The notes beneath the pieces were generated by a model. The model worked only from the letters and a program-made list of their open reading frames with translations, did no database searches and was not told the origin of the DNA. DNA of 64,000 bases from a virus. Made by a program: the position numbers and the translations under genes. Location of the stretch: the IMG/VR virus record IMGVR_UViG_3300047496_000172, positions 42,579 through 106,578 of that record; one strand, written 5' to 3'. Each line of letters starts with the position of its first letter. Position 1 is the stretch's first letter. This document shows positions 1 to 64,000 of this stretch, one piece after another.

Positions 1-1
1 T

Positions 2-1636
2 AAGGAAGATGGCACTTCCGGTCTTCTGATTTATGGTAAGGGTCCGAGGGCGGCTCCTTTTACGGCTGCTTATTCTCGCGGTAATGGAACTGAAGGCGCC
101 GACATTTCACGCCACGTTCGACGCATGGGAAATGTTCCCCGGACTATGCCTTACCCTTGTGTCGTTCGAGTTGAATTCATTCTTCAAGAAACAATCTTCA
201 TTGAGTTGATGAAAACCGCCGAAAAACATTATGAAAACTCTCGCGGTTATCTTGCTGGACGAATGAACAAAGAAGATGCTGGCCAAGATTTCTATGATGT
301 CGTTGATGTTGTTGCTACCTCTCTGGTAGAACCGGGATTGAACAAAATTGACCAGCTACATTTTTTAGAGGATAATGGGTTTCAAATTACGCCGTTTATT
401 ACGGCGAAAGGCTATGAACTAACTGAAAAAATGCTTAGCGATTATCTGAAAGTGCGCCGAACAGCATCTATTTCTCGCGGAGATACAGTATATCTAAATC
501 ACGAAGGTCATGCTATTGATGGCATAGTTATTACGCTAAATGACTATGCACTTGGCCAAAGTCTAACTCGTAAGAGTAGTTCTCTATGCCCCATGTATGC
601 TAAGAAATACAAGGAAGGTGCGGAAGAAAATCAAGCGATCACTACCGTTGTAAAGGTTCACTGGAAAGCTTCCAAAACAAGCTATCTTAAGCCTCGGGTT
701 GAAGTTGTTCCAGTTCGGGTAGGTGGCGTAACGATTACTTTTGCTACCGGATTTAACGCAAAGTATATCATTGATAATGGAATTGGTCCTGGAGCCAAAA
801 TTCGTCTGGTTCGCAGCGGTGACGTTATCCCGTTCATTACTGATGTTCTTGAAAGTGTCGAACCGTCCCTTCCGGACGAATCAGAATATGGAGAAACGGC
901 TTGGAATGAAACAAACGTCGATCTCTATGTTGTGAATTCGGAAAACAATGAAGAAATCATTATCAATAGATTGATTAGTGTCTTCACCTCTCTTGATGCA
1001 CCGAACCTTAAGGAAGGTAGTATCAAGGCTTTGTATGAAGCTGGCTATACAACGGCGGCTTCGATTATCAAGGCCACGGAACGCCAACTGGTATCGGTTA
1101 TCGGCCAAAATGGCAGCAAGATTTATGAAGGGCTGAAGGCCAAGCTGAATCCAATCCATTTGGGTAAGCTGGCTGGCGCCTCGCAGATTTTTGGTCGTGG
1201 TATTGGCCGAAGGACCATGATCAAACTGGTCGATACGGTTGCTTTAGAAACAACCGATGATTGGCTAAATCTAGTTCCTTCTACTATTGTATGTATTGAA
1301 GGTTTTGAAGATATAACCGCACAAAAAATCTACGATAAAATTCCAGCTTTTATAGATTTTCTAAAAGAAATCGACGGATATTACACCTTGGAAACGTCAA
1401 AGACAGCTTCAAGTGCTGATCTAGCCGGGCATGTCGTGGTTTTCACTGGCGTTCGTGATGCGGCTCTTGAAGCTATTATCATTGACAAGGGTGGCACAAT
1501 TGGGAGTAGTGTCAGTAAGAAGACTACCCATTTGGTTTGCCTGGACCCTGCCAGCAATTCAGGCAAGATTCAGAAGGCAAAGGATTTTGGCATCAATGTA
1601 TTGACATTAGAAACAGCCCGAACACAGTGGGGATAA
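2..1636 (+). CDS. ligA: NAD-dependent DNA ligase (5' end outside window)
   Basis: Frame is open from base 2 and reads KEDGTSG (KxDG adenylation motif), SRGNGTEG, IDGIV, RSGDVIP, then a C-terminal BRCT (VFTG..VSKKTTHLV). Confidence 0.95.
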   Translation, partial: KEDGTSGLLIYGKGPRAAPFTAAYSRGNGTEGADISRHVRRMGNVPRTMPYPCVVRVEFILQETIFIELMKTAEKHYENSRGYLAGRMNKEDAGQDFYDVVDVVATSLVEPGLNKIDQLHFLEDNGFQITPFITAKGYELTEKMLSDYLKVRRTASISRGDTVYLNHEGHAIDGIVITLNDYALGQSLTRKSSSLCPMYAKKYKEGAEENQAITTVVKVHWKASKTSYLKPRVEVVPVRVGGVTITFATGFNAKYIIDNGIGPGAKIRLVRSGDVIPFITDVLESVEPSLPDESEYGETAWNETNVDLYVVNSENNEEIIINRLISVFTSLDAPNLKEGSIKALYEAGYTTAASIIKATERQLVSVIGQNGSKIYEGLKAKLNPIHLGKLAGASQIFGRGIGRRTMIKLVDTVALETTDDWLNLVPSTIVCIEGFEDITAQKIYDKIPAFIDFLKEIDGYYTLETSKTASSADLAGHVVVFTGVRDAALEAIIIDKGGTIGSSVSKKTTHLVCLDPASNSGKIQKAKDFGINVLTLETARTQWG

Positions 1637-1637
1637 T

Positions 1638-1901
1638 TCATCCCCACCATAATTTGAATAAAGTCGCGCTATTTTTGTCGGTGAAATACATTTTTGGTGC
1701 AAGTTTTTCAATTTTTGCATCCCAATAAGATATAAATGTGCATAGCCATTCTTCATTTAATAAATTGTTTTCGCACCATTCTATAGCATCTAGAACATAA
1801 TCTTGGTATGTAACGGAATATATAAACTGCGCTGGAATATCAGCTTCTATGAACTCAGTTGATTCAAAGTCTTTATATCCAGGTATGTCATAATATCGCA
1901 T
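1638..1901 (-). CDS. small protein of the FK(M/L)xW paralog family
   Basis: WCENN...YFTDKNSATLFKLWW. Confidence 0.75.
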   Translation of the reverse strand: MRYYDIPGYKDFESTEFIEADIPAQFIYSVTYQDYVLDAIEWCENNLLNEEWLCTFISYWDAKIEKLAPKMYFTDKNSATLFKLWWG

Positions 1902-1902
1902 A

Positions 1903-2121
1903 TTATCTCCAAAACATTTTGAATAAAGTCGCCGATTTTTTATTCGTAAAATTCATAATAAGTAAATTTAATTCGGGCCAATCATAATTTTGTTCCGTAT
2001 AATAACCCCATTCATCGTTGTTTAAATTATCAACACACCATTCGTATGCTCTAATGTAATCAGTTGCATTGAATTTGACTTCTATTGGATGTGTCGGCGG
2101 CGGCGGCGTGTCGTAGTTCAT
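1903..2121 (-). CDS. small protein of the FK(M/L)xW paralog family
   Basis: WCVDN...FTNKKSATLFKMFW; tandem paralog of 1638..1901. Confidence 0.75.
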   Translation of the reverse strand: MNYDTPPPPTHPIEVKFNATDYIRAYEWCVDNLNNDEWGYYTEQNYDWPELNLLIMNFTNKKSATLFKMFWR

Positions 2122-2411
2122 ACGATGTTATCCTTCTAGCGGCTTCTCTTAAAATATGTTCGCGAGGATGACAACCTTCTTTTGCACAGGCGTTAGCATG
2201 CTGGACGACCATATCTAAAAAATCTTTTGTAGATAAACTGCTCATAAATTCGTTCATTATATTTTCCTTAGATATATGAAATTATTAGATAAAATGGAAA
2301 AAATAGTCAATATTTATCACCATAACAAAGAGGTTAAATCATCTTGACAATATTGAAATTTTGATATAAATATACTTTTCAGTTTTGAAACGGTGTTAAA
2401 AAGGATTTATC

Positions 2412-3062
2412 ATGAAGTTTGGTTTTCTCGCGGGCATTCTTGCTCTTACAATCGCAAGCTCTGCCAGAGCGGTAGTTATTACGGATGTTGAATTTGCTGG
2501 TCCAGGACCGATTTACATCATTTCGGATAACGTTCCCGGTTATGGTGCTGATACTTTTTATGATGATGCCTTGGTTTTGACGGCATTGGATGGCACCAAG
2601 TATTATGTGAACTGTGATGATTTGGTTCACAACATTACTATTGGTTCAGGTCAACATATTGACTACACTGTTGGAAAGGTCGATTCCAACTTTCGTGGCG
2701 GTGTTTACACGGTTGCTCAAATTGGCGAAATGGCATACCTGGACAAGGTACTGAACCAAATCATCATTAAGGGTGGTCCAAACGAAGCGGTTGATTTGGC
2801 TGCTGAACAGGCTGCAAGTTGGATTGTAAGTAATCCGGATGTAACATTTTCTGTCGATCCGGTGATTCAATCTCGCACGGATTATTATATTAAGTCCGCA
2901 GAAGGCAAGACTGGCACAATTGCCCAATTTACTGATCTTGGTAACGGTGCGCAGGGACAAACGCTAGGCGCCGTTCCTGAAATTTCAACTTGGGTTATGA
3001 TACTGGTTGGCTTTGGGGGTGTTGGTGTAGCCCTTCGCAAGCGTCGGGCGACTCTGATTTAA
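2412..3062 (+). CDS. secreted PEP-CTERM (PEPxxWA-type) surface protein, possible thioester domain
   Basis: Signal peptide; C-terminal VPEISTWVMILVGFGGVGVALRKRR; internal VNCDD and AEQAASW. Confidence 0.85.
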   Translation: MKFGFLAGILALTIASSARAVVITDVEFAGPGPIYIISDNVPGYGADTFYDDALVLTALDGTKYYVNCDDLVHNITIGSGQHIDYTVGKVDSNFRGGVYTVAQIGEMAYLDKVLNQIIIKGGPNEAVDLAAEQAASWIVSNPDVTFSVDPVIQSRTDYYIKSAEGKTGTIAQFTDLGNGAQGQTLGAVPEISTWVMILVGFGGVGVALRKRRATLI

Positions 3063-3071
3063 ATCAGAGTC
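3050..3071. terminator. 22-bp perfect palindrome between convergent genes
   Basis: gactctgatttaaatcagagtc. Confidence 0.55.
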
Positions 3072-3097
3072 TCCGATTGCGGAAATAAAGAGGTTCG

Positions 3098-3658
3098 TCA
3101 TCTATGATGATCTTGAGAAACAAAATCAGGCAAAGTTTTCATTTTTTCTCTAATTTCCCGTAAGGTTATAGGAGAATAATTCCAGCAATCTACGCCAACA
3201 TCAATCTGTTGTTTGTTTTGGGAAGCCCCACCATGTGAATGTCCAAATAATTGAACGGCACCTTTGTGGCATTTATTAAATATAGCAAATTTAAAATGGC
3301 ACAAGACAATTTTTTGATTTTGGTCGATAATCTCCAAATAAGGTTGAACCGATGCCCAGCGATAAGATTCGATTGTCGTTGGACCATCGTGATTTCCGGT
3401 AATCAAATGTAATTCTTTTCCTTGAAGACGAGAAAGAATGGCGTTTGGATTTGCTTTGTGTCTCCCCAACAAAACATCTCCAAGGACATAAACGCGATCA
3501 TCATCACTGACAACATTATTCCAATTTTTGATTAATGCTTCGTCATGTTCTTCAATGGTCTGGAAGGGCCTGTTGCAAAATTTTAAAATATTTCGCTCTG
3601 AACTTGTGTAATGTCCGTAATGAGGATCGCTTGTATAAAATGTTTTCATCATATCCAT
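3098..3658 (-). CDS. calcineurin-like metallophosphoesterase
   Basis: SDPHYGH, LGD, GNHD, GHSH motifs. Confidence 0.9.
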   Translation of the reverse strand: MDMMKTFYTSDPHYGHYTSSERNILKFCNRPFQTIEEHDEALIKNWNNVVSDDDRVYVLGDVLLGRHKANPNAILSRLQGKELHLITGNHDGPTTIESYRWASVQPYLEIIDQNQKIVLCHFKFAIFNKCHKGAVQLFGHSHGGASQNKQQIDVGVDCWNYSPITLREIREKMKTLPDFVSQDHHR

Positions 3659-3721
3659 TTACACAAAATTATTTTTCTTGTCAACTATTGATTATTTAAA
3701 AAATTATGATATTGTACAGAA

Positions 3722-4042
3722 ATGTATTACCGAGAACCCATATTTCCGCAAACGGTAAAACCAGTATATCTGGTTAAAAATATATTTAGACCTATTGGTG
3801 GTGTTGATCTCAATAAAAAACAACCTAATCATGTAAGTCGTTCTAAAATAAGCCGTCGTCATAAATTTCCAGAGTTGGTTATCCTTGAAAGTAGAGCGAC
3901 GCTTGATCCACCTATCAATAAAAATAGAGCGTCTTGTCGCTATTACTCGGTCAAAGGTAGTGGACGAGACTGGGACTACGATGAACTTATCCATTCAAAA
4001 GAATACGCTTATGCTTGGCTGAATTATTATAGGTCTTGGTAA
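3722..4042 (+). CDS. hypothetical protein, paralog of 4210..4539
   Basis: Shared IFPQ..PVY and LDxPINxNRA..RYYSVKG..DWxYDxLI. Confidence 0.7.
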   Translation: MYYREPIFPQTVKPVYLVKNIFRPIGGVDLNKKQPNHVSRSKISRRHKFPELVILESRATLDPPINKNRASCRYYSVKGSGRDWDYDELIHSKEYAYAWLNYYRSW

Positions 4043-4209
4043 CGTGATCGATTTAATTTTTTATTTGCTTCTATATCTGCTTTATTTCATTAGCCTTCGA
4101 TTGGCTAAACTGCGAAATAGTGCCACATGCAAAATAATCACGGAAGCTATTTTATTTATAGGCTTAATTACTTTTCTTTTCACGCCAATGAAAATTTAAG
4201 AGAGATAAA

Positions 4210-4539
4210 ATGCGTAAAAGATATCATAAAAGACGGAGATATCAAATTTTCCCGCAGAGGATTAGCCCTGTATATATAATTAAGTTTGGAAAATATGGTA
4301 GATACATACCGCATATCGAAAAATCTTACGCAAAATTGGATGAACCGATCAATGGTAATCGCGCCAATTACAGATACTATTCTGTAAAAGGGGATGGCGG
4401 CGATTGGGCTTATGACGATTTGATTCTAACAAAATCCCAATCCATATTAGCGTTGGCCCATTACCGGTTGCATAATATTCATGCTAGGTTTATAGATTAC
4501 GAGAAGAACAGCTTGAAAATTGGAGATCATTCAGCATAG
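4210..4539 (+). CDS. hypothetical protein, paralog of 3722..4042
   Basis: Same shared motifs as 3722..4042. Confidence 0.7.
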   Translation: MRKRYHKRRRYQIFPQRISPVYIIKFGKYGRYIPHIEKSYAKLDEPINGNRANYRYYSVKGDGGDWAYDDLILTKSQSILALAHYRLHNIHARFIDYEKNSLKIGDHSA

Positions 4540-5132
4540 TTTTCCCAGCTATCAGCATATATTCCTTTAAGTTTTTCCAAATATGCGCGCGTTTTTATTT
4601 TAACCATAAAGTCTTCGCCCTTGCAAACGACGCCTTCTTCAACCGGATATTTTCCAGCCCGAACATCTTCTATGAATTCGGAAGTTAGCTCGCCTTCATA
4701 AATTATTTCCGGACACCACTTAAAATCGCAGAATATATTCATAAATTTTTTAACAGGGATGAAACCTTTCTTGAACACGAATATGTCCAATAGTTTCAAC
4801 TGTTTTTCTTCTCCGTCAATATGAGAGCCAGCAAAACTACCTTCTCCAAAGAATTCGGTGAATGCCGTTATACGCTGGCACTTCTTATCCATAGATAAAA
4901 TCATATCTTTAATGGTTTCTGCTGGACCATTGAGAAATAATGGAATGGCTTCATTGTAAATCAGCGTCGTATGATCAAAAAGTTGATGCCGCGTGCCAAA
5001 CTTATGCCAACCTTTTTTAGGAGACCACTCCCAGCGAAGTGAACTCCCATCATATTTATATTGAGCAATAATCGGTTTTCCTAAATACTGAAAAGCTATT
5101 TTAGAACCCGGTATAGATGGATATTGTTGCAT
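4527..5132 (-). CDS. ATP-dependent RNA-ligase-like nucleotidyltransferase (minimal)
   Basis: KYDGS (motif I), FTEFFG, EGVV (motif IV), MVKIK (motif V). Confidence 0.75.
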   Translation of the reverse strand: MQQYPSIPGSKIAFQYLGKPIIAQYKYDGSSLRWEWSPKKGWHKFGTRHQLFDHTTLIYNEAIPLFLNGPAETIKDMILSMDKKCQRITAFTEFFGEGSFAGSHIDGEEKQLKLLDIFVFKKGFIPVKKFMNIFCDFKWCPEIIYEGELTSEFIEDVRAGKYPVEEGVVCKGEDFMVKIKTRAYLEKLKGIYADSWENYAE

Positions 5133-5321
5133 AACCGCCTCAAACTTTAGATAAATACTATTAACAAACTAATTGAAAAATATAATCTGTAATCATTGAC
5201 ACGAACAAATGCCTATCTAAATAGATTAATAAGTCTATATAAGGGAAAGATTATGACAAAATATAGATGCGATATTTGAAAAACAAATAGGTGATGAAGT
5301 TTGTAATCGTTTAGATTAATT

Positions 5322-5395
5322 TGGTGCCGATAGTAAGAATCGAACTTACATCTCCATATTACGAGTATGGCCGTCTACCACTGACATATACCGGC
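5322..5395 (-). tRNA. tRNA-Thr (CGU) with encoded CCA
   Basis: Minus strand GCCGGTA-TA-TGTC AGTGGTA GACG-G-CCATA CT CGT AA TATGG-AGAT-GTAAG TTCGATT CTTAC-TATCGGC-A-CCA folds as a cloverleaf. Confidence 0.93.
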
Positions 5396-5473
5396 TTCTT
5401 GTTCGCCTAGCTCAAACCGTCAGGCGATGCTGGTCGTTCGCGTCAATGTTAGGACGTTGATCATAAAAACTAT

Positions 5474-5716
5474 TTAGCTGACTTTTTTCTTATTGCCAAA
5501 CCATTTTAGACGAATATACCAAAAATAATAAAATAGAGTGGCGATAGGTCGAGTGAAAGGTCTTCCATAGAAAGTCCATTCTGGTGTTTTCATGTAGGCA
5601 TCCATTCGAAGTTTTCCTTCTTCAATAGGAATGATTTTACCCAGACCTTCTCCTTGTAGAATAGTTATCTTCTTACCATTTTCGTAACGAATTATTTCCT
5701 TAACCATAGTTGACAT
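5474..5716 (-). CDS. hypothetical protein
   Basis: ORF only. Confidence 0.55.
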   Translation of the reverse strand: MSTMVKEIIRYENGKKITILQGEGLGKIIPIEEGKLRMDAYMKTPEWTFYGRPFTRPIATLFYYFWYIRLKWFGNKKKVS

Positions 5717-5792
5717 TCCGCAATTTTGTGTTAATGTTAGTTTACCATAGCAAAAAAGGTTTTACAATGCCATTTCGACGGAGAGAAATATA

Positions 5793-6581
5793 ATGTCTAA
5801 AGTGACCTGGATTCTTGAACGCGATGTTTTCGCGGAAGTTTGCTTCAATGAAATGATCGATCATTTCAAGGCGAACGATATTCCTTATCGTGTCGTCAGG
5901 ATCATTCCATTTATTCATGAAATTGAAGGAAAGGTTCCGCAGGTTTCCGATCCGGTTGTCGTCTATGGCAGCATCGGTGTGCAAACCCTGGCTCAACGCC
6001 ATGGATGGGTTCCTGGCGTATGGACTAATGACAATTTCGCATCTGGTGGTTCGACCGAGATTTCTGATCTTCTGGTAAACGGTTCTTTTGAAATTATGAA
6101 GTTGAGCGAAGTCGCCGACAAGGTAATGCTCGATGAATTTTTCATCAAACCCAATAGCGACAACAAAGAATTCGCTGGAATGGTTATTACTCGCGAAGAA
6201 TTTGGTGTTTGGCATGCTAAGATGCTCGACATCAACTATTTGGAAACCGATGACTTTGATGTTATCGTGGCGCCATATCGAAAGCTTGGTTGCGAATGGC
6301 GAGTGGTCGTAGTGAATGGAAAGATCAGTTCAGCATCGATCTATCGGCAATACGGTATCGTCAAGCCAGAACGTCATATTATTCCAGAAGTGGAAAGCAT
6401 TGTAATGGAAGCGCATAGCCGATTTGTGCCCGCACCAGTATATGTAGTAGACGTAGCACAGGTCGGAGATGAATACAAAATCATCGAATATAACACCTTC
6501 AATTCAGCCGGTCTGTATGCTTGTGATGTTGGAAAGATCATCGATGACATTAACGCTTTCCTTTTAGATCAAGCTCAATGA
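5793..6581 (+). CDS. ATP-grasp protein (R2K/DUF4343-like)
   Basis: YGS, FFIKP..K.FAG, EWR.VVV.G, YVVDVA, IIEYN.FNSAGLY. Confidence 0.85.
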   Translation: MSKVTWILERDVFAEVCFNEMIDHFKANDIPYRVVRIIPFIHEIEGKVPQVSDPVVVYGSIGVQTLAQRHGWVPGVWTNDNFASGGSTEISDLLVNGSFEIMKLSEVADKVMLDEFFIKPNSDNKEFAGMVITREEFGVWHAKMLDINYLETDDFDVIVAPYRKLGCEWRVVVVNGKISSASIYRQYGIVKPERHIIPEVESIVMEAHSRFVPAPVYVVDVAQVGDEYKIIEYNTFNSAGLYACDVGKIIDDINAFLLDQAQ

Positions 6582-6588
6582 TCTAAAT

Positions 6589-6804
6589 ATGCTCATGATA
6601 AAGTGGTCACCATTGCTGGTTTTTGGACCTATCACCGCTTTGCTGGTGGCGATGGTGATCATTCATTGGAGCAAGAAAAATTATGGTCAAGCCATGATTT
6701 ATGCCACTATACTTTCTTTTTGGGTAATTTTTGAATTGCCCTTAGTTGGATGGATGGCAATACATCTTCATCAACAATTAGCTGGTCTTTTTCATTGGAG
6801 CTAA
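6589..6804 (+). CDS. small membrane protein
   Basis: Two hydrophobic segments. Confidence 0.55.
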   Translation: MLMIKWSPLLVFGPITALLVAMVIIHWSKKNYGQAMIYATILSFWVIFELPLVGWMAIHLHQQLAGLFHWS

Positions 6805-6805
6805 A

Positions 6806-7501
6806 TTACCAAACTTGATCCATATACCCTTTCATGAATTTTTTAGCTGACATAGACTTTCCTTTTTCGTGATTTACAACGGTATCATCTTGAAATCTTA
6901 GCGTAAAATTTTTATCAGATCGCATTCCACTACCGACTTGGTTTTTTCTATCTTTTGCGATAGCGGAATATTTTTCTGAATTACTTCTTTCGTCGAGTGT
7001 TTTTATGATCGCTTCTTTTGCGTCTCGTAGATTAGATATTCTTTCTCTTCCTTGTCTTGCTTCTATAATACCAGTTGGTATATGAATTAATCGACAAGAG
7101 TTGGGGTGACGATTTCGATGTTGGCCGCCATTTCCGGTTCCAGAGAACCATTCCACGCGAAAATCGTCATCAGATCGTTTTGAATAAATGTCTGAAGTTG
7201 TTGTTTCAGGATTTATGACAGCACAAGTTATAGTTGAGGAATGAACGCGTCCTCGTTTTTCAGTAGGAGAAACACGCTGGGTTCTTATTCCACCAGAACC
7301 ATTATGTAAAATTTCGAGATCGGCGCCAATAATTTCGATTGCAACTTCGGCATACCCTGCATCAGATGGGCGTTCTCTGACGATGCGGGACTTTCAACCT
7401 TTACGAGTCGCCAGCTTTAAATAAGCCTTCATCAAATCAGCACAAAACATACTCGCGTCGAGTCCGCCTTCACCTGATCGTAATTCCACAATGCGAATCA
7501 T
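6806..7501 (-). CDS. class-I peptide chain release factor-like protein lacking domain 1, with in-frame UGA at codon 36 (7394..7396)
   Basis: SD AAGGAG and ATG at 7501; MIRIVELRSGEGGLDA...ATRKG*KSRIV...QRVSPTEKRGRVHSST...WFSGTGNGGQHRN all in one frame (7501-7156 = 115 codons); 231 aa if read through. Confidence 0.9.
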
Positions 7502-7607
7502 AATAAAATCTCCTTCGTATTTTTATTTAGCATTATAGGTTGACTTTTGTCAAGAAATTAGTTAAAAAATAATATGACAACCTTCCGGCAAACCATGGAT
7601 TTTTTAA

Positions 7608-8045
7608 ATGGACAGTAATATTACATACGAAGAGTTTGAAGAACTCTGCCGTGAAGCTATTCGCGATAAAGAAAAAGCGTATTGGTTAGCTGAAGAAGGT
7701 AATTTGAATCGATACAATCCTACTGTCGATCTTCAATATTATACTGAAGGTAGATGGTCTACTGGCGGCCAGGGTGGCGGTAGTTGCTGGGATGAAGGTG
7801 AATCTCATTACTACGCGTTAGAAGGTGAGCAAGAGCCAAAGGACGAATATCTATCCTTGTTTTTGTTAAAAATCGTTCCAGAATTGACTTACGCGCAATT
7901 TGTAAATCTTGAAAAATCTGAATTTTTTGAGTATTCTACGGAATATCAAAACGAATATTACGGAAATTATACGACATATGGTATTCGTAAGTTCAACTTA
8001 CGAACTCTCTATGATGTTTTAAAACAGATGTCTGTAAATGGATAG
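7608..8045 (+). CDS. hypothetical phage protein, paralog of 8038..8472
   Basis: MDSNxTYEEFE, WxxGGxxGGxCW and EYYGNYT shared. Confidence 0.8.
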   Translation: MDSNITYEEFEELCREAIRDKEKAYWLAEEGNLNRYNPTVDLQYYTEGRWSTGGQGGGSCWDEGESHYYALEGEQEPKDEYLSLFLLKIVPELTYAQFVNLEKSEFFEYSTEYQNEYYGNYTTYGIRKFNLRTLYDVLKQMSVNG

Positions 8046-8472
8046 CAATACGACATACGAAGAATTCGAGAACAAAGTCAGAGATGTTATTATCTCTGTC
8101 CATAAGCCGCAAATCTGCGTCAGAGATAATAAGGCCAAGGTTGGATACAAATACATTCCAGATACGAAATTTGATATTAACACTTATCTAACGCTTAAAT
8201 GGGAAATTGGTGGAGCCAGGGGCGGAAATTGTTGGGGTGATGATGCTTGCCAATATACCAGCTATACAGAAGAACCCGATTTTACTTTATTGGATAGCAT
8301 CTTAGAAGCAATTGTTCCTGATATTTCTTTTTTGAAATACAAATCAATCGTTTCGCAAGTTATCATAAGAAAAAGTGGGACTGATATGGAGTATTATGGA
8401 AATTATACTGATTATAAGACCAAAACTCTTGATCTTCAAAAACTTTATTATTTGTTGTTTGGTGACCAATGA
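8038..8472 (+). CDS. hypothetical phage protein, paralog of 7608..8045
   Basis: Same shared motifs as 7608..8045. Confidence 0.8.
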   Translation: MDSNTTYEEFENKVRDVIISVHKPQICVRDNKAKVGYKYIPDTKFDINTYLTLKWEIGGARGGNCWGDDACQYTSYTEEPDFTLLDSILEAIVPDISFLKYKSIVSQVIIRKSGTDMEYYGNYTDYKTKTLDLQKLYYLLFGDQ

Positions 8473-8864
8473 TCGAAGTAAAAGTTCTGGTAGGATTGCC
8501 TGGATCGGGTAAATCTTACTATGCCAACACGATTGTTGATGCTGAGACAACCATCATTGATGATTTGAATAGAAATCTGACGGCATTAGAAGAATTCAAA
8601 AATAATCCTACGTCAAAATTGATCATTACTGATCCCTCAGCTTCACTATCATCTCCTGATAAAATAAAAGAAAAGGTTATTCAATGGCTCGGTGAAGATG
8701 CGACAGTTGATATCTTCGCATTTGAAAATGATTTAGAAGCTTGCTGGGCTAATGTCGTTCGGCGAAATGATGGTCGGATCATATCTAAACCCTACATGAA
8801 ATCGTTGAGTAAGTTTTACGATCCAGCCATATTTGATAAAATTTTACCTGTTTATCGACCTTAA
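8469..8864 (+). CDS. small P-loop kinase (polynucleotide-kinase-like)
   Basis: VLVGLPGSGKS Walker A; NVVRR lid. Confidence 0.75.
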   Translation: MIEVKVLVGLPGSGKSYYANTIVDAETTIIDDLNRNLTALEEFKNNPTSKLIITDPSASLSSPDKIKEKVIQWLGEDATVDIFAFENDLEACWANVVRRNDGRIISKPYMKSLSKFYDPAIFDKILPVYRP

Positions 8865-9622
8865 AGTTTGATCAATCCATTTAATGTTACTATATTAGTA
8901 GCCGAAGCGGGGTCTGTCCCAAATACTATTTGGTTATAACCACCAAACCCAAGAAATCCACTAGATTTAGCGACGCTATAATATGGTAAAAAATTAATAC
9001 CATCTCCTGGCCATCCTATGTATATATTTGTTCCATTATCATGAAGTTGATACCAAGTTGGAACATACATAAAATCGCCACCTGTTGCCAAATCATATGA
9101 ATTTAGACTTGTAGGATTATCGTATTTTTTATGAACTACTCGATTGTTAGTTTGTGGGGCGATACCTTCTATTTTACCGGAAACACTGTCACACCATCCA
9201 ATCATCATTAGCGGACCACCATCACCACTGGTGCTAATAAAATTCACAAGAAAATTGACTGTATAAGGTGGAGTTGGTGCTGTCATAGCTAATAAATGTA
9301 ATCCATCATTAGAATTTCCTATTATGCTTACACCAGGAAGACCCGCAGTAGCATTTGCGGTAGATTGGTTTATCCAGCCTATATCAAAAGTAGCAAGATT
9401 AGGAACAGGAATGCCAGCAGCAACGTTTGCTATTGCGGCATTGGTATAACTTTCAGAAGTAGCAATAGCATAAGTCACTTGAGTATTAGTATAGTTGGTT
9501 GCTGCCAAATTTATTTGATCAGGCGTGATTTTCACATTCACGCCGCCTTGGACACCAGCCAAGTATTCACCACCGCCTAGAGTTGATGCATTCGCAAATG
9601 CTGAAATTTTTGTGTTAGCCAT
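8861..9622 (-). CDS. virion/tail-fibre-like protein with lectin-like C-terminal domain
   Basis: YTNTQVTYAIATSESYTN repeat and APTPPY..IGW..DNGTNIY..YSVAKSSG domain shared with 46356..48149. Confidence 0.65.
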   Translation of the reverse strand: MANTKISAFANASTLGGGEYLAGVQGGVNVKITPDQINLAATNYTNTQVTYAIATSESYTNAAIANVAAGIPVPNLATFDIGWINQSTANATAGLPGVSIIGNSNDGLHLLAMTAPTPPYTVNFLVNFISTSGDGGPLMMIGWCDSVSGKIEGIAPQTNNRVVHKKYDNPTSLNSYDLATGGDFMYVPTWYQLHDNGTNIYIGWPGDGINFLPYYSVAKSSGFLGFGGYNQIVFGTDPASATNIVTLNGLIKL

Positions 9623-10386
9623 TATGTTACCTCTAATTCAATATATCCAGAACCATCTTCAAGTTCATATTCGCCACTACCATCCTCCAATTCCATTCCA
9701 AATGATTCTAAGCTTGGAGCAATAGGAGTCCCATACAATCCTATATTTACCTTCCTCAAAAATAAATTAACATCTGAAACGGTATTGTTGGTGACACCCA
9801 ACATGTAATACGGTCCATCTTTGTCTTGACTCAATGCACTAATTGAAAAAGTTAAACTATCGACATCGATGATGGTATTCTGAGTATCTTGAATAACGGT
9901 TGAATTTCCTGCGGCCATTACTTGAACAACACCGGATTTTGTTGGTGAACTACCATCTATGTAAAAACCATGATATTCAAATTTTGCAGAAATTATATTT
10001 CCATCTAAACGAGTTGGAATGGCAAGAGTGTTACTATAATCTGAAAAAAGAATAGGACCACTATACAAACCCGGAATAACCGTAGGGACGAAGAAATCGT
10101 TTCTATTTTGATCCATATAAAATTGATTAAATAGTTGCTGATTTACTGGACTTGCTTCGGTCAAAACTTCAATATTTTGATACGGAAAAGTCGTTCTCTG
10201 ATAGTTTATATCTCCAACATTTGGAGTATGGCCTATAAACATTCTACCAGTGTCGGTCGAAAATGCAGGCTCTCCGACCGCCAAGGGTTTATTAAAAACG
10301 GGTGGAGAGGTTGAAATGGGTGAGCCAGGAAGTAAACTCTCTTTACCTCTTCTGAATTTTATTTTTCCAACCAAAATTATAGACAT
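9622..10386 (-). CDS. virion structural protein with Mtd-N-like GExAFxTDT domain
   Basis: FRRG.E..LPG, VGEPAFSTDTGR, FPYQNIEVLTE shared with 10434 and 12966 genes; late promoter. Confidence 0.7.
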   Translation of the reverse strand: MSIILVGKIKFRRGKESLLPGSPISTSPPVFNKPLAVGEPAFSTDTGRMFIGHTPNVGDINYQRTTFPYQNIEVLTEASPVNQQLFNQFYMDQNRNDFFVPTVIPGLYSGPILFSDYSNTLAIPTRLDGNIISAKFEYHGFYIDGSSPTKSGVVQVMAAGNSTVIQDTQNTIIDVDSLTFSISALSQDKDGPYYMLGVTNNTVSDVNLFLRKVNIGLYGTPIAPSLESFGMELEDGSGEYELEDGSGYIELEVT

Positions 10387-10433
10387 AGTGTATTTATGAT
10401 TGTTTAAATTTTATCATTAAATATAGAGGTAGT

Positions 10434-11462
10434 TCACGATATTACTATTCGTCTCATATATAGACTTATGTTGTTTAAAGTTAAATTTAAGATGTTCAAC
10501 ATATAATATGTGCCGCCTCCATCAGATTGAGCAGAACCTACTGAAAATTGTAAACTCGTGCTTCCATTCAATAAATTAAAGTCAGATACAGAACTTTGAT
10601 CGTATTGATTGGCTAAAATTCGTAAAGTGCCATTTTCCAATGGTGAATATGTCGAGCCTATAACTTTGAAAGCATGGTATTCGAATGCGGCAGAAACATT
10701 CGCTCCATAAATTTTGGAAGGAATAACTGGAATATCTGTTACATCGGAATATGTTATTGGGCCATTATAGTTTCCAGTTATTACAGTTGGAGGGAAAAAG
10801 GCATCTTGATTTTGATTTCTTACGAAATGATCGAATAATTCCTTCATTCTTGGAGAAGTCTCGGTCAAAACTTCTATATTTTGATATGGAAAAACAAGAC
10901 GATGATAATCTACATCGCCGGGTTTAGGGGTATGACCTATAAGGACTCGACTGGTATCCGTGGTGAAAGCCAATTCCCCGACATCCAAACTTTTTGGGAA
11001 AACTATTGGAGGAAATCCCTTTGGAACTCCTGGTAATTCTGCCTCGGTTCCTCTGCGAAATTGAGTTGATTTTACCGTAATTTGATTGGCGACGATGTTG
11101 TTTACGACTTGTGATATACCTGAACCAAAAACCGTAGAAACTCCGTGAGATGATCCTACTCCGGAATCATGAATAACAGTAGCATTAGCATCTCCTGATG
11201 CTACAGCAACACCATTACTTGTTCCATTAGCAAATTGATAGGTATTTAAAATTACATAAGCAACAACTTTTGAAATTCTTGTGAAGTCAGGTTGAAATCC
11301 GGTTGCAACATAGCCAACAGATTTATAAACGTGAATTTGTTCGTTATTACCATCAGGCGTAGTTACGGTATACCCTACAACTTTAGGGACTGTTAAAGTA
11401 TTTGATTGCGCTCCTTGGGCAGCATAACTTACTATTTTTGATGTTGAAATATAATCTACCAC
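10434..11462 (-). CDS. virion structural protein, paralog of 9622..10386 with extra N-terminal region
   Basis: FRRGTE, VGELAFTTDTSR, FPYQNIEVLTETSP. Confidence 0.7.
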   Translation of the reverse strand: MVDYISTSKIVSYAAQGAQSNTLTVPKVVGYTVTTPDGNNEQIHVYKSVGYVATGFQPDFTRISKVVAYVILNTYQFANGTSNGVAVASGDANATVIHDSGVGSSHGVSTVFGSGISQVVNNIVANQITVKSTQFRRGTEAELPGVPKGFPPIVFPKSLDVGELAFTTDTSRVLIGHTPKPGDVDYHRLVFPYQNIEVLTETSPRMKELFDHFVRNQNQDAFFPPTVITGNYNGPITYSDVTDIPVIPSKIYGANVSAAFEYHAFKVIGSTYSPLENGTLRILANQYDQSSVSDFNLLNGSTSLQFSVGSAQSDGGGTYYMLNILNLTLNNISLYMRRIVIS

Positions 11463-11471
11463 AATAATCCT

Positions 11472-11690
11472 TTAAGCTATGCTTTTTACTCCATATAATC
11501 CAGCAAGATCATCAGCTTGCCAAGCTACATTGGTATTTGGATTAATATTCCATACATTTTCTGTTGCTCTATAATCAGAACCTAAAGGAACAGAATTAGA
11601 AGTATATTCTGTTCCACCTTCGTAAATAGTATTATCAGATGGAACAAATGCTCCCATTTCACCGCCAGCAAAAATTATTGTATTAGGCAT
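11472..11690 (-). CDS. internally deleted paralog of 11709..12689
   Basis: About 24 N-terminal aa fused to about 48 C-terminal aa matching the neighbour; intact SD and frame. Confidence 0.75.
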   Translation of the reverse strand: MPNTIIFAGGEMGAFVPSDNTIYEGGTEYTSNSVPLGSDYRATENVWNINPNTNVAWQADDLAGLYGVKSIA

Positions 11691-11708
11691 ATATTCCTTT
11701 CTTTCCTT

Positions 11709-12689
11709 TTAGGCGACACTTACTACGCCATAATATAATCCAGCAAGATCAGAAGCTTGCCAAGCTACATTAGTATTTGGATTAATATTCCAAACATTTC
11801 CATTAGCTCTAAAATCAGTTCCTAAATCTACAGAATTTGAAGTATATTCTGTTCCTCCAACATTTAATTCTAATTGAAGATGCTGTGGACCATCTACACC
11901 ACAACTTGCTCTTGCCGTGACAGCCACGGCGATTATCTCACCATTCACTGACCCAGGTTGAGAAAAATTAGAAGTCAATCCTGCGGTATTTGCGGAAATA
12001 TAATTAGTATCATTGTAACTAATTTCATTTACATCAGTATAAGTTCCATTCCATTGATCTGTTAAGCCATTAGCTGTAATAGGAATAGTGGATAATTTAT
12101 AGCCAATCGTAGATTGTGTTGCTATTATAAGTTGGCTCCATTCTATCCACTGCCAATAACCGTCCTGAGGAACACCGTAAAGAAATATTTTAGATATGTT
12201 TGTTCCCGTAATATTAGCGGTATCGGTAGTCAGCAATGTTCCTTGAGAATAGAAAGAAGCCGCGCCGCTTGAACCCAGAGTTATATGGAAATCAAAATTT
12301 CCGCGACCAATTCCACGTTTATATGCTACATAACAAGAAGAACCAATTTGCACCCAAGATGATCCATTCCACCAAAACATCGCGATATAACTAAAAGAAT
12401 CTGTATTAATAGCAAATACTGGATTGTCAGAATCATCAACAAAAACTAGAGAATTTACGTTACTGCCGCCGCCCTGGACTGATACGGATAATTCACAATG
12501 AAACCAAAAATCTGTTAAATTTTCAAATTTATATGAACGTAAAAATGATGATGTGGCACCTTGTAGCCGCAATGCACATCTTGCATACGCGCTATCATAG
12601 CTAGCATCTGAAACCGCTTCATATGAACTGCTATCAGATGGAACGAAATTTCCCATTTCAGCACCGGCAAATATTATTGTATTAGGCAT
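11709..12689 (-). CDS. beta-rich virion/tail-associated protein
   Basis: S/T/G/N-rich; INPNTNVAW motif; late promoter and SD upstream. Confidence 0.65.
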   Translation of the reverse strand: MPNTIIFAGAEMGNFVPSDSSSYEAVSDASYDSAYARCALRLQGATSSFLRSYKFENLTDFWFHCELSVSVQGGGSNVNSLVFVDDSDNPVFAINTDSFSYIAMFWWNGSSWVQIGSSCYVAYKRGIGRGNFDFHITLGSSGAASFYSQGTLLTTDTANITGTNISKIFLYGVPQDGYWQWIEWSQLIIATQSTIGYKLSTIPITANGLTDQWNGTYTDVNEISYNDTNYISANTAGLTSNFSQPGSVNGEIIAVAVTARASCGVDGPQHLQLELNVGGTEYTSNSVDLGTDFRANGNVWNINPNTNVAWQASDLAGLYYGVVSVA

Positions 12690-12742
12690 ATCACAACTCC
12701 ATTAATAGTGTGTTATGTATTTATGTGTATCTCTACAATTTA

Positions 12743-12868
12743 TTAGGATACTGTTGGCGTGGTAATTATAGTTTTACGCATAAAAATAATTACAGTATTT
12801 CCATTATTTGAAACGTTTATGTTGAAATATTGATCATATATTCCTTCTATATATGAAGGTTTACTACA
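12743..12868 (-). pseudogene. orphan C-terminal fragment of the 9622/10434 family
   Basis: YFNINVSNNGNTVIIFMRKTII* resembles YYMLGVTNNTVSDVNLFLRK and YYMLNILNLTLNNISLYMRRIVIS*; no upstream start. Confidence 0.45.
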
Positions 12869-12965
12869 TCAATCCAATTTGCCAGAAGCCCATAATATAG
12901 ACGTCAAAACCATCCATCATAACTATAGCCATAATAATACTCCAAAAATATAAGGTATTTATCCG

Positions 12966-14066
12966 TTATAATGGAGGCGCGGAATCAGCGTTTGGTATAG
13001 ATGCGTTAGAATAATAGGTTGGGTTTGTATTACCATCAACATAGGGATATATTGCTAATAGTTGATAATATGATCCTTCTAAATTATTACCGGCTGTCGT
13101 ATTAAAATCTGGCGTTTGTTCAGGTAGAATTTGAAATTGAAACAAAGATGAAATAGGATCGCTTGGTCCCCAATTTACGGGGGTTGCACCGTTTACGGAA
13201 AAAAATGTGTCTCCTGTAGTAGAATTATATCCTAAAACAGTTCTAAAAACGGTTGTATTGGCTACTGATTGTGGATTGAAACCATTTCTAGTTAATCGAA
13301 AGGATGCAAGACAATTACCTTGAGACGATCTTCCTTGAGAGGTTATGACTAGATTATTACCGCCTCCCATAAATAAATCCCATTCAGCCGTGTTAGAATA
13401 ATCAGGTCCACCAAACCATTGATTATTGGTTATTTGGCAAACAAGCGTAAAACTACAATTTAACATGTATTCGGTTATAAAATCTTGTAAAAGAGTAGTT
13501 CCTAATATACCATTACCTTCGAAATTAACATCTGCTAATGTTCCTGATGGATTTAATACTGCGGCACCAATAGCAAAACCATTTGCGGTTTCTGAAAGAT
13601 TCCATGTTGTCTGATTTCCACCATAAAATCCAGAATTAGCGACAGGTGGTATAAAGAAATCGCTCATTGCATAAGTAGAACCATTAGCGGTATATACTCT
13701 GGATACTGAATTACAATAAAGTTCAGGCTCTATGGTTGGCGGCCCTGGTGGAGAAGGGGATGCCCCATCTATGAAAATTGGATTATAAAAAGCCGTGCGA
13801 TCTTGATTTCTTACTTGCTGACTAAAAATTTCTCTATTTCTTGGAGAAACTTCGGTAAGAATTTCGATTGCGGTTTGTGGAAATCGATCTCTATCAAAGT
13901 TTATATTGCCTGAGGAAGGATCGTGACCAATAACCAATCTTGCGGTATCGGTGGAAAACGCCATTTCACTTGAATTCAAAGAAGTAGTGACGACATTTGC
14001 TTGAACATCACTTTTCAATTTTATTCTATTTGTTGAAATAATCATCGAGCCATTCCCTTGTTTCAT
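12966..14066 (-). CDS. virion protein: family N-terminal domain, Pro linker, unrelated beta-rich domain (likely start 14045)
   Basis: EMAFSTDTARLVIGH..FPQTAIEILTEVSP followed by PSPPGPPT. Confidence 0.65.
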   Translation of the reverse strand: MKQGNGSMIISTNRIKLKSDVQANVVTTSLNSSEMAFSTDTARLVIGHDPSSGNINFDRDRFPQTAIEILTEVSPRNREIFSQQVRNQDRTAFYNPIFIDGASPSPPGPPTIEPELYCNSVSRVYTANGSTYAMSDFFIPPVANSGFYGGNQTTWNLSETANGFAIGAAVLNPSGTLADVNFEGNGILGTTLLQDFITEYMLNCSFTLVCQITNNQWFGGPDYSNTAEWDLFMGGGNNLVITSQGRSSQGNCLASFRLTRNGFNPQSVANTTVFRTVLGYNSTTGDTFFSVNGATPVNWGPSDPISSLFQFQILPEQTPDFNTTAGNNLEGSYYQLLAIYPYVDGNTNPTYYSNASIPNADSAPPL

Positions 14067-14117
14067 ATATTTATGAAATAGCTTGACGAATGAAATTTTT
14101 GTTGTATAAATTAAAAC

Positions 14118-14399
14118 TTGATAAGAAGGAGACTCATATTAATGTCTGAAAAGGTTGAATGGTTCGATTTGAATGACGCTCCTAAGGACGGAACATATGT
14201 TCGTCTTCGCATTTCGGCGATGACCACGATTTTGGATGATCATCCTGGAAGATTTCATTTCAAGACAGTCAAGGCTCGGTGGAGTCCTGGCAAAAGTGTT
14301 GATCCAAATGCTCAATGGTGGTCGCCACATTGGACCAGTGTAGATGGGAGTTGCTTCTACGATCTTCCAGAAAATTGGCGACCGATGACTTCGGCTTGA
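14118..14399 (+). CDS. hypothetical protein (APKDGT motif family)
   Basis: WFDLNDAPKDGT...WRPM; SD suggests start at the MSEK ATG. Confidence 0.6.
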   Translation: MIRRRLILMSEKVEWFDLNDAPKDGTYVRLRISAMTTILDDHPGRFHFKTVKARWSPGKSVDPNAQWWSPHWTSVDGSCFYDLPENWRPMTSA

Positions 14400-14456
14400 C
14401 AGCCTTTATATTTGTGATAAAGTAGTTTCATAAATTAGAGCATAAGGAGTTAAACT

Positions 14457-15026
14457 ATGAAGGCGAAGATCGAACGAACCGTTTCTCCCGAATATAGCCA
14501 TCGCCAGACCGAATATCGCGGTTTTGGGATCGTTCCTAAGAATGATTTCGGCCAAAGTGGATATCTTGTTCATGGTCATATGGTCACCGAAGGCTATATC
14601 GTGACGGAAAATGGTTGTAATGCCCTTCCAGGCGCCATGTGGGTGCTGACGGTCCAACAAGCCAAGGATGCGATTGATGATTTGCTCAAGGCTCGCGAAG
14701 ATGGCAATAGCGGAAGTGAACATCCTTTCCATAAGCGAAATCGCCTTCGCCGTTCGCTGAACAGTCGTTCGCTCGAACTGTTTGAAGCGGTCATCCATCA
14801 TCTGGAAGAAACCTATGATGCGACTGGTGGCCCTTCTCCGGAACTGGCCAAGGTTCTTCTTGGAATCATCGATGATTGCGATACGCGCACCACGATTACT
14901 CGGCGGATTGGGGAGTATGATCCGCAAATGATTGATATTTTCGCTCAGTATGGTCTCACTGGTTATCCGAGTTTGGGCGAAGGTCTTCGTTTTCTTAAAA
15001 TTGATAACAATGGCGATGGAGAATAA
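14457..15026 (+). CDS. hypothetical protein
   Basis: TTGACA promoter, SD AAGGAG, long ORF. Confidence 0.75.
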   Translation: MKAKIERTVSPEYSHRQTEYRGFGIVPKNDFGQSGYLVHGHMVTEGYIVTENGCNALPGAMWVLTVQQAKDAIDDLLKAREDGNSGSEHPFHKRNRLRRSLNSRSLELFEAVIHHLEETYDATGGPSPELAKVLLGIIDDCDTRTTITRRIGEYDPQMIDIFAQYGLTGYPSLGEGLRFLKIDNNGDGE

Positions 15027-15028
15027 AT

Positions 15029-15313
15029 ATGGCCACTCCTAAGGGTATTCTCGTCATTCTTATTGATCCTGAAGGTAAAGTTTGGGGTAAAGGCGCGGAC
15101 TTTGACACCTTTAAGGGTGGAGATTCGAACCTTAAGACGGCTCAAGAAAGACGTGCCAATATAGCGTTGGCTAAGGATTTTTTCCACAACACTTGTTCGC
15201 CTGTTGTCGGGGATATTCTTGCGAACGATTTTCAAGGATCGCAAATCATTCGGAGAATTCTGGAAAAGGGTTGGCGACTGGACACTACGGAGATTGGTTA
15301 TGAGGAGAATTAA
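15029..15313 (+). CDS. hypothetical protein
   Basis: Coupled to upstream gene; SD GGAG. Confidence 0.7.
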   Translation: MATPKGILVILIDPEGKVWGKGADFDTFKGGDSNLKTAQERRANIALAKDFFHNTCSPVVGDILANDFQGSQIIRRILEKGWRLDTTEIGYEEN

Positions 15314-15607
15314 AAATGATGTATGATGATTTGCCGGATGTACCGGATTTATTTTTTGTAAGTTTTGAAAATGATGATCCAGACATTGGATTTTTCCTTC
15401 AATTTTTTGGTGAAACGGCTGATGCAACGTTGGATGGTATTTCGTTCATGGTTGATGCTGAAAAATTGATGGCATCATTTTAGTAAACGAAGATAATTGA
15501 CACAAAAATATTTTAAATTTATGATCTGAATCTAACGAAAGGGATTTTATGAAAACGTTCGGATATTTTATGGTAGTCACTCTTATTATTGCGGCAATTC
15601 CACAATA

Positions 15608-15937
15608 ATGGACGCTTTGCGTAAAGCGGCACTTCTGACCCTAGAAGGGTTGGATGTGCCGAATACAAAGCAATATACTAATATTGCTGGTTATGATATT
15701 CAAATTAGAACTGAATGGGCCTTCACTAATCTTGTTTGGATGAAACAAACATGTATAGATAATATTGAAACTTTTCCAATTGATAAAATAAATCGTTGGA
15801 TTGGTTTCATACAAGGTGCCCTTGCTGCTCAAGGTATGCTTAATGTGTCCCAAGAGCGAGATCGCACTCGACCATTTTTTCATGCAGCGTATAAAGAATT
15901 GGAAATAAATATTCCAGATACCTTGACTAAACCTTAG
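15608..15937 (+). CDS. hypothetical phage protein
   Basis: DKINRWIGFIQG...ERDRTRP motif. Confidence 0.7.
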   Translation: MDALRKAALLTLEGLDVPNTKQYTNIAGYDIQIRTEWAFTNLVWMKQTCIDNIETFPIDKINRWIGFIQGALAAQGMLNVSQERDRTRPFFHAAYKELEINIPDTLTKP

Positions 15938-16200
15938 CTTATGTTAATATAAGTTTCCTATCCATTTGAGAGGAAATAATATGTTAAAATTTGGTAAGCG
16001 ATAATGGAACAGTCAGATATGCTCGCGAAATATAAACGCGAAAAAGAATCGGCTTATCGCAATTTTCGTCTTAATAAACGGTTCATGGCATTTGATATGA
16101 TAAAAATGAAAGGCGAACGATAATTCGTCAGTGGTTCAGAGATCGATTGAAAAATCTAAAAACTGCTTGACTTAACCTGATTTTTTTCGTAGATAAAAGA

Positions 16201-16335
16201 GGCCGGTCTTATGACTTAACAGAGACCTAAAATAAGTTAGTCCGGTTTTCCAAGGGTTCCGAGAAACCCGATGCTGTTGTTAGAAATAGTAACCATTCTT
16301 AAAAAAGCCCTCGACGTTGCCAACGTCGAGGGCTT
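16201..16335 (+). ncRNA. candidate small structured RNA
   Basis: TTGACT-N17-TAGATA promoter (16167..16195), no ORF, several stems, ends in a 15-bp-arm inverted repeat (16305..16335). Confidence 0.3.
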
Positions 16336-16384
16336 GACTATAATTAAATGTCAATTATAATGATCATAATAAAGGAGATTTATT

Positions 16385-17002
16385 ATGAAATTTGAAAAAC
16401 AACTTCTTGTTCTGCGCTCACACCTTATCGGAGCCAAATATTATAATGCTTTGTCCGCAATGGAATTCGCGGCGAAATATCACACTGGTATGCGTAAAGA
16501 TGGTGTGACTCATGAATTTTCACACCAAACGAGCATCGCCCTTCATGCGCTGACCCTTCCCGATCTCATGTTCCGCGAAGAAGTCATCGCGACGATTTTC
16601 CTGCATGATGTGCGTGAAGATTACGGGATCACAGACACCGAAGTTCGAAACCTCTTCAATGATGAAAAGTTCGCAGAGCGTGTTGCTCAAGCTGTTGAAC
16701 GGATGACTAAAGAATTCCGTGGTGTGAAATGTGATGAAGAAGAACTCTTCGCCATCATGGCTACCGATCCTATTGCCAGTATCGCCAAAGGTTGCGACAG
16801 AGTCCACAACTTCCAATCAATGGTTGGTGTGTTCACGAAGACCAAGCAACAGTCTTATATTGCGGAATGTAAGGCTCTTTTCTTCCCGATGCTTAAGACT
16901 GCTCGTAGAAACTTTCCACACCAAGTCATGGCTTATGAAAATATCAAGCATACTCTTCGAAGCCAAATCGAACTGATTGAAGCTATGCATGAGCATATGT
17001 AA
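16385..17002 (+). CDS. HD-domain hydrolase, RelA/SpoT-hydrolase (Mesh1/SAH)-like
   Basis: HTGMRKDG..H, LHDVRED, KGCDRVHN. Confidence 0.85.
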   Translation: MKFEKQLLVLRSHLIGAKYYNALSAMEFAAKYHTGMRKDGVTHEFSHQTSIALHALTLPDLMFREEVIATIFLHDVREDYGITDTEVRNLFNDEKFAERVAQAVERMTKEFRGVKCDEEELFAIMATDPIASIAKGCDRVHNFQSMVGVFTKTKQQSYIAECKALFFPMLKTARRNFPHQVMAYENIKHTLRSQIELIEAMHEHM

Positions 17003-17289
17003 TGAAAATAATGTTAGAACTCAGAATGAATAGAATCAATGTTGCGTTCGGTAACGGCAAATATTTACCTAATGGGTTGCCATTTGTTTTTAGTATAGAA
17101 GCTGATATTTTGGAAGTATTGCCTTGGCTTGTGGAACATGCTGGCCAAGAATTTCATACCCACGCTGCTTTTGAAGAGCGCGGATGGAGAATGCATTGGG
17201 TCGATTATGGAAAGGATCATGGTTATAATGCGCTATATTTTACACATGATGTTGATCTAATTCATTTTAAGATGCGATGGGTAGGTTAA
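17002..17289 (+). CDS. FKMRW-family protein
   Basis: LYFTHDVDLIHFKMRW. Confidence 0.7.
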   Translation: MKIMLELRMNRINVAFGNGKYLPNGLPFVFSIEADILEVLPWLVEHAGQEFHTHAAFEERGWRMHWVDYGKDHGYNALYFTHDVDLIHFKMRWVG

Positions 17290-17358
17290 AAAATAATAGA
17301 TTGACAAACTAAAAAAATTTGTTATACCAATTTTATCATTAGAACTTAACCAAAGGAT

Positions 17359-18132
17359 ATGAATATGGGTTTTTTCAGTGCGCTTCTGGGTGCAGAAGCG
17401 AAGCATGCTGTGCGAGCCGTAAGTGATCAGATCGTAGCGATGGACCCTTCGACAGCTTCGGCGGCCCAATTGCAAACGATGGAACAAGACCTTGATCGGG
17501 TCGGCAGGGAACTGGCCAAGTTCCAAGCGGAAGCTCTCCGCGAAAATGGCGAAGTCATTAAGATTCAAACTCAATATGATCGTCTTGTAGCCGCCGCCGC
17601 AAAGATGACTGCGGATTATGACGCGGAAACAGATGAAACTCGCAAGACAGGTTTGGGCATGAGCCTTTCGGGCCTCATGGAAACCTGCGAAAAGCTAAAG
17701 TCCGATCTTGCTACGGAAGCCCAACACAAGGCGGATGCTGACGCTCTGGTTGCTGAAACTGAATCGATCTACAAGGCCAAGGGCGCCGATGTTCTCACCG
17801 CCAGAAAGAACCTTGAAAGTGCGGCACGCGATATGGCCCGCGCTCAAGTTGAGAAGGAACATACCGGTATGATGGCGGAAAATGCCGCGCGTGTTGCCGG
17901 TCTTCGAAATAACGAAATCGACGGTCTGCATGGTGCGCTCGATGCCATGGCCCGCAAGACGGCGGACGCTAAGGCGGTGGCGGAAGCCAATCGTCTCAAG
18001 GTCCAAGTATTGTCACATGTTGACGCTGGTAGCGTTGACGACCCCAACGTGAAAGCGGCCTTGGCTGCTGTCTCGGGTGCTCCCAGCACGCAATCCTTTG
18101 CGGATCGTCTGGCTGCGCTGAAGTCCAAGTAA
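17359..18132 (+). CDS. PspA/IM30-like coiled-coil protein (YjfJ-like)
   Basis: MGFFSALL N-terminus, long Ala-rich coiled coil, DRLAALK end; operon context. Confidence 0.75.
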   Translation: MNMGFFSALLGAEAKHAVRAVSDQIVAMDPSTASAAQLQTMEQDLDRVGRELAKFQAEALRENGEVIKIQTQYDRLVAAAAKMTADYDAETDETRKTGLGMSLSGLMETCEKLKSDLATEAQHKADADALVAETESIYKAKGADVLTARKNLESAARDMARAQVEKEHTGMMAENAARVAGLRNNEIDGLHGALDAMARKTADAKAVAEANRLKVQVLSHVDAGSVDDPNVKAALAAVSGAPSTQSFADRLAALKSK

Positions 18133-18168
18133 ACCATCATCACTTAACAGAAAAGGAATTACATTAAA

Positions 18169-18936
18169 ATGATTAAGCGTAGTTTTATCGGTATTCTAGC
18201 AGTGGTGGGCATGCTTGCCTCCGCTTGTAGCCCGCAACCTCAACAGGTTTATCAGCAACCCGTCGCCGTTTCACAAGTCCAGCAAGTTCAGGCTCCACAG
18301 CCAAAGCTCTACAATTCGGTTCAAGACTGTCAGTCTGACCAGACGAACGTCAACCCTCAACTGTGCGCTACGGCTTTTGCTCAATCTCAAGCCCAACTGA
18401 CACATTATAATTCATATGCTTCTTGTTCGGCATATGGCTACAACGACTGCGTTGATCATGGTGGCTGGTTTGGTCCTATGATGACGGGCTTCATGCTCGG
18501 CGCCATGACCAACGGTTATTACGGTTCGCCGGTCTATGTTCTCCATGGTGGCTACTATGGCGGCGGTTATTACGGACATGCTCTGAATTATGGAGCCCCA
18601 ATTCGTGTCGGCGGCCATTATGTTCTCTCCCATGATGTTGTGGTTCATCAACACGTCTATGTGTCTCAACATGCGGCGCCAGCGGCTGTCGTAACTCGCG
18701 CCGGGTTCGGCGGTTCTCAGGTTGCCTCGGTTTCTGCGCCCCGTCCCTCTGTCGCGGCTCCTTCGGCGGCGGCGACTGTTCAACGCGGCGGGTTCGGCGG
18801 CGGCTTTGGTGGGGCGACGACGGTTAACAGCGGCTATCATGCTTCTCCTGCCTATGCGTCTTCTTATCGATCTTCGTCTTCGGGTTCATCCTATCACTCC
18901 TCGTTTTCTTCTAGCGGAAGCAGCCGTCGTCGTTAA
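18169..18936 (+). CDS. DUF1190 (YgiB/YjfM-like) lipoprotein
   Basis: Lipobox ASAC; YNSVQDC..C..Y.S...C...YG..C; PMMTGFMLG; RGGFGG; G/S tail. Confidence 0.85.
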   Translation: MIKRSFIGILAVVGMLASACSPQPQQVYQQPVAVSQVQQVQAPQPKLYNSVQDCQSDQTNVNPQLCATAFAQSQAQLTHYNSYASCSAYGYNDCVDHGGWFGPMMTGFMLGAMTNGYYGSPVYVLHGGYYGGGYYGHALNYGAPIRVGGHYVLSHDVVVHQHVYVSQHAAPAAVVTRAGFGGSQVASVSAPRPSVAAPSAAATVQRGGFGGGFGGATTVNSGYHASPAYASSYRSSSSGSSYHSSFSSSGSSRRR

Positions 18937-18942
18937 GAATCT

Positions 18943-18972
18943 AGGCGGGCAAGTCCCGCCTTCTTTCTTTTT
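18943..18972 (+). terminator. intrinsic terminator or attenuator
   Basis: aggcggg-caagt-cccgcct followed by a T-rich tail. Confidence 0.65.
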
Positions 18973-18990
18973 TACTGAAGGAAAAAACAA

Positions 18991-20208
18991 ATGAAGCGAA
19001 TTACACTCACTCCCCGTCCTACTTGGCAGAACAATGTTCAAGCTGTTGGATTTAATTGGCATACGCCAAATTTCAATCCATATTGGAATGAAGCCGCTGC
19101 CTACCAATTTACCGCCGCCGAAATTGAGTCTATTAGACAAGCAACGGTAGATGTTAATGGTATGATGCTCGATACTATCGATGCCATTATTACCAGCCGG
19201 TCCCTTCCCATTTTTGGTTATTCCGATGATCTCATTGCAGTAATTGAAAAGAGTTGGGCAGAAACTGAAGAACCTACCATGTTCGGTCGTTTCGACTTTG
19301 CTGTAAATGGAAACGATATCAAGCTTCTCGACTATAACGGTGATTATCCCAGCACTTTTGTTGAAGCTGGCGCCGTCCAAGCGGCTTGGAAGGATGAAGT
19401 TTTTCCAGAATTGTCACAATTCAATGATATTCATGCAGCGACAGTCGATGTTTTTCGTGATATCGCCAATACTCTTCGCGGTCAGCTTCGAACGGATGGT
19501 GCTCCTGATTTCCGAAATGTTTATATCGGCGGCATGTCTCCAGATGTAGAAATCGACGGTGTTGCGGCATATCTCCAACGTGTCGCTCAAGAAGGCGGTC
19601 TCGCGACTCGATTCATTTCCTTTTCGGATATTGGCCGCGCCGTAGAAAATTTCTATGATGAAGATGATGATCTTTATGAGGTTGTTACTTTTGTCGATCT
19701 CCAAAATCAGCCGATTACCAATCTGATTCATCTTGCGCCTCTTAACTGGATGTTGGCTGGTACTTTCGGGCCTGACTTGATCAACCAAGTTGTGCAAGGT
19801 CGGATTCGTCTGATCGAACCGGCATGGAAGATTTTGGCTTCAAATAAGCGTCTCATGGTCGAAATGTGGAATCGAAATGCCTTTCATCCAAATCTTCTGA
19901 AGACTTCAACCATTGTCGAACCGGAATTTCCACTTCTTGGATATGTGTCAAAGCCCGTCACCGGTCAAGGTGGACAGAACGTAACGATCTTTGGCCCCAA
20001 TAACCAAATCGTAGATCAAACCCAAGGTGATTTAGCCAGCGAACAAATGATCTATCAAGAGCGCGCCAATTTGTCCGAAACCGATGGCAACTTTGCCGTC
20101 GTTAATTCTTGGTGGATCGGTGGTCAAAGCGTTGGTTTGGGTATTCATGAGGCATCCGTGCCTATTATTGATGCATCCGGAACATTTGTTCCACATGTTA
20201 TTGTCTAA
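18991..20208 (+). CDS. glutathionylspermidine-synthase-family ATP-grasp protein (YgiC/YjfC-like), atypical active site
   Basis: YWNE, GRFDF, QFN.IH, IEPAWK.L.SNK, YVSKP, FVPH. Confidence 0.9.
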   Translation: MKRITLTPRPTWQNNVQAVGFNWHTPNFNPYWNEAAAYQFTAAEIESIRQATVDVNGMMLDTIDAIITSRSLPIFGYSDDLIAVIEKSWAETEEPTMFGRFDFAVNGNDIKLLDYNGDYPSTFVEAGAVQAAWKDEVFPELSQFNDIHAATVDVFRDIANTLRGQLRTDGAPDFRNVYIGGMSPDVEIDGVAAYLQRVAQEGGLATRFISFSDIGRAVENFYDEDDDLYEVVTFVDLQNQPITNLIHLAPLNWMLAGTFGPDLINQVVQGRIRLIEPAWKILASNKRLMVEMWNRNAFHPNLLKTSTIVEPEFPLLGYVSKPVTGQGGQNVTIFGPNNQIVDQTQGDLASEQMIYQERANLSETDGNFAVVNSWWIGGQSVGLGIHEASVPIIDASGTFVPHVIV

Positions 20209-20341
20209 AGGAGGGAAATATGTATGTAAATGATTTGGCCAATACAAAGGACCAAGTGATTTAAGTTCCTACCGAAGGCGGTCTGCTGATTTTGGAGGCT
20301 GGACATAAACCCAAGTATCCAATTTATGGATGTTCGAAATT

Positions 20342-20366
20342 AGGGAGCCTTTTGGCTCCCTTTTTT
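20342..20366 (+). terminator. intrinsic terminator
   Basis: agggagcc-tttt-ggctccct followed by a T run. Confidence 0.8.
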
Positions 20367-20479
20367 GTATTTTTAGAAATAGACTTTTTGATCTCCATTG
20401 CGGTAATATTAAAAATTACCACAATAAGCATTATGTTAATTATTAACTAAATACTTTTTGAACATATGGAGACAAATGT

Positions 20480-22417
20480 ATGACTACTAATTTGTTTGAT
20501 TTCTTTAAAGAAAACTTTGCTAAGACCAAAGTAGAATATCTCGGGTTAGAAGAGTATCTTACCATTTGTAAGAATGATCATTTAGCTTATGCCACTGCTG
20601 CCGAGAGAATGGTACATGCTATTGGAAAACCGGTTAGCATAGATACATCTAACGATCCAAGATTATCTCGTATTTTTATGAATCGAACAATAAAAATTTA
20701 TCCATCTTTCAAAGATTTTTATGGGATGGAAGATACGATTGAGCGCGTCGTATCATTTTTCAAACATTCAGCCCAAGGTTTGGAAGAACGTAAACAAATC
20801 CTTTATTTGCTTGGTCCAGTAGGGGGCGGAAAGTCTTCCTTGGCGGAACGTTTGAAGGCTCTTATGGAAGCGTATCCTATATACGTTTTGTGTGCTGGTG
20901 AAGAACTAAGTCCAGTGTTTGAGACTCCTTTGGGTCTTTTTCCTGGTGAACGTTACGCCGAGATCATTAAGGATCAATATGGTATTGATTCTCGTTATCT
21001 GAACAATATTTTGAGTCCATGGGCGGTAAAACGTTTAAAAGAATTTGATGGTGATATCTCTAAATTTCGTGTTGCCAAAATCATTCCTTCTCGGTTGGAA
21101 CAAATCGCTATTTGTAAAACTGAACCCGGCGATGAAAATAATCAGGATATATCCTGTTTAGTTGGGAAGACTGATATTCGCAAACTTGAATATTTCAGCC
21201 AAAATGATCCGGATGCCTATTCTTTTTCTGGTGCGCTCTGCCGCGCTAACCAAGGGCTAATGGAATTTGTAGAAATGTTCAAGGCTCCGATCAAAGTTCT
21301 TCACCCATTATTGACCGCCACCCAGGAAGGCAATTACGTAGGAACTGAAGCCATTAGCGCAATTCCTTTTAACGGGATTATCCTGGCACACAGTAATATG
21401 AGCGAATGGTTAACTTTCAAAAACAATGCCAATAATGAAGCTTTTCTTGATCGTATTTGCGTTATCAAAGTTCCATATTGCTTGCGAAAGACAGAAGAAG
21501 AAGAAATTTATACAAAGATGTTAAATTCTTCTGATCTATCTAAAGCACCGTTGGCTCCGCAAACACTTAGTATGTTGGCAAAGTTTACAGTTTTAAGCAG
21601 AATAAAGGATCATACAAATTCCACCTTGTGGTCAAAAATGCGTGTATATGATGGAGAAAATCTTAAGGAAATAGACCCAAAAGCAAAATCTATGCAAGAA
21701 TATAGAGATGAGGCAGGAGTGGATGAAGGTATGACTGGTATTTCTACTCGATTTGCTTTTAAGATTTTATCGTCAACCTTTAATTTTGATGGTGAAGAAG
21801 TTGCGGCTGATCCAGTACATCTTATGATGGTTTTGGAAAATGCTATTCGACGCGAACAGTTTGGTATTGACGTTGAAAAGAAATATCTGAGCTTTATCAA
21901 AGAAAAACTTGTTCCTGAATATGCTGAGTTCATTGGAAATGAAATTCAGATGGCTTATTTGGAAGCCTATGATGAATATGGTCAAGCTACATTTGATCGG
22001 TATATTGAATATGCTGATTGTTGGATGTCTGAAATTGACTATAAAGATGCTGATACTGGAGCATTATACGATAGAGATATTTTGAATAATGAATTAGAAA
22101 AGATTGAAAAAGCTGGTGGTCTTTCTAATAATCCAAAAGATTTTCGCTCTGAGGTTGTAAATTTTGTCTTAAGACAACGTGCCAAACAAACTCAAGTTAA
22201 ATGGACAAGTTATGAAAAATTGAAGAAAGTTATCGAAAAGAAAATTTTCGCTTCTTCTGAAGAACTTCTCCCTATTATATCGTTTGGCGCCAAACAAGAC
22301 AAAGAATCAGAAAAGAAACATAACGATTTCGTAGAAAGAATGAAAAATCGTGGTCTTACGGAACGTCAAATTCGCCGTGCGGTAGAATGGTTTTTACGTA
22401 TTAGAAAGAGTAATTAA
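20480..22417 (+). CDS. prkA: PrkA/YeaG AAA+ ATPase / serine kinase
   Basis: LLGPVGGGKSSL, EPGDENNQDIS, EMFKAPIKVLHPLLTATQE, EAFLDRI, GISTRF. Confidence 0.96.
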   Translation: MTTNLFDFFKENFAKTKVEYLGLEEYLTICKNDHLAYATAAERMVHAIGKPVSIDTSNDPRLSRIFMNRTIKIYPSFKDFYGMEDTIERVVSFFKHSAQGLEERKQILYLLGPVGGGKSSLAERLKALMEAYPIYVLCAGEELSPVFETPLGLFPGERYAEIIKDQYGIDSRYLNNILSPWAVKRLKEFDGDISKFRVAKIIPSRLEQIAICKTEPGDENNQDISCLVGKTDIRKLEYFSQNDPDAYSFSGALCRANQGLMEFVEMFKAPIKVLHPLLTATQEGNYVGTEAISAIPFNGIILAHSNMSEWLTFKNNANNEAFLDRICVIKVPYCLRKTEEEEIYTKMLNSSDLSKAPLAPQTLSMLAKFTVLSRIKDHTNSTLWSKMRVYDGENLKEIDPKAKSMQEYRDEAGVDEGMTGISTRFAFKILSSTFNFDGEEVAADPVHLMMVLENAIRREQFGIDVEKKYLSFIKEKLVPEYAEFIGNEIQMAYLEAYDEYGQATFDRYIEYADCWMSEIDYKDADTGALYDRDILNNELEKIEKAGGLSNNPKDFRSEVVNFVLRQRAKQTQVKWTSYEKLKKVIEKKIFASSEELLPIISFGAKQDKESEKKHNDFVERMKNRGLTERQIRRAVEWFLRIRKSN

Positions 22418-22636
22418 TTGGAGTTAAGTATGAATACGGTTGAATATATTCGTTTACTGACAAAATTAACTGAACAGTTGCGATTAACTTCTTCTGTTAT
22501 GAAAGAATTAAACGAACTCATGACTGATGGTAGTATAATTCCTTATTCCCCGCTTCATTTGTTACTCGAAGAATTGACTAATAATATAATAGACACCAAG
22601 AAACTTATACAAGAGAGTAAAAAATATCGTGCGTAA
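22418..22636 (+). CDS. small hypothetical protein between prkA and yeaH
   Basis: ORF fills the gap; SD GGAG before internal ATG. Confidence 0.5.
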   Translation: MELSMNTVEYIRLLTKLTEQLRLTSSVMKELNELMTDGSIIPYSPLHLLLEELTNNIIDTKKLIQESKKYRA

Positions 22637-23918
22637 TTTTACGATCATAGATAGGCGCGAAAATCCTAAAGGAAAGTCTTTATCAAATCGTCAACGATTT
22701 TTGGAAAGAGCGAAACATAGTATCAAAAAGGCGGCTCATAAAGCATTTGATACAAAATCGATTGGAAACCAAGAAGACACCGTAATTAATATAGAAAACG
22801 ACGGTACGGATGAGCCAAGATTTAGAACTGATCCTTCTACTGGAGACTATGATTATGTTTTGCCAGGAAATGAAGAATTTATAGTTGGCGATATTATTAG
22901 AAAACCTAAGAAAAAAGCTGGCGGTGGCTCCGGTGGTGATGGATCAGGAAATGGAAAAGGAGAAGATGACTTTGATTTTGTTCTCTCATATGAAGAATTT
23001 TTAGATGTTATTTTTGATGATCTTGAACTTCCAGATTTGATTAAAAAATCTGAAAAAAATGCTGTTTCGTTTTCTAATAGACGAGCAGGACATACCACTA
23101 CAGGGATGCCATCCAATCTTAATGTCGAAAAAACCGCTATGGCAGGTATGGCTCGCAGAATTGCTTTAAAATCTCCAAAGTTTAAAAAAATTCACGAATT
23201 AGAAGAAGAGTTGAAAAATTGCCAAGATGAAAATCGTATGGCTGCTATAAAAGAAGAAATAGCATCATTAAGAAAAAGAGCTAATGCGATAGGATATCTC
23301 GATGATGTCGATCTAAGATATAACAATTTCGTAAAAACGCCTAAACCAATCACTCAAGCCGTAATGATTTTGCTAATGGATGTTTCGGGGTCAATGGGTG
23401 TTCATGAAAAAACAATCGCAAAGAAATTTTTTGTTTTACTTCATCTATTCTTGAAAAGACGATATGAAAATATTGATGTGGTATTTGTTAGACACCACGA
23501 TGAGGCAATGGAATGTGATGAGGTAGAATTCTTTAATTCTCGTGAAACAGGAGGCACAATAGTCTCCAAAGGCTATCAAAAAATAAAAGAAATCATTGCG
23601 GAAAGATATCATAGTGATGATTGGAACATTTATATAGCTCAAGCCTCTGATGGTGATAATTCGAGTGATGATAACCAAAATGTTGTAAAATATCTTGTCA
23701 AAGATTTATTGCCTATTGCTCAATATTTTACATACTTAGAAATAGATGATGGCCTCTCGTCTCCTTCTATATGGGGATTTGCTATACCAAAAACTTTGTG
23801 GCACGTAATTTCTCCTTTGACTAAAGAAAATGATAATCTAACTTGTGCTACTATAAATGATGAAAATAAAGTTATTTCTGTATTCAGAAATCTGTTTAAT
23901 AAGGCATTAAAAAAATGA
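22629..23918 (+). CDS. yeaH: YeaH/YhbH (DUF444) vWA protein
   Basis: IIDRR.N.KGKS..NRQRF, MDVSGSM, ETGGT.VS, QASDGDN. Confidence 0.95.
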   Translation: MRNFTIIDRRENPKGKSLSNRQRFLERAKHSIKKAAHKAFDTKSIGNQEDTVINIENDGTDEPRFRTDPSTGDYDYVLPGNEEFIVGDIIRKPKKKAGGGSGGDGSGNGKGEDDFDFVLSYEEFLDVIFDDLELPDLIKKSEKNAVSFSNRRAGHTTTGMPSNLNVEKTAMAGMARRIALKSPKFKKIHELEEELKNCQDENRMAAIKEEIASLRKRANAIGYLDDVDLRYNNFVKTPKPITQAVMILLMDVSGSMGVHEKTIAKKFFVLLHLFLKRRYENIDVVFVRHHDEAMECDEVEFFNSRETGGTIVSKGYQKIKEIIAERYHSDDWNIYIAQASDGDNSSDDNQNVVKYLVKDLLPIAQYFTYLEIDDGLSSPSIWGFAIPKTLWHVISPLTKENDNLTCATINDENKVISVFRNLFNKALKK

Positions 23919-26335
23919 CAGAACCATTATGGACTGATAGTGATTGGACTTTTCCTTTATTGTCAAAAACTTATGAGGAAATAGAAAAAATTGGCGTCGG
24001 AGAATTAGGGTTAAATTTGTATCCTAATCAATTTGAAATAATTAATTCTGAACAAATGTTGGAACTTTATACTAATATAGCTATGCCGACATACTATAGT
24101 CATTGGTCATTTGGTAAAAGACATGCTCAAGATGAACAAAACTATAAATCCGGAGCTTCAGGATTGGCCTACGAAATCGTAAATAATCTTTCTCCAACGA
24201 TCAATTATCTTATGGAAGATAATTCCATGACAACACAAGCCTTGGTTATGGCTCATGCTGCGTGTGTTTCTGGTGATACAGAATATTTGTCTACCACTGG
24301 ATGGAAAAAAATCGCGGATTATAAAATAGGCGATTTAGTAGCTCAATACAATGAAGATGGTACGGCGAATTTTATTAATCCTACACACTTTATTAAAAAA
24401 CCTGTTTCTGATCCATTTATTCATGTTGAAGGAATAGGCGTAGATCAACTTATAACACCGGATCATACAGTAGTTTTTGAAAATCATCTCGGAAGTCTTA
24501 TTAAAATAACAGGAGAAGAGTTAAATAGACGTAATACTTTAAAAACCCGAGGATTTAACGGAAAATTTATTACGGGGTTTCAATTAAAAACTCATACCTC
24601 GTTGCCTCTTACTAATGATGAAATTATGTTGCATATAGCCATCAAAGCTGATGGCAGCTATCCCAAAAAGATCATCTCCGATCATTTCAATTGTGTTTCT
24701 CATCATAGAGTTAGATTTCATCTTAAGAAGCAAAGAAAAATCGAGAGATTAGAGGAAATACTTACACGGCTAAATATTTCGTTCGATAAAAATCCTTCAT
24801 ACGATGGTAGGGTTTTTATATCTTTTAATATTAAAGAGAAAATAGAAAAGCGTTTTGATGTAGAATGGTATTCTGCTTCCAGTGATCAGTTAAAATTGAT
24901 TGGTAACGAAGTATTGTTGTGGGATGGGTCAGTTTCATCTAATAAATTTTCATCAAAATTTTTAGAAGACATCAATTATATCCAATATGTTTGGGCATCT
25001 ACTGGTAAGCATACTCATGTATCCCAAGGCGTCCGCTGTTTTGAAGTGAATTTTTCAATAAAACCAAGAAAATCTATTAGTAAACATGGAGAAGATAATG
25101 CTAAAAAATCTCCCAAAATATTTGATATGATTCCATCAGATGACGGATATGCTTATTGTTTTACTGTGCCATCAGGAATGTTTATTTCTAGACGAAATAA
25201 TAAAATAACGGTAACTGGTAATTGCGGCCACAATTTTTTCTTCAAAAATAACTATTTGTTCAAAACTTGGACAGATGCCGAGGCGATATTAGATTATTTG
25301 GTATTTGCTAAAGATTATATTACTAAGGTTGAAGAAATCGAAGGACGAGAAACCGTTGAAACTTTCCTAGATAGTTGTCATGCTTTAATGGATTACGGAG
25401 TAAACCGATACAAGAGACCTTCAAAACTATCAATGGAAAATGAAAAGAAAAAACAAAGAGATCGTGAAGAATATTTACAATCTCAAGTTGATGAAATGTA
25501 TAGAATCTTACCGACATCAAAAACTATTTCTAAAAAATTAGAACAATTTCCAAAACAACCCGAAGAAAATATACTGTATTTTTGTGAAAAATATGCCCCA
25601 AGTCTAAAAACTTGGGAAAGAGAACTTATTAGAATTGTGCGTAAAATATCACAATACTTTTATCCTCAAGCACAAACGAAAATTGCTAATGAAGGTTGTG
25701 CTACATATACTCATTATACAATTATGAATAGATTACACCAAAAAGGTCTAACTTCACATGGAGCCCATATGGAATTTCTGGCTCTACACTCAAATGTGTT
25801 AACCCAGCCAACCTGGGACAAACCTTACTACAATGGTATGAATCCATACAAACTGGGTTTTGAAATATTCAAAGATATTGATCGAATTTGTACGCACCCA
25901 ACTGATGAAGATAAAAAATGGTTCCCAGACCTTATCGGTGAAAATTCTTGGGATATCATCAAAGACGCAGTAGTCAATTATCGAGATGAAAGTTTTATTC
26001 GTCAATTTCTTTCACCTAAATTGATTAGAGACCTTAGATTATTTCAGGTTAAAGATGTAAGAGAGCACGATGCTTATATTGTAGAAGCTATACATGATGA
26101 ACGCGGCTATGATCAAATTAGAACATTACTAGCTGATCAAAATGAGCGAGAAATTTATGTTCCTCGCATAGAAGTGGTGAAAGCTGATCCTGAAGATAGA
26201 TCATTGACCTTGTTATATACTCCATTAAGAAATAGAAAACTTGCCGATCCAACTCGAATGCTTCAACATGTCAAAAGATTATGGGGATATAAAGTTCGTT
26301 TGATGGATAAAAATGGTACTATCAAAACTATTTAA
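23915..26335 (+). CDS. spoVR: SpoVR/YcgB family protein containing an intein
   Basis: HWSFGK, LAYEIV, AHAA|CGHN.FFKNN, NEGCAT, NPYKLG, YRDESFI.QFL. Confidence 0.95.
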   Translation: MTEPLWTDSDWTFPLLSKTYEEIEKIGVGELGLNLYPNQFEIINSEQMLELYTNIAMPTYYSHWSFGKRHAQDEQNYKSGASGLAYEIVNNLSPTINYLMEDNSMTTQALVMAHAACVSGDTEYLSTTGWKKIADYKIGDLVAQYNEDGTANFINPTHFIKKPVSDPFIHVEGIGVDQLITPDHTVVFENHLGSLIKITGEELNRRNTLKTRGFNGKFITGFQLKTHTSLPLTNDEIMLHIAIKADGSYPKKIISDHFNCVSHHRVRFHLKKQRKIERLEEILTRLNISFDKNPSYDGRVFISFNIKEKIEKRFDVEWYSASSDQLKLIGNEVLLWDGSVSSNKFSSKFLEDINYIQYVWASTGKHTHVSQGVRCFEVNFSIKPRKSISKHGEDNAKKSPKIFDMIPSDDGYAYCFTVPSGMFISRRNNKITVTGNCGHNFFFKNNYLFKTWTDAEAILDYLVFAKDYITKVEEIEGRETVETFLDSCHALMDYGVNRYKRPSKLSMENEKKKQRDREEYLQSQVDEMYRILPTSKTISKKLEQFPKQPEENILYFCEKYAPSLKTWERELIRIVRKISQYFYPQAQTKIANEGCATYTHYTIMNRLHQKGLTSHGAHMEFLALHSNVLTQPTWDKPYYNGMNPYKLGFEIFKDIDRICTHPTDEDKKWFPDLIGENSWDIIKDAVVNYRDESFIRQFLSPKLIRDLRLFQVKDVREHDAYIVEAIHDERGYDQIRTLLADQNEREIYVPRIEVVKADPEDRSLTLLYTPLRNRKLADPTRMLQHVKRLWGYKVRLMDKNGTIKTI
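24263..25222 (+). mobile_element. 320-aa intein with LAGLIDADG-like endonuclease region
   Basis: Starts CVSGDTEYLS, block B ITPDH, AIKADGS and LLWDGS helices, ends YCFTVPSG...ITVTGN|C; removal gives AHAACGHN (486 aa product). Confidence 0.92.
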
Positions 26336-26371
26336 GCATAGTTTGCAGGCGAATATCCATGGTCTATTATT

Positions 26372-26379
26372 TATAAATA
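26372..26379 (+). promoter_or_regulatory. T4-type late promoter TATAAATA (one of many NNTAAATA sites)
   Basis: Related sites at 10391(-), 32961(-), 41175, 43762, 45046, 46343, 48148, 61920. Confidence 0.7.
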
Positions 26380-26384
26380 GTCGG

Positions 26385-26900
26385 ATGCGCGACTGGATCA
26401 ACATTATAAACGAAGCTATGTTAAATGAAGGGCGCGATGCTCCTTTGTATCATGGCACACATTTTGGCGCCGCGTTACAAATAATATCTGAAAATAGAAT
26501 TGATGCCACTGTTATTCATGATATTCCATTAGCAGTTCCATTGGCCACAAAAGGTGTTTATAAGAACATTTATAGTGAAAATGGTGTAAGTCTATCTAGA
26601 TTATCAATATTATTGGCTGGTCCGGTATTATTTGTCATAGATCAACAGAAATTATCACAGACTAAAAAATTATATCCTATTGATTATTGGGTTTCAAGTG
26701 GCGGCTCAAGACGTCCAAAAAGTAATAACAAATATGAAGCCGAAGAATTTTTAGTTGGCCCACTTTATCCATTAGATAAGTATTTGCTTGCTATAGAAAC
26801 AACTAAAGAAGCAATTGAAAACTTTAAACGTAATTACAAAAATACAGATTTAACTCCTTTATTAGAGCATCCAAAATTTAAAATAGTTAATTCTTACTAA
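26385..26900 (+). CDS. ADP-ribosyltransferase-fold protein with MRxWINIxxE leader
   Basis: LYHGT, GVSLSR, EAEE; start re-called to ATG 26385 behind the late promoter. Confidence 0.6.
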   Translation: MRDWINIINEAMLNEGRDAPLYHGTHFGAALQIISENRIDATVIHDIPLAVPLATKGVYKNIYSENGVSLSRLSILLAGPVLFVIDQQKLSQTKKLYPIDYWVSSGGSRRPKSNNKYEAEEFLVGPLYPLDKYLLAIETTKEAIENFKRNYKNTDLTPLLEHPKFKIVNSY

Positions 26901-26967
26901 GGAATAGTTTTACAAAAATTAGCTTGCCATTCTATTTTTTGGTGCTACAGTTCGATTCGTTATCAAT

Positions 26968-27309
26968 TTGGAGTATAAGAAAATGGTTATAAATCCTGTA
27001 GACCTTGCTTTTTCCGATGTTATGAGCGTAATTAATATCATGCGAGTTTCTGCTACCGGCAGAGCCGATATGATTAATCACAATAGAGTGTTAAGCAATA
27101 TTGCTGAAGCTCGTTTGAAGTTAGATGCGCTGGAAACGGCCACTCTAGCAGATCAAAAGCAAAAAATCAAAGAAACTGCGGACAAACAATCGGCTAGGGT
27201 TGCTGAAGAAAAAAGACTTTCACTTTATCTTTTAGCGCACCCAGAAGAAGCTGACCGCGCCGCCCGACTTTCTAAAGTAAACCTCAACCGTGTTGAAATT
27301 ACTTTCTAA
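26968..27309 (+). CDS. hypothetical protein
   Basis: ORF; its end is altered by a 34-bp duplication. Confidence 0.6.
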   Translation: MEYKKMVINPVDLAFSDVMSVINIMRVSATGRADMINHNRVLSNIAEARLKLDALETATLADQKQKIKETADKQSARVAEEKRLSLYLLAHPEEADRAARLSKVNLNRVEITF

Positions 27310-27334
27310 AGTAAACCTCAACGGTGTTGAAATT
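27267..27334. repeat. 34-bp tandem duplication (1 mismatch)
   Basis: actttctaaagtaaacctcaac(c/g)gtgttgaaatt x2. Confidence 0.95.
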
Positions 27335-27360
27335 ATCACCAAATAAGGGGAGATCGGTAA

Positions 27361-28044
27361 ATGCCTGTATTTAAAAGTGAGATTGAAAAATCTCTTGGAT
27401 GCGCGATAAATAGCCCTATTTTTCCGGTCGCCGCCCAAATTAAGGCTCTCTATCTTGCGGGAACATCTATTCCAGATTTAATTGTCAAGTTTAAAGAGCA
27501 TGGTCTTTCAAAAACCATTATTACTAATTATATTACACGTAATAATTTCTTTCAACCTGAACAAGAAATTGAACCACCTAGTTGTGTGATGTCATCGTCT
27601 ACACACGTAGTGTGGACGCGGGAGGGGGACGCGCCCGGTTGTGACGCTATTTCTGGACCCGGCGCGTCAATCGATATCGGTCTCGGCGCCCATGAAGAGA
27701 CGGTCGGCGGTCATATTAATTTTCAAGGTTCTGATCATTCGGTAGCAGAAAAAATACTAGCTAAACATCGGGAAACATTGGCGGAAGCGGCTGCGCTGAC
27801 CCTCAAGGTATTCGACAAAATAGTTTTGGCCGACGCCTCTGCCTCAAAAACGCTCTCTGAAAAAGAGGACTTGATTTACGCTGGTGCAAAGACTATACTT
27901 GAACAATCAGGTGGGTGTTGGTTCCATGTTGGACCCGAGCCCGATAGTATGGCTGACCAACTTTTTTGTGCTCTTCCAGTGGAAGAAGGACAAAAATTCT
28001 GTGAAATTCACAGGGAGGTAGCTGTTAGAAAAAGGCAAGGTTAG
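27361..28044 (+). CDS. GcrA-like regulator
   Basis: LYLAGTS..GLSKTII..YITR N-terminal domain; CWFHVG..FCA.P...FCEIH..VA C-terminal domain. Confidence 0.7.
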   Translation: MPVFKSEIEKSLGCAINSPIFPVAAQIKALYLAGTSIPDLIVKFKEHGLSKTIITNYITRNNFFQPEQEIEPPSCVMSSSTHVVWTREGDAPGCDAISGPGASIDIGLGAHEETVGGHINFQGSDHSVAEKILAKHRETLAEAAALTLKVFDKIVLADASASKTLSEKEDLIYAGAKTILEQSGGCWFHVGPEPDSMADQLFCALPVEEGQKFCEIHREVAVRKRQG

Positions 28045-28781
28045 TGTTTGATTCCGAGTACGAAGAACCCGTTGTAGTACCGCCAGTTAACGAAATTGTA
28101 AAACCTAATACGGGCGGTCATAAAAAAACTCAAGAAGAAATTAATAGAGGATGTATCGAAAAAAGTAAAATATATCCAATAGCGTATGAAGTGCGCCGAA
28201 TGTATCTTGATGGCGCAAGTATTGATGAAATTGCATACAGTTTTCAGGGGTTAACCCGAAATCATATAGCTGGTTATGTAAGCCGCAATAATCTTAAGAG
28301 ACCTTCCGTAGCTCAAACAGGAAAACCAAGATTTGTGCGCCCGGTTGTACCACTTGAAATAAAGCCTGAAGAAATAGTAAACGTGCCATCTACCCCCCAA
28401 TTCATTGAACCGTCAAAGCCAAAAACTATTGCAGATATTTGTGAAAATATCCGTGAAGAAGTAGTCAAAGCCAAGGAACTGAAGACTAAAAGAGTAGATT
28501 TAGCGGCGGAACAACGGCGAATTATAGCCAGCAAAATCCTTAGAATTCGAGCCCAAGAACGTATCTTGGCTAAGAAAGAAGATATCGTTGTCGTGGTCAA
28601 AAACTTCATAAATGAAGGCAAAACGATTTCGCAGTCAAGCGATGGATGCTGGTATCCAATAGGAGAAAAACCCAGTAGACCTGCCGAACAAAAATTCTGT
28701 GCTCGACCACAAGCCGCCGGAAGTCGATTTTGTGCGGAGCATCAAGAAGTTGCTTGTAGACCAGCAACAAGGGTAAGATAA
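28044..28781 (+). CDS. GcrA-like regulator
   Basis: MYLDGASIDEIA..GLTRNHIAGYVSR; CWYPIG..FCARP..GSRFCAEH..VA. Confidence 0.78.
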   Translation: MFDSEYEEPVVVPPVNEIVKPNTGGHKKTQEEINRGCIEKSKIYPIAYEVRRMYLDGASIDEIAYSFQGLTRNHIAGYVSRNNLKRPSVAQTGKPRFVRPVVPLEIKPEEIVNVPSTPQFIEPSKPKTIADICENIREEVVKAKELKTKRVDLAAEQRRIIASKILRIRAQERILAKKEDIVVVVKNFINEGKTISQSSDGCWYPIGEKPSRPAEQKFCARPQAAGSRFCAEHQEVACRPATRVR

Positions 28782-29150
28782 TGACTGAAGTGAAGCCACG
28801 GAAACAACCTTCAAAGTTGGATGTGAAAGTTGCGATATTTGGTTTACGATAGGATATCAATTACCTTCTCCACAAGAACGTTGGAATAAACGTGGATATA
28901 TCCGGATAATGTTGGACCAGTTGCTAAAAATAATCACTACGAAGGTCCAGACTAATGAAGATTCTATTGGCGTAATATTAGTCAGTATTTCAGTTATTTT
29001 TGCCCTATACTTGATGTTTTTTTGCATATAGCTATGCTACATAATGTTTTTGAAATTTTATTTATTGCGGGTTTTTGTATTTTATTTGTATGTATTTTTA
29101 TAGAAAAATTTTCTTCTTGACTTATATTTAAAGTCAAGTATCATGTATGA

Positions 29151-30539
29151 ATGATTTATTTCCAGGATTCATTATCGCGAAATAAAGTCCCGTTTGTTCC
29201 ACAAGATCAAACGAACGTCACTTTGTATGCTTGCGGTATAACGCCCTATTCCACTCCACATATCGGCAACGCTCGCCCTGCTATTATTTTCGACGTGCTG
29301 TTTCGACTGCTTCGGCATACATACGGCGACGATTCCGTGGTTTATACGCGAAATATAACAGACGTTGACGACAAGATCATAGCTCGCGCCAAGGAAAATG
29401 GTGAGAGTATTTCTGATTTAACTAATCGAACTATTGAAGAATATCACGAGGCTATGTGGCAACTTAATGTTAAGCCGCCAACTGAAGAGCCTAGAGTCAC
29501 CCAATATATTGATCGTATTATAGATCAAATTATTGAAATTATTGGAAATGGACACGCTTACTATACGAATGGACATATTCTTTTCGATATCGCTTCTTTT
29601 CCTGATCACGGAAAACTATCAGGACACCAACAGGAAAACCTACAATCAGGACATAGAATTCTTGCCCATGAAGATATAAATGGGAAGAAATCTCTTGGGG
29701 ATTTTGTTCTCTGGAAACCCGTCCCAAATAACCAACCCGGTTGGATGAGCCCTTGGGGCTATGGTCGTATGGGATGGCATATCGAATGCTCGTCCATGAT
29801 CGCAAAAATTTATGGAAAGAAAACTATCGATATTCACGGCGGCGGCGCCGATCTGCGTTTTCCTCATCATGATTGCGAGATCAGCCAATTTTCTGCTGCT
29901 AATAAAAAGCCATTGGCTAACTATTGGCTGCACAACGCCATGATTACCGTTGACGGGCAGAAAATGTCCAAGTCCCTCGGAAACATTATCACTGTTGAAC
30001 AAATGCTTGATAAATATAATGGACAAGTCATTCGTCTGGCTTTGTTAAGCACACATTATCAATCGCCTCTAGATTGGACCAATAGTCTGTTGGAAAATGC
30101 CAAACAAACCCTCACAGGTTGGCACAGAGCGTTGTTAGACATCGAAGGTCTTGCGATCCCGGTGAGGGAAGAAACTCACTCAGTGGCCATCCTAGAGCCG
30201 TTAAATAGTGATTTAAATGTCCCTCTGGCCATTGCAAAGCTGCATGAGAAAATTGGCGATATGCGAGCGACTTCTGACATAACTGTTAAGAAAGAAATTG
30301 CTGCGGGCATTCGTTATGCTGCTTCAATCCTTGGTATAAATCTTAGCGATAACTATGGATATTTGAAGGGTGGTATACTTGGACCGCAAATATATAAGAT
30401 TCATCAGCTGATGGCTGATCGTAAAGCGGCCAGAGAGAACAAGAATTGGAAGCAGGCCGATTCTATCAGAAAAGAATTGATTGATCTTGGTATATCAGTA
30501 GAAGATACTTCTTCTGGTTCGGTATGGTGGAAGTCATGA
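29151..30539 (+). CDS. cysS: cysteine--tRNA ligase
   Basis: CGITPY..HIGN, NITDVDDKII, DFVLWK, GWHIEC, DIHGGG.DL.FPHH, KMSKS. Confidence 0.97.
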   Translation: MIYFQDSLSRNKVPFVPQDQTNVTLYACGITPYSTPHIGNARPAIIFDVLFRLLRHTYGDDSVVYTRNITDVDDKIIARAKENGESISDLTNRTIEEYHEAMWQLNVKPPTEEPRVTQYIDRIIDQIIEIIGNGHAYYTNGHILFDIASFPDHGKLSGHQQENLQSGHRILAHEDINGKKSLGDFVLWKPVPNNQPGWMSPWGYGRMGWHIECSSMIAKIYGKKTIDIHGGGADLRFPHHDCEISQFSAANKKPLANYWLHNAMITVDGQKMSKSLGNIITVEQMLDKYNGQVIRLALLSTHYQSPLDWTNSLLENAKQTLTGWHRALLDIEGLAIPVREETHSVAILEPLNSDLNVPLAIAKLHEKIGDMRATSDITVKKEIAAGIRYAASILGINLSDNYGYLKGGILGPQIYKIHQLMADRKAARENKNWKQADSIRKELIDLGISVEDTSSGSVWWKS

Positions 30540-30805
30540 ATAAAGAAGAAAAAATAGCAAATTTTCTTTTGAGAGAAGTCAATAGTATTGATTATGCTCA
30601 ATGTGAAAAATTAGCTTCAAAAATAATGAATATTATTGAACCAACTCCAAAAATAAGTAAATACGTTTCAGAAGAAAATGCATATGATAAAGGATATACT
30701 TCAGGTTTAGCAGATGTTGATGAATGTCCGTATAGTCTTGAAGACCAAACTTCCTTGTATAATCAATGGTGGGAAGGTTATAATAATGGTTGGCACAGAA
30801 GATGA
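30524..30805 (+). CDS. hypothetical protein
   Basis: CPY...WWEGY motif. Confidence 0.55.
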   Translation: MVEVMNKEEKIANFLLREVNSIDYAQCEKLASKIMNIIEPTPKISKYVSEENAYDKGYTSGLADVDECPYSLEDQTSLYNQWWEGYNNGWHRR

Positions 30806-31476
30806 GAATTATATCACCATTTAAGGATTATTACGATCACATTGCTTACATTTATGGAGGCGGTGATCCTAAGATTGTCTACGAACGTCGTAAGAGAATC
30901 GCCGACGAAGACTTGCAGTTTTCATCGGAACGTGTTCTTTGTAACGCTAATAATGATAAATATTTGAATTCAGTTAGCCCGGTTAAATCTAAAGGAACAC
31001 TGTGTGTTGCTGGTAGAATTTTCATCCTTCTACATGATACCGAAACAAACGAAGTGTTTGTGCATAATCCAAAGAAACGAGATGATTATGTTCGATATGG
31101 ATATTCTATTTTCGCCAAAAAGAAGAGAGAAAAAGAGTATGATCTTACGGAAGTAAACTATGGTGCTACGGTTTTGTCTAAATTAGCTAAGGCTCCTGTA
31201 TTTCTTCTCAAAGAAACGATTTATAATCATAGTGCGCGTGAGTGGACTCATGTCATTGATAAAAATACGCCGATTCTTGCAACAATTGGATTGGCTCCTA
31301 TATATCCGCCAGAGCAAATATATCAGGATTTAGCTTATTTCATTACCAATTTGATGAATGACTCTCCGGATATGATGCCGACGACTAATCAGCCGGATAA
31401 GCAAAAAATTGAAGCACATGGCTTCGACTTGAAGAAGTCTTTTAGACATAGGAAGGACGATAATGGCCAAGGGTAA
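30790..31476 (+). CDS. conserved phage hypothetical protein
   Basis: MRIISPFKDYYD...KIEAHGFDLKKSFR. Confidence 0.75.
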   Translation: MAQKMRIISPFKDYYDHIAYIYGGGDPKIVYERRKRIADEDLQFSSERVLCNANNDKYLNSVSPVKSKGTLCVAGRIFILLHDTETNEVFVHNPKKRDDYVRYGYSIFAKKKREKEYDLTEVNYGATVLSKLAKAPVFLLKETIYNHSAREWTHVIDKNTPILATIGLAPIYPPEQIYQDLAYFITNLMNDSPDMMPTTNQPDKQKIEAHGFDLKKSFRHRKDDNGQG

Positions 31477-31618
31477 GAAACGAAATGATGAAAAGAATTT
31501 TATCAATGATCAGAAGAAATCCGTTCTCGAAAGAGATCGTTTGAAGACTTTGGCGGCTGGATTTGACTTGAAGGTCTCCTTTCGAAAAAGAAAAGACGAT
31601 GGTAAAGGTGAAAGATAA
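31463..31618 (+). CDS. 51-aa protein repeating the C-terminal motif of 30790..31476 (absent from ORF track)
   Basis: MAKGKK...GFDLKVSFRKRKDDGKG versus GFDLKKSFRHRKDDNGQG. Confidence 0.55.
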   Translation: MAKGKKRNDEKNFINDQKKSVLERDRLKTLAAGFDLKVSFRKRKDDGKGER

Positions 31619-31802
31619 CCTGAACGATCCTTTGCTTGAACGTTTTCGGGCTGGACGGGATGCAGCCAACGAAGGAAAATTTGGGCCTCGCCTTGATGAT
31701 CTCAATGATCAAGAATTGCGAGCACTTTTGTTTGGGCAACGTTCTCGAAAACTTTCAGATAAACTTAGTGCCTTTTTTTGTAATTTATGGAAGAAGAAAT
31801 GA
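31599..31802 (+). CDS. hypothetical protein
   Basis: ORF in operon. Confidence 0.5.
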   Translation: MVKVKDNLNDPLLERFRAGRDAANEGKFGPRLDDLNDQELRALLFGQRSRKLSDKLSAFFCNLWKKK

Positions 31803-32434
31803 TTATAGATTACGTTTCAGATTTGCATATCGATGAATGTTCTATGGGCGGGCCATTTGGTTGGATGGGCAATTATGATTTTTCTAAACGCAAGTCTAAT
31901 AACGCTACGACCCTAGTTGTGGCTGGAGATACTTCGGAATGCATGGATGATACTATTGATTTTTATAATGCTGCTACTCAGCATTATGAGCATATTATTG
32001 GTATTTTTGGTAATCATGAAAAGCCACCTTTGAGAAAATCTCTACTTCCAAACGTTCATTTGTTGGAAAATCTTCCTCTGAATACTAAAAAAATTGATAA
32101 CATTGTTTTTATTGGTTCCAATGCCAATAGAGATAATGTAGCGAATTCAATTAACTTTCATCAAAATGAAAATGTTGACCATATAGTTGCTGTAGTCCAT
32201 GAAGTACCATTAGTTGATTTGAAACTGTTAGGTATTGAAAGCAATAATAAATGTAATAATTTGTTGGCTTTGCTTGTCGAGCCTATAAAGCCAACAACTA
32301 TTATTTTTGGACATTTGCATCTTGAAGTTGATATTTTTCATGCAGGTTTTCATTTGTTGAGTAATCCTCGTGGTTATCGAGGGATGAGACGAGATAAGAC
32401 TGCTTTTCATGCCTTCAAAACTTTAAAGTTGTAG
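31787..32434 (+). CDS. metallophosphoesterase
   Basis: SDLH, AGD, GNHE, GHLH, NPRGY. Confidence 0.88.
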   Translation: MEEEMIIDYVSDLHIDECSMGGPFGWMGNYDFSKRKSNNATTLVVAGDTSECMDDTIDFYNAATQHYEHIIGIFGNHEKPPLRKSLLPNVHLLENLPLNTKKIDNIVFIGSNANRDNVANSINFHQNENVDHIVAVVHEVPLVDLKLLGIESNNKCNNLLALLVEPIKPTTIIFGHLHLEVDIFHAGFHLLSNPRGYRGMRRDKTAFHAFKTLKL

Positions 32435-32956
32435 TTCTCCGAAGTTAGGATCACCATTAAATTTATCAATATCAATTTCATTAGGTAATACACCAGTAGT
32501 AATATATTTTCTTATGTCATTTTTATCTTCAAATTTAGTTTCTATTTTATCGATCTTTATGGCCATTTTGTGTAATTCACCATGAAGTTCAGTAAAGAAC
32601 AATTTTACAAGTCTTCTAATTGCTTTTCCACTATATTTACCGCCTTCAAAAATCATATATTTTCCTGGATTTTGACGATCTTGGCCCGCTATTCTTATCC
32701 ATCCGTGTTTCATAGCTAAAAATTTATAAAGTTCTGTTGCAGAATAAGAACTTAAAGATTGAAATTCTGCTGAGTTTTTCAAATCAGCAATTTCTTCTGA
32801 AGTGACGCCATAAAGTTCAGGTTTTTCCTTTACGGCGCCACCATGTGAGGTAAACACAGGAATAAATTCACGAAGCTCTGGATTATACCAGCTTCTATAG
32901 CCAAATCTATACGCTATTGATGGTGCTTCAACAATATACTGAAAAATAGAAACCAT
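32423..32956 (-). CDS. late hypothetical protein (possible head-packaged protein)
   Basis: GATAAATA-N4-ATG; MVSIFQYIVE leader. Confidence 0.6.
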   Translation of the reverse strand: MVSIFQYIVEAPSIAYRFGYRSWYNPELREFIPVFTSHGGAVKEKPELYGVTSEEIADLKNSAEFQSLSSYSATELYKFLAMKHGWIRIAGQDRQNPGKYMIFEGGKYSGKAIRRLVKLFFTELHGELHKMAIKIDKIETKFEDKNDIRKYITTGVLPNEIDIDKFNGDPNFGELQL

Positions 32957-33036
32957 ATTTTATTTATCCGCGATCTTGATATAAATGAACCTCGGAAAAT
33001 ATTGAAATAAAATAATGGACATGCTATCTATGATTT

Positions 33037-33879
33037 ATGAGCGATTTGATTTTGGCTGCCGCTGGCGGATATTCTTGGAACAATATAGATGTTTGGGCCA
33101 TTAGCTTAAGAGCTTCTGGTTATGAAGGAGATGTTGGAGTCGTTTTATATGATAATCCAAATAATCCTCGTCAAGAAACAAAAATCAATATCGAAAATCT
33201 ATCAATTTTAGGTATACAAGTTTTTCTTAAACCTCTTTCCGAATCTATATATAACCAACGTTTCGATGATTTTTATCAGATAATCAGAAGTGTTCAAGAT
33301 GATCTTAGATATGTCATAGTCACAGATATTCGTGATGTGTTATTTCAAACCAATCCTGTAACTTGGTTGGAAGAAAACCTGTCTAAAAAATTATATGCGG
33401 TATCAGAGGGTATTCTTTATCAGAATGAACCATGGGGCCGCGATAATGTCATACAAGGTTTTCCTACTCACGCTCCACGGCTTTTAGAAAATTGCATTTA
33501 TAATGTTGGAGTATTGGCAGGCGAAGCTCGTATGGTGGCGGATATCTGTCTTGCGACATCTATGATGGCTAAAGCATCAGGTTTCCCTATAGCAGATCAG
33601 AGCGGATATAATTTTCTACTCGACATGGAGGCATATAAAGACGCCGTTCAATATGGAAAAAGTGAGGATGGTTTTACTTGTATGGCCGGAACATTTTCTG
33701 ATCCAACCAAAATCGACGCCTTTCGTCCGAATTTACTTGAACCTGAACCATACCTTGATGTAGAAGGCGTTAAAACGAATTCTGGAAAGCTTTTTTCTAT
33801 AGTTCATCAATATGACCGAGTTCCAGCCTGGAATCTTCAGCTTCGCCAAGATTTAAATAACAAAATTCACACAACGTAA
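33037..33879 (+). CDS. GT-A-fold glycosyltransferase-like protein
   Basis: VIVTDIRDVLFQTNP, NVGV..G, DQ..YN, IVHQYDR. Confidence 0.75.
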   Translation: MSDLILAAAGGYSWNNIDVWAISLRASGYEGDVGVVLYDNPNNPRQETKINIENLSILGIQVFLKPLSESIYNQRFDDFYQIIRSVQDDLRYVIVTDIRDVLFQTNPVTWLEENLSKKLYAVSEGILYQNEPWGRDNVIQGFPTHAPRLLENCIYNVGVLAGEARMVADICLATSMMAKASGFPIADQSGYNFLLDMEAYKDAVQYGKSEDGFTCMAGTFSDPTKIDAFRPNLLEPEPYLDVEGVKTNSGKLFSIVHQYDRVPAWNLQLRQDLNNKIHTT

Positions 33880-33886
33880 GGCAACT

Positions 33887-34390
33887 TTGATGAATGTTCT
33901 AAAGATTTTTGGGTTTCAAAAAGAAGAACGTAAAGCTATTTACGAACAACAAATAGCTAATGATTTTGAAATAGTTAAAAGGGCTAGTTTAGCTATAGAT
34001 AAAGCTATTGAAGATTATAAAATTAATGAACCTCGATATAGAATAAAATTATATGATGATGGTTTTTATTGTGAATATCTAGCAGCAAATCATCCACATC
34101 ATTATAAAAATTATTCCTACGAATATTATAATTTTAGATTTTATGATGAAAATGGTAAAGTGATACCAGAATATTTCAGTGATATAGGTCTCCGAAGACA
34201 AATTGCTACTTATCCTCAATTATTTTATTTTAATTTTCTATCTAAACCCATTGAAATAATAGAAAAATGGGAAGCCATTACACTGTCACGGTTTAAGAAA
34301 TATGAAGACGCTGAAAAATTTCTAGATCGTCGTTTGCGTCCGGAAGCGTATACTACCTATTTCACCAGCGAAGGATTTAAGGTAGGTTGA
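33887..34390 (+). CDS. hypothetical protein
   Basis: ORF only. Confidence 0.6.
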   Translation: MMNVLKIFGFQKEERKAIYEQQIANDFEIVKRASLAIDKAIEDYKINEPRYRIKLYDDGFYCEYLAANHPHHYKNYSYEYYNFRFYDENGKVIPEYFSDIGLRRQIATYPQLFYFNFLSKPIEIIEKWEAITLSRFKKYEDAEKFLDRRLRPEAYTTYFTSEGFKVG

Positions 34391-34563
34391 ACCAAGAGAA
34401 CTAGGCAGACAATCTAGTGGATTATGACGGACAAAAGAATGGAAGAAAATAAAATGACGTTAATCGAAAATTTATTAGCAGAACGTGATATCCATACGGC
34501 AAGAATGAAAAAGCTCGATAAGGCGATTAACGCTATTAGAGAAGTATGCGAACACGGTCATAA

Positions 34564-35034
34564 ATGACAAGCTGGGATGATCATTGGATGGGCCTTGCCC
34601 GATATGTTGCTAAATCCAAGAGCAAGGATCGTAGCCGTAAAGTAGCCGCAGTCATTGTCAATAATGACAATGTAGATGTCGCTACCGGATGGAATGGGTT
34701 TCCACGAGGCATCAACGATGATGTAGAAGAACGTCACCAGCGGCCAGCGAAATATCGCTATTCGGTTCACGCAGAATTGAACGCGATCACAAATAGTGCC
34801 AGGACCGGTCGGGCGACTTATGGATGTAAGATGTATCAAACCTTGTATTGTTGTTCGTCTTGTAGTTTAGCCATAATTCAAGCAGGTATTAAAGAAATAA
34901 TTACTATCGAACCAGATTGGAATGATGCCACTTATTCTGAAGATTACAAGTATAGCAAGGAATTATTAGCTGAAGCTGGAGTGAATGTTCGTTTTATGGA
35001 AGGCGAACATGCCCAAAGAATTGAGATTATATGA
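34564..35034 (+). CDS. dCMP deaminase family protein
   Basis: SKD..RKV, GWNGFPRG, HAELNAI, CxxC, IIQAGI. Confidence 0.92.
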   Translation: MTSWDDHWMGLARYVAKSKSKDRSRKVAAVIVNNDNVDVATGWNGFPRGINDDVEERHQRPAKYRYSVHAELNAITNSARTGRATYGCKMYQTLYCCSSCSLAIIQAGIKEIITIEPDWNDATYSEDYKYSKELLAEAGVNVRFMEGEHAQRIEII

Positions 35035-35447
35035 AAGAATTAGAAACTTATATTGTAGATTTTCATAAACCTAATATATTTGGAGGAAACGCATCTGAAT
35101 TTTTATTTGAATGGTTATCCTCCGTTATTGGAAATTGCTGGGGATATTTAGGAGAAAAAGATGAAGTTTATAGTTTCATATTTTTCTCCGAATACACTAA
35201 AGAGTTATTTCAAAATTATTTAATTACGAATTATAGTTGGTCAGCAATCGATTATAAACCAAATCCAGTACAGTTTCCAAGATTATATTGGGAAATGGTA
35301 CTTGACCCTGAAATTATTGACTGGCTTGTCGAAAATATGGGAGAACGGCATAAATCATGGGATTACGAACCGCGCGATTACAATCTCTTTACGTTATATT
35401 TTAAAAACATTAATGATGCTTTATTTTTCAAAATGCGGTGGTATTGA
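35031..35447 (+). CDS. FKMRW-family protein (two repeats)
   Basis: FEWL..GNCWG; WLVEN...YFKNINDALFFKMRW. Confidence 0.75.
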   Translation: MKELETYIVDFHKPNIFGGNASEFLFEWLSSVIGNCWGYLGEKDEVYSFIFFSEYTKELFQNYLITNYSWSAIDYKPNPVQFPRLYWEMVLDPEIIDWLVENMGERHKSWDYEPRDYNLFTLYFKNINDALFFKMRWY

Positions 35448-35854
35448 TGAAGGAACTTGATACTTACATCGTTTCATTTTATCAAGGTAATATCGAAGAT
35501 TTATTCGAATGGCTTTTTGAAAACTTCGGTAATAGTTGGGGTTTTATGGGACAGAAAACTGAATGGTCTTATGATTTCATATTGTTTAACGAACATCACA
35601 AAAACTTTTTCTATGACTATTTGAAGAAACAATATGGTTGGTTTTCTGTCAACTATACGCAAAATAGAATTTTAATATCAGATAAAAATATGAGAAATCA
35701 TAAAGAAATATACATGTGGCTTCTTGATAATATTGGAGAGCAAAGACTTAACTGGGATTTTGAAATGAGTATAACTATGCAGAAATTATTTGTATTTTTT
35801 GAAAATGTAGTAGATGCCATCCATTTCAAGATGAGATGGGAAGAAGGCTCTTAA
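35438..35854 (+). CDS. FKMRW-family protein (two repeats)
   Basis: MKELDTYIV; FFENVVDAIHFKMRW; paralog of 35031. Confidence 0.75.
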   Translation: MVLMKELDTYIVSFYQGNIEDLFEWLFENFGNSWGFMGQKTEWSYDFILFNEHHKNFFYDYLKKQYGWFSVNYTQNRILISDKNMRNHKEIYMWLLDNIGEQRLNWDFEMSITMQKLFVFFENVVDAIHFKMRWEEGS

Positions 35855-36306
35855 GTTTTTAATATATTCCACTTAATTTCTCGGTTAAGCATTTCAGCTA
35901 TTTCCGTAACCATTGAAAAAACATAATACTGACTGTCTCTAGAAGTTGAAACTTCAAGATAATCTACCCCATTTTTAGAATAGGTTCCGATTCTAGCCCA
36001 TCTATTTTTATAGATTTCTGAATACAGTTCTTTGATTTTATCGCTCTGTTCGTTAGATTTCCATATTTCGAAGTTATGCCATTCAGGATGTTCTCCATCA
36101 GGAATCGAGTCACTATAAATATGCATTTCTTGGTTTAAATAATCTTCAAAATCATTCCATTTTTTAGTAATACTTGGAATAAAATCTGGATGATCTTCAG
36201 TGAAGAATTCAATATGTCTATAAAAATCGACATAGTAAAGCGAAGTTTGGTTTACCCAACCAACCGCATTATTTTTCTTGAATTTCAAAATTTCAAACAT
36301 ATCCAT
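35851..36306 (-). CDS. hypothetical protein
   Basis: ORF only. Confidence 0.65.
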   Translation of the reverse strand: MDMFEILKFKKNNAVGWVNQTSLYYVDFYRHIEFFTEDHPDFIPSITKKWNDFEDYLNQEMHIYSDSIPDGEHPEWHNFEIWKSNEQSDKIKELYSEIYKNRWARIGTYSKNGVDYLEVSTSRDSQYYVFSMVTEIAEMLNREIKWNILKT

Positions 36307-36343
36307 ACAGATATATTATATAAAAGAATTATTTTGTCAATTC

Positions 36344-36721
36344 TTAAAGTTGAGCGATAGTGCCCTCACCATCCTGATTAGCAGGATCATGGCCGCCACT
36401 AAGTTTCCATGCGTATTGATGGCCTTCAATAGTATAACAAGAAAATTGCTCTAGTCGGTGAATATGTTCAGGCTGTTCAACTGTTTTTCCATTTACAAAT
36501 GGATATATTTTAATAGTGGCATATCCTGGAAGTAAAGGCTCAAGAGCCTGCATAGTAGTAACAAGATTGACTGTATACGTTGCGTTCCCGTCGCTAACGG
36601 TATAACGACGGGAACCAACTTGTTTAACAATAGAGCCTTTGACGATTCCGCTGCCATTATTAAAATGGATAGCGATCTTACCCGGATCGCTTCCAATAAA
36701 ATCTGACGGAATGACTGGCAT
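36344..36721 (-). CDS. probable virion protein, paralog of 36724..37113
   Basis: G.IVKQVGSRRYTVSDG versus GYILHQTDTKYYDVTSNG; start re-called to ATG 36721. Confidence 0.6.
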   Translation of the reverse strand: MPVIPSDFIGSDPGKIAIHFNNGSGIVKGSIVKQVGSRRYTVSDGNATYTVNLVTTMQALEPLLPGYATIKIYPFVNGKTVEQPEHIHRLEQFSCYTIEGHQYAWKLSGGHDPANQDGEGTIAQL

Positions 36722-36723
36722 TG

Positions 36724-37113
36724 TTAGTTCGTTTCGATGACAGCATGTAATAGAACATCTGTTCCTGGGCTGTAAGCCGGTGGAACAAACGTGTGCCAAA
36801 TATAATTTGGGCCTTCAGCGGTAGTCATTCTATGATAATCAATACTGGTGGCATGAACCGCTGTTTGAGAAACAACCCCAGCAGTTACCGGATAAGCTAA
36901 AATAGTCATACCACCAACAGGAACTAAAGCGGTGTTGGTGACATTAGACAATTTAACATTACCGGCAATAATGCCATTGGAAGTAACGTCATAATATTTT
37001 GTATCAGTTTGATGTAAAATATAACCAGAAGTAACTCCATTGCCAATATTGTAGTGAACCTTGATAGTTGTATTAGCTGTATTACCGAAATATTTTTTGT
37101 TTAGTGGATGCAT
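36724..37113 (-). CDS. probable virion structural protein (PLNKKYFG N-terminus)
   Basis: TATAAATA and SD upstream. Confidence 0.6.
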   Translation of the reverse strand: MHPLNKKYFGNTANTTIKVHYNIGNGVTSGYILHQTDTKYYDVTSNGIIAGNVKLSNVTNTALVPVGGMTILAYPVTAGVVSQTAVHATSIDYHRMTTAEGPNYIWHTFVPPAYSPGTDVLLHAVIETN

Positions 37114-37216
37114 TTAGAAATCTCCCTTTCGAGACGCTTTATCTTATTTATACTAATCGAAAAATAATCTGGTTAACCAAAAAGAAATAAGGTATTATGA
37201 CAAAAAGGAGATAACC

Positions 37217-37762
37217 ATGAATATAATTATTTTTGGGCCGCCCGCTGCCGGTAAAGGGGTTCAATCAAAAATTTTAACAGAGCAAGGGTTTATTCAACTT
37301 TCGACCGGAGAAATGTTGCGAGAAGAAATTAGAAATAAATCTCCTCTTGGTCTGTCTATTGCTGCCTCTATAGCAGAAGGTAAGTATGTATCCGATGAAA
37401 CGGTATGTAAATTAATCGAAAAACATCTCAATATATTGAATCAAACGAAAATTATCTTTGACGGTTTCCCTCGAACGGTCAACCAAGCCCGACTTCTTGA
37501 TGATATGGTGACCGTAAATTTCGTAATCGAATTAAAGGTTGATCCAGAAGCTATGGCGGGACGGATCGCAGTTCGATATTTGGAGCAAAAACGTCCTGAA
37601 GATCATCCGGATGCTTTCCAAACTCGTCTACAAGAATTTTACGAAAAAACCCTTCCAGTCCTTGATTATTATAAGGATCAAGGCAAAGTAAGAACCGTTG
37701 ATGGTATGGCCGATATTGAAACGGTTAGTTCAGCTATTTCCGCTCATGTAGGATGGGGATAA
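37217..37762 (+). CDS. adk: adenylate kinase (short lid)
   Basis: GPPAAGKG, STGEMLR, DGFPR, R.ED. Confidence 0.95.
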   Translation: MNIIIFGPPAAGKGVQSKILTEQGFIQLSTGEMLREEIRNKSPLGLSIAASIAEGKYVSDETVCKLIEKHLNILNQTKIIFDGFPRTVNQARLLDDMVTVNFVIELKVDPEAMAGRIAVRYLEQKRPEDHPDAFQTRLQEFYEKTLPVLDYYKDQGKVRTVDGMADIETVSSAISAHVGWG

Positions 37763-38079
37763 TGAGTGTTGTAGAGAATGCTATACTTTCGATTTTAGCA
37801 CTCATATTTTTTCTAAACCATTATGTTGCTTTATGGGGCATAAGCAATATGATTGATAGAGAATCAAAAAATACAATGCTGGATGTAAAAGTTAGATACT
37901 ATTGGAATAATTTACGAAAGCCAATGCTATGGTTTACTATCATAACTTCAGCATGGGGAGTGTTATCGTCCATATTTTTCCCTGTATCTTGTATTATTGG
38001 TTTAATCATTGCGGATGTTGCCGCAATATTTATTGCAATACGTTATGTCTCAAAACACTGCTATTTTTCAAATGAATAA
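37753..38079 (+). CDS. membrane protein
   Basis: Three hydrophobic segments. Confidence 0.6.
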   Translation: MGIMSVVENAILSILALIFFLNHYVALWGISNMIDRESKNTMLDVKVRYYWNNLRKPMLWFTIITSAWGVLSSIFFPVSCIIGLIIADVAAIFIAIRYVSKHCYFSNE

Positions 38080-38223
38080 TCGCATAAAGTTTTGTAGAGA
38101 ATATGGCGAGATGTCTATGGCTGAAGCAAAACGCGCAGTTTTAATACTATATTCAGTTCATATTTTTCTGGTCTTCTTATAACTTTAAATGATACACATC
38201 CTGAAAGTGTTGATAAAATTATA

Positions 38224-38535
38224 CTAACCACGGAACGGTAAATATCCTTCCAACTTCGAAATAATATTCTCTTTTCCAACCGGGTTCTGACTATGAACGT
38301 AGAACTGAAAATTCTCTGGAATAAACCGGCCGCCAGTGTCAAGATCGTGTTCGATCATCCAATTAACAATATCTGCGCCCGTAGGAACGCCATCTCCGAG
38401 ATCATGATCTATACTGATGTAGGTTATCCGATGATTCGTCATCCAGGCTACAGCGTCTTTGTATGACCGTGCAATAAACCATTCATTTCCATCGTCGGGT
38501 GGAAATCGTTCATCATCGATGAAAAGTCTCATCAT
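38224..38535 (-). CDS. cyclic-phosphate-processing receiver-like domain protein
   Basis: LFIDDER.P, SIDHDLG..TG, VHSQNPVG. Confidence 0.8.
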   Translation of the reverse strand: MMRLFIDDERFPPDDGNEWFIARSYKDAVAWMTNHRITYISIDHDLGDGVPTGADIVNWMIEHDLDTGGRFIPENFQFYVHSQNPVGKENIISKLEGYLPFRG

Positions 38536-38721
38536 CTAATATTTCCAATATTGAGAACGAAAGCGGGTTTCATTATGAGAACGAACACAATCCAAAGCTT
38601 CTTCCTCAGTCTTGAAATCTGTTACGAAATCATCATCTTCGTCAGCTACCCGCCATTCTCGTCCATTATTGCGGCCAACGATTTGTTCGTAATGCCATTC
38701 TCCGGTGTGCCTTAAACTCAT
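38536..38721 (-). CDS. hypothetical protein
   Basis: ORF in minus-strand run. Confidence 0.55.
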   Translation of the reverse strand: MSLRHTGEWHYEQIVGRNNGREWRVADEDDDFVTDFKTEEEALDCVRSHNETRFRSQYWKY

Positions 38722-38834
38722 TTTGCTCTCATTGTCTGATATAGATAGGAACGTATTCGCCGGTTTCAGCTAATTCTCGTTGAGATTGTTCGACGGCTTC
38801 CAACGCTTCTTGCGCGGTATGTTCCCAATCGAAA

Positions 38835-39122
38835 CTACGGATTCATAGTCATAGGAATGTTCTGGCCGGGCCATGGTGAAACTTCTGGATAATGATGACC
38901 CCAATACTTATGCTCAACTTCGACAATAAGTCTGTGATCGCTAAAAATAGGCATATGAACGCCATTTACATAGACGTGCATGATTCCATCAATTTCCTCG
39001 TATCCATAGACATATTTCGGTGTGCCATCTGGAAACTTGGCTGACGCATCGTATGTCAGGTCGTATTCTTTGTCGTCATCGTCCATTGATTTTGTCTCGT
39101 ATATCTTGAAGAGCATCTTCAA
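38835..39122 (-). CDS. hypothetical protein
   Basis: ORF in minus-strand run. Confidence 0.55.
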   Translation of the reverse strand: MKMLFKIYETKSMDDDDKEYDLTYDASAKFPDGTPKYVYGYEEIDGIMHVYVNGVHMPIFSDHRLIVEVEHKYWGHHYPEVSPWPGQNIPMTMNP

Positions 39123-39498
39123 AAAATACTACCGTTCCACTTTCATTATCTTCAATGGTTACTCTACGTGTCTTCAAGATATTATCGAGCAATTCAATAA
39201 CATTTTCTTTAGACCTAGACTTATCATCATTCCAAGCGTTGATAATTGAAATCTTTTTGGGAGGTAGTTCGAAACCTGTCGCGATAATTGCGGCGGTTAT
39301 TTCTCCTAGCGCGCGTTCTGCACACCAACCATTGTTATCAACCGCTCTGACGGCGCCTTCAATACACCAGAACACAGACGTTTTAGAATTGAGAGAAATA
39401 ACATTTCCATCAGCATCCTTCGCCAATTGGTTTTGACACCATCCAGATTTAATTCTGGATCGAGCGTGGATAAGAAGATCGGAAATAGGATCAATCAT
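39076..39498 (-). CDS. hypothetical protein (GWCQ..CIxGA..WND family)
   Basis: Motif pattern. Confidence 0.65.
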   Translation of the reverse strand: MIDPISDLLIHARSRIKSGWCQNQLAKDADGNVISLNSKTSVFWCIEGAVRAVDNNGWCAERALGEITAAIIATGFELPPKKISIINAWNDDKSRSKENVIELLDNILKTRRVTIEDNESGTVVFFEDALQDIRDKINGR

Positions 39499-39910
39499 AT
39501 CTTAATTTTTTCTCACGACTATAGGCGAGAGCCCGAGCCTGAATAGGATGGAATATTTCATCATTGTCTACAAACTTTAACCATCTTTCTCCTATATTAT
39601 CAAAAGATGGCATTTTATGTGTATCATAAGGCAATTTATACAAATATATACTGATTATGGTACAATAAATTCCTGTTTCCACAGAAAAATTATTAAGAAT
39701 AAAAGAACAGAAATTATCAGCTTGCTTCAGCCAATCATCTCGTTCTGGAGAATTATGGTATGTATTTACTGGAAGAAGCAATGAAGAAGCAAACAATATT
39801 TCCATAATCTCAATAGCAAGTTTTTCTTGCTGATCTACATTAAGATCAGAATAAATCGTTACTGTACCATCCAGAATTTCTTGAGGATTCAACTGATCTT
39901 TCCTTCGCAA
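39491..39910 (-). CDS. hypothetical protein
   Basis: ORF only. Confidence 0.55.
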   Translation of the reverse strand: MRRKDQLNPQEILDGTVTIYSDLNVDQQEKLAIEIMEILFASSLLLPVNTYHNSPERDDWLKQADNFCSFILNNFSVETGIYCTIISIYLYKLPYDTHKMPSFDNIGERWLKFVDNDEIFHPIQARALAYSREKKLRYD

Positions 39911-40104
39911 TTGTCGCCACGAGCAACGATTTGCTCTAAAGCTACGCGGTTATCCAAATAGGAACCAAGGGAAGAGTGTTTTTCACAACCCCATCCTTTT
40001 GCTCCCATGGTGATGTATCGGCAACATAACGCACCCTGGCCAATCTTGCAAATTTCTTTTACCCATTTTTCGTCTTGAAAATTCATGTCATCCTGGCCGA
40101 TCAT
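39889..40104 (-). CDS. Cys-rich hypothetical phage protein
   Basis: CKIGQG..CCRY..C.K..ARGDNCEG. Confidence 0.65.
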   Translation of the reverse strand: MIGQDDMNFQDEKWVKEICKIGQGALCCRYITMGAKGWGCEKHSSLGSYLDNRVALEQIVARGDNCEGKIS

Positions 40105-40114
40105 TTATTTTTTC

Positions 40115-40378
40115 TTAGTTTCTTGAACGAACCAATATATATTCAGCAAATTGCAGGAATTTCAACACTTCCTTTACCGCAAGATAGTTGATGAAAGTAT
40201 CTTGAACTTTTGCAATTGCTCTGATAGCTTCAAAAGTATTTTTTGATTTATCATTCGCGATAGAATCGAAATATTCATCAAATCTCGTCGTCCACTCGGC
40301 ATATTCCGCAGATTTATGGAACGCACTGGCTCCATACTTTTCATGAATTACAATAATATCTTCCAGCAAATCATTCAT
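40115..40378 (-). CDS. hypothetical protein
   Basis: ORF only. Confidence 0.55.
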   Translation of the reverse strand: MNDLLEDIIVIHEKYGASAFHKSAEYAEWTTRFDEYFDSIANDKSKNTFEAIRAIAKVQDTFINYLAVKEVLKFLQFAEYILVRSRN

Positions 40379-40482
40379 AGTTTTTTACCTTTACCTTACA
40401 GATGGGCGCCAAGAAGTCGAGAAACACAAAATATAAACCATCCCAACGAAAACCAGCGCGCTTATGATAAACAACAAATTTA

Positions 40483-40866
40483 TCATGACCAGTAAAATAT
40501 CCATGTGCGGAAGTTTGGCTGTTCCGCTGGTTCAAATGTGAGCGTCGGCAGATCGTTATCGTCTATGTCCGCTACCGGGCACATGGCAATAGCAAGGCCC
40601 TTGGCACAAAGGGCCTGATAGCCGCCCTCACCTTCAGCGTAAATCGGCTCACCGTATTCATTAATCCCGACGTGCTCGGGCTCGATCCATCTACGCTTGC
40701 CAATATTCCACCCCAATTCCTCGGTTGCGTTCTTGAGATCGTCGATATCGACGAGAACGCGACAAACGCCGTCGTTGAGCACGCAGAGATCGTTGATATC
40801 GACGATCACGCCGTCGTTGATGGCGACGAGATCGCGCTCGGCGAAAAGGGAGTTTGTCTTATCCAT
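40483..40866 (-). CDS. hypothetical acidic protein (GC-richer than surroundings)
   Basis: SD AAGGAG; ORF. Confidence 0.65.
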   Translation of the reverse strand: MDKTNSLFAERDLVAINDGVIVDINDLCVLNDGVCRVLVDIDDLKNATEELGWNIGKRRWIEPEHVGINEYGEPIYAEGEGGYQALCAKGLAIAMCPVADIDDNDLPTLTFEPAEQPNFRTWIFYWS

Positions 40867-41119
40867 TTGATGTCTCCTTCGAAGAAATATTAGTCATGGC
40901 AAACGATTCTGTGCAGTCTTCCAATAATATGATGGCGATAGCCATAGTCTTGAAAGCATTCTCGACATTATTCGAGATACGCATCAATCGGTTGGCTAAA
41001 TCCTTGTTGCCAGTGATGTCAAAGGCATAGGACAGTTCCGCGAGTTCGGACGCCGACCACGCAAGAGAAGCCCTCGCACATTTGGATGCTTCTAAATTCT
41101 CGTCTACATGCTTACTCAT
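40859..41119 (-). CDS. hypothetical protein
   Basis: SD AGGAG; ORF. Confidence 0.6.
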   Translation of the reverse strand: MSKHVDENLEASKCARASLAWSASELAELSYAFDITGNKDLANRLMRISNNVENAFKTMAIAIILLEDCTESFAMTNISSKETSNG

Positions 41120-41186
41120 CTAAATCTCCTACAATATGTTATCACAATCATCTCACAATAAAAATGTTTGTCAAGCTAAATATCGT

Positions 41187-41285
41187 ATGCGTTTTTCGGA
41201 AATTATCACTGAAGTTTCAATCAAAGCAGCCAAGGATGCTGTAGACGTTGGTGTAAATATCTTCCTCAATCTGAAGAAGAATTAG
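41187..41285 (+). pseudogene. truncated late gene with MRFSEIITE leader
   Basis: GCTAAATA-N4-ATG; only 32 codons. Confidence 0.4.
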
Positions 41286-41342
41286 AAGCATTTTACTGGT
41301 TAGCTAAAGGCAGAAATACTTAGTGCCAAATACTTGAAAATT

Positions 41343-41531
41343 TCATACTGCCTTGTGTTCCAATGGTACATAAGCATATATTTTTTTGAATTCTTCTATA
41401 ACCAAACTCAAAGCATACTGATGAATACCACCAATAGAATCAGCTTCATCTTTTCTTAAAAGTTCCTGGCAACGTTTAAGAACAGCGATCTTCTCTTCAT
41501 ACGTTACTGGATACATCAAAGTGTTTCTCAT
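41343..41531 (-). CDS. hypothetical protein
   Basis: ORF only. Confidence 0.5.
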   Translation of the reverse strand: MRNTLMYPVTYEEKIAVLKRCQELLRKDEADSIGGIHQYALSLVIEEFKKIYAYVPLEHKAV

Positions 41532-41863
41532 TTTTTAAGACCGTTCCCGAGAATAGATTTTAATAGATTGCTGTAAGAACGACAAATAATAGCTGATTCA
41601 TGTAGTTCTCTAATTTTTTTATTAATTATCTGCCTAGATGTCGCAACTGGTTTTTCTGCTTCTTTTTTGACATCATCTGAAGCAGCATCAAAATGATCGC
41701 GTATAATATTTTCAAAATTTTTGTTTGTCGTATTAATTAAATTATGCAATTGATCTAATTCGCTATAAATTTCCGGAAAAAACCCCAATTCATCATCGTC
41801 ATATTCTTCGGCATCATATTCTTCGGCATCATCACGTCGAATTTTTTTATATTCGTCTCTCAT
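41528..41863 (-). CDS. hypothetical protein with DAEEY duplication
   Basis: 15-bp in-frame repeat near 41800..41830. Confidence 0.55.
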   Translation of the reverse strand: MRDEYKKIRRDDAEEYDAEEYDDDELGFFPEIYSELDQLHNLINTTNKNFENIIRDHFDAASDDVKKEAEKPVATSRQIINKKIRELHESAIICRSYSNLLKSILGNGLKK

Positions 41864-41870
41864 TTTTTCC

Positions 41871-42212
41871 TTAATAAAATTTCAATGTCTTAGTTTTTAT
41901 ACCTATTTTAGCAATTACTTCATTTTCTTTGCTGAATAATTCGGCTCCATATGAATCATTTTTATATGTATCAACATATAAAATTAATCCATCAAATAAA
42001 CCAATACCACGAATGCCCTCATCTTTTTCTATTATAACATTCATATTTGTTATAATGTCCTCTCTAACAAATAACATACAACTGGGAAAACAGCCGCATT
42101 GAATTATGGTGAGACCTGTTGGAGATACCGTTAAATGATCCGGAGAATATTCTTTAATCCAAACTAAAATGCTTAAGTATATCACAACTAGATATAGCAG
42201 TATCATCAACAA
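41871..42212 (-). CDS. hypothetical protein with N-terminal TM segment
   Basis: Hydrophobic N-terminus. Confidence 0.45.
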   Translation of the reverse strand: MLMILLYLVVIYLSILVWIKEYSPDHLTVSPTGLTIIQCGCFPSCMLFVREDIITNMNVIIEKDEGIRGIGLFDGLILYVDTYKNDSYGAELFSKENEVIAKIGIKTKTLKFY

Positions 42213-42312
42213 CTAATGATTGATCCCAAATTGCATTTATATTTACAAGCTCGTTTATTGGCTTCTGACCAATTAGAAGAATCAAGATCAATATTACAGC
42301 GATTACAAAACA

Positions 42313-43296
42313 TTATTTCGTCTTTTTCTTTTTTGGTTCCACTTTTAATACCGGAGCCGAAGAAACTGGCTCTGACGCAATAACTGGGGCAAGTGGTGCT
42401 ACAGATGTAGGAGGAACTACCGCTTGTGGCAATGGACCATCTTGCCTTGTGTATCTGTAATTAAGCATTTTCTGGAAGTCTCCTTGGAATTGATGTGATC
42501 CTTGATGCGTAAGTTTAGATTCGGCATCTACAAATACTTTTCCACCTAAACGTTGATATAGACGCCCAAAGCTGTAGTCCTCAGAAAGGTAGCGACCTTC
42601 TTCATCAATCATCGTGTCAAAAAAGTTGTAATAACAGTCATCGATCTGGTCAGCTAACTTTTCGAGACCAATTTGGCGGTCAGGTTTATACTTAAGTTCT
42701 GGATACGCTGCAATCATCTTAGTAAATACTTCGCGCTTAATTAACATCAATCCAGTAGGAGCGTCCTTAACTTCTACGAAGCCATTTTCAACCTTGAAAG
42801 TATTACCAACCGGATTAAATGGATAGGTTGTATAACGAAGGAACAATTCTTCTTTCGATTGTGCTGGAATCTCGTCTGGAAAAGTGAAAGCTTTCAGTGG
42901 ATAAACACCAGCGGCAATATCATGACCACTATAAAGCAGACGATAGATAGCTTCAGGCGAGAAGCCAATATCGGCATCGATCCACATCAAATGCGTGTAA
43001 GCAGGTTGTGACAAAAATTCAGCAACAATAGAATTACGAGAACGAGTGATCAAGCTATCACCACCACGAACAATGAAAGACAGGTCCATATCCTTACGGC
43101 GTTCAACTGTATATATGAAGTTAATCAGACTTAGTAGATAATTTTGAAATACTTGGCCGCCATAGCAAGGCGTGGCGATACATAAATGAACTGGACGAGG
43201 TGCGTGTGGTGCTTGCCCAACAGCGAGAGGTTGTTCAGAAGGTTGAGCTAATAGAGAACCGGTCAGGGCGCCGGGTAAATTCAATTTTACGTTCAT
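42313..43296 (-). CDS. GT-A-fold glycosyltransferase-like protein
   Basis: IATPCYGG, SLITRSRN, WIDADI, TGLMLIKR, YLSEDY. Confidence 0.8.
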   Translation of the reverse strand: MNVKLNLPGALTGSLLAQPSEQPLAVGQAPHAPRPVHLCIATPCYGGQVFQNYLLSLINFIYTVERRKDMDLSFIVRGGDSLITRSRNSIVAEFLSQPAYTHLMWIDADIGFSPEAIYRLLYSGHDIAAGVYPLKAFTFPDEIPAQSKEELFLRYTTYPFNPVGNTFKVENGFVEVKDAPTGLMLIKREVFTKMIAAYPELKYKPDRQIGLEKLADQIDDCYYNFFDTMIDEEGRYLSEDYSFGRLYQRLGGKVFVDAESKLTHQGSHQFQGDFQKMLNYRYTRQDGPLPQAVVPPTSVAPLAPVIASEPVSSAPVLKVEPKKKKTK

Positions 43297-43389
43297 ATTA
43301 TCCTAATGAGAAAATTATAGACTATGATTACTATAATTTTTTCAATTAAACAATATTTATTTTTCAATTCTAGCTTCGCCCCTTAATCA

Positions 43390-43704
43390 TTAATCAAATC
43401 GGCCTTGGGTCCAAATTCGTCTCATGACACCTTGAGAAATCAGCCATTCAATATTACTCCAAATTGTAATTTCACCATTCTTTCCACGAATGCGTAGATT
43501 GCCTTCCGTAGTAATTCTCTGATAAGGCATCTCATTCGTTCTTCCTACAACTTCAAGGATATCGCCTCCTTCATATTGTTCATTACCTAAAGTGCTGAAT
43601 GATTGTAGAACAATAATCTTATCACCAGCATCCAGTTGAGGGGATGGAGCCGGGAAAATCTCTGAAAAACTAGTTACATTATTTCCAATATGAAAAACTC
43701 GCAT
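43390..43704 (-). CDS. hypothetical protein
   Basis: SD AGGAG; ORF. Confidence 0.6.
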   Translation of the reverse strand: MRVFHIGNNVTSFSEIFPAPSPQLDAGDKIIVLQSFSTLGNEQYEGGDILEVVGRTNEMPYQRITTEGNLRIRGKNGEITIWSNIEWLISQGVMRRIWTQGRFD

Positions 43705-43774
43705 GATAATATCTCCTATGTTTCATTATATACTAATTGATTTTTGCAATAAGTCAATAGGGATAAATAATAAA

Positions 43775-44314
43775 ATGCGTAATTGGATTAATATTGTTGA
43801 AACTTTTGGGACAACTAATTTTCTATATCACGGAACGTCTATTGACAATCTCTGGAAGATAATAAATGATAATGCATTAAAAGGTGATAGCGAAGCATTG
43901 GGTAGATCAGATGGTAATGGTATTGGACCAAGCTTAACGCGATCATATAAAGTTGCTAAATTATTCGCGTATAATCAAGAAGATGATTTTAAGGATTATT
44001 TTACAGTAAATTATAATTTACATGGTGCTGTATTAATATTTGATAGAAAATTATTAGATAAAAATTTCAACGTTATTTCAATAGACAATGAAGATGAGGA
44101 AGATGAGGAAGAAGAGAGAATTATTGGAAGCATCACTCCATTGAAACCTTATCTAGTATCAATCAATTTGAACGTGTCTGATATTAAAAAATATACTAGA
44201 ACAATATACAAATATAGAAAATCAGGTATGGCAGAGACATACGAATATCCACCAGAATGGGATAAAGCTATGTTGAATTTATCTAAAAACAACCTAATAA
44301 ATCGAATAAAGTAA
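43775..44314 (+). CDS. ADP-ribosyltransferase-fold protein, paralog of 26385..26900
   Basis: MRNWINIVE leader, LYHGT, GPSLTR, EEEER.IG.I.PL..YL. Confidence 0.6.
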   Translation: MRNWINIVETFGTTNFLYHGTSIDNLWKIINDNALKGDSEALGRSDGNGIGPSLTRSYKVAKLFAYNQEDDFKDYFTVNYNLHGAVLIFDRKLLDKNFNVISIDNEDEEDEEEERIIGSITPLKPYLVSINLNVSDIKKYTRTIYKYRKSGMAETYEYPPEWDKAMLNLSKNNLINRIK

Positions 44315-44926
44315 ATGGAAGCACAAACTTTAACTTTTAGACAGAATTCTTCTTTGGTAAAACAAAGATCAGAAAGTGATTGGTTTGTAAATTCGTATCG
44401 TCTTGACCTTTCGAGCGATCCAAACTTTCTTCATCTTCCAAATGGAAATACCGCTCAACGTGGGACCACCACCAGTGGAAGAATTCGCTTTAATATCGAT
44501 CTCCAATGTTTCGAAGTTACCAAATCTGATCAATGGAATGAAATTATGGTCGCCGGTGTGTTAACATCATCCACCACTTATTTAAATTTACCATCCGGAA
44601 ATGCGGTCGGAATAGCTAATTCGCCCGCTGGATCAATCCGCTATGACACCGCCAATGGCACAATAGAAGCTACAAACAACGGCACATGGTGGGCTCCAGT
44701 AACACGCCAATATGAACAAACATTTTCCTATAATGATTTGTCAAACGGCACAATAATTCTTAGCCACAATCTAGGAAATCGGTTCTTGACAAGCGCAGTA
44801 TTTGATGAAATGAATAATCATGTCATTCCTGACAATTTAAATAGCGTGGATGCAAATACCGCGCTGTTGAGTGTCATATCGTTCGGAACGTTAGTAGACA
44901 ACTGGTCTATAATTCTATCCGGTTAA
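44315..44926 (+). CDS. virion structural protein (LPxGNTAQR..GxIRFN repeats)
   Basis: Repeat occurs twice here and at the N-terminus of 46356; HNLG motif. Confidence 0.65.
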   Translation: MEAQTLTFRQNSSLVKQRSESDWFVNSYRLDLSSDPNFLHLPNGNTAQRGTTTSGRIRFNIDLQCFEVTKSDQWNEIMVAGVLTSSTTYLNLPSGNAVGIANSPAGSIRYDTANGTIEATNNGTWWAPVTRQYEQTFSYNDLSNGTIILSHNLGNRFLTSAVFDEMNNHVIPDNLNSVDANTALLSVISFGTLVDNWSIILSG

Positions 44927-45058
44927 TAACCGATCAGTTGTTCTTGAATTTTCTTCCGACGCTCTCTGTTGCTCATTCCATTTTTCCGAATTATTTAGAC
45001 ATAGTAATAAAAAATAAGAGAAAGTCAAGAGATTTTAAAACCATAGATAAATACGGAT

Positions 45059-45586
45059 ATGCATATAGAAATTTCCAGTCTAGACACCGCTGAATTCATA
45101 GCTCCAAGAAAAACTCATGTTGTTAGTTTACTTGATCCTGGTACAAAAATACCTAAAGTTTCTGTTAATCATCATGTCGAGTTTTTTCATGATATTGAAG
45201 GGCCAATGGCCAATTTTTATCGGCCACAAGCTACTCATATAGCAAATATTTTAGAATTTATAAAAACATTTTCTGACAATGACAATATTTTGGTACATTG
45301 TCATGCTGGAGTTAGCAGAAGCACTGCTATATCAATTTTAATTTTTATTCAACATGGGATATCGATAGAAGATGCCTATGAGAAAGTATTTAGGGTTCGA
45401 AATTGCATGTGGCCAAATTCACGTATCATACAGCTTGGAGATGAATTGTTGAATTGTGAAGGAAAATTACTTGTCTATCACAAAAAATGGCAAGAAGACA
45501 ATAAGTTCGATTTGGGTAAATTTGCTCAAAAAACTAAAAAAGTTGAAGTAGACGCTATGAAAAATATTTTGGATTTGTTCCGTTAA
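45059..45586 (+). CDS. protein-tyrosine/dual-specificity phosphatase
   Basis: FHD loop; HCHAGVSRS. Confidence 0.9.
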   Translation: MHIEISSLDTAEFIAPRKTHVVSLLDPGTKIPKVSVNHHVEFFHDIEGPMANFYRPQATHIANILEFIKTFSDNDNILVHCHAGVSRSTAISILIFIQHGISIEDAYEKVFRVRNCMWPNSRIIQLGDELLNCEGKLLVYHKKWQEDNKFDLGKFAQKTKKVEVDAMKNILDLFR

Positions 45587-45828
45587 GAACGACACCCAAA
45601 ACATCTTTCATTATCGTCAAGTTCTTCAATTTTACACCAATATTCGCAGTCAGAACACTTCCAAACATGATTATCAATCCAACGAAACATGGGCGTTGTT
45701 AGAATCTTTCCCATTTCGTCCGCTACTTCTTCCGGATCATTACAAGTAGCTTCCAAACGATTGCAAACTTCCATTGCAATCGTTGCTTCTTCGGGTGTTA
45801 TTGGTAAAAGTTCAATTAATTGTTGCAT
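45583..45828 (-). CDS. small Zn-finger protein
   Basis: CSDC...CFGC. Confidence 0.55.
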   Translation of the reverse strand: MQQLIELLPITPEEATIAMEVCNRLEATCNDPEEVADEMGKILTTPMFRWIDNHVWKCSDCEYWCKIEELDDNERCFGCRS

Positions 45829-45896
45829 AATTACACCTATCGTTTTCTGGGATCATATGTGGTTCCGGTCATCTTGTGCGACCGCGCTCGTTCGCG

Positions 45897-45948
45897 TTAT
45901 GTTTCAGGATTATGTTTCAGGATTATGTTTCAGAATTATGTTTCAGGA
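45897..45948. repeat. 13-bp tandem repeat x4
   Basis: ttatgtttcag(g/a)a; copies the 3' end and stop of 45936..46121. Confidence 0.95.
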
Positions 45949-46121
45949 TTAATTTTATCCTGTTCGTGGGCATCGATTATTTCTTGAACGATATCTCTGG
46001 CATAATCCATGTGATCAGCCGCCGTATCTGTTCCATAGGGACCACAGTTCCCGCAATCATCGTTCTCACGATTAGCGATTTCTTCTGCCATCTTGAGAAT
46101 AATAGATTCTATTCTAGTCAT
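45936..46121 (-). CDS. hypothetical protein
   Basis: ORF only. Confidence 0.5.
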   Translation of the reverse strand: MTRIESIILKMAEEIANRENDDCGNCGPYGTDTAADHMDYARDIVQEIIDAHEQDKINPET

Positions 46122-46355
46122 TACTTGGATTCTTTGGACGATTCATCATCGAAGTCGCCACGGTTAACATGCTTGCGAACGCCACGATTGGCGGCAATGC
46201 GGCTGCTCTTCTTGGGGGCACCCCAAGTTCCACCAATACGGCGGCCGGTGAGCTTGATTTGACGGCTATTCATTGAATTATCTCCTTAAATCTCTTATGA
46301 ATTTATCCTACACTAAACCAAAAAATTGTCAATTCGTTTTTCCATAAATAGTTGA

Positions 46356-48149
46356 ATGAGACATGGAAGCATAGAACTCTACGGACCATTAATCCAACAA
46401 ACACCAGAAGGTATTCAAGTTGGTAGCGGAAATACTGCTACTAGACCAGAAAATGCTAACAATGGTGTGATCCGTTTTAATAACGATCTCCAAAGTCTGG
46501 AAACCGTTGTCGATGGTGTATGGCTTAATGTCGGGGGAGGCGGCTCAAATGGTGGGGCTAATACCGAAATATTAGCCATTGCTATCGCTTACACCAACAC
46601 TGCCGTCAATGCAGCAATAATCACTTCTGAACATTATACCGATAATGCATTCGCAAATTCTATCACATATTCAAATACTATATTGCTATCTGCAAATAAT
46701 TATACAAATACTCAGATAAGTAGTGGCTTGGCTATGTCTCAGGCTTACACTAATTCTCAGGTAACTTATGCGATTACGACTTCTGAAAATTATACGAATA
46801 GTGTTTTAGCTAATGTAACTGGTCATTTAACTGTTGCGAATAATGGTTCAAATGTAACGACTGCGACCACAACTTTGAATTTTACTGGTAATGGTGTAAC
46901 GGTTTCAAATGTTGGTGGTGTGGCTACTGTTAATATTATTAGAGGTTCGTCTGGTGGTTCCGCTTTAACAGTAGCAAGTAATAGTAATGTTGTGAGTAAT
47001 GCGGCAACCTATCTCAATTTTAGTGACAAATTCAATGTAAATCAATCCAATAGTATAATAAACATAGACTTGGCTAATTCTACGGGAGGTTCTTTCTACA
47101 ATACATCCAAAAATGGTATACCACCATTTTCTGATTTTACTTCATATAATCCCGGCGGCACTGCTACTATAACACATGTAGAAGGAAAAGCTGTTGAGCT
47201 TTATATGTCTGGAGCCTCACAAGATAATATATATTTTTACAAAAATGCACCAAGCACTCCATATAGAATAGTATCTAGACTTGATGTAAATTATTTACCT
47301 TTTAGAAGTGTTCAGTTCAATACATTTGGTATTGGTTGGTATAATACTTCTAGTGGAGCAATTGGTTTTGTTGGTAAATGTGCGGCACAAGGTGGTGATA
47401 ATCATACATCATTAGTTGTAAGAGATTCAACATACTGGAATTTTATTAACAATTCAGAATTTTCTTTTCAAGGACCAGTATATTTTGCTATTGAGGATGA
47501 TGGAACTACCATATACTACCAATATAGCATTAACAGTCTCACATGGATAACTTTATATAGTGTGGCAAAATCTTCGGGGGGTGTTGGTGATTATACTCAT
47601 CCATTTATATATGTTTCTGCTTACGAAGAAATGTCTCTTATTTTGTCTCTATGGGACGAAAATGGTCTCACAAGAGGTATTAATGATGTGATTGATACTG
47701 CTGGTGGTAGTGGCGGAAGTGGTTCTGTTACAAATGTTGCCTTAACATCAAATACTTTATCGATATCAGGTAGTCCAATTACCAGTTCTGGTGTAATTGA
47801 TGTAGAATTACAAAATAGCGGAGTAACACCTGGATCATATAATCATTTTACAGTTAATAAATATGGATTGATAACCAATGCTTCAACAAGTAATTCTGCC
47901 GCCTCTCTGATTATCAAACATAATAATACAGTGGTATCTAATGCCGCTGTGAGTCTAAATTTTACTGGAAATGGTGTTTCCGTTTCAGACGATGGTCTTG
48001 GAAATTCTACCATAACGATCAATTCATCTACAAGTAATTCTACAAGTAATGCATCAGCAACATGGATTCCATTGGTAACCGGAGCCGATCCACCAGTATT
48101 GGTTTCAGATGGTGATGGACATTTGATAATCATCGCATTTAATCCTTGA
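46356..48149 (+). CDS. tail-fibre-like protein
   Basis: YTN repeats, LNFTGNGV repeats, GSVTNV..SGSPITSSG, GVTPGSY..TVNKYGLIT; late promoter. Confidence 0.75.
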   Translation: MRHGSIELYGPLIQQTPEGIQVGSGNTATRPENANNGVIRFNNDLQSLETVVDGVWLNVGGGGSNGGANTEILAIAIAYTNTAVNAAIITSEHYTDNAFANSITYSNTILLSANNYTNTQISSGLAMSQAYTNSQVTYAITTSENYTNSVLANVTGHLTVANNGSNVTTATTTLNFTGNGVTVSNVGGVATVNIIRGSSGGSALTVASNSNVVSNAATYLNFSDKFNVNQSNSIINIDLANSTGGSFYNTSKNGIPPFSDFTSYNPGGTATITHVEGKAVELYMSGASQDNIYFYKNAPSTPYRIVSRLDVNYLPFRSVQFNTFGIGWYNTSSGAIGFVGKCAAQGGDNHTSLVVRDSTYWNFINNSEFSFQGPVYFAIEDDGTTIYYQYSINSLTWITLYSVAKSSGGVGDYTHPFIYVSAYEEMSLILSLWDENGLTRGINDVIDTAGGSGGSGSVTNVALTSNTLSISGSPITSSGVIDVELQNSGVTPGSYNHFTVNKYGLITNASTSNSAASLIIKHNNTVVSNAAVSLNFTGNGVSVSDDGLGNSTITINSSTSNSTSNASATWIPLVTGADPPVLVSDGDGHLIIIAFNP

Positions 48150-48161
48150 TAAATATAGTTT

Positions 48162-48884
48162 ATGAGTATAACGACGATAAACAATATTGTTTCGAGTGGA
48201 TTACTAGCTGATAGACCAACTTCTCCTTCGCTGGTAGCTCCATCAACAGGTTCTAAACCATCTGTATTCTATTTGGCAACGGATGTTCCGGCTGCGTATG
48301 CTTGGGATTTTACGAACGCTGTTTGGATACTTATAGGAAGTAAAAAAGTGCCTTTACTATCCAATTTTACAATTGGTAATCAACCTGCTGGTAGCACTTT
48401 TTCTGATACTTCTACGGGAATTGTGATGCAAGGACCATCACAAAGTTTGGTATTGCAAGCTTTAGAATATAATACTGCGTTAACTTCTACATCTTTTACT
48501 ATAATTGCCCATGTATTACCTGCATTTGGAACTGGTAATAGCGGAGCCGGTATATTTGTTCGGGATGCCTCAGGTAAAGTCGTTCAGTGGGGAACAAGTC
48601 CACCCGCTGCATCAGGGCAACTTGAAAATCTCAATTATTGGAATACATATACAAGTTTTAACAGCAATCCTGTAAATTTTACTGGTGCAGCACAATATTG
48701 GATAAAAATGACATCTGATGGCACTACTTTTAGCTTCTATAATGGAACAGATATGAATGCTATGGCTTTACGAACAACCGCTTCCGCAACAGCTTTTATT
48801 GGAACACCCACGAAAGTTGGCATATATCAATATCTTTATACTGAAGGTTTAACAACCGCATTTCCTTATTTTAGTTTGGCATAA
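48162..48884 (+). CDS. tail-fibre/receptor-binding-like protein
   Basis: G..ADRP..P..FYLATD N-terminus; lectin-like C-terminal domain. Confidence 0.65.
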   Translation: MSITTINNIVSSGLLADRPTSPSLVAPSTGSKPSVFYLATDVPAAYAWDFTNAVWILIGSKKVPLLSNFTIGNQPAGSTFSDTSTGIVMQGPSQSLVLQALEYNTALTSTSFTIIAHVLPAFGTGNSGAGIFVRDASGKVVQWGTSPPAASGQLENLNYWNTYTSFNSNPVNFTGAAQYWIKMTSDGTTFSFYNGTDMNAMALRTTASATAFIGTPTKVGIYQYLYTEGLTTAFPYFSLA

Positions 48885-48886
48885 TT

Positions 48887-50707
48887 ATGGTAGATTCCAC
48901 TCTCAATTCATTTATTAGTCGCGGCCCTTCTACTAATAGAATAGCCTATACACCTTCTCCACCTACCCCAGCGGTTGGTGCAGATTTAGGATATTTTTGG
49001 TTCGAAACTGATACCGGATATCTGTATTCCTGGAATGGAAGTTCTTGGATAAATCTCACTATAAGTTCAAGTAATGATCCTAATCTCAAAGGACTTATTC
49101 AACTTATTGATTTTACGACTGTATCCGGGCCATCTGTTTTAGATAACATTAATGGTAATAATGTTTTCATCGTAAACTATTCTTCAGGTGCTGCTTCAGG
49201 TTTAGGCTATGAAACTAATGGCTCTAGTAGTTATATAAATGCTGGTCCCTGTGCTATGGGTAGATATGAATTTACTATAGCAATTCGTTTCAAAACAACT
49301 TCAAATACAACTGGTCCTCAATATTTTACAGACCCAAGTTTATATAATCTCGCTCTTAGTGGAATTGGATACGATAGTGGACTTACAGTTCATAATGGTT
49401 ATGCAGCTACGTGGGGATCGTGGAACACCAGTGCTGATTATAATTATGTATCCTCGATTTTAGTAAATGATGGTAATTTTCATACAATAGTTTGGACTTC
49501 TGATGGTAAAACAGTAAAAGTTTATGTCGATGGGGTAAATGCCGGAATCGATTATACCGGAACATTTAATTTACCTTACGGCAATCGTCCCGGTAGTGTG
49601 GCATATGACTATCCTTATATGGGCGCAGTTAATGTAAGCGATTTTGAAGGTGGTTTCTATGGCGGCCTTGACGCAACTTTTTCTCAATTAAGAGTGTATT
49701 CATACGGAATGACTTCTGGTGAAGTTGCAGCCTTAGATTTAACACAAAATTTAGTTGATATCACAACAAGTATTAGTAGCCCATTATACTATCCATCTGA
49801 ACCAAAAGGTCGTCTAACTCTTACGTCTGGCACGCCAATAATGTCGGCAGATGTTGTAGGCGGAACTTCAATATATTTCACTCCATATAAAGGTAAAAGT
49901 TTAGATTTATATGACGGAACAAATTGGAAGCCATATTCTTATTCAGAATTGACTTTAGCGTTGGACACATCGAACCATGTCTCTGGACATATTTACGATA
50001 TTTTTGTTTTCAAGCAATCTGGCACGATAACGATTGGCGCCGGTCCTGCATGGTCATCTTCTTCAGCACGAGGAACGGGAACGGGAACAACTGAATTAGA
50101 TTTTTCTCTTGGATTACCTACAAATAAAAACGTCATAACATTAACAAATGGTTCTGGTGGTGGTTATACTAATATTTCAGTGAATACCGCGTTATATGTT
50201 GGTTCATTTTATGCAACAGGCAATGGTCAGACTTCCCAACAATTCAATCCAGCCCCGGCAAATGGCGGGGCAAATCCTTTTATGGCATTATATAATGGAT
50301 ATCATAGAGCATTGGCGACTTGCCAAAATTTTGATGACACACTTGGAAATTCATCTCAAAGCGGTGGTTGGCAACCATTACGAAACAGCACTTCTAATAG
50401 AATAACATTTTTAGATGGTCTCGGACAATCTCAAATCGAAGGATGGTGTTCAGTATATTCTAGTGGAAATGCTAATGGGGGTATGAATTTTGATAGTGTG
50501 TCGGCTGTTCCTAAAATATGGTTTCAAGCGGATGGGTCTGGCACTAAATTTGTGACGGATCAATGGGCAGCCCAACTTGGTCTTCATTATGTTCAACAAA
50601 TGATGTCGGCGGTCGGCCTCGGCGTCGGAAGTATAAATTTTTACACCAACGCATCGGCTCCTTATGCCTATCAAATTCAAAATCTTAGAGTATCATTGGA
50701 ACTATAA
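48887..50707 (+). CDS. modular tail-fibre/RBP with central LamG/ConA domain
   Basis: NDGNFHTIVWT.DG..VKVYVDG; N- and C-terminal domains shared with 50708. Confidence 0.75.
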   Translation: MVDSTLNSFISRGPSTNRIAYTPSPPTPAVGADLGYFWFETDTGYLYSWNGSSWINLTISSSNDPNLKGLIQLIDFTTVSGPSVLDNINGNNVFIVNYSSGAASGLGYETNGSSSYINAGPCAMGRYEFTIAIRFKTTSNTTGPQYFTDPSLYNLALSGIGYDSGLTVHNGYAATWGSWNTSADYNYVSSILVNDGNFHTIVWTSDGKTVKVYVDGVNAGIDYTGTFNLPYGNRPGSVAYDYPYMGAVNVSDFEGGFYGGLDATFSQLRVYSYGMTSGEVAALDLTQNLVDITTSISSPLYYPSEPKGRLTLTSGTPIMSADVVGGTSIYFTPYKGKSLDLYDGTNWKPYSYSELTLALDTSNHVSGHIYDIFVFKQSGTITIGAGPAWSSSSARGTGTGTTELDFSLGLPTNKNVITLTNGSGGGYTNISVNTALYVGSFYATGNGQTSQQFNPAPANGGANPFMALYNGYHRALATCQNFDDTLGNSSQSGGWQPLRNSTSNRITFLDGLGQSQIEGWCSVYSSGNANGGMNFDSVSAVPKIWFQADGSGTKFVTDQWAAQLGLHYVQQMMSAVGLGVGSINFYTNASAPYAYQIQNLRVSLEL

Positions 50708-52309
50708 ATGGCTGATTCAACTCTTAATTCATTCTTAGCAAGTGGCACTTCTACTGAGAGATTAGCTTTTACACCTAATCCTCCAACGCCTCCGTCTGGA
50801 CCTAATCCAGGGTATTTCTGGTTCGAAACGGATACAGGTATAACTTATAGTTGGAATGGCACACAGTGGGTTCCTCTTGGAATGGTGTCAAACATCCAAT
50901 TAGTTTCTAAACAATCAGTCTCCAATGTTTCAGAAGTAGATTTTACTGGTTTAGTTGCTGGATTTGATTATTTTGTTACCGCAAGCGAAGTATCTTCAAA
51001 TGGTTCTAGCACGCATCCTCGTGTCCAAGTCGGGTATGGATCACCAATTACATGGGATACTACTGATTCAAATTATAATTCTGGTGGAGCATCTTATGAA
51101 GGAACTGGATTTGGGGGAACTTCCGGATGGAAGCTCATGGGTGAGGATGATGTATTAGCATACGACGGAATGATTTTTGAATTATTTGGTGAAGTTGAAA
51201 ATGTTTCTCAACATCATTTTAAATCATTTTATAGTAGAGCGGTATCATTTACCGGTGGTAGTTATGGTGTTTCTACTCCGAGAGCAGTAAATGGTTTACG
51301 TTTTTATATGAATTCTGGAAATATCTCAGGAAATTTTTATCTTTATTCTCGTAGCAAATCTACAAGTGTAGTTAATGATCCAAGCCAAGTCCTATACTAT
51401 CCATCTGAACCAAAAGGTCGTCTAACTCTTACTTCCAATACGCCGGTAATGATAGCAGATGTTGTCAATAGCTCTAATGTATATTTCACTCCATATAAAG
51501 GTAAAAGTCTTGATATATTCGATGGAAACTCTTGGAAACCTTATACATTTTCAGAACTACATTTGATATTAGATGCTACTAATCATGTAATTGGAAATAT
51601 TTATGACATTTATACCTTTAAAGATTCTGGTGTAATCAAAATAGGTGCGGGACCAGCATGGGCGAATTCTGTTGCCGGAAGTTCTTCAAGAGGAACCGGA
51701 GCAGGAACAACAGAAATAGACAAATCGCAGGGACTTTGGACAAATAGTAATCAAATAAATCTCATTAACAATAGCGTCGTATATTCAAACGTTGCTGTTA
51801 ATACTGCATTATATGTTGGCTCATTATATACAACATATAATGCAGCAGCCTCGATGCAATTTAATCCTGGTGCGGCAAGTGGCGGGAGTAATTCCTACTT
51901 GGCCTTATATAATCCATATAATAAAGTTTCAATATCTTCATATTCTTCTGAATCGGCCGGTGGTTTTACGACAACTAATGCAACACCTGAACCTCTAAAT
52001 GGAAGCACTCATAATCGTATCAATGTGTTGGATGGGTTGGGAGATATTTTTGTTGAGTTAAATTGGAGTAGCTATGTCATTTGTCCAGGCGGCGGTGTTC
52101 AATCTGGGATTGATGTCATTCGAAATGCAATAAGCGGATTTGGTTCAAATCTAACACCAAGAACACAATTTAATGGCCTTATTATCCTGCCGGGCAATAA
52201 CACATGGACACCATTACTTGGTTTTTCCTACTATCAACTTTTACAGTTTACCAGTGGTGGAACAGCCACTTACTACAATGGTTTGATAAATGTTAATTTA
52301 AACATGTGA
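50708..52309 (+). CDS. modular tail-fibre/RBP, paralog of 48887..50707
   Basis: MxDSTLNSF..GYFWFETDTG and YYPSEPKGRLTLTS shared; different middle domain. Confidence 0.75.
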   Translation: MADSTLNSFLASGTSTERLAFTPNPPTPPSGPNPGYFWFETDTGITYSWNGTQWVPLGMVSNIQLVSKQSVSNVSEVDFTGLVAGFDYFVTASEVSSNGSSTHPRVQVGYGSPITWDTTDSNYNSGGASYEGTGFGGTSGWKLMGEDDVLAYDGMIFELFGEVENVSQHHFKSFYSRAVSFTGGSYGVSTPRAVNGLRFYMNSGNISGNFYLYSRSKSTSVVNDPSQVLYYPSEPKGRLTLTSNTPVMIADVVNSSNVYFTPYKGKSLDIFDGNSWKPYTFSELHLILDATNHVIGNIYDIYTFKDSGVIKIGAGPAWANSVAGSSSRGTGAGTTEIDKSQGLWTNSNQINLINNSVVYSNVAVNTALYVGSLYTTYNAAASMQFNPGAASGGSNSYLALYNPYNKVSISSYSSESAGGFTTTNATPEPLNGSTHNRINVLDGLGDIFVELNWSSYVICPGGGVQSGIDVIRNAISGFGSNLTPRTQFNGLIILPGNNTWTPLLGFSYYQLLQFTSGGTATYYNGLINVNLNM

Positions 52310-53718
52310 CTTGCATCGGAAAGTAAAGCCCCTCTACAAAGCCGCTCCAAGCTTCTTTCCTTACCAATAGCAGCCAAACATGTTCCAAGGTCAGGAGCAA
52401 CCGTAGCACCCGTCAGAGCCGATCTAATAACCGGCCCAATAACCTTCATCGGAATGTTCTCAGCATCTGCCAAATCATGAATAAGTTTATTCAGATATGC
52501 CGCACCAAAATTGCTGCAAATAGCTAAACCTTTTGACACCATATTAAGAATGTCGCGAGAACCGTCCTTAGAGAGAACTGCCTTGGCTTTGTCATCGTAA
52601 GTAATATCGGTGATAGCAAAAGTCATGTTTTTCGCCAAAGCTTCCACAGTAGGGGAACCTTCTACAAAAAGCGAAACCAGTTCATCAAGACGCGTGTAAG
52701 CATCAAGATAAAGAGCCATTTCTTTTAGATATGGATCAACCAACTTTACCAAACGATGAGTATCGGCATTGATAAGGTAATGACTATTGATATGGTTCAG
52801 TTTCTTGAAGTCGAACCTTGCTGGCGAAGAAACTACATCCTTGATAGCAAACCAAGCAGCGGCTTCATCATCAGAAAAGATTTCTGAATCTCCATGACCC
52901 CAACCAAGTCTTGTCAGATAATTACGCATAGCTTCAGGTAGATAACCCTTATCTGCAAAATCTGTAACAGATGCGGCGCCATGTCGTTTAGAAAGCTTCT
53001 TTCCATCTTCCCCATGAATTAGAGGAATATGAGCGAATTCTGGAACAGACCATCCCATAGCTTCATAGATAAGCTTTTGACGAGGCGTATTGTTAACATG
53101 ATCATCCCCACGAATGATCACGTTCACTCCGCTGTCATGGTCGTCCACAACTACGGCAAGATTATAGGTCGGCGATCCATCAGAACGAAGCAATACAAGA
53201 TCATCAAGATTTTCGTTGTCAAATGAAACAGTGCCTTTGACCAAATCATTGATCACGGTTTTGCCAGTCGTCGGACCCTTGAACCGAACAACATACGATC
53301 CAGAAATAGTCGGAAGTGTTCTTTCTTTTGGAATGCCATCTCGCCAAGTTGAACGAAATGCCTTACCTCTATTGGCGGCTTTCCACGCAGCGGTCTCTTC
53401 GGTTGTCATATAACACAGGTAAGCCTTGCCAGAGGCTACGAGAGCCTTTACGACTTCTTTGTGCCTCTCAGCCCGCGAAGCTTGGAAAACAGGCTCTCCG
53501 TCGAACTCTAGGCCCAACCATTTAAATCCATTAAAAATCGCTGCTACAGAATCATCCGTAGAGCGTTCCTTATCAGTATCTTCAATACGAAGAATGCACT
53601 TTCCTCCCATATGCTTTGCATAAATCAGATTGAACAAAGCAGTTCTCGCTGAACCTATATGTATTGAGCCAGACGGACTCGGACTGAACCTAGTTACTAT
53701 TTCTCTTGTCATAATCAT
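52273..53718 (-). CDS. gltX: glutamate--tRNA ligase
   Basis: TRFSPSPSG.IHIG, LRIEDTD, PTYNLAVVVDD, RGDDH, KLSKRHGA. Confidence 0.97.
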   Translation of the reverse strand: MIMTREIVTRFSPSPSGSIHIGSARTALFNLIYAKHMGGKCILRIEDTDKERSTDDSVAAIFNGFKWLGLEFDGEPVFQASRAERHKEVVKALVASGKAYLCYMTTEETAAWKAANRGKAFRSTWRDGIPKERTLPTISGSYVVRFKGPTTGKTVINDLVKGTVSFDNENLDDLVLLRSDGSPTYNLAVVVDDHDSGVNVIIRGDDHVNNTPRQKLIYEAMGWSVPEFAHIPLIHGEDGKKLSKRHGAASVTDFADKGYLPEAMRNYLTRLGWGHGDSEIFSDDEAAAWFAIKDVVSSPARFDFKKLNHINSHYLINADTHRLVKLVDPYLKEMALYLDAYTRLDELVSLFVEGSPTVEALAKNMTFAITDITYDDKAKAVLSKDGSRDILNMVSKGLAICSNFGAAYLNKLIHDLADAENIPMKVIGPVIRSALTGATVAPDLGTCLAAIGKERSLERLCRGALLSDASHMFKLTFIKPL

Positions 53719-54721
53719 TTTCCCACATTGTTACCACGTTGTATCCTGCTAAACGAAGCGTCTCTTCTGATAACATAGTTTTTTCAAATAGCAAGCCAAA
53801 AGTGCATTTAGTGCTTTTATTATATTTGGTGTGATTCGTCGTTTTTGGATTACCATGCCAATAATCACCATGAAACAAATAAACAGTATTAGTATTTGGA
53901 TCATATCCATCGACATATAATCTTATTTTTTTGATAAAATATTGCCGTTCTGGGATATTCAAACTATCTAACCACTCTATCTCTTTTTTAGAACTTCTGT
54001 ATGTTTTGCTACTAGCATTCCTTTTATCATTGATTGATTGTAGCTCTTCGTCTGTTTTATTAGCCCAAGCCAAAGACATTTTTCTTGAAGTTTCTTTCAA
54101 TTCTTCTGGCGTTTTTTTATCACGTGTTAATTTTCTTTTTTCAAGTATAGAATTAAGTTCATCTTTTGATTTGTTAAGCCATGTAGAAGAGCATTGGTTT
54201 TTAAAATCGTCAGAACGAGGAAGAGAAGATGTTTTGATTGATTGAGGAGTCTGACCAGGATTTGAAACTCCATATTTTTTAATCATTGTATTGAATGTTT
54301 TAGTTTTTATTGCTGCATTAGTTATAGGATAACCACCATAACGGGCATTTAAAGTATTTCTAATTTTTTCTTTGGTGTCCGATGCTTGGCACGTATATTC
54401 TACACCATATTTGGTTAAATTAGTTTGAATTATTTTATTTCTTACGCTTTCTAAGGTCATAGGGTTATCTACGCCGTATTTTTCCATGAATACGTCTTTT
54501 ACTTTTTGTTTTATTTCTGGTAGTTTCATGGGGTTATCTACGCCGTATTTTTCAATATTACGCGCAGCTTTTCTTTTTTGATATTCTGGGTCTAATTGTC
54601 GTAATGTATTTCTTTTTCGAGAAGCTGGGCAACTACTTCCATTTTTAGAACAACTCCAAAGTTTCTTTCTTTTATTGAAGAAAGTTCCTTCTTCTCCGCA
54701 ACCATAATAACAAATCATCAT
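53690..54721 (-). mobile_element. free-standing homing-endonuclease-like gene (KYGVDNP repeats plus PD-(D/E)xK/Vsr-like domain)
   Basis: CYYGCG; repeated KYGVxN; SKKE..WL, VDGY, FHGDYWHG, GYNVVTMWE; overlaps gltX start. Confidence 0.75.
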
Positions 54722-54787
54722 TTTTTATATCCTCCAATTATAATTGTATTTATCATAAAGGAGGTATTCGAATGGCAAACTATATAA

Positions 54788-55285
54788 TTACTCCATAATT
54801 AGTTTTGCCATCGTCAAATCTTTTAGAGACGAAAAACAAAAAGTTATTTCGTTATTTTCTTCGACCAGAGGCAGCAACCGTGTATCTGTTGGGTCAGTGT
54901 TATATTCTTCAATAAAATATGTCCAAGGTCCAAAGTTATGGATATTCATACTTTTTATAGATTCAACGAAATCATATAAAACAAGTGATGGGAATAGATT
55001 TTTCTTCTTTATAGTGAATTCGTATAATGAAGTATTATCTACAAAAAAAGTTCGTTTTCTAGGAAAATCTGATGAAAGTTTTCCATGTCGCGTATAATAC
55101 AATGCTTCTTTTGAATATAATTCAGGATTAATGCAGTTTAGTTCCTTCAATGCATTTAAATAGGTTTTCATTTTAGTCAATGCAATTTTATATTTCGTAA
55201 AATCACTGACGAATTTTCGTGTTAATACTATAAAGCTTGGATATTCATTTAAAATAGATTCTACATGTTTTCGTGAATACTGCAT
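54788..55285 (-). CDS. divergent FKMRW-related protein, paralog of 55289
   Basis: IHNFG.WTY.IEE...F.FSSL.D.TMAKLIME. Confidence 0.65.
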   Translation of the reverse strand: MQYSRKHVESILNEYPSFIVLTRKFVSDFTKYKIALTKMKTYLNALKELNCINPELYSKEALYYTRHGKLSSDFPRKRTFFVDNTSLYEFTIKKKNLFPSLVLYDFVESIKSMNIHNFGPWTYFIEEYNTDPTDTRLLPLVEENNEITFCFSSLKDLTMAKLIME

Positions 55286-55288
55286 AGT

Positions 55289-55954
55289 CTACTCCATGAT
55301 AAGTTTTGCCATTGTGGCATCGATCAGAGATGAGAAACCAAAGATTAATTTATTTTTTTCTACTTTATTGAAGTCTGAATTTTCTTCTATGTAGTAGGTC
55401 CATTTTCCAAAATTGTGAATTCTGGTATTCTGTAATGAATATCCAAAATTGAAAAGAGCCAAAGCAGGTTGTAGGACTACCATCTCTATATGAAATGGAT
55501 ATACATCAATCAGCCTACCAAATTTATAGTTATAAAATAATGGATGAATACAGTTAACTTCCTCTAATTCGGTAAATTCTAATAAAGAATATAGGTGAAA
55601 ATTTAATAAATTATTACCGGCACTACTGGAAACGAGGTATATCCACTGTCTATACAAAGCTCTGAAACTCGGCAAGACTGCAAGATCGGTGAAATATCGC
55701 TCTCTTTCTTTTTGTAAAAGTTTTTTCTCTTCTTCTTGATCATAGAATAATCTTTGCTCAGAAGTCATTTCCCTAAGCATTCGTTGAAGAACTTTAGCTT
55801 TGCGTTTTTTCTCTGTTTCATAGGAGAAGTTTCGCCATTTGTGGCATCGATCAGAGATGAGAAACCAAAGATTATTTGTTATCTTCATTGGACAAATGAT
55901 GTCATAATTTCCCATCATGAAAAGGTGTGTCCCAATCAGCATCTCCATAACCAC
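55289..55954 (-). CDS. paralog of 54788..55285
   Basis: Same C-terminal motif. Confidence 0.65.
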   Translation of the reverse strand: MVMEMLIGTHLFMMGNYDIICPMKITNNLWFLISDRCHKWRNFSYETEKKRKAKVLQRMLREMTSEQRLFYDQEEEKKLLQKERERYFTDLAVLPSFRALYRQWIYLVSSSAGNNLLNFHLYSLLEFTELEEVNCIHPLFYNYKFGRLIDVYPFHIEMVVLQPALALFNFGYSLQNTRIHNFGKWTYYIEENSDFNKVEKNKLIFGFSSLIDATMAKLIME

Positions 55955-56213
55955 CCATGGCTAATTCCTCCTGAGACATAGGACGATCATCCACATCATC
56001 GCCAGGATCAAAGATGCTGGTATAAGGTTTCAAAGCAGGTTGATGGCGCATGACTCGATGAATAATGTTAGCATATTGGCCAGTGCGAGCCTCTTGTTTC
56101 TTGGCTTTGCAAGATTTCGAGCAAAACTTTCCCCACCCTCTATTCACGTCGGCGCGGCGCGCAGAGAAGGTTGTCTTGCAACAACCGCAAACAACTTTAA
56201 CCATCATTACCAT
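55902..56213 (-). CDS. Zn-finger (CxxC..FCSKSC) protein
   Basis: CGCC..RGWGKFCSKSC. Confidence 0.65.
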   Translation of the reverse strand: MVMMVKVVCGCCKTTFSARRADVNRGWGKFCSKSCKAKKQEARTGQYANIIHRVMRHQPALKPYTSIFDPGDDVDDRPMSQEELAMGGYGDADWDTPFHDGKL

Positions 56214-56591
56214 TTATGATACCTTATTCAAGAGACCCAAAGCTTTTAGTTCTTCCTGAGACAATTTTGCCATACCCGAGGAACGCAATTCCGCCTCACG
56301 CTGAGCCTTCGCTTCGACTTCACGCCGAAGCAGGTCTTCTGTCTGGTGATTTTCCCACCAAGTCATCAACTCTTCCCGCCTAATACCAGCTTCCCGCCAA
56401 TTAATGAAATCAAATAGATTGTCGGAGTAGACTGCCGGTCTCAAGATTCTTATAGTATCAACTGCGTTGTCTAGTGCGGTCATCGACGCACAAAGAGATG
56501 CCTTAAAAAACTCCAATCTCTCACGAAGGTCAGCCAATTCTTGACCCATGGCCCTGGTATCAGGGTAACTATCATCACGACAAGCCATCAA
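56214..56591 (-). CDS. hypothetical phage protein
   Basis: WWENHQ.ED..KLSQEELKALG. Confidence 0.7.
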   Translation of the reverse strand: MMACRDDSYPDTRAMGQELADLRERLEFFKASLCASMTALDNAVDTIRILRPAVYSDNLFDFINWREAGIRREELMTWWENHQTEDLLRREVEAKAQREAELRSSGMAKLSQEELKALGLLNKVS

Positions 56592-57162
56592 TATTCTCCT
56601 TCAAACTACGAAATGTTAAACTAATCCTCGGTATCTTAACCACGAAACCCGCCTTAGGAATGGAATGCAAATGTGTATCTTGCATACCGGCATGCATCAA
56701 GAATAAAGAACCCGGTTCCAAAAAGATTTCTCCTTTTTCGCCCGTTTCTTTTTCCAAGAATTTAATCAAACGTCCAGAGCCAACCGTTACGACCGCGATG
56801 GGACGTTCGTGATTAATGCCTGGATCATCATCGGCATGAAATCCAAGATGATCCCTGGCAGTCTCATACCCATTCAAAAAACACGCAGCGTAGCGGAAGT
56901 TCAACAAAGCTTCCAGACGATCAGACACGCTCTCAATTGAAGGATGAGTTACGTTAGGTTCATAAGTTCTTTGACCGGCACCGCTGCCATAGGTATAGGA
57001 TCGATTGAAAATATTGGTCCAATATTCTCTACGTGGCGCAAACTCACGTTTTTCCCATGCCAATTCGTTCCACAAAGTGGAAAAGATGATCTCGTGATCA
57101 TCTACGAATTCCGGAATATATGTTACGGGCGCGGTCATGCACACATCATGATTATTCGGCAT
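56575..57162 (-). CDS. AlkB-family 2OG-Fe(II) dioxygenase
   Basis: CFLNGY..D.LGFHADD, HSIPK, RISLTFR. Confidence 0.92.
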   Translation of the reverse strand: MPNNHDVCMTAPVTYIPEFVDDHEIIFSTLWNELAWEKREFAPRREYWTNIFNRSYTYGSGAGQRTYEPNVTHPSIESVSDRLEALLNFRYAACFLNGYETARDHLGFHADDDPGINHERPIAVVTVGSGRLIKFLEKETGEKGEIFLEPGSLFLMHAGMQDTHLHSIPKAGFVVKIPRISLTFRSLKENIDGLS

Positions 57163-57580
57163 CGGTAGAAGCCTTTCCAGTATCCTTGTTGCGCTTCCAC
57201 TTCGCCAGCTTTACTTCTATCAATCTGGCGACTTCCGCTTGAATTTCTTCTGATGTTGCGGCTGTTTGATCTGGCATAGGTGTGAGAACGCAATCGTAAC
57301 TCACAATAAGCAAGTCACTCAATTCTTCTCGAACATCATCCCAAGTCTTTTGTTTGCCATTGCCATCACTGGTGACGTTAAGATAAGCTTCGGCCGCTTC
57401 TCCCAATTCTTCACTCAGCTTCAGAATACGCCGCGCAAGATTTTCATGATTTCTGGTCAAATTGGCATTGTAAATTGCTTGACCAATTTCATCAAACTTG
57501 AGAGTCGGTTGAACTAACTTCATTCTTTGTCTCCAAAGTGTTTGTGGTATATCTACCAAAAAATAGTTTTTGACAGCCAT
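57152..57580 (-). CDS. MazG-like nucleotide pyrophosphohydrolase
   Basis: KLSEELGEAAEA...EELSD. Confidence 0.85.
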   Translation of the reverse strand: MAVKNYFLVDIPQTLWRQRMKLVQPTLKFDEIGQAIYNANLTRNHENLARRILKLSEELGEAAEAYLNVTSDGNGKQKTWDDVREELSDLLIVSYDCVLTPMPDQTAATSEEIQAEVARLIEVKLAKWKRNKDTGKASTDAE

Positions 57581-57665
57581 AAAATCATAGATAGTGTTTT
57601 AGTAAATGTGGAGGCCAAGATGGAAGTTCGACCGAATTATAATTATCTCCGAGTTTTAGAAGACA

Positions 57666-58385
57666 TCAGAGCTTGGCCGTTGAGAGTTTGGTGAACTCTG
57701 CATAAGAGTAGGTTTTATGATATAAATCTCCAGGAAACTTGGCTATAACTTTAGAAGTATCTGGAGGAATGAACCCAAACATTTGATAATGAAAGGCCAA
57801 ATTGCTTGAATAATTTATTGAAGGCGTATGGCAATGTGTTTTCATATATCCTTGCTGATTGATCGTCTGCCAAAATCTTCTATCTCCAGTAATACCTTCG
57901 CGTGAATCTTTAAATACCCACGCACCAACAACTGGAAACGCCGTTTTATCTATATAATAGCAATTAGTATCATTGAAATTTACACCATCTGATTCTCGAC
58001 AAACACCTAAAAATTTTCCATCTATAGTGTATATATTTCTTGTCGCAGTCACTATATGTGAATTGGTTTGTATTTGTAGATCATGTAATATTTTTACATG
58101 ATCGCTATTAATCCAATTATCGCCATCCAAAAATACTATGGCATCCGCACCTAAAGTTGCTGCGCTAATCGATCCCAAGGTTCTGGGGGTATCACCAAAA
58201 TCATTATGATTCGGAATCTTTAAATGAAAAACATTCCAATCATCGATTTCAGGTTTTGGTTTACCATCCGCAACCATAACATGCATAATGTTAGTGTGAG
58301 ATTGGTTTATAACGCTGTCATGACAACGCTTTAATATATCAAGAGATTCTTCGTAATATGGAGTAATTATAGCAACTTTTTTCAT
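57666..58385 (-). CDS. GT2 glycosyltransferase
   Basis: IITPYY, SVINQS, VADG, FLDGDN. Confidence 0.88.
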   Translation of the reverse strand: MKKVAIITPYYEESLDILKRCHDSVINQSHTNIMHVMVADGKPKPEIDDWNVFHLKIPNHNDFGDTPRTLGSISAATLGADAIVFLDGDNWINSDHVKILHDLQIQTNSHIVTATRNIYTIDGKFLGVCRESDGVNFNDTNCYYIDKTAFPVVGAWVFKDSREGITGDRRFWQTINQQGYMKTHCHTPSINYSSNLAFHYQMFGFIPPDTSKVIAKFPGDLYHKTYSYAEFTKLSTAKL

Positions 58386-58406
58386 GTGGCTAGCATACTA
58401 TAGTAA

Positions 58407-58862
58407 TTACTCAAGTTTCCATATATTTTTTATGCGATCAATCATATCTTCGGCCGCGCGATCATATGATTTATCTTCGTTGGAATTCCCTTCGCTTTTA
58501 GAATTCCATTGTTGGTGTTCCAATATGTTCATCATTCCCTTCGCTTTTAGAATTCCCATAGCTGGTATGTTTTCTGGCTCTTCTTCTTCCTCATGACCAT
58601 CCCAACGCATTTTAAAATTAACTACATCTGCGTCGTTCAAAATGTAGACTCTGAATTCATCTCTTTTAAGAGCAATCGCAGTAGTATGATAATAGAACGA
58701 GTTGCAGTTATGTTTTAACCAATCCAATATTGAGGAAATATCTATAAAATTTCTTACGACAAAACGATTAAGTAACATTTTTTCATGAAGATTAGTTCCG
58801 TAAATGGATTTCCATTCTTCATTGGAAAGAAGTTTATCATTGGTAATACTTAAGATATTCAT
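58407..58862 (-). CDS. FKMRW-family protein
   Basis: WLKHNC..DADVVNFKMRW. Confidence 0.7.
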   Translation of the reverse strand: MNILSITNDKLLSNEEWKSIYGTNLHEKMLLNRFVVRNFIDISSILDWLKHNCNSFYYHTTAIALKRDEFRVYILNDADVVNFKMRWDGHEEEEEPENIPAMGILKAKGMMNILEHQQWNSKSEGNSNEDKSYDRAAEDMIDRIKNIWKLE

Positions 58863-58877
58863 TCATTCTCTCATCTT

Positions 58878-59171
58878 TTAGGTTTCAACAATGTTTTCCC
58901 AAAACATTTTGAACAACGCCGCATCAGATTTATCTACTATGTAAATATATAATGTATTAGACCAAGTATTTAATTCGTTTGTAATATAATACAAAGATTT
59001 ACAATTTTCACTAAGCCATTTTTTCATGTTTGTCAATATTGCTATAGTCATGTCTCCATTTATAACAAATCTATTGTTTATCATAGATTCCATATAAGAA
59101 GAACCAGAAAGTGCTTCGAATTCTTTCGGATATAACAAATTAGGTCTTAATAACTCTGGTTTAGCCGCCAT
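58878..59171 (-). CDS. FKMxW-family protein
   Basis: WLSENC..DKSDAALFKMFW. Confidence 0.7.
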   Translation of the reverse strand: MAAKPELLRPNLLYPKEFEALSGSSYMESMINNRFVINGDMTIAILTNMKKWLSENCKSLYYITNELNTWSNTLYIYIVDKSDAALFKMFWENIVET

Positions 59172-60069
59172 ATCGTTCGATCACTTGTCTCATTTCACGC
59201 ATTAATGCGTCAACGCTGATATCACGCTTCACCACCTGGGACAAGTCGCCGTAATGCTCTTCCAGACAGTTGAGCAAAATGTTTCGGATCACCATTTCAT
59301 CCGGAGAATGAGGTAGCTTGCTTGTAGTATACACGTCTTCAAGCGAACGTTCCTTCTCATCGAAATAAGTTTGGATACGTTCCAGAGACCATTCGCCACG
59401 ACGAATACTCTTCAACTGCTCGCGATTGCGCTGAAGATCAAGATCACCTTCGATCATGATCTGCTCTACTTCCGCAAGTAGTCTTACTACATGCATCGCA
59501 AATTTAAGATCATAGCCATGTTCTTCTATTGTTGCAGCGCGTTTTGGATTAGATTTATTTTGTCCGCCTTTTATTTTACTCATTTGGGCGAACGAATAAC
59601 CTTTGAACTTAAACCAAGCCCCTTTATGTAAGAAAAGTTTACGGTTCTCGCGGACGATAGAACTAATTTTCGTAGAATGTATAACACAATTATTCGGCGT
59701 AAACAAACTGGCAATTAAATTTGGATTATTTTCCATACAAAGTTGAAAATACTTAATTATACTAAAAATTGAAAAATCGTATTCTTTTGCTCCACTTGGG
59801 TCTTTAATATGATGCTGCTGATATTGTTCAAACTTTTCTGGCTGTTTACCAAACCCGAAAATTACACCAGCTTCATGAGGAAAAATTATATGACGAGGGG
59901 GAACGCAAAAACCATATATATCAATGTCAGAATCATCAGTGCTACAGCCATAGGCAGCACTTCCCATAATGGTTAAATATGCCGTATTATCGGGCATCCA
60001 TTTTGGGCATGGCATCAAACCGGCAGATTGGAGTTTCTGAATGATCATTTTTAATGAATAGCGCGCCAA
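59161..60069 (-). CDS. Pol-beta-superfamily nucleotidyltransferase (RlaP/YcgL-like)
   Basis: GSAAYG.STDDSDIDIYG, NPN, YDLKFAMH..RL. Confidence 0.88.
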   Translation of the reverse strand: MARYSLKMIIQKLQSAGLMPCPKWMPDNTAYLTIMGSAAYGCSTDDSDIDIYGFCVPPRHIIFPHEAGVIFGFGKQPEKFEQYQQHHIKDPSGAKEYDFSIFSIIKYFQLCMENNPNLIASLFTPNNCVIHSTKISSIVRENRKLFLHKGAWFKFKGYSFAQMSKIKGGQNKSNPKRAATIEEHGYDLKFAMHVVRLLAEVEQIMIEGDLDLQRNREQLKSIRRGEWSLERIQTYFDEKERSLEDVYTTSKLPHSPDEMVIRNILLNCLEEHYGDLSQVVKRDISVDALMREMRQVIERYGG

Positions 60070-60079
60070 GCTATTTTAG

Positions 60080-60279
60080 TCAATCATTAAATTTTCTGCG
60101 GTGATCAGCAATGGAACAACACAATTCAATAAATTCATTTTGTTCCATATCCATTTTGATTTGGTTAACTTTTTTATGAAGCCATTGGACATTCTCAATC
60201 GTATATCCTTTTTTGAGTCAATCCTATCTAAAGAAGCCGTTTTATTCTGTGGCCGCCCCAATGAAATTGGTATTCCATG
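60080..60279 (-). pseudogene. truncated, frameshifted HNH-type endonuclease remnant
   Basis: SLDRIDSK|KGYTIENVQWLHKKVNQIKMD after a -1 shift at A-AAA-AAG (60208..60214). Confidence 0.75.
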
Positions 60280-60296
60280 ATATGTATCCTTACCTT

Positions 60297-61082
60297 TTAA
60301 TCTCTCATTTTGAAATGAATAGCTTCAACATCACTTGAAAAAATCCAACCAGTATCTTTAACTCTTATGACTGGATTATAGCAATTTGCAACTATCCAAG
60401 ACCAAGAATCTATGACGTATTCATTTAATTCTTCGAAGGTATTTTCTTTTTCTACATTATCGATTACAAAACTACCAGAAAGTTTTCTAGTAGAATCGAG
60501 TTCTGGAATAAAGGTATCTTCGATAAAGACATTTTTATAGAAAATAGATTTATAATTTTTAAACCATGTCAAAAAATGATCTTTGGTAGTCTGACTACCA
60601 AAAGCTACAAATGTCTTTGGTATTGCGTAGCCATATTGATCAGCATTTTTTGAATTTGAATTATGACGAGTTACAAATCCATAATCTTTAAAATTTTCTC
60701 CGAAGTTTTTAACCCAAATTGTATAATGGAAACGCATAGTTTCGTCAGTAACGTCAAAATCACTAACAAGAAGCTCTAAACAATCATCAAATTTTTCACC
60801 GTTATCTATGGTGCGAACCAGAGGATTTTTTGGAAAAGAAGGTGTTGCGTATGCGCTCATAGAGCCACCTGTATGAATTGATCCTCCTCCAAGAGGTACA
60901 CCATAAGTTAAACCTCCTGTTCCAGGCGCAGCGGGAGCATGAAGTTGCCCGTAACTTGGATTTGGTATAGGAGCAAATATGTTTGTATATGGAGGATAAT
61001 TGGTGTAGTCTGTAATCATTGTTGTTAACCACGCGATATTTGCGGTGGTTGCTACAGAGCAATTCGTAGAATTTGCAGTCAC
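60297..61082 (-). CDS. FKMR-family protein with N-terminal extension
   Basis: WIVANC...IFSSDVEAIHFKMR. Confidence 0.65.
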   Translation of the reverse strand: MTANSTNCSVATTANIAWLTTMITDYTNYPPYTNIFAPIPNPSYGQLHAPAAPGTGGLTYGVPLGGGSIHTGGSMSAYATPSFPKNPLVRTIDNGEKFDDCLELLVSDFDVTDETMRFHYTIWVKNFGENFKDYGFVTRHNSNSKNADQYGYAIPKTFVAFGSQTTKDHFLTWFKNYKSIFYKNVFIEDTFIPELDSTRKLSGSFVIDNVEKENTFEELNEYVIDSWSWIVANCYNPVIRVKDTGWIFSSDVEAIHFKMRD

Positions 61083-61168
61083 GATAATTCCTAAATATTT
61101 TCAGATTATGTGTAGACTATAATAAAAAACGTGGTATTATGCAATATAAGTTTTAAGGAGATAACTCA

Positions 61169-61609
61169 ATGACCTCCCCTAGCATGATTCAAATCACTAC
61201 CGAACTGGCCGATCTGCGGCAAGCGTTTGTGCGTGAAGGTTTCGACCTTCGTTTCGTTGGCGGCATGGTTCGAGATATCATGCTGGGTGTCGATTTTCAC
61301 GATGTAGACCTGTGTTCGGATGCCAATCCTGACGAACAAATCGCAATTTATAAGGCGAATGGTTTCGCCTATTATGAGACTGGAATTAAACATGGGACTG
61401 TTACGGTTCATATCAACAATAATAATTATGAAATAACCAGTCTGCGGACAGAAACTGATCATGATGGTCGTCATGCTACTGTCCAATTTAGTTCGGAACA
61501 GAGTTTAAATCCTGATCTTCTTCAAAAATTTATAGATATGGGCTATAATCCAGATCAAGAGTATGATTTTCAGGAATTGATGGCAGTATTTCAGCGTATA
61601 AACCGATAA
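61169..61609 (+). CDS. cca: CCA-adding enzyme, N-terminal half
   Basis: VGGMVRD..DVD (motif A), G.KHGTV, EITSLRTE..DGRHATV.F. Confidence 0.88.
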   Translation: MTSPSMIQITTELADLRQAFVREGFDLRFVGGMVRDIMLGVDFHDVDLCSDANPDEQIAIYKANGFAYYETGIKHGTVTVHINNNNYEITSLRTETDHDGRHATVQFSSEQSLNPDLLQKFIDMGYNPDQEYDFQELMAVFQRINR

Positions 61610-61931
61610 GATACGGTTTATTTAATTTTTTTGTAAAATGAGTTATCCCGAACTTTGATTTTCCAAGATAATTTTCTGCATTGAAAATTATGATAGATTG
61701 GTTGAATACGTGGATTTTTGTTTTGAAATTAAAAATATATCTGACGAATCAGTAAGCTTAATTTTACCGGCAACATTGGTAAGGAAAATTTCACCAGCTT
61801 TAGAATTCAAAACAGCCAAGATTCTCAAAATGTTTTAAAATAATATTTTTCATTATATTCTTGTTTATTTTTCTTGTTATGATATATTTATTAAATAGTG
61901 CCAATCGACGCGATTTAAGGATAAATACATT

Positions 61932-62780
61932 ATGAAAATAAAGTTAAAGAGTTTTGTGGATATTATTACGGACCAAAATAGGCGTGATTTGACCATAAAT
62001 TCCATGAGCATGACATTCGATGGCGATCTGATCGATCCTTACAATGGCGCCGCCGATCTGAGAAACAAGATTGTTCGTTTTGTTGGAAATCCAGAAATCA
62101 GGATTAAAGAAGATGCATTGAGAATTTTAAGATTCTTGCGTTTTCATGGACGGTTTTCTCAAGGTAAACCATTAAATAATGAAGCGATGAAAGCTATTAT
62201 CCGTAACGCTGAAGGGCTGAAGGGTATCTCTCGCGAACGTGTTTGGATGGAAATGGCTAAAATCGTTACCGGAAATGATGCGAAATATCTGGTCCGAAAT
62301 ATTTACGATATGCATCTGGCCGAAATGATTGGCCTGCCCAATGGTGATGTCAATCGTCTGCAACGACATACCAAGAATCCGGTTACGCTGATGACTTCGA
62401 TGCTGGGAGCAGAAATCGAAGGGCTGACACAAGAATGGAAGTGGAGTGCTGAAGAACGCGATCTGGCTCTGTTTCTGTCTAAGTTTATCAACAAGACTAC
62501 GGATTTCTTTTATACGGATACCAACTATAAGCGGCTGGTAGCCCATGATGGATTTTCAAAGGAATGGGTTTCCGAACTGGCTTTGATGCATAACAACAAG
62601 GTCTTTGCCACTTCTGTAAGGGACTGGGAAGTTCCGACGTTTCCGGTTAAAGGTGTTGATCTGATCAAGGCTGGCATCAAGCCGGGTCCGCAAATGGGTG
62701 AAAAGCTGAGAGAAATGAAGAAGGCTTGGGCCGATTCATTCTACTCTCGAACCAAAGATTCTCTGATGAAAATGATTTAA
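61932..62780 (+). CDS. cca: CCA-adding enzyme, C-terminal half
   Basis: RRDLTIN (motif B), EDALRILR (motif D), SRERVW.E (motif E), FPV.G.DL..G..PGP.MG. Confidence 0.9.
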   Translation: MKIKLKSFVDIITDQNRRDLTINSMSMTFDGDLIDPYNGAADLRNKIVRFVGNPEIRIKEDALRILRFLRFHGRFSQGKPLNNEAMKAIIRNAEGLKGISRERVWMEMAKIVTGNDAKYLVRNIYDMHLAEMIGLPNGDVNRLQRHTKNPVTLMTSMLGAEIEGLTQEWKWSAEERDLALFLSKFINKTTDFFYTDTNYKRLVAHDGFSKEWVSELALMHNNKVFATSVRDWEVPTFPVKGVDLIKAGIKPGPQMGEKLREMKKAWADSFYSRTKDSLMKMI

Positions 62781-62792
62781 GGAGTTTTCAAA

Positions 62793-63060
62793 ATGCAATA
62801 CATTCTTACCCAAAGAAGAGTTTGATGATCTCAAAGCCAAACGACGCGAGGAATTGAAACTTTCTCGTAAAAAGCTTCAAACACTTTGCACAAAAATTAG
62901 CGATACTATGCCGGTCGATTGGGGATGGGGAGAAGGAAACCCCAAACCTTGGGGGTGTATTCTTTCTACGGATGAAGAATGGTATTGCGACGAATGTCCC
63001 GTATCCGAGATTTGTCCTAAAGAGTACTGTCGGATGGGTTCGTTTTACTATGTTTGGTAA
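62793..63060 (+). pseudogene. Cys-rich hypothetical gene with +1 frameshift after codon 7
   Basis: SD AAGGAG, MQYILTQ, then EEFDDLKAKRREELKLSRKK continues in the +1 frame. Confidence 0.55.
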
Positions 63061-63395
63061 GGATGTTTGGATTGCAATCCGATCTACCAAATATCATTAA
63101 ATCGTCAGCCTCAGAATTGAAGAATATCAATGAATCGCTGCTTTTGACCTTCATACGAAAAATGCGTCATCGCGGCGCCGAAAAGTTTTTCATGCCTACC
63201 CCAGATATTCGCAATGGATCAGGATATTATCCGAATGGCCATGGAATAAATCCAACAACACGAGAACCCAATAAACCGCCGCCAGTGGCTACTTATGATT
63301 CACTTCCAAAGAAAATGCGTTTCAAAAAAGAAATTATCAATGGCTTGGACAATAGAGTTGATGGGGATACGGCTTGGGTGCTTGAGAGCCGTTAA
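63054..63395 (+). CDS. hypothetical protein
   Basis: ORF only. Confidence 0.45.
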   Translation: MVRMFGLQSDLPNIIKSSASELKNINESLLLTFIRKMRHRGAEKFFMPTPDIRNGSGYYPNGHGINPTTREPNKPPPVATYDSLPKKMRFKKEIINGLDNRVDGDTAWVLESR

Positions 63396-64000
63396 ATGAT
63401 ATCGTAACTGTTTGGATCGAAATTGGTAGAGAATGCCGATTTAATTTGGCTTGGTGAAAAAACCACATAATGATTTGAAACAAAATGGCCTCTAGGACTG
63501 TCATCGATGTTGAGTGCAATGAATCCATCATAACCTTGTTGCTTGGCGGACTTAATCATTCCTTCAAAATCTATACCTACAGCAGGACCATTACCACCAC
63601 CTTTAAAGTCATATACGGCTGGTTTTTGAATTGAAAGATAAACTGGTAAGATGTTCTGTCCGGTTATTTCATCTTCACGAGTAGCATCAATCTCTAAAGT
63701 TTCCCATGCGCTCATAGCGTCCTCGTAAGGTCTCCAATTACCGGTTTTTTGAGCTTGTTGCTCTAAACGGAAGACTTCATTTTGTAAACGTTCTCTTTTT
63801 CTTTCGAAATATTCTACGTCATGGACGGTGTGTCTACCGGCATTTTCAGCATAATTAGCGGCTTCATCTGGATTGGAAGTGAAGAAGAAACCTAGAGTGG
63901 CGCCGCCATTTTCACCGGTAGACAGACCACCGCGAGTAGCAGAGAACGCATTTATTGGTTGGTTTGTTCCGTGATAAACTTTTAGTGGTTTTCCAGTATC
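63392..64000 (-). CDS. ADP-ribosyltransferase-fold (ART-PolyVal-like) protein, 5' end outside window
   Basis: Frame open to window edge: GKPLKVYHGT..GFFFTS..A.NYA..VYLSI.KP..GYDG..YVVFSPSQIKS. Confidence 0.75.
   Translation of the reverse strand, partial: DTGKPLKVYHGTNQPINAFSATRGGLSTGENGGATLGFFFTSNPDEAANYAENAGRHTVHDVEYFERKRERLQNEVFRLEQQAQKTGNWRPYEDAMSAWETLEIDATREDEITGQNILPVYLSIQKPAVYDFKGGGNGPAVGIDFEGMIKSAKQQGYDGFIALNIDDSPRGHFVSNHYVVFSPSQIKSAFSTNFDPNSYDII

Follow-up and report, generated by a model that had tools for sequence, protein, structure and literature searches.

To our knowledge, bacterial prfB is the only release-factor gene known to be regulated by an internal stop codon. An early in-frame UGA interrupts it, and the ribosome passes this codon by a +1 frameshift at a cassette made up of a Shine-Dalgarno (SD)-like element and the sequence CUU UGA C. 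Decoding of the UGA competes there with termination by RF2, and output drops when UGA termination is efficient. A leaky UGA is also found in a phage gene, the coat gene of Qbeta, where normal tRNATrp reads it as Trp at low frequency to give the A1 protein.

Release-factor genes of phages have themselves been reported (Liu 2023). RF1 and RF2 genes are listed for huge phages by Al-Shayeb et al. 2020 (PMC7162821), and Borges et al. (bioRxiv 10.1101/2021.08.26.457843) place an RF1 in the "code-change module" of the TGA-recoded Jade phages. The phage RF1 and RF2 genes in these reports (Al-Shayeb 2020, Borges 2021, Liu 2023) are in the standard code or simply listed, and in-frame stops within release-factor genes are mentioned neither by Borges et al. 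nor by Al-Shayeb et al. 2020. In bacteria, programmed recoding was not found in prfA by Prince et al. 2025, nor was TAG ever found in the prfB motif. The full-text literature, within our incomplete coverage of it, holds no account of phage release factors gated by a stop codon. A candidate for such a gene is described here.

The gene lies in a stretch of 64,000 nucleotides (the window), bases 42579-106578 of a 106.6 kb IMG/VR contig with a CheckV completeness of about 18%. The contig comes from a moss metagenome. The best explanation of the sequence features listed below, all on the minus strand, is a giant-phage gene for a functional peptide release factor of the RF1 type, made up of domains 2-4.

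6806..7501 (minus): predicted gene for a class-I release factor of RF1 type; 231 sense codons followed by TAA, covering domains 2-4 alone, with one in-frame UGA that must be decoded
7510..7516 (minus): SD-like GAAGGAG, 8 nt 5' of the ATG at 7501-7499; read directly from the sequence
7397..7501 (minus): codons 1-35, first strand and helix of domain 2, 5' of the gate; conserved at the protein level, dN/dS 0.099
7394..7396 (minus): in-frame TGA, codon 36, the putative recoding gate; at the conserved RF1 Trp position, context AAA GGT TGA AAG
7382..7389 (minus): hairpin 5' arm, 5-6 nt after the UGA; from alignment A2 (11 sequences) and RNAalifold
7356..7363 (minus): hairpin 3' arm, separated from the 5' arm by an 18-nt loop
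7262..7270 (minus): codon-recognition tripeptide S78-P79-T80; family consensus P-P-T
7121..7129 (minus): catalytic motif GGQ (G125-G126-Q127), invariant in 25 relatives
6806..6808 (minus): true terminator TAA; read from the sequence

The frame that runs from the ATG at 7501 to the TAA at 6808-6806 is interrupted solely by the TGA at 7396-7394. A preliminary description of the locus had pointed out the SD element, the start codon, and the frame broken at this one place, and direct reading of the sequence confirms all three. It had also remarked that only the GGQ half appears among the open reading frames; indeed, ORF finders give just a 116-aa GTG-initiated fragment here. A promoter and terminator scan of the region returned nothing exceeding shuffles.

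What kind of protein would the whole frame encode? With the TGA translated as Trp, the 231-aa read-through product matches the Pfam domains PCRF (PF03462, 9e-21) and RF-1 (PF00472, 4e-13), and its NCBIfam matches rank prfA (2.8e-47) above prfB (8e-24) and prfH (4e-10); against TIGR00019, it scores 161 bits versus an equivalog cut-off of 423. Alignment to solved RF1 structures begins only at residue 113 of Escherichia coli RF1, and domain 1 is therefore absent. Codon recognition and peptide release can do without this domain, whereas RF3-stimulated recycling requires it (PMC1586002). The TGA codon aligns with the Trp of Thermotoga maritima RF1 ("RKGW") and E. coli RF1 ("ARRW"), bearing out the earlier remark that RF1 often has Trp at this position. 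The site is that of a conserved aromatic residue, Trp in RF1 and Phe in RF2.

An AlphaFold model of the read-through product, built with 25 family sequences, has a pLDDT of 88.9, rising to 97 for residues 31-40, which span the junction. Its best structural match is ribosome-bound RF1 (TM 0.87-0.90, rmsd 2.5-2.9 A), with RF2 slightly poorer (24-26% identity). Because the site aligns with the RF1 Trp and the fold across it is modelled with confidence, Trp is the residue expected at the gate. Across the 25 sequences, E11, G12, G13, D15, Y27, and G35 are invariant, as are the RF1-type residues Q75 and H87 beside the tripeptide; the residue after His87 is Ser in the window and Thr in most relatives.

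PrfH was also considered as the identity of the product. The preliminary description had likened the missing domain 1 to PrfH, and although the domain is indeed absent, the resemblance ends there. The PrfH model TIGR03072 gives 39.6 bits versus a cut-off of 166.65, the fold matches PrfH at a TM of only 0.68, the tripeptide of the family is PPT or SPT rather than SxY, and a scan of ten neighbouring ORFs turned up no RtcB homologue; a PrfH identity is thus ruled out. Those neighbours comprise an R2K ATP-grasp protein, ORFs with weak matches to a metallophosphoesterase and to a P-loop protein, and unknowns.

The case for a gate is carried by the relatives of the gene. Four homologues from a first scan of IMG/VR, at 44-48% identity, have TGA at the same codon within diverged DNA. 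A profile scan of the same database brought the number of relatives to 360, and TGA occupies the gate codon in all of the best 80 of these 360, the ones examined for it. When the sequences were pooled into 79 distinct nucleotide sequences from independent metagenomes (45-62% identity), the codon was TGA in 79/79, mostly as codon 36, and the stop is therefore not there by chance. The remaining Trp codons of these genes are TGG in 165/165 cases, and the terminal stop is TAA in 69 of the 79, TGA in 8, and TAG in 2. The gene is also carried by two alphaproteobacterial assemblies, Thalassospira xianhensis MCCC 1A02616, where it sits on a contig of 157.9 kb, and Pararhizobium sp. BT-229, where the contig is 1.6 Mb long, with TGA as the stop at the aligned codon. 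The preliminary description had allowed that homologues might all turn out to have TGG here, and the opposite was found.

How strongly is each half of the gene constrained? Sequence pairs sharing 70-93% identity give a dN/dS of 0.099 for the part before the TGA and 0.104 for the part after it. Purifying selection is thus equal on both sides, and together with the conserved TGA, this argues that the two halves are translated in frame as one constrained protein. Synonymous sites in the same pairs are near saturation (dS 1.4-2.0), and divergence is deep in a maximum-likelihood tree, where many terminal branches exceed one change per site. Invariance of the TGA over such distances implies that the single A-to-G step to TGG is selected against. 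No conserved restart codon was found 3' of the TGA among the homologues. Full-length versions in databases of predicted proteins come solely from contigs of at most 2.5 kb and look like the work of gene callers picking code 4 on short contigs; versions from long contigs are truncated. Among GenBank phages, megablast of the region found no match, and tblastn found only matches below 38% identity, many of them bacterial prfA or prfB on contaminant contigs. Overall, the core of the original proposal, a conserved and functional UGA gate, is strongly supported by the comparative sequence data.

How might the full-length factor be made? The reading favored here, to which we assign a probability of roughly 55%, is that the gene encodes an RF1-type factor whose full-length synthesis needs programmed readthrough of the in-frame UGA at codon 36, a gate like that of prfB. 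Most ribosomes would stop at codon 36 and release a 35-aa peptide, and a minority would insert Trp and finish the factor. Insertion would fall mostly to near-cognate Trp-tRNATrp(CCA), of host or phage origin, in competition with host RF2. There is precedent in E. coli, where Trp-tRNATrp·EF-Tu competes with RF2 (plus RF3) at UGA and overexpression of tRNATrp raises readthrough (PMC10570021). The fraction of ribosomes reading through would climb when the capacity for UGA termination, that is, RF2, is low relative to Trp-tRNATrp. An RF1-type factor made in this way would take over termination at UAA and UAG, freeing RF2 for UGA, and the gate would close again, completing a negative feedback. The feedback would be indirect, and its benefit is inferred, because factors with PPT are not expected to read UGA. 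Should the rare SPT variant itself read UGA, autoregulation would be direct. A gate responsive to weak UGA termination is, in our view, the most economical reading of the sequence data.

The nucleotide context of the gate differs from that of ordinary stops. Immediately after the internal TGA, the 79 sequences have A 55 times (70%), G 18 times, C 6 times, and never U. After 1,119 genuine TGA terminators of the same genomes, U is the commonest base at 34%, with A at 25%. The absence of U after the gate has a Fisher p of about 5e-14 when sequences are treated as independent of phylogeny. A U after the stop is reportedly the strongest termination context in E. coli, and an A after UGA is said to favor reading by normal tRNATrp. 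Signals of strong termination are depleted around the gate.

Short phage release factors that are more distantly related show other kinds of gate. Published huge-phage records hold release-factor genes without domain 1, at 30-37% identity, that are interrupted differently. In LR745206 and LR756504, from AT-rich megaphages, and in LR756502, the canonical site codes for Phe or Leu, and one or two TGAs lie 5-13 codons past it. In LR745208, which uses the standard code (50 kb sampled), two frames are joined at CGG AGG GGT CTT TGA C, a canonical prfB cassette. A second IMG/VR sample gave 71 non-redundant genes, the gate types of which were assigned from sequence. Readthrough was assigned to genes with one TGA (23/71), two TGAs (14/71), TGA plus TAG (2/71), or TAG (3/71), and +1 frameshifting to genes with CTT TGA (12/71), CTT TAG (6/71), or AAC TGA (1/71). 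Eight of the 71 are intact, and for two the gate type was not assigned. The frameshift features of the prfB type, with CTT TGA, are seen for instance in L268. Such cassettes in distant relatives echo the gate proposed for the window.

Which tRNA would read the UGA, and in what genetic code? Whole genomes of seven relatives, complete and with terminal repeats, allow the question to be asked; they span 235-578 kb and encode 40-69 tRNAs. Under code 11, their coding density is 92-94% (92% for the window's contig), and TGA terminates 30-49% of selected ORFs across the contig and the seven genomes, with 32-49% in the seven by themselves, being the first or second commonest terminator. Code 11 density equals or exceeds that of code 4 in G000, G001, G009, G011, G013, and G018; it falls below in G015 (0.919 versus 0.924) and in the GC-rich G005 (0.924 versus 0.949), the latter because long spurious ORFs inflate code 4. 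Homology surveys for other conserved in-frame TGA or TAG codons returned, besides the release-factor gene, only alternate-frame shadows and end-of-gene artefacts. The window's contig and the seven complete relatives use the standard code, in keeping with the earlier statement that the genome is not globally recoded. TGA terminates other genes of the contig, as the preliminary description had also said, including the ORF at 5793-6581 and 51 of 171 ORFs in all.

In tRNA content, all seven complete genomes encode tRNA-Trp(CCA), and six encode a CUA tRNA. A Hirsh-type (U11:A24) phage tRNA-Trp was considered as the UGA reader and dropped; this pair, common in normal tRNATrp, is not diagnostic. As a further candidate for a suppressor, the window's contig offered just one degenerate tRNA-like sequence, at G000:20220-20279, with the loop UUCUCAG. 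Among five complete genomes, each has exactly one gene with release-factor domains.

A dedicated phage UCA suppressor tRNA could in principle decode the UGA, in which case the gate would be a timer or part of a "code-change module" and not a sensor of RF2. One of the seven complete genomes, G001, does encode a UCA tRNA (55 bits), in a non-coding stretch 1.7 kb from the release-factor gene. More generally, the release-factor gene sits in tRNA arrays at 51 of 80 loci, and natural leakiness would hardly be enough for the distant relatives with two stops (the 14 with two TGAs and the 2 with TGA plus TAG); the double-stop genes of those lineages may depend on suppressor tRNAs or recoding. Two of five complete genomes (G005 and G009) encode TrpRS. 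Even among recoded phage genomes, Borges et al. detect suppressor tRNAs in only 35-40%. Against this, no UCA tRNA is present in the other six complete genomes or within 2.5 kb of the release-factor gene at any of the 80 loci. In G002, a deletion at the syntenic site has removed about 48 nt from the body of the tRNA, yet the TGA in the release-factor gene is kept. The TrpRS genes are distant, more than 240 kb from the release-factor gene, and efficient suppression would be costly in genomes that end so many genes with TGA. On the window's contig, ARAGORN (default and relaxed settings) and Rfam tRNA searches (E<=10) found no suppressor tRNA; ARAGORN may overlook unusual phage tRNAs, and since the contig is about 18% of the genome, a suppressor tRNA may lie elsewhere in it. 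On balance, a dedicated suppressor is unlikely.

Does the factor itself terminate at UGA? Autoregulation of the prfB kind would follow if an abundant phage factor did so, at least as its SPT variant and possibly as PPT. By the tripeptide rule, RF1 has PxT, RF2 has SP[F/Y], and PrfH has SxY. The P-P-T of 76 of the 79 genes falls within the RF1 pattern and predicts factors that read UAA and UAG and not UGA. The S-P-T of the window falls outside it, uniting the Ser-Pro of the RF2 tripeptide SPF with the Thr of RF1 PxT. SPT is found in 2 of the 79 genes, those of the window and L105, and the remaining gene, L195, has PPN. The window and L105 belong to separate well-supported clades, which implies independent origins, at least two here, for the change from Pro to Ser, and SPT recurs in L292, L339, and L343 of the second, more distant sample. 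Tripeptide swaps of the SPT type have reportedly broadened specificity, and distant PPT-type genes carry CTT TAG, which an RF1-type factor could itself recognize. The surrounding RF1-type residues are nonetheless conserved, with Q75 and H87 invariant, profile and fold are nearer to RF1 than to RF2, and PPT accompanies UGA and UAG gates alike. A factor that shuts its own gate directly is thus rather improbable. The hybrid motif noted at the outset is real in the window but does not define the family; because SPT is a rare variant, broad or rescue specificity is speculation. The original suggestion of a readthrough gate, probably with Trp, gains from the conserved TGA, the equal constraint on both sides, and the standard code, and it loses its emphasis on SPT and PrfH. 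The backup role suggested there, for times when host RF2 is depleted or attacked, would be conjecture; most family members are predicted RF1-type factors that would not themselves decode UGA.

A further possibility is that the UGA is a fixed attenuator, holding the dose of a possibly toxic factor very low without any sensing role. Overexpression of release factors lowers the fitness of Bacillus subtilis (PMC12421855), and since domain 1 is required for RF3-stimulated recycling, toxicity of a factor without it may stem from the lack of recycling. The mechanism of readthrough would be identical to that of the sensing gate. A weak ribosome-binding site or promoter would suffice for such a purpose, though, yet the TGA is invariant over saturating divergence and other lineages have reached UGA or UAG gates by different recoding mechanisms. 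Moreover, any readthrough gate answers to the balance of RF2 and tRNATrp, "intended" or not. Attenuation without sensing seems a poor bet on these grounds, about as poor as direct autoregulation.

The sequence 3' of the gate also has structure. The 63 nt after the TGA fold at -16.4 kcal/mol, versus -11.7 in control windows of the same genes. A hairpin with a 7-8 bp stem and an 18-nt loop is shared by 11 sequences, those of the window's clade together with L065, L066, and L071, with pairing in 89.8% of cells of alignment A2 versus 24-51% in slid controls. Its covariation score was reached by 0 of 500 shuffles. Compensatory pairs include 18:43 (C-G, A-U, and U-A) and 19:42 (G-C and A-U), representing about four independent covariation events, several of which couple a synonymous with an amino-acid change. 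RNAalifold on the 11 sequences predicts the same stem. In the window itself the hairpin is weak, with one C·A mismatch and a z of -0.98. RNAalifold on the whole family returned no consensus structure, and in most other clades the stem is absent or shrinks to a CGCC/GGCG pairing of 4 bp at best. A different hairpin, of 10 bp and equally far from the UGA, is present in L091 and L105. The spacing of 5-6 nt would put the hairpin at the mRNA entrance when the UGA is in the A site, which would be the usual position for recoding stimulators, and in the window's clade the hairpin probably boosts readthrough.

Might the hairpin instead be a SECIS element, with selenocysteine inserted at the UGA? It begins a few nucleotides after the UGA and has an internal upper stem, and ARAGORN labels the UCA tRNA of G001 "SeC." This label reflects the anticodon only; the tRNA is 72 nt long with a short variable loop and is without tRNA-Sec architecture. 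The hairpin is missing in most of the clades that keep the TGA, and the site is that of the conserved aromatic residue. Selenocysteine is accordingly a very remote prospect. Lastly, the short GTG-initiated fragment and the truncated long-contig proteins might suggest that the TGA is a nonsense mutation private to this contig, an error of sequencing, or the mark of a decaying pseudogene from which at most the GGQ half is made. This idea is refuted: all 79 independent assemblies have the same TGA, purifying selection is equally strong before and after it, no restart codon 3' of it is conserved, and the modelled fold runs coherently and with high confidence through the junction.

Do giant phages as a group gate their release factor by stop-sensing recoding and thereby measure and retune host termination? 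The gate would be an invariant UGA, read through, in the window's family and, in sister lineages, a UGA or UAG at other codons or a +1 frameshift cassette with CUU UGA or the RF1-specific CUU UAG, with SPT as a step toward UGA reading. We advance this wider proposal only tentatively, as something that could well prove wrong. If it is true, the CUU UAG cassette would be the first natural autoregulatory frameshift of an RF1-type factor, and the recurrent SPT would mark factors evolving toward reading UGA as well.

Returning to UGA readthrough as the preferred reading for the window's gene, the stop kept at the same place in all 79 homologues suggests that synthesis of the phage's own termination factor is probably coupled to the efficiency of UGA termination in the infected cell. 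What would be new is the logic of prfB in a large family of phage release factors, operating through readthrough and, in sister lineages, through frameshifting at UGA or UAG. Members of the family number in the hundreds and come from giant phages of many environments, plus the two alphaproteobacterial assemblies; IMG/VR holds more than 534 relatives. It offers a testable system for how phages may monitor and adjust host termination, for the role of release factors that lack domain 1, and for the specificity of PPT and SPT. There is also a practical consequence: gene callers split or truncate these genes, and viral databases accordingly give a wrong release-factor content for phages and wrong counts of "pseudogenes" where this family is concerned.

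How, then, does the gene compare with the systems described at the outset? Like PrfH (RFH), which is paired with RtcB2, the product is without domain 1 and keeps GGQ; its tripeptide separates the two, SxY in PrfH versus PPT or SPT in the window's family. The likeness to the release factors of the Jade and other huge phages is one of setting, an RF1-type factor among tRNA genes in very large phage genomes. In the Jade phages, the genes of the module are in the standard code and the late genes are recoded, whereas here the genome is in the standard code and the release-factor gene alone has a credible in-frame TGA. Unlike in the Jade code-change module, a suppressor tRNA is not consistently present.

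With prfB, the gene shares an early in-frame UGA that interrupts a release-factor gene and, if the preferred reading is right, a competition between decoding of that UGA and termination by RF2 that would lower output when UGA termination is efficient. Unlike in prfB, the two halves share one frame (GGT TGA AAG), which points to readthrough and not frameshifting, and the product is RF1-type, without domain 1, phage encoded, and predicted not to read UGA; the feedback would for that last reason be indirect. The Qbeta coat gene is the other near parallel, a phage gene with a leaky UGA read by a near-cognate tRNATrp. In Qbeta, readthrough extends a protein that is already functional, whereas termination at the gate of the window's gene would leave a useless 35-aa peptide. 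Every functional molecule of this release factor would thus require readthrough, at a site that is a structurally conserved Trp codon.

The neighbors of the release factor (RF) gene between window positions 3098 and 8864, compared with Pfam, include one clear family match and two weak ones, a tRNA gene, a pair of tandem paralogues without a family and, at 4527-5132, a KYDG-motif ORF for which Pfam returned no match.

3098-3658, metallophosphoesterase, weak Pfam match
5322-5395, tRNA-Thr(CGT)
5793-6581, R2K ATP-grasp, clear Pfam match
7608-8045 and 8038-8472, tandem paralogues
8469-8864, P-loop/AAA_33, weak Pfam match

How does the family appear in protein databases? Among the matches in public protein sets (P0005-P0124), all full-length proteins come from contigs no longer than 2.5 kb, and those on long contigs are truncated, with 56-83% coverage. 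This pattern, probably an annotation artefact of automatic code choice, conceals the gate, that is, the in-frame stop lying within the gene. The TGA-gated short RF is also present in two alphaproteobacterial genome assemblies, which provide both a clue to the host and culturable material: Thalassospira xianhensis (locus L194; NZ_JPWA01000008.1, a 157.9 kb contig) and Pararhizobium sp. BT-229 (L195; a 1.6 Mb contig), the latter with the tripeptide P-P-N instead of P-P-T.

What about tRNA and synthetase genes? Two complete megaphages each encode both a tryptophanyl-tRNA synthetase and a tRNA-Trp: G005 (578 kb; synthetase at 321124-322263), which has the RF most similar to that of the window (62% identity), and G009 (517 kb; synthetase at 50345-51328). 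On the window's parent contig (G000), outside the window, a degenerate tRNA-like sequence at 20220-20279 adjoins tRNA-Asp and tRNA-Gly. It has the anticodon loop UUCUCAG and scores 28.8 bits, just under the Rfam cut-off; ARAGORN finds no acceptor stem in it.

Of the seven complete genomes that have the RF gene and use the standard code, six also encode a tRNA that scores well and bears the amber-reading anticodon CUA; TAG recoding was undetectable among the genes of these six. In three of them, a gene of about 190 amino acids with the motif IYHDCGKPF lies within about 1 kb of this tRNA.

G001:254867-254942, tRNA(CUA); 255699-256298, IYHDCGKPF gene
G005:109999-110155, two tRNA(CUA)
G009:117291-117364, tRNA(CUA); about 118.6-119.2 kb, IYHDCGKPF gene, TAG at 118802
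G011:157384-157460, tRNA(CUA)
G013:363408-363482, tRNA(CUA)
G015:255570-255644, tRNA(CUA); about 256 kb, IYHDCGKPF gene

Because the in-frame TAG of the G009 copy aligns to a Trp of its G001 homologue, this may be a second stop-gated gene.

Instead of the Trp of the canonical site, the short RFs of an AT-rich megaphage lineage (L267, L269, L270, L274-L310, and others) have Phe or Leu; in-frame TGA, sometimes TAG, stands at other codons (contexts SI*LTG and EH*RDG), often two per gene. Either code 11 or code 4 may apply in this lineage, with coding densities under code 11 versus code 4 of 0.930 versus 0.933 and 0.910 versus 0.917.

Short phage RF genes distant from the window's are split between two frames at prfB-type cassettes; they include one in a published record (L268; LR745208.1, about 63.5-64.1 kb) and loci L311, L312, L318, L319, L328, L330, L331, L334-L341, L343, L345, L346, and L349. 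The cassette is CTT TGA in 12 non-redundant genes, often with CGGAGGGG on its 5' side. In six other non-redundant genes among these distant phage RFs it is CTT TAG, with the RF1-specific stop, which Prince et al. did not find in prfB at all.

Follow-up and report, generated by a model that had tools for sequence, protein, structure and literature searches.

How does a phage come to encode a CCA-adding enzyme in two separate pieces, and what might such an enzyme still be able to do? The question is raised by a locus near one end of the window, the whole 64,000-nucleotide stretch of DNA analysed here, which corresponds to the final 64 kb of a 106.6-kb viral contig in IMG/VR, from a moss metagenome. 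CheckV puts the completeness of this contig at 18%, which makes a jumbo phage its probable source. A search for DNA similarity to known phages returned no match. On the other strand, 1.1 kb upstream of the split CCA-adding enzyme gene (cca), is a gene for an RNA-repair nucleotidyltransferase of the RlaP family; such a neighbor fits a tRNA-repair role of the locus.

The two reading frames, ORF1 (61169-61609, 146 aa) and ORF2 (61932-62780, 282 aa), are in different frames and are separated by a 322-bp spacer. The Pfam profile of the enzyme's head, PolyA_pol (PF01743), is shared out between them: its positions 1-93 fall in ORF1 (E 3e-17) and its positions 86-126 in ORF2, which also matches PolyA_pol_RNAbd and tRNA_NucTran2_2. 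In alignments with unsplit homologs, ORF1 can be followed as far as residue 110 and ORF2 starts to match at its residue 10, the two overlapping by a single residue; the inserted DNA therefore spans about 61496-61958, or roughly 463 bp. The alignment of ORF2 to human TRNT1 structures (phmmer, E 1e-50) likewise begins at residue 10. Laid end to end, residues 1-109 of ORF1 and 10-282 of ORF2 make 382 aa, collinear with class II homologs of 376-391 aa. The sequence-only reading of this DNA had proposed just such a division, with the break between DGRHATVQF and DxxRRD and a 322-bp gap, and the divided Pfam head and the alignments to unsplit homologs bear it out. The parts of the split gene are as follows.

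61155-61160, plus strand: Shine-Dalgarno sequence AAGGAG of ORF1, 8 nt before the ATG, read from the sequence
61169-61495, plus strand: cca-N, the native part of ORF1 (residues 1-109), placed by Pfam, the AF2 alignment and collinearity with unsplit homologs
61496-61609, plus strand: cassette-encoded C-terminal tail of ORF1 (residues 110-146) and its stop, conserved across split loci
61598-61621, plus strand: putative terminator-like hairpin with an 8-bp stem and a T-run, overlapping the ORF1 stop
61917-61921, plus strand: Shine-Dalgarno sequence AAGGA of ORF2, 10 nt before the ATG, read from the sequence
61932-61958, plus strand: cassette-supplied start of ORF2 and nine new codons (M-K-I-K-L-K-S-F-V), conserved in the split loci L084, L085 and L099
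61959-62780, plus strand: cca-C, the native part of ORF2 (residues 10-282), placed by Pfam and by phmmer to human TRNT1 structures

The extra tail, both ribosome-binding sites, the hairpin with its T-run and the short new N-terminus of ORF2 had been pointed out before, and all are present.

The catalytic motifs are intact, as first read. ORF1 holds motif A (VGGMVRD...D45-V-D47, following the pattern GGxVRD...DxD), the R-T-E basic/acidic motif and the flexible loop T-D-H-D-G-R-H-A-T-V-Q-F, with the native part running up to ...DGRHATVQFSS. ORF2 holds motif B (RRD, in RRDLTINS), motif C (DPYNGAADL), motif D (EDALRILRFLRF, of the form EDxxRxLRxxRF) and motif E (ERVWMEM), together with the body and tail domains. 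The break falls between ...DGRHATVQF and D-I-I-T-D-Q-N-RRD; it directly follows the flexible loop and precedes the motif B helix. This loop and the basic/acidic motif have a role in A76 addition by CCA-adding enzymes. The altered CC/A specificity that had been suggested finds no support, as both elements are complete inside ORF1 and the break comes after the loop. Compared with the class II enzymes human TRNT1, B. stearothermophilus CCA and gp296 of Caulobacter phage CcrPW, all sequence motifs are common and the differences are the two polypeptides, a 37-aa extra tail and nine extra N-terminal residues. The head, neck, body and tail that form a single polypeptide in class II enzymes are here spread over two ORFs.

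An AF2 model of ORF1 recovers the expected head sub-domain, with residues 96-112 as a low-confidence or disordered loop, and superposes on solved structures of CCA-adding enzymes over residues 2-103 only (Z 9.8). The tail is modeled as two helices (115-123 and 134-144, pLDDT about 65-86). Mimicry of the motif B helix by the tail was considered as well; the structural alignment covers residues 2-103 alone, and the tail lies outside it. At the other side of the break, F-V in the new N-terminus of ORF2 is reminiscent of Y-T in the native strand V-x-Y-T-R-D.

The split is not an assembly artefact, since a contig built by an independent assembler from the same sample(s) is identical to the window over 60900-63000 and three other loci have the same architecture. 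It is also far from a chance event: the same break and the same tail recur in other metagenomes. A weak HMMER match that ran upstream of ORF2 across a TAG brought up read-through of that codon; recoding is not indicated because ORF1 ends in TAA and all three stops are used by long ORFs in the window.

The cause of the split lies in the gap, and it is this that the sequence-only reading missed. The spacer carries what is left of a decayed homing endonuclease gene (HEG) of the Mob-like HNH type, and two remnants of it can be placed.

61530-61748, minus strand: HEG remnant A, an open frame of 72 codons that lacks a start, found by tblastn and by a search of the window's own record
61698-61838, plus strand: HEG remnant B, inverted and now a 46-aa ORF, found by tblastn, own-record search and blastn

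The last ~50 codons of remnant A (61533-61685) match residues 294-343 of the intact endonuclease of locus L085 (tblastn E 9e-10; E 1.3e-8 in the search of the window's own record). In remnant B (61698-61820), endonuclease residues ~20-29 are joined directly to residues ~264-297 (tblastn E 2e-6; own-record search E 3.6e-4), which implies an internal deletion of ~235 codons in the HEG of the window. By blastn, 61761-61813 and 61704-61732 match L084 and L085 in reversed orientation while 61427-61672 is collinear with them. The whole 106-kb record was searched for an intact copy of the HEG and for further copies of the spacer, and neither was found. The gaps of L084 and L099 also hold HEG remnants.

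Locus L085 shows what the insertion looks like when whole. There, ORF1 with its tail (2033-2500) and ORF2 (3561-4418) flank a minus-strand ORF of 343 aa (2421-3452), which almost fills the gap and whose last 26 codons are antisense to the ORF1 tail. This arrangement is unchanged in four records from different samples, the HEG being intact in L085 and L090-92. The 343-aa ORF matches PHROG 655, annotated as homing endonuclease (E 1e-7), and by tblastn it matches the free-standing T4-like homing endonuclease genes found between genes 46 and 47. Fifteen homologs of the family share the invariant residues H43 H44...N66...H75...H79. Pfam gives no match for the L085 HEG, so the assignment to the Mob-like subfamily is a loose one.

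Relatives without the insertion show the site as it would have been before. All 77 of the 77 IMG/VR phage homologs are uninterrupted or collinear at the break (a few being contig-end or frameshifted fragments), with the consensus ...DGRHAxVx(Y/F)T(R)D-W-x-x-D-x-x-RRDLT...; the Caulobacter phage enzyme and human TRNT1 are also collinear across it. In a tree of head and body sequences, the cca of the window groups with the intact genes L004 and P0019-P0023, and that of L085 falls inside a well-supported group of intact genes, L047-L075. An AU test on a 25-row subset, for a group that was named after the tree had been seen, rejects a clade made up of the two split genes (delta lnL 145, p = 0.000165). 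A third kind of host gene is provided by L099, P0156 and P0157, E. coli-type, HD-domain cca genes with the same tail; L099 has an equivalent break, an HD-domain ORF2 and a HEG remnant between its halves. The same cassette thus occurs in at least three divergent cca lineages. Because its host genes do not form one clade, the cassette is mobile, and its presence in cca genes that are not sisters lends indirect support to a possible homing into endonuclease-less alleles by site-specific cleavage. Members of the HEG family are also found away from such breaks: one lies directly upstream of an intact cca (L093), and more remote members occur at unrelated sites, such as next to DnaB-like helicase genes.

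The tail of ORF1, about 37-39 aa with the motif LNPxLLQKFIDMGYNxDQxYxxxELxxxFxxINR, is mostly antisense to the 3' end of the HEG reading frame. It is found in at least 8-10 other sequences and is conserved in P0002, P0003, P0004, P0008, L085, L099 and P0156-P0158. ORF1-only proteins with the same tail and stop position are P0002-4, P0008 and P0155-P0158. P0002-4 and P0008 (~145 aa) came from a length-restricted protein search, the two loci L084 and L085 from a metagenome scan with the tail alignment, and the E. coli-type heads P0156 and P0157 from a tail search that spanned 1.84 billion representatives; scans of viral contigs with P0156 and P0157 found nothing. Matches of the tail to the TPR and ankyrin proteins P0154 and P0159 were judged to be a repeat-driven resemblance, not homology. 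Between the window and L085 the tail is 59% identical and the head 38%, and in distant pairs the tail is in general better kept than the head. Because the endonuclease frame runs antisense to most of the tail, this conservation is a confounded signal. Synonymous divergence (pS) is 0.43-0.51 and unsaturated in the tail against 0.76-1.0 and saturated in the head and ORF2, and coding on the antisense strand may contribute to the lower value. The core of the HEG family stops at LIGLYVE.L and only the cca-inserted members continue through the tail antisense, which suggests that the middle part of the tail is constrained on the cca strand.

Taken as a whole, the locus is probably best explained by a mobile HEG cassette that split cca, an endonuclease that has since decayed and two halves that reassemble into an active enzyme. 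A free-standing-type HNH HEG inserted into a phage class II cca in the orientation opposite to it. On the cca strand, the left end of the cassette gives the upstream half a predicted two-helix tail of ~37 aa and a stop, and the right end gives the downstream half a ribosome-binding site, an ATG and about nine codons. In the window, the endonuclease later decayed through internal deletion and inversion, and both cca halves were kept. The halves would be translated separately and, by analogy with NrdA-a/NrdA-b of phage Aeh1, may reassemble non-covalently into an active CCA-adding enzyme, whose composite active site would take motif A from ORF1 and motifs B-E from ORF2. Possibly the conserved tail assists this assembly.

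The most serious challenge to this reassembly is that the insertion killed cca recently and that the pieces have simply not had time to gain stops. Since the cassette is mobile, any single invasion could be recent, so that intact halves are by themselves a weaker proof of function, and the tail's synonymous divergence, lower than that of the host gene, points the same way. Against this, the HEG is dead, deleted or rearranged in the window, L084 and L099, yet both cca halves are open in all three and keep all motifs, which is the pattern expected if the halves are selected and the fixed endonuclease is not. The argument that the split enzyme still functions rests on this decay in three loci beside intact halves. 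The signals created by the split are also maintained: the ORF1 stop keeps its position across lineages whose heads are 38-65% identical, as ORF2 keeps its Shine-Dalgarno sequence and ATG; the start ATGAAA(T/A)TA followed by ...FV(D/N) is kept in four loci (window, L084, L085, L099); and in L084 and L085 the equivalent ATG is preceded by G-rich, SD-like sequence. In addition, pN is 0.26-0.43 in both halves, well below pS, which supports purifying selection on both halves in several lineages, and the L085 arrangement has persisted unchanged across its four records. We therefore consider a recent inactivation unlikely.

A self-splicing intron that escaped recognition, with the antisense HEG as its passenger in the relatives, would restore one mRNA and one polypeptide. 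Phage endonuclease genes are often in group I introns, ORF1 reads on into the insert in the manner of an exon frame, the junctions have a 5' U and a 3' G nearby, and divergent introns can escape covariance models. Such models had been called for on the spacer: those of Rfam give no intron match in it at E <= 10 and none in L084 or L085 at E <= 1, and the RNA fold of 61470-61990 shows no excess stability over shuffled sequences (z = -0.07). The interval in L085 is almost filled by an opposite-strand ORF, and the deletion and inversion of the insert in the window would wreck an intron core, with the flanking halves kept nonetheless. The conserved Shine-Dalgarno sequence and ATG of ORF2 and the conserved in-frame tail and stop of ORF1 also speak against an intron, and we regard splicing as very improbable. 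Signs of a split intein were looked for as well: the nine-residue extension of ORF2 is without H-N, the tail is without intein blocks and Pfam gives no intein match. The earlier statement that neither an intron core nor intein ends are present holds, and the core reading of a gene that is truly split, unspliced and expressed as two polypeptides is supported by the comparative evidence.

The last alternative, that the pieces took on separate or new functions (ORF1 with its tail as a minimal nucleotidyltransferase or a regulator, for example, and ORF2 as a tRNA-binding protein), can draw on the recognizable small family formed by the tailed ORF1-like proteins and on the likeness of the tail to a single TPR-like helical hairpin (the multi-repeat matches to TPR protein P0154 being spurious), but it is the least credible of all, because ORF2 lies just downstream wherever DNA is available and starts exactly where ORF1 homology ends, and because in the known enzymes of class II, motif A needs motifs B and D for the selection or binding of NTPs.

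A different timing of the two halves had also been proposed, through late expression of ORF2 from a signal in front of it. The signal, GATAAATA, is indeed present at 61920-61927. It is not evidence for a late promoter, because it overlaps the Shine-Dalgarno sequence of ORF2 and the window shows no enrichment for it (12 matches occur where 6.7 +/- 2.5 are expected, and 5 of 100 shuffles reach 12); the timing proposal has no support. A sigma-70-like scan was not above chance and found no plus-strand site between the hairpin and ORF2.

Genes broken by endonucleases have precedents in phages, and the closest is Aeromonas phage Aeh1, whose nrdA was reportedly split by the HEG mobE into a ribonucleotide reductase encoded by "genes in pieces", in work said to be by Friedrich et al. 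in 2007. A different pair of precedents comes from T4 and its relatives: the T4 topoisomerase genes 39 and 60 with mobA, and the split gp43 DNA polymerases of T4-related phages. There, as we propose here, a mobile endonuclease cassette turns one gene into two expressed pieces that together still make a working enzyme; the present case differs from them in having no ribosomal bypass element and in the enzyme and the break point concerned. The Aeh1 comparison was already drawn in the sequence-only reading, and with HEG remnants in the spacer and an intact HEG in L085 it is closer than that reading could tell. In both, a Mob-type HNH gene sits inside a conserved phage enzyme gene that is uninterrupted in relatives, splicing is probably not involved, the first piece acquires a stop and the second a start of its own, and the pieces would reassemble into an active enzyme. 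The differences are that the target here is a CCA-adding enzyme, that the HEG is antisense to its host gene and overlaps the new tail, that this tail is conserved, that copies of the cassette occur in three or more divergent cca lineages, and that the endonuclease of the window has already decayed, with the activity of the split enzyme argued here from analogy. The Aeh1 nrdA/mobE case is summarized in PMC7344957, which also reports that the nicotinamide phosphoribosyltransferase (NAPRT) gene of Pectobacterium phage CB7 is interrupted by a non-splicing HNH element that is not removed at the mRNA level. CB7 is thus another case of an HNH element splitting a phage metabolic gene; the gene is a different one, and neither a conserved tail nor spread across subfamilies is reported for it. 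Neither a CCA-adding enzyme in pieces nor an endonuclease within cca came up in full-text searches of the literature. Compared with known split genes, the antisense overlap, the conserved and portable tail and start, and the spread across cca subfamilies are unusual.

These unusual traits leave room for a more specific proposal, which we hold only tentatively and judge rather doubtful: the cassette could be a specialized gene-splitting element that brings its own adaptor, a TPR-like two-helix tail and a strand-mimicking N-terminus that would aid reassembly of the halves. If so, an endonuclease would be able to colonize the most conserved part of cca across unrelated phage lineages, and the tail would be a portable protein-complementation module that a selfish element evolved on the strand antisense to the 3' end of its endonuclease. 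Since the cassette brings along a stop, a tail and a start, the host gene would tolerate its invasion.

The loci described here capture the cassette at several stages of its life cycle: intact in cca (L085), decayed in cca (window, L084 and L099) and beside an intact cca (L093). They also bear on the annotation of phage genomes, in which PolyA_pol ORFs of ~145 aa and ~280 aa should be read as one split cca, not as fragments or pseudogenes. Nucleotide specificity is set by the loop and motif B, which the split adjoins, and nature would here have run a complementation experiment on a well-studied enzyme. If its halves are active, no CCA-adding enzyme before it is known to have worked as two polypeptides.

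At L099, a locus outside the window, the CCA-adding enzyme gene (cca) is also broken in two.

L099:1828-3562, minus strand: split E. coli-type HD-domain cca, two ORFs

Its pieces are ORFs of 132 and 342 aa with the same tail as ORF1 of the window, and a 55-aa remnant of the Mob-like HNH homing endonuclease lies between them. L099 is another decayed instance of a cca gene split by this endonuclease. The family also occurs beside an unsplit cca, at locus L093.

L093:1557-2840, minus strand: intact E. coli-type cca, 427 aa
L093:2887-3816, plus strand: endonuclease family member, 309 aa

Here the endonuclease gene sits immediately 5' of cca in divergent orientation, a free-standing placement adjoining its presumed target gene. 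Remoter members of the family, at L094 and L097 (IMG/VR), adjoin DnaB-like helicase genes rather than cca.

Within the tail, a stretch of about 25 nt, AAAAATTTATAGATATGGG.TAT, is identical in DNA among the window (61509-61545) and loci L084 and L085, the enzymes of which are 38-60% identical. One strand of it includes the stop codon of the endonuclease, and the other encodes F-I-D-M-G of the tail; a dual-coding constraint or a DNA or RNA signal may explain its invariance. The tail peptide (window 61496-61606) matches the TPR-repeat protein P0154 over multiple stretches and, more weakly, an ankyrin-repeat protein, and by these matches it has the look of one TPR-like helical hairpin, which is taken here as no more than a resemblance.

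Other features of the window include genes flanking the split cca and the sole tRNA gene detected across its 64 kb.

5322-5395, minus strand: tRNA-Thr(CGT), from the tRNA gene search
59161-60069, minus strand: RlaP family protein, 302 aa (Pfam E 1e-15)
63392-64000, minus strand, continuing beyond the window: ART-PolyVal ADP-ribosyltransferase domain (Pfam E 9e-22)

The RlaP family comprises DNA polymerase beta family proteins of an RNA repair pathway, and a distance of 1.1 kb separates its member here from the split cca, with which it may form a tRNA/RNA-repair module.
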